Part shown: one piece after another, positions 1-24,257 of the stretch
How positions within the stretch are numbered: position 1 is the stretch's first letter
How the letters are laid out: each line of letters starts with the position of its first letter
Assembly: GCA_048938895.1 (NCBI GenBank)
Contig: JBHLLU010000058.1
Span: forward strand, 1-24,257
Source of the DNA: Promethearchaeota archaeon
Lineage (GTDB): Archaea; Asgardarchaeota; Lokiarchaeia; Sigyniarchaeales; SOKP01
Length of the DNA: 24,257 nucleotides
Direction of reading: 5' to 3'
Program-made: the position numbers and the translations under genes
Notes under the pieces: generated by a model
The model's database searches: none
Seen by the model: the letters and a program-made list of their open reading frames with translations, nothing else
What the model was told of the DNA's origin: nothing

Positions 1-20
1 TAAAAAAATTTATTTAAATT

Positions 21-272
21 CTACCATATTCCGTAATTCCGATGTACGCGCTCGCGCTCTAATCTCGAAATGGGAATTACCTGCTCTACATACTTTGCAT
101 TATAACTCGATTTTTTTATTAGCTTTGCTAATCGAGTTTTCAGTGGAACCCTATAAACCTCGCTTTCCCGCTCTGGCTCGACCTCTGGCTCTTCACATTC
201 GATACAAATCTCAGCTTTCGCGCACTCGGGCTCGGAAATACTGGTCAAATCCATCTCATGTACTTGTTCCAT
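21..272 (-). CDS. Small hypothetical protein (83 aa; acidic N-half, basic C-half)
   Basis: ATG-started ORF, richer in GC than the flanking intergenic DNA and divergent from the wHTH-TPR gene. No family recognised. Confidence 0.6.
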   Translation of the reverse strand: MEQVHEMDLTSISEPECAKAEICIECEEPEVEPERESEVYRVPLKTRLAKLIKKSSYNAKYVEQVIPISRLERERVHRNYGIW

Positions 273-400
273 CTTTTTTTTTCACTTCTTTTTCTTTTTT
301 TTGCTAAGATTTAGTAAGAAGTACTTCAATATATAGTTTTTATTACAATAGTTCAACTGTAGTTTGTACTTCAATTATAGTTCAAACTCCATATTGAACG

Positions 401-414
401 AGAAACTTTAAATA
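401..414 (+). promoter_or_regulatory. BRE + TATA box for the wHTH-TPR gene
   Basis: AGAAAC followed by TTTAAATA (407-414), about 80 bp upstream of the ATG at 491; archaeal promoter consensus. Confidence 0.55.
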
Positions 415-434
415 AGAGTTGGTTTATACATTAA

Positions 435-452
435 TTGTGAGACAATTCACAA
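435..452. promoter_or_regulatory. Palindromic operator candidate TTGTGA-N6-TCACAA
   Basis: Perfect 6-bp inverted arms located about 20-40 bp downstream of the TATA box, over the expected transcription start. Confidence 0.55.
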
Positions 453-490
453 AATGAAAGTACTTTAAAGCAAACTTTGAGTGAAAAGTA

Positions 491-3043
491 ATGAGTAAAG
501 TATCAGAATTGAATCTACCACCAGATGAAATTACGAAACAGGCCTTTGGACTTCGAAAAAATAATGAACATATCATATTGTGGCTTTTGAAGAACAATGA
601 AAGTGTAGAATGGGCGCATTTTTTGGAGGATCCTATTAGTATTCCTCAATCTACACTATCAAATTATTTAAAAGATCTTCAAGATGAAGGTTATATTGAG
701 AAAGTGAGAAGGGGGGTATATAAAATCACTTCTCGGGGTGAAACGCGATATAATGAATTATCGCAGACGAAAGATAAGAAGCGAAGTTTAAATTATCCAC
801 CTAAGGCGATAACAAGTAAAAGGGAATATGAGCATTGGATTTTATGGATGGCTTATAATAATAACTTTTTGAAATGGTCAGATTTCCTGGAGGAACCATT
901 AGCAATAAATCAATCTTCATTATCAAAAAGCATTAAGTCATTACTGAATAGGGAGGCTATAAGGAAAAACGATGATAAGGAGTATCGAATCACTCGAATC
1001 GGCAAGGCTGAATATGCTCGTATGTTGAGGACGTATGATTTAGACCGTCAGTCAATTCTTAATGAAGAAAGCAAGAGGATTGGTGAGATAACAAAAAAAA
1101 CGATAGATTTTTTTGAAAAATATGACATTACAAATTCTGATATAAAATTCCGATTTTTAAATAATGTACTAACTCTACCTTTTGAGAAATTAAAAGGGTC
1201 ACTTGATACAGAAGAGCAATTTAATAAAATCCTACTATATCTTTCAATGAATCATCCCAATCAGTATCCTGCATATATTTCAACTAATGAATTTTCAGAA
1301 AGATATAACATTAACAAATTAGACCTTGAATTTAACATTCGGAAAATTATTGAAAAAGATGTCTATCCTACAAAATTCTTTAAAATAGAGACAGGTAAGG
1401 ATAAATTATATTATTTTCAAGCGAATGAGAAGCTTGAGAAGGTCTTAAGTGCAATTACTGAGGATTATATTACTAAATTTACCTATTTAAATAAGCTATA
1501 TGAAAGTAGTTCTAGAGAAACACTTACCTTAACATTGGAATCTACAGTTGATGCGATATTGAATGAAATATGTGAAAGTCTATTTAATGAAGAACTAAAA
1601 GACTCACTGAGAGAATTTCTACCTGATTATATAAACTATTTAGCCTATAAGATGGAGACGCAAAAGAGATTGGAAGAAATTACAGATAAATTAGAAGGAA
1701 CAATTTGGCAGGAGTTTCAATATTATAGTGCTACGAATGAAACTCCCAAGAATTTAGATGAAAGTCAGGAGAATTATTACCTTTCACCAAACATATTCGA
1801 CATTTTGGATGAATCCTATATAATTCCAGAAATAGAATCCGCAGTTCAGGAAACAAAGAAAAGATTTAAAGATAAAATCGAATGGAAGGAAGCACTAGGT
1901 TATGTGAATTCGAAAATAGAGAGTGGTTTAGAACATAAAGAGTTTAAGTTATTTAAAGCAACTGTTCTCTGTCGCATTAATAAGTATACAGAAGCAATAA
2001 AATTAATTGAGGAGGAAATAGATTATGAACAATATCGAGATGACGAGGGAATATATTTAACTTCTTCTTTTATTCTTGTCTATTCGTATACTTCCTTAGG
2101 AACTGTTAATGAGGCGCTTGAAATTATTGATGAAATGTTTGAGACTTATCCTGATCATCCAATTTCACTTGCTGCAAAAGCTATAGTTTATGGATATAGT
2201 ATGATTTACGATTTTGATGTTGGTGAGGTAAACAATGATTATGTTTTAGATTTAATCGATGAAGTCATCAGAGCTGATTCTAGCATTTTGAATAAAGCAA
2301 GATATTATCAATTTAAGTCAACTATTTTGGAACAAATGAAAAAGGATGAGGAAGCTTTAGATGAAATTGAAATCGCTATGCAACTTACTGAAGATCTTGT
2401 TGAACTATACTACAGTAAATCAAAAATTCTTGCAGAGTTAGGGAGATATGATGAAGCAATGGAGGTCCTGGATGAAACTATGATACGATATCCTGACAAC
2501 CGTAAGCAGTTATTAATGCAAAAAGCTTATGTTTACAAGATGCAAGGTGATTACCAGTCTGGTTTAGATATAATTACTCAGCTTACAAAAAATTATCCAA
2601 AAGAAGTAGATTTTTACAATAATAAAGCCTATTGGCATGTATACATTTATAATCAGAAGAAGGAAATGGGAATAGAGGATGAAGAAAATAAGAAATCAGC
2701 TCTAGGAGATATAAAATTTCTAACTGAGAAAGTTCCAAACGAGGGAAATTATTTTGATTCATATGGTGAAATACTTCTGATAATTGGTGAGTATAAAGAT
2801 GCTATTAAAATGTATGAGAAAGCAATAAAAATCGAACCAAACGGTTGGTTTGTTCCAGCATCTTATTTAGGCCTTGGTAAATGTCACCAAAAACTTGGAA
2901 ATTATGAAGAGGCAGTGAAGAACCTTCAAAAAGCTCGAAAGATCGTAAGATATTGTTTCTGTCATATCAAACATAAAAAAGAGTGGATTGAAGAGATCGA
3001 ATACCATTTAAACGAAGTTAAAGAATTAATGGAAAAACCGTAG
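491..3043 (+). CDS. Tandem winged-HTH + TPR-repeat protein, putative transcriptional regulator
   Basis: Two mutually similar wHTH units (HIILWLLKNN..W.HFLEDP.SI.QSTLS..L..L..Y.IT..G and HWILWMAYNN..W.DFLEEP.AI.QSSLS..I..L..Y.IT..G), perhaps a third near aa 245-310. The C-terminal half has TPR patterns (e.g. LAELGRYDEAMEVLD, YLGLGKCHQKLGNYEEAVKNLQKA). Confidence 0.85.
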   Translation: MSKVSELNLPPDEITKQAFGLRKNNEHIILWLLKNNESVEWAHFLEDPISIPQSTLSNYLKDLQDEGYIEKVRRGVYKITSRGETRYNELSQTKDKKRSLNYPPKAITSKREYEHWILWMAYNNNFLKWSDFLEEPLAINQSSLSKSIKSLLNREAIRKNDDKEYRITRIGKAEYARMLRTYDLDRQSILNEESKRIGEITKKTIDFFEKYDITNSDIKFRFLNNVLTLPFEKLKGSLDTEEQFNKILLYLSMNHPNQYPAYISTNEFSERYNINKLDLEFNIRKIIEKDVYPTKFFKIETGKDKLYYFQANEKLEKVLSAITEDYITKFTYLNKLYESSSRETLTLTLESTVDAILNEICESLFNEELKDSLREFLPDYINYLAYKMETQKRLEEITDKLEGTIWQEFQYYSATNETPKNLDESQENYYLSPNIFDILDESYIIPEIESAVQETKKRFKDKIEWKEALGYVNSKIESGLEHKEFKLFKATVLCRINKYTEAIKLIEEEIDYEQYRDDEGIYLTSSFILVYSYTSLGTVNEALEIIDEMFETYPDHPISLAAKAIVYGYSMIYDFDVGEVNNDYVLDLIDEVIRADSSILNKARYYQFKSTILEQMKKDEEALDEIEIAMQLTEDLVELYYSKSKILAELGRYDEAMEVLDETMIRYPDNRKQLLMQKAYVYKMQGDYQSGLDIITQLTKNYPKEVDFYNNKAYWHVYIYNQKKEMGIEDEENKKSALGDIKFLTEKVPNEGNYFDSYGEILLIIGEYKDAIKMYEKAIKIEPNGWFVPASYLGLGKCHQKLGNYEEAVKNLQKARKIVRYCFCHIKHKKEWIEEIEYHLNEVKELMEKP

Positions 3044-3274
3044 AATTTTATTAACCTTCTTTTTATGATTATGATTCAGACAGAATTGAATAATCGGAAT
3101 ATCAACGAATTATTGAATATGTTGAAATGTCGAATAATCCAAAATAATCCTTTAAAAAAGCAAATAATTGTTTATTTAGATTTTATTAAAGGAAATGATC
3201 AATTCGTATCTAGTCAATAAATGAAGTCTTAATGTAAAATTTTCAAAATTCTATTATTAAGGACGTGATTTAAA

Positions 3275-3850
3275 GTGAAGACAATATTGTGTTATTTATA
3301 TGATGGTTTTGCTGATTTTGAAACAGTTCTTGCTTGTTCTGGTATGAATGGTGATGAAGAACTTGAAATTGTTTATATTGCATATGATAACTTACCCTTA
3401 AAATCTTCGGGAGGTTTGACGATCTTTCCTGATAAAATAGTATCTGAAATTACTCAAACAGATGACATTGATGGTATTTTAATTCCAGGGGGATCGGAAA
3501 GGGAATTGAAACCAGAACTCGAGGAATTGATTAAAAAACTTAATAAAGAAAAGAAATTGATTGCTGCGATCTGTGCGGGACCAGAATTTCTAGCGAAAGC
3601 AGGTATTTTAAAAGGCAAAAGATATACAACATCCCAAACACCCCAAGATTATGAGGAAGCCAATGAACCAGATCCATTTCCTCGAAAGACTTATCAAGAA
3701 TCTAGAATTGTTCAGGATGGAAATATCATTACTGCACAGGGTCACGCGTTCATAGATTTTGCCTTCAAAATATGGGATTGGTTTAATGCGTATGAACATG
3801 ATGAAGAAAGAGAGGAATTAGAAACGCTCTTTACCCAAATCCAAGTTTAA
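3275..3850 (+). CDS. DJ-1/PfpI family protein (class I glutamine amidotransferase-like)
   Basis: ADFE (conserved Glu), GILIPGG, nucleophile elbow AAICAGP, and VQDGNIITAQG; GTG start. Confidence 0.92.
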   Translation: MKTILCYLYDGFADFETVLACSGMNGDEELEIVYIAYDNLPLKSSGGLTIFPDKIVSEITQTDDIDGILIPGGSERELKPELEELIKKLNKEKKLIAAICAGPEFLAKAGILKGKRYTTSQTPQDYEEANEPDPFPRKTYQESRIVQDGNIITAQGHAFIDFAFKIWDWFNAYEHDEEREELETLFTQIQV

Positions 3851-3871
3851 GAGATTTTTTTAATATTCTTT

Positions 3872-4624
3872 TTATTTTTTATATCCTACTTTAATAATCA
3901 TTGAAATTGACTCATCAAAGACTTGTCCTTCGACTTGACATTTAAAGGGCATTTCTTCTGAATTAAATAATTCTGTGAAATATCCTAACCAGTAAGAGCT
4001 ATAACGCTTATTTTGTCTATGTCGAAAAAGAATATGAAACTCATCTTTATTTTCTTTAACGACATCTATTGTATGAAAGTAATTTGCTACAACCCAAACT
4101 TTTTGAATGGTGCTTATAATTTCCTCTATTGTAAGGTTTTTAAGTGGTCTTGAATCGTTATACCAAAGAATCAAATCTATAGCAACATTTTTACGCCAGG
4201 GTTTTTGTAAACTTTCTTCAGGTGCTTCTGCAGCAGCAATTAGTTGATTAAATGTTGTTTTTCCAATCAACATCATTTTCATTTCATCTCTAGCTCTTAC
4301 CCATAAATCCCTATCAAGGCTTTTTTGATCTCCAAAATATTTAACAGCGCGTTCAATAAAAGAAATATCAGATTCATTACCTTCCTTATATTTTTCAATT
4401 GTTCCACGAATTTCAGGTGAAATCGAGTTGAATTCATCATAGCACTTAATAGCGTTTCTCACTAAGTCAGAAATGGTAGTACCTTGTATTTTATATTTAT
4501 CAATTAGACTTCGAGTTTCATCGCTTACTTTGACATATATTGGCTTATCTTTTGGTTCGACTTCTTTAACTTCATTTTTATCAGCAACCTGATCGTTTTC
4601 TTTTGTAATAATTATCATCTCCAA
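3872..4624 (-). CDS. Ribbon-helix-helix regulator with C-terminal V4R-like (putative ligand-binding) domain
   Basis: KPIYVKVSDETRSLIDKY..TISDLVRNAI is RHH-like and is followed by a second degenerate copy (ISPEIRGTIEKY..DISFIERAV). The alpha/beta C-domain assignment is tentative. The start may be the ATG at 4618 or further downstream. Confidence 0.65.
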   Translation of the reverse strand: MEMIIITKENDQVADKNEVKEVEPKDKPIYVKVSDETRSLIDKYKIQGTTISDLVRNAIKCYDEFNSISPEIRGTIEKYKEGNESDISFIERAVKYFGDQKSLDRDLWVRARDEMKMMLIGKTTFNQLIAAAEAPEESLQKPWRKNVAIDLILWYNDSRPLKNLTIEEIISTIQKVWVVANYFHTIDVVKENKDEFHILFRHRQNKRYSSYWLGYFTELFNSEEMPFKCQVEGQVFDESISMIIKVGYKK

Positions 4625-4650
4625 TTTTTTTGCTAATGCATTAAGGTGAA

Positions 4651-4896
4651 TATATATCTTTATATTAATATACTTTAAGTTTATTTATCAAAGGATTAGA
4701 TCCCTTTAAGAAATATTTTGCTCATATATAGTGATATATACAGACTAATCATTACTCTTCACCAAACATTTAAAAAATTATTTATATACATATATATATC
4801 TTTATTTTTGTATTTCTATTGCTCAATCTTTTTTTGTCTGATACTTAATAGTAATAATAACATTTAAATATATCGTTATATATGATTATATACAGA
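4651..4896. promoter_or_regulatory. Repeated TATATA-N4-TATATA boxes in the divergent promoter region
   Basis: Exact copies at 4725-4740, 4783-4798 and 4877-4892, and a 1-mismatch copy at 4651-4666. Two copies are followed by CAGA. A TTTAAATA TATA box at 4863-4870 precedes the last copy. Confidence 0.45.
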
Positions 4897-4941
4897 ATAA
4901 AAAATAATCAAAAAAAAATATATTAAGATATAGAAAAATTT

Positions 4942-5112
4942 ATGAAACAATTTAAAAAAATCACTCAGAAAAAATATGATAAAAGAAGTACTACTAAAGC
5001 ATTTTGGGATGTGGCCGATAGATACACATTCGACTCTCCCGCTATATCAGTCTATAACTTATCGATTGGGGAATTCAAAACATTTAGTAATCAGTTAAAT
5101 AGAATGCCTTAA
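4942..5112 (+). CDS. Microprotein 1 (56 aa), WxxxD[RK]Y motif family
   Basis: Hand translation: MKQFKKITQKKYDKRSTTKAFWDVADRYTFDSPAISVYNLSIGEFKTFSNQLNRMP. It shares KAxWDVADxY with the next ORF, with synonymous codon changes. Confidence 0.75.
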   Translation: MKQFKKITQKKYDKRSTTKAFWDVADRYTFDSPAISVYNLSIGEFKTFSNQLNRMP

Positions 5113-5145
5113 TCCTTAATTGAAATAACAAAGAGCTAAAAAAAA

Positions 5146-5295
5146 TTGAAGAAAAACAAAAAAAAAGATAATAAATTTGTTTCTCAAGAAGAAAATCATA
5201 GTAGAGATGTTAAAAAAGCAATGTGGGATGTTGCTGATAAATATGATCTGGATTGCCTTCCAATATGGGGAAGGCATTTTATTAGATACAAATAA
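5146..5295 (+). CDS. Microprotein 2 (49 aa), WxxxD[RK]Y motif family
   Basis: TTG start. Hand translation: MKKNKKKDNKFVSQEENHSRDVKKAMWDVADKYDLDCLPIWGRHFIRYK. Confidence 0.72.
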   Translation: MKKNKKKDNKFVSQEENHSRDVKKAMWDVADKYDLDCLPIWGRHFIRYK

Positions 5296-5299
5296 GATA

Positions 5300-5440
5300 A
5301 TGATGAAAGAAATAAAGCCAGTTTGTAATAAGTTTCAGACAAGAACGCATCATAGGTTATGCGTTGATAAAAGAATTTGGAAAAATTTAGACCGATACAT
5401 AACACTTAGAACAAATGGGAGTATCGGACGTTCCATATAA
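5300..5440 (+). CDS. Microprotein 3 (46 aa), divergent WxxxD[RK]Y motif family member
   Basis: MMKEIKPVCNKFQTRTHHRLCVDKRIWKNLDRYITLRTNGSIGRSI. It starts 4 nt after the stop of microprotein 2 and is the C-terminal part of track ORF 5177..5440. Confidence 0.62.
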   Translation: MMKEIKPVCNKFQTRTHHRLCVDKRIWKNLDRYITLRTNGSIGRSI

Positions 5441-5483
5441 AATAATTATTTTTAACGAAAAAAGAAGAAAGAGGTAAGAAAAA

Positions 5484-5942
5484 ATGGCATATATGATTCC
5501 TATTATAGCAAATAGAAAAAATTATCGTAGATCTAGCCCTGGAGCTGTGATAGCAGGATTAATTATTTTTTTAGTCTTCGGGATATTATTTTTCCTGTTT
5601 TTAAATCGATCTTGGGTTTTTGGATTTAATTTTAGTATAGTATTTTGGATTGGGGGTTTTATGATATTTTTTGCAATAATTTTAGCAATTACTGCCGCTA
5701 TTAGTGCATCATCTGTGAGTAAAAACATTAAACCAAGGAATGGAGACCCTCCTAAACAACAAATAATACTTCAAAAACCGGTAAGTCAAATAAACCCTTA
5801 TAAATCGTCTAATATAGAAAAAATTAACCTAAAAACTCCTGAAAATAATCTTTTAACTGAGATAATTAATTATTGCAGTTTTTGTGGTGCGAAGAAGGAA
5901 TTAGATGCAATATACTGTCATATGTGTGGTTCCAAATTTTAG
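5484..5942 (+). CDS. Two-TM membrane protein with C-terminal zinc ribbon
   Basis: GAGGT ribosome-binding site, two hydrophobic helices, and C-terminal CSFCG..CHMCG. Confidence 0.85.
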   Translation: MAYMIPIIANRKNYRRSSPGAVIAGLIIFLVFGILFFLFLNRSWVFGFNFSIVFWIGGFMIFFAIILAITAAISASSVSKNIKPRNGDPPKQQIILQKPVSQINPYKSSNIEKINLKTPENNLLTEIINYCSFCGAKKELDAIYCHMCGSKF

Positions 5943-6077
5943 AAATTTTCAATCATAAATTTTACCAAAAATATTAAAATAAGCATTATGATAAAGTCGA
6001 AAAGAATATTAAGATACGCTCGTTGGAAGAGGAAGAGATACATTGCTGAATTTTTAATTGTGGTAATTGGATTATTG

Positions 6078-6980
6078 ATGACAACGACAGGTTTTTTCTT
6101 TACTAATTTTTATGATATTTTCTTCAGTATTTGTTTAGGATTATTTATTGGTGGCATTATTATGTCTATTATTTCGACAGTTCTTGCTGAGATATCAACT
6201 CACGATCTTCAGGCTACAGATCATATAGATCACGGAGATTTTGGACATGTCGATCATATAGATCATGGAGATTTTGGATATGTTGATCATATCGATCACG
6301 GAGATTTTGGGCATGTTGATCATATCGATCATGGAGATTTTGGGCATGTTGATCATATCGATCATGGAGATTTTGGACATGTCGATCATGTAGACCATGG
6401 AGATTTTGGACAGGTTGACCACATCGATCATATAGACCATGTGGATCATATAGACCATGGGGATTTTGGACAGGTAGACCATATCGATCATATAGACCAT
6501 GCTGATCATGACTATGATACAAGAGATTCCAATATTTTCAATGAGACAACTCCAACACCATTCATGTTAATTTTTTCTACATCTTTATTGCTATTTGGAA
6601 TATCTGGAATTTTATTTTATTATATTTTTGATAATAATGTTAGATTTCTCATATTTTTCGCTGCTATTAGTGTAACTTTTTTAACAACAAAATTAATTTC
6701 TACTACTTGGAAAAAGATAGCAAAGTCAAGATTTTATGATATTACAGCTACTAAAAATTTAATTGGACAAAAAGGAGTTATTGTTTTAGATGTCGATAAT
6801 AAGGGCGGAGTTGTTAAAATTAAATCCAACAATCCGATGAAATTCGAAAAAATTCATGTAAAACCATTACACGTAGATTCTTTCTTCGAGAAAGGGGAAG
6901 AAGTATATATTTGCGATATTAAAGATGGATTTTTATTAGTGGATAAAAAATTAAGCTCAATTCGATATAGAAGGAGATAA
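6078..6980 (+). CDS. NfeD-like (YuaF/YqiJ-type) membrane protein with His/Asp repeat loop and C-terminal OB-fold
   Basis: TM - His/Asp loop - P.M..F..LL.FG..G TM pair - LIGQKGVI..GGVVKI..KGEEVYI..I...LLV (NfeD C-domain), directly upstream of an SPFH gene. The start is uncertain (ORF open from 5988; ATG at 6078 preferred). Confidence 0.85.
   Translation: MTTTGFFFTNFYDIFFSICLGLFIGGIIMSIISTVLAEISTHDLQATDHIDHGDFGHVDHIDHGDFGYVDHIDHGDFGHVDHIDHGDFGHVDHIDHGDFGHVDHVDHGDFGQVDHIDHIDHVDHIDHGDFGQVDHIDHIDHADHDYDTRDSNIFNETTPTPFMLIFSTSLLLFGISGILFYYIFDNNVRFLIFFAAISVTFLTTKLISTTWKKIAKSRFYDITATKNLIGQKGVIVLDVDNKGGVVKIKSNNPMKFEKIHVKPLHVDSFFEKGEEVYICDIKDGFLLVDKKLSSIRYRRR
6219..6512 (+). repeat. Intragenic 33-bp tandem repeat encoding DHIDHGDFGHV
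   Basis: Seven 11-aa units plus DHx triplet runs; 25 His in 98 aa. Confidence 0.95.
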
Positions 6981-7071
6981 AATTTGTATTTTACAAAAAT
7001 AATATTCAAAATTTAAAGTTTAAAAAAAATAGATAAAAATTAGAAAAAAATAGGAGGTTAAAAATAAGAAG

Positions 7072-8241
7072 ATGTTGTTCCAAGAAATAACAATTTGGGT
7101 TACCTGGTTAGTAATAATAGTGATTATAATAGCTTTTCTCTTTTTAATTTTCATGGCGACGAGGTATAGAAAATTCAAAACAAACCAATTTGTGATACAT
7201 TTACGAAATGGAAAAGTTAAACATGCTGGATTAGGAGGAAGCTTATGGTTATTACCTCTAATTGACGAATATTTAGTAATTCCTACAACTAGTATTCAGA
7301 CAACCTTAGAAGCTCATGAACAAGTAGTTTCAATGGAATATCAAAATATTTCGATAGTTGGAATGTTGATTTGGAAAGTAATAGATCCTGAGAGAGCATT
7401 TAGTGCGGTTTCATGGAATCCTAGAGACGAAAATTATGTGGAGAAAATATTAAAGAATGCAGCAGAAGCAATTATACGTACTACATGTGCAAATATGCCA
7501 ATCGAAAAAATCATTCGAGAGCGTCGAGAAATAATTAATATTGTAAGTAAAGAAATTCATGAATTAACAGCAGATTGGGGTGTTGTAATAGAATCAATTG
7601 AAATCCGTGAAGTGAATATATTAGAGCCAGGATTGAAAAAGAATATGGAAGCTGTGAAACAAGCAATCGAAGCTAGAAAAGCACGAATAGCAAACGCAGA
7701 GTCTGAAAGAGAATCGAGAATAAGAGAATTAGAAGTTCAGAATGAAATAGGAATCCAGAATCAGCAAGTGGAAAAAGAAATTGAATTAAGAAGGAAAGAT
7801 AAAGAAATAGCTATTGCAGAACAGGAAAGAGAACGTAAGAAGATTGAAGCAGACGGTGAGAGGCAGAAGAAGATAATCGAAGCTGATGCGAGTGCCCAAC
7901 AAATTAAAAGAAAGTTAATCGCTCAAGCTGAAGGTGAAGCCGAAAATATAAAACAACAAATGCTTGCTCAAGCAGAAGGATTTCAAAAACAAGTTGAAGC
8001 AATGGGCAGTGCTGATGAAAGGTTCTTAGCTGTTCAACTAACTAACATTTTACCTGAAATCTTTAAGAATCTGAACCCTGATAAAATGTTCATCATGGGA
8101 GATGGCAATGAAGCATTTAGTTCTCTTTCTCGAGCTATATTACCGTTCTTACAGCTTTTACCAGAGTATTCTGATAAGATCAAAGATTTTTTTAATAATG
8201 GTGGCGCAAAAAAGTTAAAAGAAGTTTTAGTTAAGAAATAA
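7072..8241 (+). CDS. SPFH/band-7 (flotillin-like) protein
   Basis: GGAGGT RBS, N-terminal TM, SPFH core (WKVIDP..A, IIRERREI, WGVVIESIEIREV), and a flotillin-type AEAE/AEGEAE coiled coil. Confidence 0.92.
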   Translation: MLFQEITIWVTWLVIIVIIIAFLFLIFMATRYRKFKTNQFVIHLRNGKVKHAGLGGSLWLLPLIDEYLVIPTTSIQTTLEAHEQVVSMEYQNISIVGMLIWKVIDPERAFSAVSWNPRDENYVEKILKNAAEAIIRTTCANMPIEKIIRERREIINIVSKEIHELTADWGVVIESIEIREVNILEPGLKKNMEAVKQAIEARKARIANAESERESRIRELEVQNEIGIQNQQVEKEIELRRKDKEIAIAEQERERKKIEADGERQKKIIEADASAQQIKRKLIAQAEGEAENIKQQMLAQAEGFQKQVEAMGSADERFLAVQLTNILPEIFKNLNPDKMFIMGDGNEAFSSLSRAILPFLQLLPEYSDKIKDFFNNGGAKKLKEVLVKK

Positions 8242-8294
8242 TCTATAATTTTTTTTCCTTTATTTCAAATAATTTAATTGAGGTACGGAAAGTT

Positions 8295-9176
8295 TTGATT
8301 AAGAATATCGAAAAAAGGTTAATAGAAGGTAATTTAAATTTTAAATCGAAGGTTATGCAAGATTCCAAAAGCATTCCAATCAATGAAATTATCCCAAAGT
8401 ATCCTGTACTAGTTATTACGTGCATCGATCCCAGAATAGATATTTTTCAAATTTTTCAATTAAATCCGGGGGATGTATTTATATTCAGAAATGCGGGAAA
8501 TGTCTATACCAATGATATGTTAAGATCTTTATTGGTTAGTATTATTGAATTCGACATTAAATATATTGTAGTTTTGGGACATTTAGACTGTGGAATGACT
8601 AAAATCAACTTAAAAGAATACAGGGATAAATTACCATCTGAATTCCTTTCTCAGCTATCAAAGTATTATGCAGTAGTTCTTTCAGAATTAAACAATTTTT
8701 TCAAACCATTCAATAATGAAGTTGAAAATATAAAACAGCAGATCAAAAATTTAAATACAATTAAAAAATTTTTCCCTGAAATTGAAATTACAGGTATGTT
8801 ATATGATGTTAAAACAGGATTAGTTTTTGAATATGATCTATTTAAAGATTATAAACCCATTGAGAACTTCGAAAAAAAGTATAAGGAAATGATTATTCAT
8901 AAAAAAAATCAATTCCAAAATTATTTAGACAGTCTTGAAGCTGAAAAAAAATTGTCTGACAATATTAAATGTTCCCAGAAAGAAAGTGAACTAAATGAAG
9001 TTGAACCATGTTCTATTCAACAAGAAAGCCAGGAAATGGAAGATTCTTCTGTCTATAAAAATGGGCAATCTGAAGATATTAATTTGAAATCAATTATATC
9101 AAAAATTACAATTCCTAAAATCCAATTCCCAAAAGTTAAAGTCTATATTCCTAATATTATTAGAAAGAAAAATTAA
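8295..9176 (+). CDS. Beta-class carbonic anhydrase family protein with C-terminal extension
   Basis: Zn ligands CIDPR and HLDCG, plus RNAGN and G.LYDVKTG; GAGGT RBS before a TTG start. Confidence 0.9.
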   Translation: MIKNIEKRLIEGNLNFKSKVMQDSKSIPINEIIPKYPVLVITCIDPRIDIFQIFQLNPGDVFIFRNAGNVYTNDMLRSLLVSIIEFDIKYIVVLGHLDCGMTKINLKEYRDKLPSEFLSQLSKYYAVVLSELNNFFKPFNNEVENIKQQIKNLNTIKKFFPEIEITGMLYDVKTGLVFEYDLFKDYKPIENFEKKYKEMIIHKKNQFQNYLDSLEAEKKLSDNIKCSQKESELNEVEPCSIQQESQEMEDSSVYKNGQSEDINLKSIISKITIPKIQFPKVKVYIPNIIRKKN

Positions 9177-9205
9177 TTTAATTATATATAAATAAGAAAA
9201 ATTCT

Positions 9206-9649
9206 TCATTTTTTTTTTATGCTTTCTAAATTTTCCAAAAGGTGTCTTAATTTATCCTCAAAATCATCAATTTCTTCTTCTGAAAAACCGAAATAATACA
9301 AATCTTTCATTTCATTTGAAACTTGAATGTATTTTTCCATAAGTTCATTATTCATTTTAGTCAATTTTATTTTTATGGTTCGTCTATCCTTTTCAGAGCG
9401 AATTCGTTCAATATGTCCAGCTTTTTCAAGATTATCTAACATGTATGATAGTGTCGCCTTACTCAACATAACTTTATTTTTTAGTTCCTGGAAGGAGATA
9501 TTATCTTGAATCCATAAAGGAAACATCACTCTCCCTTGAGCAGCTGTAAGGTCAGTAATTTCATGTTTTTTCAATAATTTTTCAAATATTCTTTGAGAAA
9601 GTTGATAGATTTTTGTAATTAAAAATCCTCCTTGTCTCATGTTCTCCAT
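9206..9649 (-). CDS. MarR family transcriptional regulator
   Basis: DLTAAQGRVM, SKATLSYMLDNLEKAGHIER..SEKDRR..I.LT; TAATG stop/start overlap with the upstream gene. Confidence 0.93.
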   Translation of the reverse strand: MENMRQGGFLITKIYQLSQRIFEKLLKKHEITDLTAAQGRVMFPLWIQDNISFQELKNKVMLSKATLSYMLDNLEKAGHIERIRSEKDRRTIKIKLTKMNNELMEKYIQVSNEMKDLYYFGFSEEEIDDFEDKLRHLLENLESIKKK

Positions 9650-10119
9650 TATTCTTCCCCGGGATTAAATTGGGCCTTCTGCAATTTGTAGTAAAACTGA
9701 GCAGTTTTTGGGTTTAATCGGAGTAAAGTATAATCTGGATCTTCTAAACCTTTGAGATAATATCTCGTCCACCAATCTAACCAGATGTTTTGCTTCACTT
9801 TCATATCATCTATAACTTCTACTTTCCCTCCAAACATTACTCCTTTAAATTCTTCAGGATCGCAATAATAAACACAAATTTTTGGATTCGCCTTAATATG
9901 TTCAGTTTTAGATGATGATGTATTCGTTGATATAAATATGTCAAATTTATTGCTTAAACCATTGAAAAATTCTTTAAATTCTGGAAATTGCTCCTCATTT
10001 CTTAAATTAAACATAGCTCTTGTTATGGGGTATCCATTGGAGTCGATAGTTGTTAGATAAGCAGCTTTTGCGGTCGTCATTAATTCTAAACTTATTTTTT
10101 TTACTTCTTCTAATTCCAT
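9649..10119 (-). CDS. Pyridoxamine 5'-phosphate oxidase-like FMN-binding split-barrel protein (general stress protein 26 type)
   Basis: LTTIDSNGYPITRAM, STNTSSSK..HIKANPKICVYY, W...W..YY..G..DPDY.LL. Confidence 0.88.
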   Translation of the reverse strand: MELEEVKKISLELMTTAKAAYLTTIDSNGYPITRAMFNLRNEEQFPEFKEFFNGLSNKFDIFISTNTSSSKTEHIKANPKICVYYCDPEEFKGVMFGGKVEVIDDMKVKQNIWLDWWTRYYLKGLEDPDYTLLRLNPKTAQFYYKLQKAQFNPGEE

Positions 10120-10153
10120 AATTATTTCCCCTTTATTTTATAATTCCTTCAAT

Positions 10154-10495
10154 TTATAATGATTTTCTAATCTCATCTAATCTTTCTTTAGCTGTAGGAT
10201 CGTTTTCAAACGTTTGTTTTAAATTATCGCAGAAATAATCTTTGCAATAAGCACAATTTTCGATTTGGTGCTCTCTACAACAGCTTCTTGTTGGACACTC
10301 CTTACACCAGCTAAAAACTCTCTCCTCTGAATTACATCCATCGCAATTAACATCCTCAGGTTTAAACGACATGGATTCATTAGACCATTGCTCTGCGACC
10401 TTTTTAAGTTCCTCATAATCATCCTTTTGAGTAGCTATATATGCAGGGCATACCGAACAATTAAGCCCACAATAGGCAATAATTTTTTTACTCAT
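10154..10495 (-). CDS. DUF3795-type Cys-rich protein
   Basis: AYCGLNCSVCPAY..CDGC..CKECPTRSCC..IENCAYC..YFC pattern. Confidence 0.85.
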   Translation of the reverse strand: MSKKIIAYCGLNCSVCPAYIATQKDDYEELKKVAEQWSNESMSFKPEDVNCDGCNSEERVFSWCKECPTRSCCREHQIENCAYCKDYFCDNLKQTFENDPTAKERLDEIRKSL

Positions 10496-10525
10496 ATTTT
10501 AATTCCTCTCTATTTTCTTTGATTA

Positions 10526-10669
10526 TTATTCTTTTATGGGATTATAGCTTTTACCTACTTCATATGCTTTAGTAAGATAATCATCACATACTTTTTCACT
10601 TATTTCAGTCTTATTGCATTTTTTCCAATTGAAATCGTTAATTTCAAAATAAAATAAAGTTGTATCCAA
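10526..10669 (-). CDS. Small ORF (47 aa), first gene of the MarR operon, possibly a gene remnant
   Basis: AGAGGA RBS and TTG start. Hand translation: MDTTLFYFEINDFNWKKCNKTEISEKVCDDYLTKAYEVGKSYNPIKE. It fills the gap between the promoter and the DUF3795 gene. Confidence 0.55.
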   Translation of the reverse strand: MDTTLFYFEINDFNWKKCNKTEISEKVCDDYLTKAYEVGKSYNPIKE

Positions 10670-10700
10670 GCTTTAATCCTCTATTTTCATTTTTTAAATT

Positions 10701-10741
10701 TTGTTCTAGTTCGAACAATATATTTGTTTTAGTTCGAACAA
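10701..10741. promoter_or_regulatory. Tandem palindromic operators, likely MarR-binding
   Basis: TTGTTCtagttcGAACAA (10701-10718) and TTGTTTtagttcGAACAA (10724-10741), 17/18 identical. They lie directly downstream of a minus-strand TATA box (TTTAAATA, 10750-10743) preceded by a purine-rich BRE. Confidence 0.75.
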
Positions 10742-10958
10742 ATATTTAAATCTTTTCATAATCTCGATATCTTATCAAATTAAAAAGAAAGAAAAAATAA
10801 TAAAAGATGAAAAAAAATTTGCTTTATACATAATTTTTTCTTAAAATAATCTTTTCCTTCTAAAGCATGCATTTCATCGATGACTTCCATTTCAATGCCT
10901 CCTTCAAAAATTTCAGGAATATTTTCAGGATTTAATTATAAAACAAAAAGTAAAGAAA

Positions 10959-11873
10959 TTAATTAAATTCAGATATAATATCTTCCTTTATAATTTCAAA
11001 TAGTTTTGGTTTAGAGGGAACACCACCAAAGATTATTTCTTCAGCACCCGCATCAATATATTGTTGAATACGATCTATTATAAATGATTTTGTACCAAAT
11101 AAGACCCAATCTCCGCGTTGTTTGCGAAATTGGGCAGCTTTTTCCTCGTTGATTTCAAGACGAAAAGGAATGAGCATAGTTTTCTTAATCTCTGAAGTGT
11201 CTCTTCCAAATTCTTTACAATGATACTCAATTACATCTAATTTATGTTTAAATATTTCAGGGGAACCTGGGGCATTGAAATCGATATTACAGATGTCACC
11301 GAACCGAGCAAGCGTACGGAGAGTACGCTTTTCTCCATTCCCGCCAACCATAATTGGAACATGTGGTTTTTGAGTACATTTTGGTGCAAAATATGCTTTA
11401 TCGAGTTTGTAATACCGTCCATTATAGTCGACAGGACCTTCTGCTGTAAATAACTTCTTAATAAGCTCTACAGACTCTTCAAGACGATCACACCTCTCAC
11501 GTACACTTGGAAACTCCCAACCAAAAGCCTTATGTTCACGGTCGTACCAAGCAGCCCCAATACCAAGAATAAAACGTCCATTAGAGATCTGGTCAACAGT
11601 AGCAGCCATCTTAGCGAGTAGTGCGGGATTACGGTATGTATTACCTGTAACAAGAATACCTAAACGTAATCGATTTGTAACAGCAGCTGTGGCAGTGATC
11701 ATAGACCAGCTTTCCAATGCTACACCCGAATCTAATCCTGCTGCTGGAATAGGTGGTAGGAAATGGTCAGAATACCATAAACTATCCCAAGGACCTGCTT
11801 CAATTACTTTTATAGTTGAAAGCGTTTCTTCCCATGTTGTAAAATAATTAACCAATTGCGCTCCAAATTGCAT
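10959..11873 (-). CDS. LLM-class (luciferase-like) probably F420-dependent oxidoreductase
   Basis: WDSLWYSDHF, LGILVTGNTYRNPALLAKMAATVDQISNGR..LGIGAAW..REH.AFG, PIMVGGNGEKRTLR. Confidence 0.92.
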   Translation of the reverse strand: MQFGAQLVNYFTTWEETLSTIKVIEAGPWDSLWYSDHFLPPIPAAGLDSGVALESWSMITATAAVTNRLRLGILVTGNTYRNPALLAKMAATVDQISNGRFILGIGAAWYDREHKAFGWEFPSVRERCDRLEESVELIKKLFTAEGPVDYNGRYYKLDKAYFAPKCTQKPHVPIMVGGNGEKRTLRTLARFGDICNIDFNAPGSPEIFKHKLDVIEYHCKEFGRDTSEIKKTMLIPFRLEINEEKAAQFRKQRGDWVLFGTKSFIIDRIQQYIDAGAEEIIFGGVPSKPKLFEIIKEDIISEFN

Positions 11874-12078
11874 ATATATCCTCTCTTTTACTAATTAAAT
11901 ATCATCTGGTTTTGGAAAAAATTATAAAACTAAATGAAATTATGATATATAAATTTTTTAATTGCATTTGAGAGGTTTTTTAAGTTAGACACCACTGTAA
12001 AATGCCTTCCTAAAATTATTTAATTCTTTGATAATTAATAGATTATCATTACATTACACATTTTTCTACTGAAAAACT

Positions 12079-12756
12079 ATGATTGAATATATCTTCTTAG
12101 TTCTATTCTTTATTTTTGCCATAATAGAAATATTTGGAGAATATAAAGATAATAAAAAAATCGAGTATTCTACGAAACCACTTTTAATGCCTTTGTTAAT
12201 TCTTTTCTACATTTTTGGAGTAATTGAAACTGCTTCAATAGAAAACATTGATTGGCTAATTGTTTTTGCGTTAATCGGTGGCTGTGCTGGAGATATTTTT
12301 TTAATGCTTGAAAATGAAGAAAAGTGGTTTTTATTTGGAATGGTTGCTTTTCTAATAAATCAAATATTCTATATTATATCGTTTTTCTTGTCTATTACGG
12401 ATATTACAAATTTTACTTCATGGGGGTATTTTTTACTTGGTCCGGCTATTTTGATACTAATCTTCACAGTTCCAAGGTTTATTAATAAGACTGAAGATAT
12501 GAAAATACCCGTGTTAGTTTATTTAGTTGCAATCTTACTAATGCATATTGCAGCTATCCTAAGACTTGCAGAGTTTCAAGGATTACCATTCACATTGATT
12601 TATGTTGGTTCAATCTCCTTTATATTCTCTGATGCATGTATCGCTGTGAATAAATGGGCAGAGGAATTTACTAATGCAAGGTTAGTTATTATGACAACTT
12701 ATGTAATGGCTCAATTTTATATCGTATTGGGTGCATTACTTACTGCGGGTTTATAA
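12079..12756 (+). CDS. YhhN/TMEM86-like (lysoplasmalogenase family) membrane protein
   Basis: TKPLLMPLL, GDIFL, FLFGMVAFL, FIFSD, VIMTTY..AQ; about 7-8 TM segments. Confidence 0.85.
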   Translation: MIEYIFLVLFFIFAIIEIFGEYKDNKKIEYSTKPLLMPLLILFYIFGVIETASIENIDWLIVFALIGGCAGDIFLMLENEEKWFLFGMVAFLINQIFYIISFFLSITDITNFTSWGYFLLGPAILILIFTVPRFINKTEDMKIPVLVYLVAILLMHIAAILRLAEFQGLPFTLIYVGSISFIFSDACIAVNKWAEEFTNARLVIMTTYVMAQFYIVLGALLTAGL

Positions 12757-12803
12757 TCAATAAATTCAATTATATTTATTTTTTTATTTAGGTTTGATTA
12801 TAC

Positions 12804-13373
12804 TCAAGTTAGTGTTAAATTATTTCGTCCAGTTTTAGTCAAAATTTCTTGTACTAAGTATCTGAATATTAATGGAATGTTCTCCCCGGTTTTTGCAGAA
12901 CACTCTATATAATCAAAAAATTTATAAGAGCTCATAAATCTTAAGGCTTCCTCTTTTGAACAAACTCTTTCCTGTTCGAGATCCAATTTGTTTCCCACTA
13001 AAATAAATGGGACAATTCTTGAAACTTTTTGAAATTCAACTATCCAATTATTTAACTTATCTAAACTTTTCATACTTGTTAGGTCAAACATAAAAACTGC
13101 ACCTGATGACCCTCTAGCATAAGAGGGGATAAGAAACATAAAATTTTGCTGACCACCAAAATCCCAGATTTGAAGTGTAATTTTCCCATTTACAAGTTCA
13201 AGAAATTTTATATGAATAGTTGCACCTAATGTGGCTTGTATATTTTCATGAAATTCATTTGTAAGATACCGATCAACTAATGAGGTTTTACCAACTCCTG
13301 CATTTCCAAAAACACAGATTTTAAAAGCCAATTCTATAGATCCTTGCTCTAAATTTTCGCTGTTCCTTAACAT
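12804..13373 (-). CDS. Rab-like small GTPase (Ras superfamily)
   Basis: G1 GNAGVGKT, G2 ATLG, G3 WDFGGQ, G4 NKLD, G5 SAK; no C-terminal prenylation cysteines. Confidence 0.93.
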   Translation of the reverse strand: MLRNSENLEQGSIELAFKICVFGNAGVGKTSLVDRYLTNEFHENIQATLGATIHIKFLELVNGKITLQIWDFGGQQNFMFLIPSYARGSSGAVFMFDLTSMKSLDKLNNWIVEFQKVSRIVPFILVGNKLDLEQERVCSKEEALRFMSSYKFFDYIECSAKTGENIPLIFRYLVQEILTKTGRNNLTLT

Positions 13374-13553
13374 ATTTATTGGTAAGAAATTATGTTCAAG
13401 ATCTTTATCTAATTAAAATCTAAATAGATAATAGTGAGTGGTATAATAAATGTATCTCATTGCAATTATAGAATAATATCATTTTTTGCGAGTTATTGGT
13501 AATAAAACTTTTAATTTAATAATAATTACTAAGTTTATTAGAAGGTTAAATAT

Positions 13554-13656
13554 GCCTCCGTTGCTTAGGTGGTAGAGCGTTGCCTTGGTAAGGCAAAGGC
13601 CGCGGGTTCAAAAGAGGGAGGATGTTTATTTTCCTCAGAAATTCCCGCCGGGGGCT
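13554..13656 (+). tRNA. tRNA-Thr(GGT) with a 30-nt intron in the T-loop (predicted 59/60, 13613-13642)
   Basis: Acceptor stem GCCTCCG/CGGGGGC, D-stem GCTT/GAGC, anticodon stem TTGCC/GGCAA with GGT at 13587-13589. T-stem GCGGG/CCCGC is separated by 37 nt instead of 7. No encoded CCA. Confidence 0.9.
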
Positions 13657-13673
13657 ATATTTAAAATAATTTT

Positions 13674-13781
13674 GCCGGTGTGGCTTAGCTTGGTTATAGC
13701 GCCAGACTCATAATCCTTCTGAATGATTGGGTCAGACCGGATGCAATCTGGAGGTCGAGGGCTCAAACCCCTCCACCGGCA
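13674..13781 (+). tRNA. tRNA-Met(CAT), elongator type, with a 33-nt canonical 37/38 intron (13713-13745)
   Basis: Acceptor stem GCCGGTG/CACCGGC, anticodon stem CCAGA/TCTGG with CAT at 13709-13711, T-stem GAGGG/CCCTC. The GCCGG 5' end resembles archaeal elongator Met rather than initiator Met or Ile2. Confidence 0.88.
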
Positions 13782-13864
13782 CTCATTATTAAATTAAAGA
13801 TGAAATAAAAGTATTTCATTAAATTAGTGGAAAAAAAAATTAAACTAATTTTAGTTGAATAAAT

Positions 13865-14383
13865 TTATGTAACTGCTGTTTCTGCCTTCTCTCCCTTTAT
13901 CTGAATATAAAGAAAATATACTCCTAAAAGGAGAGGTACAAAAGAGAGTCCATATGAGAAAAAGATCCCTATACCCCAAGAATACTCATCAAATATAGAA
14001 TTTCCTACGGCTAATAAATATATCGATGGAGCAATTAACAAAATAATACCCAGTATCAATCCAACAATCCCAAATATGGTAAAGTTCTTCGGAGTCTTAA
14101 ATATCCTTTTAACCCTAGCTATAATAAACAATATTGTTAAAATTACAAAACAAATTATCATTAGTATCATTGCAGTTCTACCAGCAGTTAAAATTTCCTC
14201 ATTTGAGATAATTCCTGTATCAATAACACCTCCGCTTCCCGAAAAATAAAAACCCCAATACCAATAGAAAGATGCTCCAATTTCGGGGATAATAATACCC
14301 CAGACCGGAAGAAATATATGTAAAAAACCTAGGATCAAAAAAATAATTCCACCAAGTGTAGGTCTACTTTTTTTGGATGCCAT
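13865..14383 (-). CDS. Four-TM membrane protein of unknown function
   Basis: Four hydrophobic segments. The ATG at 14383 (MASKK) after GTGA is preferred over the track start at 14437. Confidence 0.75.
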   Translation of the reverse strand: MASKKSRPTLGGIIFLILGFLHIFLPVWGIIIPEIGASFYWYWGFYFSGSGGVIDTGIISNEEILTAGRTAMILMIICFVILTILFIIARVKRIFKTPKNFTIFGIVGLILGIILLIAPSIYLLAVGNSIFDEYSWGIGIFFSYGLSFVPLLLGVYFLYIQIKGEKAETAVT

Positions 14384-14646
14384 TTTTATCACTTGTTTAT
14401 AAAAATTTATATTTGTATTTCGATATATCTTATTCAACGTTTCTTTTTAAAAGGATTATCATTGTTTATCATACTTTCAATTATTTTATACATTTGTGGA
14501 AAGCTGTTTTCACCCTTTAGGAATTCCTTAAGTTTATTAGCAAAACTAACTAATTATTAGGAGAATAGTATATTCATTTCTAAAAGGTTCTTAAATATTG
14601 AATAATTGATTACTAGAAGGTTTAGATTTCATTATTTACAAGTAGG

Positions 14647-15429
14647 ATGAAAATGAAGTTAAAAAGTGAAATTATACGCCTTCAAGAATTTTTGATGAAT
14701 TCTTGGCCAGCTAAACATTATTTTTTCTTAAATGGATGGATATTACGCTTTACTGATGGCGTAACCTTTCGTGCTAATTCTGTGTTTCCTATACGATATA
14801 CAGGAACCCAAGAGACTCTTAATTATGATATAAAATTAGTAGAATATGCATATAATAGACATAAATTAGAACCCGTCTTTACAATGCCAGAATTTTATGA
14901 ACCATCTAACCTGAAGGAAATATTATTACAACAAGGATATTATTCCTTTGATCATACTATTGCTTTAAGTATAAATGTTGAGGAAATTCAAAGGGTAGAT
15001 ATTATGAATGATTTTACTTACTGCATTTTGGATTCTCGAACCGAAGAGATAGCAGAGTTTTTAGCTGCATTTTCAAAAAGGGATGAAAATGAGCAAAAAA
15101 TTATTCAAAAAATTAACCAAAGAATTATTATCCCTAAGAAGTGCTATATGATTGCCAAAGATAGAGAGAAAGTCATTGCAACACTTCTAGCTGTCTTAGT
15201 TCCTCAAGGGTATTTGTACATTGGTGATGTCTTTGTGCATCCAGATTACAGAAGGCAAGGTATAGCCACATCTATGCTTGTTAATTTAATTAGTAGATGG
15301 GGAATAGATAATAGTGTAAAGTATATTTGGTTGCAAGTAGAAAGGAAGAACAATAAAGCTCTAAATCTCTATTATAAATTAGGCATGAAACAGATATATA
15401 ATTATTTCTATATGAAAAGAGATAGGTAA
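14647..15429 (+). CDS. GNAT family N-acetyltransferase
   Basis: Motif A VFVHPDYRRQGIA, WLQV..NNKALNLYYKLG; N-terminal GWILR..G.T.RANSV. Confidence 0.92.
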   Translation: MKMKLKSEIIRLQEFLMNSWPAKHYFFLNGWILRFTDGVTFRANSVFPIRYTGTQETLNYDIKLVEYAYNRHKLEPVFTMPEFYEPSNLKEILLQQGYYSFDHTIALSINVEEIQRVDIMNDFTYCILDSRTEEIAEFLAAFSKRDENEQKIIQKINQRIIIPKKCYMIAKDREKVIATLLAVLVPQGYLYIGDVFVHPDYRRQGIATSMLVNLISRWGIDNSVKYIWLQVERKNNKALNLYYKLGMKQIYNYFYMKRDR

Positions 15430-15440
15430 GTAATTCTTAA

Positions 15441-15980
15441 TTAGTCACCTAACCTATCATTTTTAATTAAAGTGGTAATAATAGCATTAATCTCTGCCCT
15501 AGATCGAACTTTCATATCTTGCTGAAGACTTTCAAGAATTTTTTTTTCGTTATATCCTTTTTTATAGAATTCCTTAAACTTTTCTACACCTTCTTCATTT
15601 AAAAGTACGTATCTTCTATTTAAATATACAATTAACCATTTCTTCTTTTTTTGATTTTTGGATAATGAAGATAGTGTCTTTCTAATATCATCTACAGGTC
15701 GATTTAATTTTTCAGCGACTTCCATATCACTTATTATTAGATATTGTTGCATAAATCTTAGAATTCTCCTCTTCGAAGAGAGAGTAATTAAGTAATACAC
15801 GATATATATACAGAAAAAAGAACCAGCTAGCAAAACACCTATTAGTTGATTAAAGATGAAAATTAAAAGGATGACTCCTAAAATAAGATAGAAAAAAATT
15901 TTTTTAATAATCTCAATTAATTTTGAATTAGAATTGGAATTCTCAACCACATCTTTCAAGTCGGAGTTAATATTAGGCAC
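15441..15980 (-). CDS. Two-TM membrane protein with cytoplasmic wHTH-like domain
   Basis: TM hairpin followed by ILRFM..ISDMEVAEKLNRPVDDIRKTLSSL and a beta hairpin; GTG start 13 nt after the upstream stop. Confidence 0.65.
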   Translation of the reverse strand: MPNINSDLKDVVENSNSNSKLIEIIKKIFFYLILGVILLIFIFNQLIGVLLAGSFFCIYIVYYLITLSSKRRILRFMQQYLIISDMEVAEKLNRPVDDIRKTLSSLSKNQKKKKWLIVYLNRRYVLLNEEGVEKFKEFYKKGYNEKKILESLQQDMKVRSRAEINAIITTLIKNDRLGD

Positions 15981-15993
15981 CTAACATTCTTAA

Positions 15994-18039
15994 CTACATA
16001 ATTGATTTAAGAATTTGTTTCTGACTTTCTGAACCTTTTCCTTTATCTTTAGGATTTTTCAAGTTTTTGATTGCAGACTCAATTGTTTCAAGTTTAATTG
16101 AATATTTCTCAAATAATTCCGTAAAACTGTTTATATCAATATCATTATTTTCATACAATATTTTTAATTGTTTTAAGGTTCGACCAATTCCTGCTTTATT
16201 ATTTTTTAATTCTTCGATCTTATTGGAGTTAATTGTAATTTCTGACATTAAGTTTTTGTAACGTAAATAGGCATCAAAGTTTAAATCAGATTGTTTATAT
16301 TTTGTAAGAAAGTTAGTAGTTCTTGGAACAAAGGGAGCAAGGTTTTCTGGAATTATGATCAAGGGTTCTGGATCTTGTATCTCTAAAGCCTGTGCATCAG
16401 AAATTATCTCAACATCATTTTCGATTATATTATTGTTTACAATAGATAAATTAGTCCGTAGGCTTTCTTTTTCCATATCATTGACATCCTCAAATGTGTT
16501 TAACATTGTTTCCCATATTTCCTCAGCTTTCATATAATAGTAGTTTGCTTTCTTCTGTAAATCTTCGATTTTATCTTTATTTTCATGTTCAGGTGAAATT
16601 TTTAAAAGATACTTTGCTTTTAAGTGACATGCTCTTCCAATGTCATAATTATATTGAGCTTTAAATTGAAATTCTTTTTTCTTAGTATACTTTCTTAGAA
16701 ATGCTAGTCTTTTAGTTAGGGCACTTAAGCCTGCAGACAAATTTGCTGCCATCGAGAAATTACCCTTTTTTTCTTCGCTAATAGTGGCTAAATTCTGAGC
16801 AAGTATTCGAGCTTCTTCTGAATTCAATTCAAGATTATCAACTGTTAATGCAATTCCTTTATCTTCTTGCCGAGTACAAGCAGCACTAAAATACGCTGCA
16901 GTTTTAAACATTTTACTGCATTCAACCATTGCTATTATTGCTTTTTCCCAGGAATTTTCTTCTTCAAATTTAGTAGAAAGGTAGGAATATGCTTTTGCTG
17001 AAATCCATAGTACCCTAGCACACTCAAAAATTAAATCCCATATTTTAATTTCGCTTTTTGCTATAGGGTCATAAAATAATGGAGTTATTTCTAATTCTTT
17101 AAAGATCTTTATTTGGCTTTGAGTTTTATAATTAACATTAAGGATTTTTATATATTCTAAAATATTGTTGAGTTCTGAGAAGGAAAAATCTTCATTACGT
17201 TCTAAAATAGTTTCCAACTTCTTAATGCTGAAATGGTAGAAACGGATCCTTTGCATTGTTGCTGGTGGGAAAAATGTTTGCAATTCAGGGGATTTTTCTG
17301 TATCTACTTTAACTAAATTTGCTTTTACCTCCTTTGCTTCTACTTCCTTTCTCTCTGATGGTTTTTTAGGGACTTTAATATCTATAATTGGTTTTACAAG
17401 AGGTTTAATGCTAATAGATGGTTTCTTTATCGGTTTATAAACAGGAAGAGGTTCTTCAACTTGAGTTTCTACATTTTGCTTGATTGGCGTAAATGGCTCT
17501 AATTTCTGCAGAGAACTCTTGGCGTTAAATTTTACAAATCCTAAAGGTTGAGATTGATCATTTACCTTCAAACTTGCGGTTCTACTAGCCATTTCTTCGT
17601 TCCTCATACTTTCTAAATACTTCTTTGCTATCTGAATATACTTTTCTGCTTTTGCAGTACCTATATCATTATGTTTTGATAACTCCTCAATGCTTAAAGA
17701 TGCAATTTTTTTTATGGAACTAATGGGGATTCTTTTTTTATCAGTATTAGTTGATTCAGTCTTAGTTGATTCAGTGTTAGTTTTTACTGATTTTGTGGTT
17801 TCATGTGCAGTTCCTTTGTTAATTATGTTATATACTTTTGATCTTGCATCAATCCGTTGAATATGCTTATTTGCAAACTGGATATAGGCTCTGGCTGCCG
17901 AAACTTTGATACCATCAATAACTAATAAGTCTTCTATACTTGAAGATGCTAGTTTTTCTATGGAATCAATTCCTATTTCTTTTAACTTTTGAGCGGTCCT
18001 TTTCCCAATACTTTGAGAGACGTTTAATATGGATGTCAT
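15994..18039 (-). CDS. Multidomain protein: N-terminal HhH modules, Pro/Lys linker, Bro1-like helical domain, C-terminal steadiness-box-like hairpin
   Basis: IGKRTAQKLKEIGIDSIEKLA..DLLVIDGI is an HhH module, with a partial repeat at aa 105-142. The CDS is secure; the Bro1 and SB calls are by-eye inference. Confidence 0.7.
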   Translation of the reverse strand: MTSILNVSQSIGKRTAQKLKEIGIDSIEKLASSSIEDLLVIDGIKVSAARAYIQFANKHIQRIDARSKVYNIINKGTAHETTKSVKTNTESTKTESTNTDKKRIPISSIKKIASLSIEELSKHNDIGTAKAEKYIQIAKKYLESMRNEEMASRTASLKVNDQSQPLGFVKFNAKSSLQKLEPFTPIKQNVETQVEEPLPVYKPIKKPSISIKPLVKPIIDIKVPKKPSERKEVEAKEVKANLVKVDTEKSPELQTFFPPATMQRIRFYHFSIKKLETILERNEDFSFSELNNILEYIKILNVNYKTQSQIKIFKELEITPLFYDPIAKSEIKIWDLIFECARVLWISAKAYSYLSTKFEEENSWEKAIIAMVECSKMFKTAAYFSAACTRQEDKGIALTVDNLELNSEEARILAQNLATISEEKKGNFSMAANLSAGLSALTKRLAFLRKYTKKKEFQFKAQYNYDIGRACHLKAKYLLKISPEHENKDKIEDLQKKANYYYMKAEEIWETMLNTFEDVNDMEKESLRTNLSIVNNNIIENDVEIISDAQALEIQDPEPLIIIPENLAPFVPRTTNFLTKYKQSDLNFDAYLRYKNLMSEITINSNKIEELKNNKAGIGRTLKQLKILYENNDIDINSFTELFEKYSIKLETIESAIKNLKNPKDKGKGSESQKQILKSIM

Positions 18040-18233
18040 ATGTACCTATAAATTATAATTCAATTTTTTATATAAACCTTAAGCATCATATTCTGATACA
18101 TAAGAGTATTATTTTCTTGGGAAAAAAAGGAAAATGTAAAAAATTTAAGCAATAACGAATAATTATTTCATGGTACTTCAATGACATATTGTAAATTCAT
18201 TAGAATAAAAATTACTTATATCCAAATTAATAA

Positions 18234-19205
18234 ATGAATGAGAAAGAAGAATTTAATATTGACAATTATCTACAGGATGCAAATAAAAAAGTTAAAGAAC
18301 TTGAACTTGAGAAGGAACAGCTGAATAGTAAAATCAAGAATTTTATTATTAGTTTTCAGAGTTTTGATTCTGAGATCAACAACTCTTTTATTGATGCTAG
18401 AGAGTTTTATTCTAAAAAACGAGATGAATATAATAGTAAATTAGCAGAATTAAAAAGAAAGAGATACGAATATGAACGTCATTGGAGCGATCTTACCAAA
18501 AAAATCGAAAACTTCCCAAAACCTCAATTAAATGAAAATTCTTTAGTTTTGATGGATTACACTAAAAAAGCTCTTGAAGATATTGGGAATCAGCTAAGGG
18601 TTATGAACCAAAAACTTGAAGAACAAATTTTAGGTATCGATGAAGAAAATGAAATCATTGAAAAGATTAGGAAATTCGAGTCAGAGAAAAAAGAGAAAAT
18701 GAATAACTTAGCTGTTTTAGAAAAGAAACAACTAATAGAGATACAGAGAAGTGATTACTATAATACACAAAAACAAATTCAAAAAATTGAGAATGATTTA
18801 ACATATATATACGACGATTTACTAAAATTTCTAAATAAAAGATTAATGACTCACAAGAAAACCCTTAATTTATATAAAAAAGCTAAGAAATTTGAACAAA
18901 TTAAGAAAGAAATTGAAGAAGAATTAATAGAAAATAAAACTACTGCGGAGGGATATCATCAACTTTTCTTAAAGTTAATGAATCTCAATCAAAAAGTATT
19001 ATTGGATGAATTACCAAATAAGTTAACAAGTAGAGCACGACCAAAGGAAATTAAAAGACCTGATGTAAGGGCTATTCTCAAAAGGAAAAAGAAGTACAAA
19101 AAACTCGAACAAAAAAAGTTACAAGTAGCATTAGAGAAACAAAAAGCTGGGAAAAAATTAGATTTTTATGAATATCAACTCATCCTAAAGCATTCTAAGA
19201 GATAA
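18234..19205 (+). CDS. Archaeal long coiled-coil protein (resembles COG1340-type)
   Basis: Heptad-rich throughout; KRDEYN and C-terminal K.GKKL...EYQLI recalled as typical of this family. Confidence 0.7.
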   Translation: MNEKEEFNIDNYLQDANKKVKELELEKEQLNSKIKNFIISFQSFDSEINNSFIDAREFYSKKRDEYNSKLAELKRKRYEYERHWSDLTKKIENFPKPQLNENSLVLMDYTKKALEDIGNQLRVMNQKLEEQILGIDEENEIIEKIRKFESEKKEKMNNLAVLEKKQLIEIQRSDYYNTQKQIQKIENDLTYIYDDLLKFLNKRLMTHKKTLNLYKKAKKFEQIKKEIEEELIENKTTAEGYHQLFLKLMNLNQKVLLDELPNKLTSRARPKEIKRPDVRAILKRKKKYKKLEQKKLQVALEKQKAGKKLDFYEYQLILKHSKR

Positions 19206-19237
19206 GCGAGATCCTACAAGAATCATTATTGATAAAA

Positions 19238-22200
19238 TTAAAAAACAAAAAATATCGCAGTAACAGATAATGTGAGAAAAGCTGCAACGATTACTTTCTT
19301 TAACTTACTTTTTTCTTTCTTATTTAATTTCTCATAATATCGACTTTTTGTTAATTTCACGGTAATAGGAATCATTGTTAAAACACCCGCGGTCGAGGTA
19401 ATAAAACCAATTGGATTTGATATAATTGCACTAGGTGGTTGATATTTAACCACTGTAATATCTTGGTAATTTATATTTCCAAGTGAGTCCATTGAGTAGA
19501 ATCGGATTGTAATGATAGATCCTCTAGTTAAGTTATCCCAAACGTTTTGCCATAATATTTCATCAATTTTCCCATAGATCCGGACCCCGCTAGTACCTGT
19601 AAATTGTATGGAGGACTCAGTTCCTATAATAGTATACCAACAGCTATCTATATCATTTTCGTCAAAAAGAGTAAGTTCAAAATATGGAGAATTTCTATCG
19701 ATCTTCTGATTTGTAGTTGGTAAATGTATTGTGATATTAGGTCCAATAGTATCTTTCAACAAAGTTATCATATTTAGATTATTTAGATTCCCTAATGTGT
19801 CATTAGCATAAAATTCTAATAAAAATGCTCCTTGAGGTAAAAGCATCCATATGGAAGAGTTAAGATTTTGAGTGATGTTATCTGTGATATAAATTCTTCT
19901 CGAATTAACGATATACCATATTTCGTCTAAATTAGGTTCAATAATTGTAAGATTAATAAATGGCGCCGAAGCATAATATGTTTGACTAAGAGGAGAATTT
20001 ACGATAATTAATGGTGGATCTGGGTCTTTATTGATGATTACCTCATCGTATCCGATTTTCCCAATTGAATCATTGATATAAAACCTAATTGTAACGCTTT
20101 CATATCCAAAATCACTCCATGCTGCTTGGTTTATTGTTCCACTTAATCCAGAAAAAGTATAATTCGTCAATCCATTATCTAACGTATACCAGGTGTCCTG
20201 AATATCAGAACCAGATTTATAAATTATAAAATTGGGGGCATCAATTCCGAATATTTCGTCATGTCCTGGAGAAGTGATTGTAATAACAGGTGCAAAAATA
20301 TTTTTTCTTACAGTAATATCGCTGTAACCTAAATTTCCTGCTAGATCATTTGCATTAAACCTAATAGTTACAGTTCCATTACCAAATTTATCCCATTCTG
20401 TTTGGTTGATTGTTCCAATAGTTCCTGTAAATATAAAATTCTGCGATTCACCTAGTAAAGTATACCAAGTAGTATTTAGATGAGCTTCTAAGATTGAAAT
20501 CTCAAAATCTGGAGCAACCGCTCCAAATAATTCATTTGGTTGAGGGAGACTAATATTTATCTCCGGTACATAAGTATCTTTAATCAAAGCGAGTGTTATG
20601 GAATTATTTATATTCCCAAGAGAATCCTCTGCAATAATCTGTAGTACAAACATTCCTTCTGGTATCAGAGACCAAATAAAAGGATTCATAAGCACTTCAG
20701 TGTTGTTTGGAATGTATTGTAAATAAGGAAGGAATTCGTATCTAATTGAATCCAGGTTAACATCAAAAGCTGTGATATTAAGAACTGGCCTTGAATTCCA
20801 ATATGTATTGTTTAAAGGTGAATTAATAGTAATTAAGGGTGCTAGCGTATCTTTCAATATAGTAAGTGTATAAGTATTATTTAAATTTCCAGCAGAATCA
20901 TTTGCATAAATCGAAACTTGAAATTCTCCTTGGTCTAACTCATCCCACATAGTTTGATCAAAAGCTTCAGGACCCAATTCTAAAATAAATTTAGTACCCA
21001 TTACAGAATACCATATTGTATCAAGATTTACATCGGATGCTAAAATGTTCATGAAAGGAGGATCAGAATAGTATGTATTGTTAAGTGGGGCATTAATAGT
21101 TATAAAGGGAGTTATTGTATCCTTATTAAGAGTTCTATTTACAGCTGAGCTAGTATAGCCAAAACTATCATTTGCATAAAATTCAACAGTAAAAATGCCA
21201 TCAGTTATACTATCCCATAAGGAAGATTCCAAGATTTGTTCTGAATTGTTAGCCAACTCTATTGAAGTCGTCCCTATTCTATACCAAATGGTATGGAGAT
21301 TAGGATCATCTGAAATTACTCGAAATATAGGTGGTGAATTATGATATGAATTTTCCTCTGGTAAAATTATTTCAACAATGGGAGCAAGAGTATCCTTATA
21401 TATGGTAATAAATGTATTGTTTGGATGACCGAAACTATCGAAAGCTGAAATACTTACTGTGAAAGGTCCTTGTGGGAGTGAATCCCAAATACCTTGATCA
21501 AGAAGTTCTTCTGTATTATTTTCTAACCAAAAAGTACTTCCCATTACTGTGTAAGTAAGGGAGTTAAAATTGGGGTCAAGAACAGTTATGTTAATTGGTG
21601 GTGGAGAATTATAATAAGCTTGATCAGAGGGAGTGTTTATTATTAATTGGGGCGCAAGAGTGTCTTTATAGAATGTCAAATTAAGAGGATCGTTTATGTA
21701 TCCTAGCATATCTTCAGCAAATATTTCAATCACAAACTTTCCTTGAGGAAGACTATCCCAAATAGAACTATCAAGAGTAATATCTGAATCGTTTGGTAAT
21801 GTTATATTTGTTTCCCCCACTCTATACCATATCCTCAGAAGGTTTGGTTCATATACTGATATGTGAAAACTTGGTTCCTCAGCACAATATAAACCATCCC
21901 CAGAGGGATTTATGTATGTAATCGTTATTTCAGGGGGATCAGGATCTTTTCTGATGGTAACCTCATCAAATCCTATTTTACCAAGGGAATCATTTATATA
22001 GAAGAAAATGGTGACACTCTCAAAATCAAACAAGTCCCACGCGTCTTGATCTATCGTACCACTTAAGCTATAGAACGTATAATTAGTTAATCCACCATCT
22101 AACGTATACCAAGTTGTATTTAATGCAACTCCAGATTTATAAATTGTAAAATTCGGAGCATCAACACCAAATAAATCATTATCATAGGGAGAAACTATAT

Positions 22201-24257
22201 TTATTACTGGAGCGAATATATTTTTTCGAACAGTAATCGCCCTAAAACCAAGATTGCCTAAGGTATCATTTGCATAAAACATGATCGACACCGTTCCATT
22301 ACCAAAATTGTCCCATGCAGATTGATTTATTAGACCACTTAACCCTGAAAAGGTATAATTAGTTATACCATCATCTAAAGTATACCAAGTCTGGTCTAAA
22401 TTATCTTCAATTATTGAAATAAAAAAATTTGGTGCAATATCTCCATATAATCCATTCGGTTTCGGACTATTAATCGAAATAGAAGGGCTTCTAACATCCT
22501 TATAGAGCAGTAATTTATACATATCATTTAAATTTCCAGCAGAATCGTTTGCATAAAATTGTATCTCAAATTCACCTTCTATTGACAAAAGATCCCAAAT
22601 GGCAGTATCTAATGGTTGATTAGTATTATTTGTTAGAACAACAATAGTAGTTCCTACTCGATACCATAAAGTATGAAGATAAGAATCTATAACAGTAGCT
22701 CTAATAGTTGGTGGTAATTTCCAATAGGTGTTATTATATGGGGAATTTATAACTAAATTTGGTGTTAATATATCTTTGTAGAGTGTTAGTGTGAAAGTAT
22801 CATTAATATGACCAAAAGTGTCATTCGCATAAAAGTGAACTTGAAAATCTCCTTCTCCAGGGAGAGAATTCCAAATTGATAAATTAAATTCTTCCAGGGT
22901 ATTATTTGATATTGAAACGTTAATATTGTTTACATTATACCAAATAGAATCAAAATTTGGGTCAAAAGCGGAAAGATTAAAAGATGGAGGTGAATTCCAG
23001 TAGGTATTATTTAGGGGTGTATTTATAGTTAATAGTGGTGCCATCGTGTCTTTGTATAGTGTTAAACTTAATTCAACGTAATGATCTAATTCATCATAAC
23101 ATGAGAATAAAATATGAAACTCCCCTTGATCTAAGGCATTCCATCTATTTGCCTCTAATTGAACTTCTGAGTTATTATCTAATGGATATGTATATCCAGA
23201 TATACTGTAAAATAGAAAACACTTAGTTAAATCAAAAATAGTTATATTAATTCGAGGGCGTATATTCCAGTATGTATTATTAACTGGAGTATTAAACACT
23301 AATATCGGATCCATTGTATCTTTCGTAACAGTCACGCTATTAGAACCTACATTCCCTGCGTCATCCTCAGCATAAAAAATGATTCCTACCAACCCATCTG
23401 GTTGACTATCCCACTCGGTGGAATTGATAGTGCCTGTTTCTGATATGATATAGATAGAAGTTCCAGTATTAAGCGTATACCAATATCGGTATAAATTCAC
23501 TTCAGAAATGGAAATGTCATAAACAGGCGCTTCTTCATATGCTCCTATACCTGGAGCTGTAATTGTGATCACAGGGTCCACTGTATCTTTGGTAACAGTC
23601 ATGCTATCAGAACCTATGTGTCCTGCATCATCCTCAGCATAAAAGAAAATCTCCACTGTCCCCTCTGGTTGGTTATCCCACTCAGTTGAATTGATGGTGC
23701 CTGTCTCTGATGTAATATAAAAAGGTGAACCGCCATTAAGCGTATACCAATATTGAAACAAGTTTGCTTCAGTAATGGTAATATCATAATTTGGTGCCCC
23801 ATCATACACCCCCACTACAGGAGCTGTAATTGCGATCACAGGATCCACCGTATCTTTGGTAGCAGTTACGCTATCAGATCCTATATGTCCCGCATCGTCC
23901 TCAGCGTAAAAAATGATTTCAACCAAGCCATCTGGTTGACTATCCCACTCGGTGGAATTGATAGTACCTGTTTCTGATATGATATAGATAGACGGACCAC
24001 CATTAAGCGTATACCAATATTGAAACAAGTTTGCTTCAGTAATAGAAATGTCATAACTAGGTGGTCCATCATACACCCCCACTACAGGAGCTGTAATTGC
24101 GATCACAGGATCCACCGTATCTTTGGTAACAGTCACGCTATCAGATCCTATATGTCCCGCATCGTCCTCAGCGTAAAAAATGATTTCAACCAAGCCATCT
24201 GGTTGGCTAGCCCACTCAGTGGAATTAATGTTACCTGTCTCCGATGTGATATAAATA
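19238..24257 (-). CDS. Giant surface/extracellular protein with about 18 tandem ~90-aa Ig-like repeats and a C-terminal two-TM anchor; 5' end outside the window
   Basis: The frame stays open beyond 24193 to the window edge (IYITSETGNINSTEWASQPDGLVE). Repeat pattern KDT..P.I.I.SP..WY..W..F.I.FYAND..G; many N-x-S/T sequons; two hydrophobic helices flank a basic loop at the C-terminus. Confidence 0.9.
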   Translation of the reverse strand, partial: IYITSETGNINSTEWASQPDGLVEIIFYAEDDAGHIGSDSVTVTKDTVDPVIAITAPVVGVYDGPPSYDISITEANLFQYWYTLNGGPSIYIISETGTINSTEWDSQPDGLVEIIFYAEDDAGHIGSDSVTATKDTVDPVIAITAPVVGVYDGAPNYDITITEANLFQYWYTLNGGSPFYITSETGTINSTEWDNQPEGTVEIFFYAEDDAGHIGSDSMTVTKDTVDPVITITAPGIGAYEEAPVYDISISEVNLYRYWYTLNTGTSIYIISETGTINSTEWDSQPDGLVGIIFYAEDDAGNVGSNSVTVTKDTMDPILVFNTPVNNTYWNIRPRINITIFDLTKCFLFYSISGYTYPLDNNSEVQLEANRWNALDQGEFHILFSCYDELDHYVELSLTLYKDTMAPLLTINTPLNNTYWNSPPSFNLSAFDPNFDSIWYNVNNINVSISNNTLEEFNLSIWNSLPGEGDFQVHFYANDTFGHINDTFTLTLYKDILTPNLVINSPYNNTYWKLPPTIRATVIDSYLHTLWYRVGTTIVVLTNNTNQPLDTAIWDLLSIEGEFEIQFYANDSAGNLNDMYKLLLYKDVRSPSISINSPKPNGLYGDIAPNFFISIIEDNLDQTWYTLDDGITNYTFSGLSGLINQSAWDNFGNGTVSIMFYANDTLGNLGFRAITVRKNIFAPVINIVSPYDNDLFGVDAPNFTIYKSGVALNTTWYTLDGGLTNYTFYSLSGTIDQDAWDLFDFESVTIFFYINDSLGKIGFDEVTIRKDPDPPEITITYINPSGDGLYCAEEPSFHISVYEPNLLRIWYRVGETNITLPNDSDITLDSSIWDSLPQGKFVIEIFAEDMLGYINDPLNLTFYKDTLAPQLIINTPSDQAYYNSPPPINITVLDPNFNSLTYTVMGSTFWLENNTEELLDQGIWDSLPQGPFTVSISAFDSFGHPNNTFITIYKDTLAPIVEIILPEENSYHNSPPIFRVISDDPNLHTIWYRIGTTSIELANNSEQILESSLWDSITDGIFTVEFYANDSFGYTSSAVNRTLNKDTITPFITINAPLNNTYYSDPPFMNILASDVNLDTIWYSVMGTKFILELGPEAFDQTMWDELDQGEFQVSIYANDSAGNLNNTYTLTILKDTLAPLITINSPLNNTYWNSRPVLNITAFDVNLDSIRYEFLPYLQYIPNNTEVLMNPFIWSLIPEGMFVLQIIAEDSLGNINNSITLALIKDTYVPEINISLPQPNELFGAVAPDFEISILEAHLNTTWYTLLGESQNFIFTGTIGTINQTEWDKFGNGTVTIRFNANDLAGNLGYSDITVRKNIFAPVITITSPGHDEIFGIDAPNFIIYKSGSDIQDTWYTLDNGLTNYTFSGLSGTINQAAWSDFGYESVTIRFYINDSIGKIGYDEVIINKDPDPPLIIVNSPLSQTYYASAPFINLTIIEPNLDEIWYIVNSRRIYITDNITQNLNSSIWMLLPQGAFLLEFYANDTLGNLNNLNMITLLKDTIGPNITIHLPTTNQKIDRNSPYFELTLFDENDIDSCWYTIIGTESSIQFTGTSGVRIYGKIDEILWQNVWDNLTRGSIITIRFYSMDSLGNINYQDITVVKYQPPSAIISNPIGFITSTAGVLTMIPITVKLTKSRYYEKLNKKEKSKLKKVIVAAFLTLSVTAIFFVF
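23310..24257 (-). repeat. Near-identical 267-bp intragenic tandem repeat (about 3.5 copies visible)
   Basis: GGAGCTGTAATTG recurs at 23553, 23820 and 24087; ATCATACACCCCCACTACAGG at 23801 and 24068. Confidence 0.92.

Follow-up and report, generated by a model that had tools for sequence, protein, structure and literature searches.

A tandem array of three microprotein genes in an Asgard archaeon represents a selected, very probably coding family of basic peptides with a predicted helix that is bound to the head of one operon and prone to duplication and loss. The array lies in a 24,257-nucleotide stretch of DNA, which was analysed as a whole and is called the window here. A Ras-family GTPase is also encoded in the window, as suits an Asgard archaeon, and the source names of related proteins point to Lokiarchaeota / 'Promethearchaeota'. 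Its first gene, P1 (4942-5112, + strand), starts with ATG and encodes a basic protein of 56 aa with a net charge of +6 and no cysteine (type A). P2 (5146-5295, +) is a divergent copy of 49 codons with a TTG start, and P3 (5300-5440, +) encodes 46 aa from an ATG, with a net charge of +8 and cysteines at residues 9 and 21 (type B). P3 is nested within a longer open frame (5177-5440), and its start is 5300 or 5303 rather than 5177 or 5207. Direct reading of the sequence places the beginning of a common 10-residue motif at 4996 in P1, 5215 in P2 and 5369 in P3. An earlier, sequence-only reading of this DNA had proposed three + strand ORFs with such motifs, and its coordinates and motif starts match ours exactly. 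Its claim that two of the ORFs are unannotated and the third mis-started stood in part: for this contig, a public protein collection holds a 56-aa entry identical to P1, no entry for P2, and a 77-aa entry made up of P3 and a non-conserved N-terminal extension, so that P2 alone is missing and P3 is indeed mis-started.

Such a cluster is rare in this genome. Nine matches to the reduced motif [FMILV]W...D[RK]Y exist in the six-frame translation of the 4.65-Mb genome (9,298,562 residues). Three of them fall on one strand within this 500-base stretch, and inspection of the listing showed a lysine three residues before the tryptophan only in P1, P2 and P3 among the nine. Among 3000 Markov-simulated sequences of 580 bases and matching composition, 0.6-2.6% had two or more + strand ORFs of at least 45 aa without overlap, and 0-0.03% had three or more. 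The GC content is 0.26-0.32 across the ORFs, a coding-like value, versus 0.165-0.20 in the adjacent upstream intergenic DNA; that of the whole genome is 31%. Between P1 and P2, the DNA reached a local alignment score of 37 (shuffled sequences: mean 23.6, sd 3.6, maximum 37), a similarity so weak that the duplication is not recent.

Coding status and features of the family

P1 and P3, together with the family they belong to, are very likely real coding genes, and for these two ORFs taken by themselves our confidence is, if anything, slightly higher. In type B, only the proposed frame is free of stops in all five orthologues; the five alternatives are each interrupted by one stop or more. The pN/pS ratio of this type was 0.24-0.62 in frame, with Fisher p < 0.05 in four of six pairs; when the same alignment was read in the two shifted frames, the ratio was 0.52-1.25 and no pair reached significance. 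Estimates of dN/dS by NG86, each based on about 25 synonymous sites in related species and thus singly not strong but mutually consistent, were 0.15-0.54 for type B orthologue pairs, 0.30 between P1 and its orthologue in G004 (with in-frame indels), 0.49 for the type C pair of G062 and G067, and 0.21 for two paralogues of G019. Across species, dS of types A, B and C was 0.4-1.2. Conservation in type B comprises 19 invariant columns out of 46, which are spread along the full length and kept to the last residues. Orthologues of P3 with 45-46 aa were found in G004, G062, G067 and two metagenome contigs, those of P1 in G004 and, as a third 56-aa orthologue, in the protein collection.

P2 is probably a real translated gene, but its coding status is less certain than that of P1 and P3, and we consider it only somewhat better than even. 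It scored only 13-17 bits with a leave-out HMM (P1: 29.4 bits), its dN/dS against P1 was 0.63, and no orthologue was found among the relatives, the intergenic alignment marking P2 as an insertion specific to G000. Under neutral simulation at 0.4-0.9 substitutions per site, its frame stayed open in 3-7% of cases. The proposal of the sequence-only reading, namely a set of related small coding genes that share a peptide motif under selection and vary in their tails, is thus borne out by the in-frame orthologues of P1 and P3 and by purifying dN/dS, for which the comparison of orthologues that it recommended gave 0.15-0.54 across types A, B and C. Its test of conservation in frame turned out positively for P1 and P3, while P2 has no orthologue on which it could be passed.

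The part shared by the family extends beyond the ten residues noted in the sequence-only reading; its pattern is a Lys-rich N-terminus, usually a C-x12-C pair, then K/R-x2-W-x3-D/E-x-Y/F, and tails specific to each type. Counted by eye on 16 aligned members, the tryptophan is present in 16/16, and the residue four positions after it is Asp in 15 and Glu in one. Six positions after it stand Tyr (11 members), Phe (2), Asn (2) or Asp (1), and Lys or Arg is found three positions before it in 14 members. Cysteines occur at W-6 in 13/16 and at W-18 in 12/16; the pair is absent in four of the 16, and both residues are missing from P1 as well as P2. It is because of this loss that the flanks of P1 and P2 seemed unrelated. 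The earlier reading, which found no alignment between the flanks, is accordingly only partly right: the N-terminal halves do fit the wider family pattern, and P1 and P2 have largely lost it. Lengths are 56 aa in type A, 45-46 aa in type B and 44-54 aa in type C, and in a divergent type of 77-78 aa (G067, L051) the tryptophan is replaced by Gln. The Lys-rich N-termini correspond to A-runs in the DNA.

The microproteins are predicted to be soluble, strongly basic and largely helical, with the conserved core on the predicted helix. All 17 members examined have a pI of 9.3-11.0 and a net charge of +4 to +13, and are hydrophilic, none being hydrophobic. An AF2 model of P3 built on a 13-row alignment revealed one helix (residues 18-38) with a mean pLDDT of 70, that is, at middling confidence; helix amphipathicity was not significant for P1 and P3.

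Comparison with known families was negative throughout. Pfam showed nothing above cut-off for P1, P2, P3 or five further members; the best PHROGs match had an E value of 0.021, each family being matched by just one of 16 members; NCBIfam matched none of the 16; PDB sequences gave a best E of 0.21, the ESM Atlas no usable match, and Rfam no match at E <= 1. In the literature, no description of such a family was found, though supplements may hold lists of small ORFs. The sequence-only reading had likewise recognised no family, in agreement with the searches of Pfam, PHROGs, NCBIfam, PDB sequences and the ESM Atlas. To judge from these sequence searches, the family is lineage-restricted, new to the searched libraries and previously undescribed. 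A viral origin was considered and dropped, as none of 182 pattern matches obtained in IMG/VR with a 5-row type B alignment was confirmed. Kinship with the N-terminus of the 330-aa protein encoded downstream, which also has W-x3-D, was rejected at an hhalign probability of 1.3%.

Operon context and distribution

All intact copies adjoin one operon, where they lie between a conserved promoter-like block and a gene for a transmembrane (TM) protein with a zinc ribbon. The AT-rich block (ATAACATTTAAATATAT...), with a TATA-like stretch at 4863-4873, and the leader (together 4857-4941, +) are common to all relatives; the block is a putative promoter. The TM/Zn-ribbon gene (5484-5942, +) encodes a membrane protein of 152 aa, whose C-terminal zinc ribbon is indicated by sub-threshold Pfam zinc-ribbon matches and in which C131, C134, C145, H146 and C148 are invariant in 13 orthologues. 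Its ATG stands 43 nt past the stop of P3 and is preceded by an SD-like AGAGGT, whereas no SD-like sequence could be read before P1, P2 or P3. Next comes a membrane protein of 330 aa that contains a repeat rich in His and Asp (5988-6980, +), and then a 389-aa SPFH/Band 7 (flotillin-like) protein (7072-8241, +), which matched Pfam Band_7 (PF01145) with 95.5 bits (E 4.9e-27); including this gene, a six-frame search found three Band_7 genes in the genome. From P1 through the 330-aa gene, the gaps between ORFs are 33, 4, 43 and 45 bases. This spacing is operon-like. Co-transcription of the microproteins with the operon is likely; their ORFs, placed directly behind the conserved promoter, would then be the leading cistrons of one transcript that continues with the TM/Zn-ribbon protein, the NfeD-like membrane protein and the SPFH scaffold.

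The 330-aa protein is called NfeD-like by its position only. Its Pfam NfeD score of 15.1 bits lies below the gathering cut-off of 29.1, PF01957 matched nowhere in the six-frame translated genome at E <= 1, and its C-terminal 91 aa had no match among PDB sequences. The NfeD label given to it in the sequence-only reading is therefore weak. On the other side of the array, a divergent gene (3872-4624, - strand) encodes a protein of 250 aa, which is 72-85% identical across the genus and belongs to no Pfam family; read by eye, its N-terminus may be RHH-like.

Arrays at the same position in relatives had been suggested as a check, and they were found in six genomes and two metagenome contigs: intact copies lie between the 250-aa and the TM/Zn-ribbon genes in G000, G004, G019, G062, G067 and G251, the last with a single copy at this site, and in both contigs. 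The two contigs repeat the order of G067, namely type C, type B, the 152-aa gene and a 77-aa paralogue. This divergent paralogue of 77-78 aa is located between the TM/Zn-ribbon and the NfeD-like genes in G067 and L051. An alignment of ten intergenic regions revealed that in genomes without the array the leader is followed immediately by the TM/Zn-ribbon gene with its RBS and ATG, and that the array starts just where these two stand in the empty genomes. Upstream blocks are common to four microprotein units, and in G019 the duplicated unit includes its upstream block. Tandem duplication, divergence and frequent loss would account for the evolution of such arrays.

The family is tiny, comprising about 15 real members among 1.84 billion representative proteins. 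A collection of 5.8 billion proteins held 12 matching proteins of 44-77 aa, some of them deposited as 'hypothetical protein', and a search of the 1.84 billion representatives gave 11 matches at E <= 0.001, including eight clear members, a doubtful one and two repeat artefacts. The doubtful protein (P0017, 108 aa) resembled a longer form but was excluded, a search with its locus having given a Bacteroidales MAG (37% identity) and short Pseudomonas matches; P0013 and P0018 are repeat proteins and were set aside. Across the Asgard phylum, matches were obtained in 7 of 400 genomes, all from one family, six of them in this genus and the seventh, G251, in another. Within the genus, the profile search matched 7 of 54 genomes and left 47 without a match. 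G000, G004, G019, G062 and G067 carry their copies at the operon site, G018 carries them elsewhere, and the match in G010 (E 0.0077, three stops) was taken as noise. The two copies of G018 retain parts of the operon leader as well as the RBS that belongs to the 152-aa gene. An A-run of one copy is longer by one A, and the 5' part of the other is gone; both are thus decayed duplicates of the locus and provide no independent context. Since a profile of 46 residues has a short reach, the wider negatives mean that nothing was found with this query, and not that the family is absent.

Loci were anchored on the divergent 250-aa gene and fetched from 19 relatives; in 18 loci, the window's own included, the 152-aa gene lay inside the fetched DNA. 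Among these first-examined syntenic loci, 15 of 18 had no such ORF. Their spacer is mostly about 335 bases long, reaching about 545, and holds no family ORF, while in G000, G019 and G004 it measures 690-860 bases and contains small ORFs bearing the same core. As most relatives keep the operon without microproteins, the operon works without them. In a tree of the 250-aa neighbour (23 rows, a single gene, midpoint root, restricted to genomes with a fetched locus), G000, G019 and G004 group with the empty G002 (support 94/93), G062 and G067 fall near the base without resolution, and G251 stands outside. This sequence-based topology suggests an old presence of the array followed by repeated loss.

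Possible roles of the microproteins

The best explanation overall, which we put forward tentatively on the basis of sequence comparison, is that the peptides are translated, dispensable, basic accessory microproteins of the membrane module and act in trans. As accessory or adaptor subunits, they would dock via their conserved central helix onto a component of the module, for example onto the NfeD-like protein at its acidic His/Asp repeat or onto the TM/Zn-ribbon protein from the cytoplasmic side. The repeat of the 330-aa protein is strongly acidic, and one may speculate that it offers a surface to a peptide of +8. That the microproteins are trans-acting partners of the membrane module is suggested by position and analogy, and is possible though rather doubtful. 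The roles named in the sequence-only reading, with a docking motif, a regulator ligand or an SPFH-complex modulator, are likewise conjectural. A complex prediction of P3 with the 152-aa protein, both entered as alignments, scored under the mark and counts neither for nor against binding.

The analogy comes from the pspA-ydjGHI operon of Bacillus subtilis, in which, according to excerpts of two reports, YdjG (a TM zinc-ribbon protein), YdjH (a second membrane protein) and YdjI (Band 7) recruit PspA (PMC9239133, PMC8581546; see also PMC13713150); ydjGHI is also called samGHI. As far as these excerpts describe it, and with gene order and domain types alone compared, both operons start with a cistron for a soluble product, followed by a TM protein that bears a zinc ribbon, another membrane protein and one of the Band 7/SPFH type. 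Recruitment of the microproteins would resemble that of PspA, the soluble first-cistron product, by YdjG, YdjH and YdjI. The systems differ in that the first cistron encodes a basic peptide of 44-56 aa here and not a PspA of about 220 aa, PspA_IM30 having no match above cut-off in this genome. The SPFH protein was also read to have its own N-terminal hydrophobic segment, which we count as a further difference.

The chief alternative, which could accommodate a part of the evidence, is that of leader ORFs acting in cis, whose translation, possibly with pausing, would set the ribosome supply to the TM/Zn-ribbon gene by termination-reinitiation or by remodelling of the short spacer, the released peptides being idle. 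Short ORFs in operon leaders with a conserved Trp/Asp motif and frequent Pro-stop endings recall the bacterial leader and arrest peptides TnaC, SecM and SpeFL, and W-x3-D resembles key residues of the TnaC leader of E. coli. The ORFs indeed stand directly behind the conserved promoter in the operon leader, only 22-45 nt separate the last stop from the following ATG, the array, which is dispensable, varies in copy number, and Pro-stop endings occur in all three type A members, three of five full-length type B members, both G018 remnants and G251. However, the distance from the conserved Tyr to the stop, judged by eye on the 16-row alignment, varies between about 11 and 28 residues from type to type and is not fixed as in arrest and leader peptides, and a core-to-stop distance varying so widely does not fit a motif that must take a set place in the ribosome tunnel. 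Type B is under selection along its full length, one paralogue lies outside the leader between two downstream genes, and a leader has no need for two or three diverged tandem copies. We therefore rate this reading as improbable. Still less credit is due to a special form of it, in which the ORFs were born de novo in the A-rich leader of an SPFH-scaffold operon of Lokiarchaeia and, with their W-x3-D cores and frequent Pro-stop ends, would be translation-coupled nascent-peptide sensors that gate the membrane-scaffold genes; we know of no arrest-type leader peptide in archaea, and if it were true, these would be the first to be described there. A birth in the A-rich leader could also have left young, weakly selected or decaying ORFs without function. 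The patchy distribution with its frequent losses, the decayed remnants in G018 and the Lys-rich N-termini, which might be merely A-runs in the DNA, are compatible with this, and it applies most to P2 with its TTG start, the lack of an orthologue and a dN/dS of 0.63 against P1. Yet types A, B and C are under purifying selection, their frames remaining open across species at dS 0.4-1.2, a copy occupies the same site in a second genus, and even the frame of P2 survives neutral drift in only 3-7% of simulations, which makes a lack of function quite an improbable account of the array.

The charge of +4 to +13, a size like that of small DNA-binding proteins and the location, with a divergent putative regulator as neighbour and conserved palindrome-like, AT-rich blocks in the promoter region nearby, would also suit small nucleic-acid-binding regulators. 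Binding to the mRNA or to the palindromic, AT-rich DNA of the promoter, they might tune the operon in concert with the 250-aa regulator or in opposition to it. With about 45 aa and a basic character, and with a segment before the tryptophan that can be read by eye as a strand followed by a helix, they resemble RHH proteins (Arc/CopG). High charge by itself is unspecific, however, and no DNA-binding family, the Pfam RHH families included, was matched; AF2 yields a single helix, neither ribbon-helix-helix (strand-helix-helix) nor helix-turn-helix; and kinship with the putative RHH region at the N-terminus of the 250-aa neighbour was rejected at an hhalign probability of 0.3%. Regulators of this kind are unlikely, if somewhat less so than the leader ORFs. 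Location in a regulatory region and the shortness of the motif could finally point to a conserved DNA or RNA element, such as an operator or a structured leader, or the ORFs could be RiPP precursors; both are very remote. There is just one frame in which most substitutions are synonymous or conservative, Rfam gave nothing, and nucleotide similarity between copies is weak. As to RiPPs, the C-terminal tails lack a core-like richness in Cys, Ser and Thr, and the 20 window ORFs scanned, a set that left out those at 491-3043, 15994-18039 and 19238-24193, contained no Pfam domain of a modifying enzyme, protease or transporter, so that the idea of precursor peptides in the sequence-only reading found no recognisable peptide-modifying enzyme to go with it.

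One-domain zinc-finger micro-proteins of haloarchaea are described, in the excerpt of the source available, as proteins of <70 aa, often basic, Cys-containing and often unannotated (PMC6562870). To the extent of that description, the present family shares with them its archaeal origin, a length of <70 aa, a basic character, the cysteines and having been missed by annotation. Haloarchaeal zinc-finger micro-proteins carry two C(P)XCG-type pairs, whereas our family has only two cysteines, 12 apart and absent in four of 16 members, instead of four ligands, its His positions are unconserved, and there is no sequence match; membership in this group was rejected.

Hardly any work has addressed the small proteins of Asgard archaea, which annotation overlooks or mis-starts, as in the public calls of this array, with one gene missing and one mis-started. 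The family is tied unusually closely to a single SPFH (flotillin-like) scaffold operon and is present or absent among close relatives, which amounts to a natural experiment on small accessory subunits of membrane scaffolds in the archaeal relatives of eukaryotes. Should the microproteins act as accessory subunits and dock on the scaffold, the complex could be pulled down by means of them; a role in cis would make them a new type of archaeal gene control.

The fold of the 250-aa neighbour was also considered. Its AF2 model reached a pLDDT of 56, and the Foldseek matches (TM <= 0.55, mostly designed proteins) were too weak for an assignment; they include some TRAPP Bet3-type and H-NOX chains.

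The divergent neighbour and its intergenic region

The gene that lies divergently upstream of the microprotein array (3872-4624, minus strand) encodes a protein of 250 aa that matches no Pfam family. A paralogue with 37% identity is found on C71, another contig of the same genome. Its AF2 model is poor (pLDDT 56), and the C-terminal beta-alpha-beta part gave weak Foldseek matches, including TRAPP Bet3-type and H-NOX chains (TM <= 0.55), which we take to be compatible with what would be a V4R-like small-molecule-binding domain. Between the divergent genes, at 4625-4860, there are palindrome-like blocks of alternating AT (e.g., TATATATACATATATATATC), which the intergenic alignment revealed to be kept across 10 species. 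We regard these blocks as candidate operators of the 250-aa protein.

Array borders and decayed copies

The array is bordered at about 4925-4944 and 5470-5486 by short A-rich strings of the form AAGAAAA..ATG, and the intergenic alignment displayed similar strings upstream of the ATG of the first microprotein in relatives as well as upstream of the ATG of the 152-aa TM/Zn-ribbon gene. The clean "empty" sites, at which the same operon occurs without the array, could have arisen by deletion between such A-rich direct repeats.

In the related genome G018, the operon leader together with an ORF of type B, the type of the third microprotein, occurs in two decayed copies at unrelated places (locus L026, 1300-1620; locus L032, 1480-1620). 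Both retain the RBS of the 152-aa gene together with the first bases of that gene, and one carries a frameshift, with A7 in place of A6. A search of G018 for the 250-aa gene gave no match.

Variation in and before the NfeD-like gene

Inside the 330-aa gene (5988-6980), called NfeD-like by position only, a long His/Asp-rich repeat with units such as DHIDHGDFGHV extends over 6195-6520. In orthologues from other species, the repeat is either of this His type or of a purely acidic D-x-D-V type, and among the orthologues compared its type showed no link with the presence of the array. ORFs of 102-104 aa on the reverse strand of the repeat were rejected as spurious.

Two related loci display a basic ORF of 77-78 aa between the TM/Zn-ribbon and NfeD-like genes (L025, 716-952, minus strand; L051, 1678-1911, plus strand), of which the window has no counterpart. 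It carries the C-x12-C part of the microprotein family, with Q replacing the conserved W, and the microprotein profile matched it weakly (E 7.4e-4).

Other genes of the window

A beta-carbonic anhydrase gene (8295-9176, plus strand; Pfam Pro_CA, E 1.6e-22) starts 53 bases 3' of the SPFH gene, has the same orientation, and possibly belongs to the same transcription unit. The window also encodes an 850-aa ORF (491-3043, plus strand), a very large ORF of at least 1651 aa that runs past the window end (19238-24256, minus strand), and a Ras-family small GTPase (12804-13373, minus strand; Pfam Ras, E 5.3e-42), a family typical of Asgard genomes.

Follow-up and report, generated by a model that had tools for sequence, protein, structure and literature searches.

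To our knowledge, Bro1/ALIX is the only major route of entry into ESCRT-III that lacks an accepted archaeal counterpart. CdvA, an archaeal protein that binds both DNA and membrane, combines a PRC barrel with an ESCRT-III-binding peptide and holds neither a Bro1 fold nor helix-hairpin-helix (HhH) modules. In their 2024 survey, Makarova et al. (PMC10936438) describe CdvA as an archaeal recruiter of ESCRT-III, with a helical hairpin that resembles the steadiness box (SB), treat Asgard proteins ending in an SB as linked to ESCRT-I (section 6), and find Bro1 not identifiable in Asgard archaea. According to Hatano 2022, a Loki SB protein interacts with Vps28 and Vps22 in the yeast two-hybrid system. 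The supplements to both Eme et al. 2023 and a 2026 PNAS review contain rows labeled “Bro1”; those examined carry PF18097, the 38-position Vta1_C model, and comprise four proteins from other lineages, three of which are given with sequences of 75 to 154 amino acids (aa). Here, we describe a conserved Asgard protein family with a Bro1-fold domain and a C-terminal hairpin of the SB type.

A conserved protein family in a Lokiarchaeales lineage

The window analyzed, 24,257 nucleotides (nt) of contig JBHLLU010000058.1, encodes on its minus strand, at 15994..18039, an ATG-initiated open reading frame (ORF) of 681 aa that is composed of an HhH head, a basic linker, a Bro1-fold domain, and an SB-type tail, and whose database label reads helix-hairpin-helix protein only. 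The initial annotation had quoted six strings from this ORF, and both the ORF and all six strings (residues 320 to 354, 377 to 384, 412 to 415, 430 to 435, 540 to 545, and 617 to 649) were located where it had placed them. Scoring of 8,000 candidates returned 401 family proteins at an E value of ≤1e-3, the best 120 of which are 54 to 95% identical to the ORF over 81 to 100% (mostly 96 to 100%) of its length. In a 48-member family alignment, the quoted stretches fall in the blocks that are richest in invariant columns. Since the ORF is thus a member of a conserved family, the quoted strings do not represent chance resemblances. A TATA-like octamer located 30 to 37 nt upstream of the ATG (18069..18076, minus strand), read from the sequence only, is a candidate promoter element.

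The family is present in 127 of the 134 genomes of one Lokiarchaeales family. Our own queries did not detect it in 14 genomes of the sister family f3 (including three single-contig assemblies), a family to which the cultured Lokiarchaeales may belong, nor in the majority of the other Asgard families, and it is therefore not a core part of ESCRT. Distant relatives with the Bro1 fold occur in two other Asgard families, f18 and f28. Within the family, long forms can be distinguished from short paralogues, and seven of the eight long paralogues tested carry the HhH head. The family may already be drawn in the 2024 survey (PMC10936438; Fig. S4 and 6B) as a “TPR + SB” protein, and three of its motif strings were not found in the searched portion of the Eme 2023 supplements. 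A viral origin was considered and rejected, given that no relative was detected among viral contigs (0 of 34 pattern matches). The same holds for a role in defense: PADLOC matched neither the ORF nor its predicted membrane partner, its coiled-coil neighbor, or a short paralogue.

The central domain adopts a predicted Bro1 fold

Residues 255 to 555 (16375..17277, minus strand) are predicted to fold into a helical solenoid that contains a beta hairpin (residues 321 to 332), at a pLDDT of mostly 70 to 94. In a Foldseek search with the predicted core, Bro1 domains (from ALIX, Bro1, HD-PTP, and BROX) made up every one of the 18 rows listed through rank 21, with E values from 3.4e-5 to 4.2e-3, and the first fold other than Bro1 appeared only at 1.1e-2. 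VIA alignment of residues 255 to 574 gave Z scores of 18.3 to 20.2 against 16 ALIX, Bro1, HD-PTP, and BROX entries, compared to 11.9 for the next fold; the superpositions on Bro1 entries cover 266 to 285 residues at a root mean square deviation of 4.0 to 5.3 Å and an identity of 9 to 15%. The Bro1-like domain claimed in the initial annotation is thus supported at the level of the fold (Foldseek E value of about 3e-5; VIA Z of about 20 against 11.9). A generic TPR/SNAP solenoid, named there as the contrary outcome, is not what the comparison returned, with TPR, SNAP, and 14-3-3 types reaching about half the Bro1 Z score. Of the Bro1 hallmarks listed in the initial annotation, the first three (W..D, E.A.iLyN, and F..AAGAF) were recovered by an HMM alignment to HD-PTP that by itself has an E value of 0.27.

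The solenoid is followed by an extended, proline-rich strap (residues 556 to 582; 16294..16374, minus strand) that is nearly invariant from D556 to L578. Columns D556 to P572 are invariant in the 48-member alignment, P559, P564, E565, and P572 remain so even when relatives at 22 to 26% identity are included (alignment A2), and the corresponding columns P305, P310, E311, N312, and P318 are invariant in alignment A4. The VIA alignments to Bro1 domains extend to model residues 571 to 575, i.e., into this strap, where pLDDT is below 50 from residue 565 on. The invariant residues of the family, among them R411, Q415, L434, G437 to S439, and R444, cluster in helices 400 to 425 and 428 to 448. These may correspond to the CHMP4-binding helices of Bro1 domains, in which a conserved concave patch accepts the C-terminal helix of CHMP4/Snf7.

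The BRO1 model PF03097 had no match on the ORF at an E value of ≤1, its cut-off of 35.1 bits not being reached; it was not among the families listed for the 48 members, of which at most one could match, and a search of the genome at an E value of ≤10 returned a match elsewhere, not at the ORF. In a distant family member, PF03097 is the top Pfam match (E value of 4.9e-4; 19.5 bits, below the cut-off). Three of the six PDB sequences matched by family profile A5 are HD-PTP Bro1 chains, with collinear alignment, and the best PDB match of this profile is an engineered TPR protein (E value of 1.6e-5). ALIX_LYPXL_bnd was not among the matches listed for either the ORF or the 48 members; with no V domain and no proline-rich region, the protein is not an ALIX orthologue.

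The profiles of the ORF family and of the f18 relative match each other in both directions. In all four genomes with f18 loci, the gene lies in a row consisting of an actin-like ATPase, an unknown protein, the Bro1-like–Zn-ribbon protein, an Arf/Ras-like GTPase, and an SF2 helicase, from which ESCRT genes are absent. The gene after the f28 relative encodes a histone-fold protein.

The C-terminal tail is related to the steadiness box through an intermediate profile

The conserved C-terminal helices span residues 583 to 669 (16033..16293, minus strand), of which residues 604 to 669 make up the SB-type hairpin. Aligned by hhalign to the SB of the Asgard Znr_PH_CC_SB proteins, the tail alignment reached a probability of 91% (E value of 1.1e-6; 66 columns), as opposed to 0.2 to 0.8% for three control alignments. 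The SB profile of Znr_PH_CC_SB in turn matches yeast Vps23 at E values of 1.2e-4 to 4.3e-4 and TSG101 at 0.019. This chain from the tail to Znr_PH_CC_SB and on to Vps23 supports, at the level of sequence profiles, probable homology of the tail with the accepted steadiness box, and the hairpin assigned to this class in the initial annotation stands on such transitive evidence. In direct comparisons, SHOCT, CdvA, GvpG, and Vps23_core gave equally weak Pfam matches on related tails, Vps23_core (PF09454) had no match on the ORF and was missing from the families listed when 34 tails were scanned, and the tail profile alone found no Vps23 among PDB chains at an E value of ≤10. A merged profile reached Vps23/TSG101 chains at E values of 0.23 to 0.96, with Vps23 itself at 0.23 to 0.73, ranked behind GCN4 chimeras and CdvA. 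The tail helices are predicted at a pLDDT below 50. No similarity to Vps28 of the same genome was detectable with the tail profile (hhalign, 0.2%), and the single sequence P0190 scored 4.5%.

The N-terminal head carries HhH modules

HhH modules at the N terminus had also been claimed, and Pfam HHH_5 (PF14520) indeed matches the ORF with an E value of 2.7e-8 and 34.6 bits, above the cut-off of 27, as well as all 48 family members. The match defines an (HhH)2 module at residues 1 to 75 (17815..18039, minus strand), which superimposes on the RAD51 N-terminal domain with a VIA Z of 9.9 to 10 over 64 to 77 residues (21 to 25% identity). A second HHH_5 stretch marks a degenerate HhH-type helical module at residues 105 to 150 (17590..17727, minus strand); the predicted model places helices at residues 106 to 158 with a pLDDT of 71 to 81, and the block is conserved in the 48-member alignment. 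The lysine-rich linker that follows (residues 151 to 254; 17278..17589, minus strand) is disordered (pLDDT below 50) and poorly conserved, varying in length among the members of that alignment and containing repeats in some. Its net charge is +7, and that of residues 1 to 254 as a whole is +15 (pI 9.7).

A membrane protein is the conserved neighbor

Directly downstream of the ORF, after a gap of 13 nt, lies a gene for a protein of 179 aa (15441..15980, minus strand) whose residues 19 to 69 form a hydrophobic stretch, enough for roughly two membrane helices, and whose tail is basic (pI 9.95). A homologue with two transmembrane segments is found 3′ of 28 of the 39 long forms and of 0 of the 44 short paralogues, starting −3 to +132 nt from the stop codon of the long form and overlapping it by 4 nt in 11 of the 28 cases. 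As judged from gene arrangement, the ORF is co-transcribed with this two-helix membrane protein in a predicted operon. The partner has no relative in Pfam, NCBIfam, or PDB (nothing below an E value of 0.78 among PDB sequences). A relationship to Vps25-like or EAP30 proteins was rejected, hhalign against those of the same genome giving 1.8% and 0.4%, respectively. A second paralogue of the partner in this genome has no Bro1-like neighbor. As a side observation, a sequence pattern in the partner may be read as a winged helix.

Upstream, the divergent neighbor (18234..19205, plus strand) encodes a coiled-coil protein of 323 aa from an archaeal DUF7121-type family, with tblastn matches in 17 of 76 loci and an atlas score of 0.95 to DUF7121-bearing clusters. 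ESCRT families were found neither among the scanned ORFs of the window nor among the 15 ORFs around one short paralogue, whose neighborhood shows conserved housekeeping synteny only. Gene context therefore offers no direct backing for ESCRT-III binding, ESCRT-I assembly, or a link to nucleic acid. Elsewhere, the genome encodes an ESCRT-III protein of the Snf7 type, in which two C-terminal motifs are conserved, as well as Vps4, Vps25-like, EAP30, and Vps28 proteins, and further SB-ended proteins, namely, Znr_PH_CC_SB and a coiled-coil protein of 520 aa. No clear covariation between the ESCRT-III tail motifs and the presence of the family was seen, since the ESCRT-III of f3 genomes, too, has these general motifs in its tail.

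Possible roles of the family

The combination of HhH head, Bro1 fold, and SB-type tail is supported; as to function, which we infer, there is about an even chance that this modular scaffold from a Lokiarchaeales lineage is an accessory adaptor in the ESCRT network of Asgard archaea. Such an adaptor would pack its SB hairpin with the other proteins of its genome that end in an SB (Vps28, Znr_PH_CC_SB, and the 520-aa coiled-coil protein) and dock the C-terminal peptide of Snf7-type ESCRT-III on its Bro1-fold domain, while the membrane partner would keep the complex at the membrane and the basic HhH head would bind nucleic acid or another partner. Membrane remodeling could thereby be aimed at a DNA-associated site during division, segregation, or cargo loading. 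It is tempting to speculate further, though we consider it rather doubtful, that Asgard archaea had a working Bro1 branch for recruiting ESCRT, housed in one polypeptide in which Bro1 docks Snf7-type ESCRT-III, the SB plugs into an ESCRT-I-like headpiece, and the HhH head and membrane partner couple DNA, be it the chromosome at division or a nucleic acid cargo, to scission; Bro1 would then be pre-eukaryotic and have begun as a DNA-linked adaptor.

Alternatively, the protein might be a Bro1-fold/SB scaffold that handles DNA or chromosomes at the membrane, for instance in segregation or tethering, without contacting ESCRT-III. The Bro1 fold of Asgard archaea would then be a solenoid for docking peptides in general, which became linked to ESCRT-III later, in eukaryotes. 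We regard this as a tentative possibility. The recurrence of an HhH head among the long paralogues, the basic charge of the head, the actin-like/GTPase/helicase row of the f18 relative, the histone-fold gene after the f28 relative, and the fact that an ESCRT gene lies beside none of the annotated loci would all fit it; DNA binding by the head, however, is only putative. Moreover, the solved Bro1 domains listed among the structural matches presumably all bind ESCRT-III, several of the entries being CHMP4 or CHMP5 complexes by title. The SB-type tail likewise belongs to a class of module that has to date been associated with ESCRT-I-like proteins (Makarova 2024, PMC10936438, section 6).

Should the head bind protein and not nucleic acid, the ORF could regulate a transcription or repair factor while tethered to the membrane. 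HhH domains do bind protein in the C terminus of NusA and in the C-terminal domain of RNA polymerase alpha, and the NusA C-terminal repeat is weakly matched here (E value of 6.9e-6, below the cut-off), and RNA_pol_A_CTD matches some paralogues. Yet among structures, the head is matched best by the N-terminal domain of RAD51/RadA, and head and linker are strongly basic; neither point is decisive, and we judge this reading improbable. More improbable still is mere convergence, i.e., a generic TPR-like solenoid joined to a generic coiled-coil or SHOCT-like hairpin that share no evolutionary origin with Bro1 or with the steadiness box. A significant direct HMM match is indeed absent, the engineered TPR protein leads the PDB matches of profile A5, the related tails are equally weakly matched by four models, and middling Z scores are common for helical repeats. 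A Z of about 20 over some 275 of 320 residues, however, lies far above the 10 to 12 obtained for TPR, 14-3-3, and SRP68 folds, and the match takes in the beta hairpin and reaches the C-terminal strap. In addition, the top Pfam match of a distant member is BRO1, and the match between tail and SB profiles is specific relative to three controls.

The occurrence of a Bro1-fold domain and an ESCRT-I-type hairpin in one Asgard protein hints at a pre-eukaryotic Bro1 branch of ESCRT, and if a true Bro1 fold is fused to an ESCRT-I assembly hairpin, the origin of the module would move before eukaryogenesis. The narrow spread and the non-ESCRT neighborhoods matter equally, because the fold may originally have served a purpose other than recruiting ESCRT. 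The ORF also supplies a concrete protein pair for in vitro work.

Comparison with known systems

The head of the ORF finds its best structural and sequence match, over residues 1 to 77, in the N-terminal (HhH)2 domain of RadA/RAD51; whereas RadA/RAD51 continues into a recombinase core, the ORF has none, and its head is followed by the second, degenerate module. At the opposite end, 66 C-terminal residues can be aligned to the SB that Makarova et al. (2024, PMC10936438) describe for Znr_PH_CC_SB, but the hairpin follows a Bro1 fold in the ORF and a UEV/stalk or Zn-ribbon/PH region in ESCRT-I and Znr_PH_CC_SB proteins, respectively. The Pfam and PDB models of CdvA from TACK archaea also weakly match this class of tail. 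The f18 Bro1-like proteins share the core and the proline-rich strap with the ORF family, yet carry a Zn ribbon in place of the SB tail and lack the HhH modules. With the eukaryotic Bro1 domains of ALIX (2oew and 3c3o), yeast Bro1 (1zb1), HD-PTP (3rau, 5cru, and 5mk0), and BROX (3r9m and 3zxp), the ORF core has its fold in common over about 270 to 285 residues, and the order of conserved blocks in the family is collinear with HD-PTP in the HMM alignment. In the eukaryotic proteins ALIX and Bro1p, the Bro1 domain precedes a V domain and then a proline-rich region; in the ORF, only about 100 residues come after the Bro1 fold, which has HhH modules and an SB hairpin fused to it.

Architecture of a conserved helix-hairpin-helix family

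The open reading frame (ORF) at 15994-18039 (minus strand) begins with an ATG and runs for 681 codons, and the six strings quoted from it in the initial annotation lie at residues 320-354, 377-384, 412-415, 430-435, 540-545, and 617-649. Of 8,000 candidates scored, 401 proteins match it at E ≤ 1e-3; the best 120 relatives are 54 to 95% identical to it over 81 to 100% (mostly 96 to 100%) of its length, and, judged by sequence, it is a member of a well conserved family. These relatives, where named, are called “helix-hairpin-helix domain-containing protein” or “hypothetical protein” and come from Asgard-type metagenome bins. When 1.84 billion proteins were searched exhaustively with residues 255-681, no more than 55 representative clusters reached E ≤ 1e-3. 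In the alignment of 48 family members (A1), the blocks with the most invariant columns contain the quoted stretches.

An AlphaFold2 model built from A1 (mean pLDDT 64, pTM 0.49) has confident helical modules at residues 1-74 and 106-158, disorder at 76-103 and around 152-252, and a core, also confident (255-555; blocks averaging mostly 70 to 94), made of long helix pairs and a beta hairpin (321-332). From residue 565 onward the pLDDT falls below 50, yet five short helices are still modeled there. Residues 1-254 are basic, with a net charge of +15 and a pI of 9.7; the core, at pI 5.7, is acidic.

Three domains can be identified in this protein, beginning with the N-terminal helix-hairpin-helix (HhH) modules that had been read from the sequence. 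Pfam HHH_5 scores 34.6 bits against a cut-off of 27, in two stretches of which residues 11-49 are the better, and is matched in all 48 members; NCBIfam gave sub-threshold matches only, to the RadA N-terminus and the NusA C-terminal repeat. HHH_5 is present in seven of the eight long paralogues tested and absent from both short or distant paralogues tested (n = 2).

The core has a predicted Bro1 fold

A Foldseek search of the PDB with the model gave 14 matches at E ≤ 1e-3, and all 18 entries listed through rank 21 were Bro1 domains, including ALIX (2oew, E = 3.4e-5), yeast Bro1 (1zb1, 4.3e-5), HD-PTP, and BROX (up to 4.2e-3). Target-normalised TM scores were 0.41 to 0.52 for chains holding a Bro1 domain only and 0.29 for full-length ALIX (2oev), and the first non-Bro1 fold was a designed repeat protein (E = 1.1e-2). 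When VIA-align was run on the top 1,000 Foldseek chains, 16 Bro1-containing entries took the top ranks (Z 18.3 to 20.2, 266 to 285 residues aligned at 4.0 to 5.3 Å), pairing, for example, model residues 254-573 with ALIX 19-350. Since SRP68-RBD (Z 11.9), sNASP (10.9), and 14-3-3 proteins (about 10) rank below these entries, the modeled core is not the generic TPR/SNAP solenoid that the initial annotation had named as refuting its reading. The proposal of a Bro1-like domain thus holds at the level of the predicted fold, but not as a Pfam match: PF03097 was not matched on the ORF at E ≤ 1, and a search across the genome at E ≤ 10 hit a single unrelated place. PF03097 is also missing from the Pfam families listed for the 48 members (25 of 50); because every family with at least two members appears there, at most one of the 48 could match it.

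Traces of sequence similarity to Bro1 emerge with more distant relatives. For one member from Asgard family f28 (L100), PF03097 is the top Pfam match (E = 4.9e-4), its 19.5 bits falling short of the 35.1 cut-off. A more diverse profile of 17 sequences (A5) gave six matches to PDB sequences at E ≤ 10, the best being an engineered TPR protein and three being HD-PTP Bro1 chains (E = 0.27 to 0.29), with profile positions 68-146/162 aligned to HD-PTP 88-166/179. The proposed W..D, E.A.iLyN, and F..AAGAF correspondences recur in this HD-PTP alignment.

The tail is related to Asgard steadiness boxes

The C-terminal hairpin had been likened to the steadiness box (SB) of TSG101/Vps23. Neither Vps23_core nor SHOCT is among the Pfam families listed for 34 tails (A3), and the A3 profile retrieved no Vps23 chain from the PDB at E ≤ 10. 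Searches with the family profile A4, however, picked up roughly 55 final residues in unrelated proteins from other Asgard families (four of seven matches in five genomes, per-genome E 1.4e-6 to 2.3e-4). Of these four proteins, three combine N-terminal Zn ribbons (a single Cys pair only in L105) with a PH/GRAM-like middle part and a coiled coil; in L104 (252 aa), just the Zn ribbon and the coiled coil are present. The architecture of the three is that of the Znr_PH_CC_SB class, which the text of Makarova et al. 2024 (PMC10936438) describes as a likely Asgard ESCRT-I component. Profile A7, built from the tails of four proteins of this class, matched PDB chains of yeast Vps23 (E = 1.2e-4 to 4.3e-4), TSG101 (0.019), and Vps37B (0.38), and aligned with A3 at 91% probability (E = 1.1e-6, 66 columns); control alignments of A3 reached 0.16% (ESCRT-III), 0.8% (the partner protein described below), and 0.2% (the genome's own Vps28). 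The merged profile A8 was not significant against Vps23 (E = 0.23 to 0.73), with GCN4 chimeras and CdvA ranking higher, and Pfam matches of related tails to SHOCT, CdvA, GvpG, and Vps23_core are equally weak; an SB-CdvA similarity is itself reported by Makarova et al. 2024 (PMC10936438). The SB likeness is therefore upheld through the intermediate Asgard tails, but not by a direct match to Vps23 or Vps23_core. We conclude that the tail falls in the SB/CdvA hairpin class, closest to Asgard SBs, its fold having low confidence in the model.

Gene neighborhood and paralogues

The ORF forms an operon with a membrane protein gene: 13 nt downstream, a 179-aa ORF (15441-15980, minus strand) encodes a protein with one long hydrophobic stretch at residues 19-69, enough for about two membrane helices, and a tail that is basic; it has no relative in Pfam, NCBIfam, or the PDB. 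From 173 pattern matches, 120 of them encoding relatives, the best 80 were kept and 76 loci assembled. A partner homologue begins -3 to +132 nt past the stop in 28 of 39 long forms (at least 500 aa), overlapping by 4 nt in 11 of the 28, and follows none of 44 short forms (380 to 450 aa). Among the 11 long ORFs lacking it, four have less than 500 nt of contig left and the other seven lie in loci with a second long copy, which is followed by the partner in five cases; in L030 neither listed copy is. Tandem pairs of HhH-Bro1-like-SB genes, 0.2 to 1.4 kb apart, were seen in eight loci (L011, L019, L021, L023, L024, L025, L027, and L030), one copy directly preceding the partner in six, the partner lying about 0.4 kb downstream in L021 and directly following neither copy in L030.

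The same genome holds a 414-aa paralogue (contig C170, 51% identity) that lacks the HhH head. In a careful maximum-likelihood tree of 52 rows (44 of 84 ORFs after redundancy filtering plus eight others, long rows trimmed to the C-terminal 440 residues, midpoint root only), one branch with 100/100 support parts the 28 long from the 18 short rows.

On the other side, a 323-aa coiled-coil gene of DUF7121 type (18234-19205, plus strand; atlas score 0.95) is the divergent neighbor in 17 of 76 loci, frequently with the long form; the type is widespread in archaea. A Ras-family GTPase (12804-13373, minus strand) is encoded 2 kb past the partner gene, and in 34 loci Ras-like matches occur upstream of the short paralogue, at a distance of 4.5 to 7.7 kb. 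GTPases of this kind abound in Asgard genomes, and their presence near both gene forms may be chance. The window also encodes, at 19238-24256 (minus strand), a protein of more than 1,650 aa running off its end, with many repeats of about 90 to 100 aa, recurring WYTL.GG and FYA.D..GN motifs, and a hydrophobic anchor at its end, probably a surface protein; and, at 491-3043 (plus strand), an 850-aa protein in which an N-terminal region of winged-helix type (MarR/HTH_45) is combined with TPR repeats at the C-terminus. No ESCRT gene was found among the window ORFs scanned or around the one short paralogue locus annotated.

Distribution and the ESCRT parts of the same genome

The spread of the family is lineage-restricted and marked by duplication. 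Residues 255-681 matched 132 of 400 Asgard genomes at E ≤ 1e-5: 127 of 134 in the window's own family (f1), four of five in f28, and none in every other family, including f3 (0/14, three of these being single-contig genomes). Profile A4 reached 146 of 379 genomes, with weak extra matches outside f1 that are partly tail-only; of the proteins outside f1, those truly matching through the core are the one from f28 and an f18 protein of about 372 aa ending in a Zn ribbon. The latter occurs in 10 of 10 f18 genomes and matches f1 members in return (14/128, E = 1e-6 to 1e-9); source labels of its cluster are “Asgard group,” “Heimdallarchaeota,” and “Bathyarchaeia.” In all four f18 genomes with loci (L142, 7067-15127; L143, 2-7870; also L152 and L153), it sits in a row on one strand throughout: an actin-like ATPase (ALP_N/MreB-like_C), a 195- to 240-aa unknown protein, the Bro1-like-Zn-ribbon protein, an Arf/Ras-like GTPase, and an SF2 helicase of 1,370 to 1,395 aa. 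L142 also has JAB and RING genes close by, and no ESCRT gene was seen in the row. A histone-fold gene directly downstream of the f28 gene (L144, 10172-10468) may be a coincidence.

The window's genome has one detected Snf7-family gene (P0189; contig C75, L003 9631-10284), convergent with and one gene from a 678-aa Znr_PH_CC_SB gene (P0190; L003 6483-8519). The Snf7-type protein was found in 58 of 61 genomes searched including this one (57 of 60 others) and, in its C-terminal part, carries two motifs that are invariant: a stretch of the form P..P..DDL.Y and a terminal helix. The pair lies far from Vps4, a Vps25-like protein, and EAP30, which occupy the very start of contig C95, where any upstream ESCRT-III gene would be cut off; Vps28 is on C51, and an 806-aa ORF bearing Vps28-C on C85. 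Profile A8 picked out four proteins of this genome that end in an SB: the two Bro1-like paralogues, the Znr_PH_CC_SB protein, and a 520-aa acidic coiled-coil/disordered protein with an SB-like hairpin at its end (C1, 8324-9886; L157, 145-1707; E = 8.2e-6), a possible further headpiece partner. Hatano et al. 2022 report that, in yeast two-hybrid assays, a free-standing lokiarchaeal SB protein contacted both Vps28 and Vps22.

Proposed function and relation to known systems

The leading reading is that the protein works as an adaptor, in which the SB-type tail would join other SB hairpins, the Bro1-fold core would dock a tail motif of ESCRT-III, the 179-aa partner would anchor the complex, and the basic HhH head, by prediction, would bind nucleic acid. 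For this mechanism as a whole, with its putative binding steps, we hold the chances to be evenly balanced. Alternatively, the fold assignments would stand but ESCRT-III would play no part, and the protein would be a scaffold linked to DNA and membrane or to the cytoskeleton; the HhH heads of the long forms, the actin/GTPase/helicase row around the f18 gene, and the lack of ESCRT genes in the neighborhoods examined all favor this main rival, which we consider rather unlikely but a serious contender. Pure convergence of the core and tail resemblances seems very improbable, as it sits poorly with both a Z of about 20 to Bro1 domains and the specific tail-to-SB profile match.

Full-text literature searches found no paper on this HhH-Bro1-fold-SB family. 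Makarova et al. 2024 (PMC10936438) state in their text that Bro1/Alix orthologues are not identifiable in Asgard archaea, and “Bro1” and “ALIX” are absent from the three text supplements of that paper. Eme et al. 2023 state that Asgard Bro1 homologues exist. In the supplement rows labeled “Bro1” in that study and in a 2026 PNAS review (PMC10307638, PMC13037920), the accession is PF18097, and the rows comprise four proteins, from Heimdallarchaeaceae, Njordarchaeales (two), and Thorarchaeia, the three with sequence shown being 75 to 154 aa. Because PF18097 is Vta1_C, of 38 positions, the “Asgard Bro1” printed in these rows is not a BRO1-domain call. Compared with known domains, head residues 1-77 of the model align with the RAD51 N-terminal domain at Z 9.9 to 10 (64 to 77 residues, 21 to 25% identity), and Bro1 domains share 9 to 15% identity with the core.
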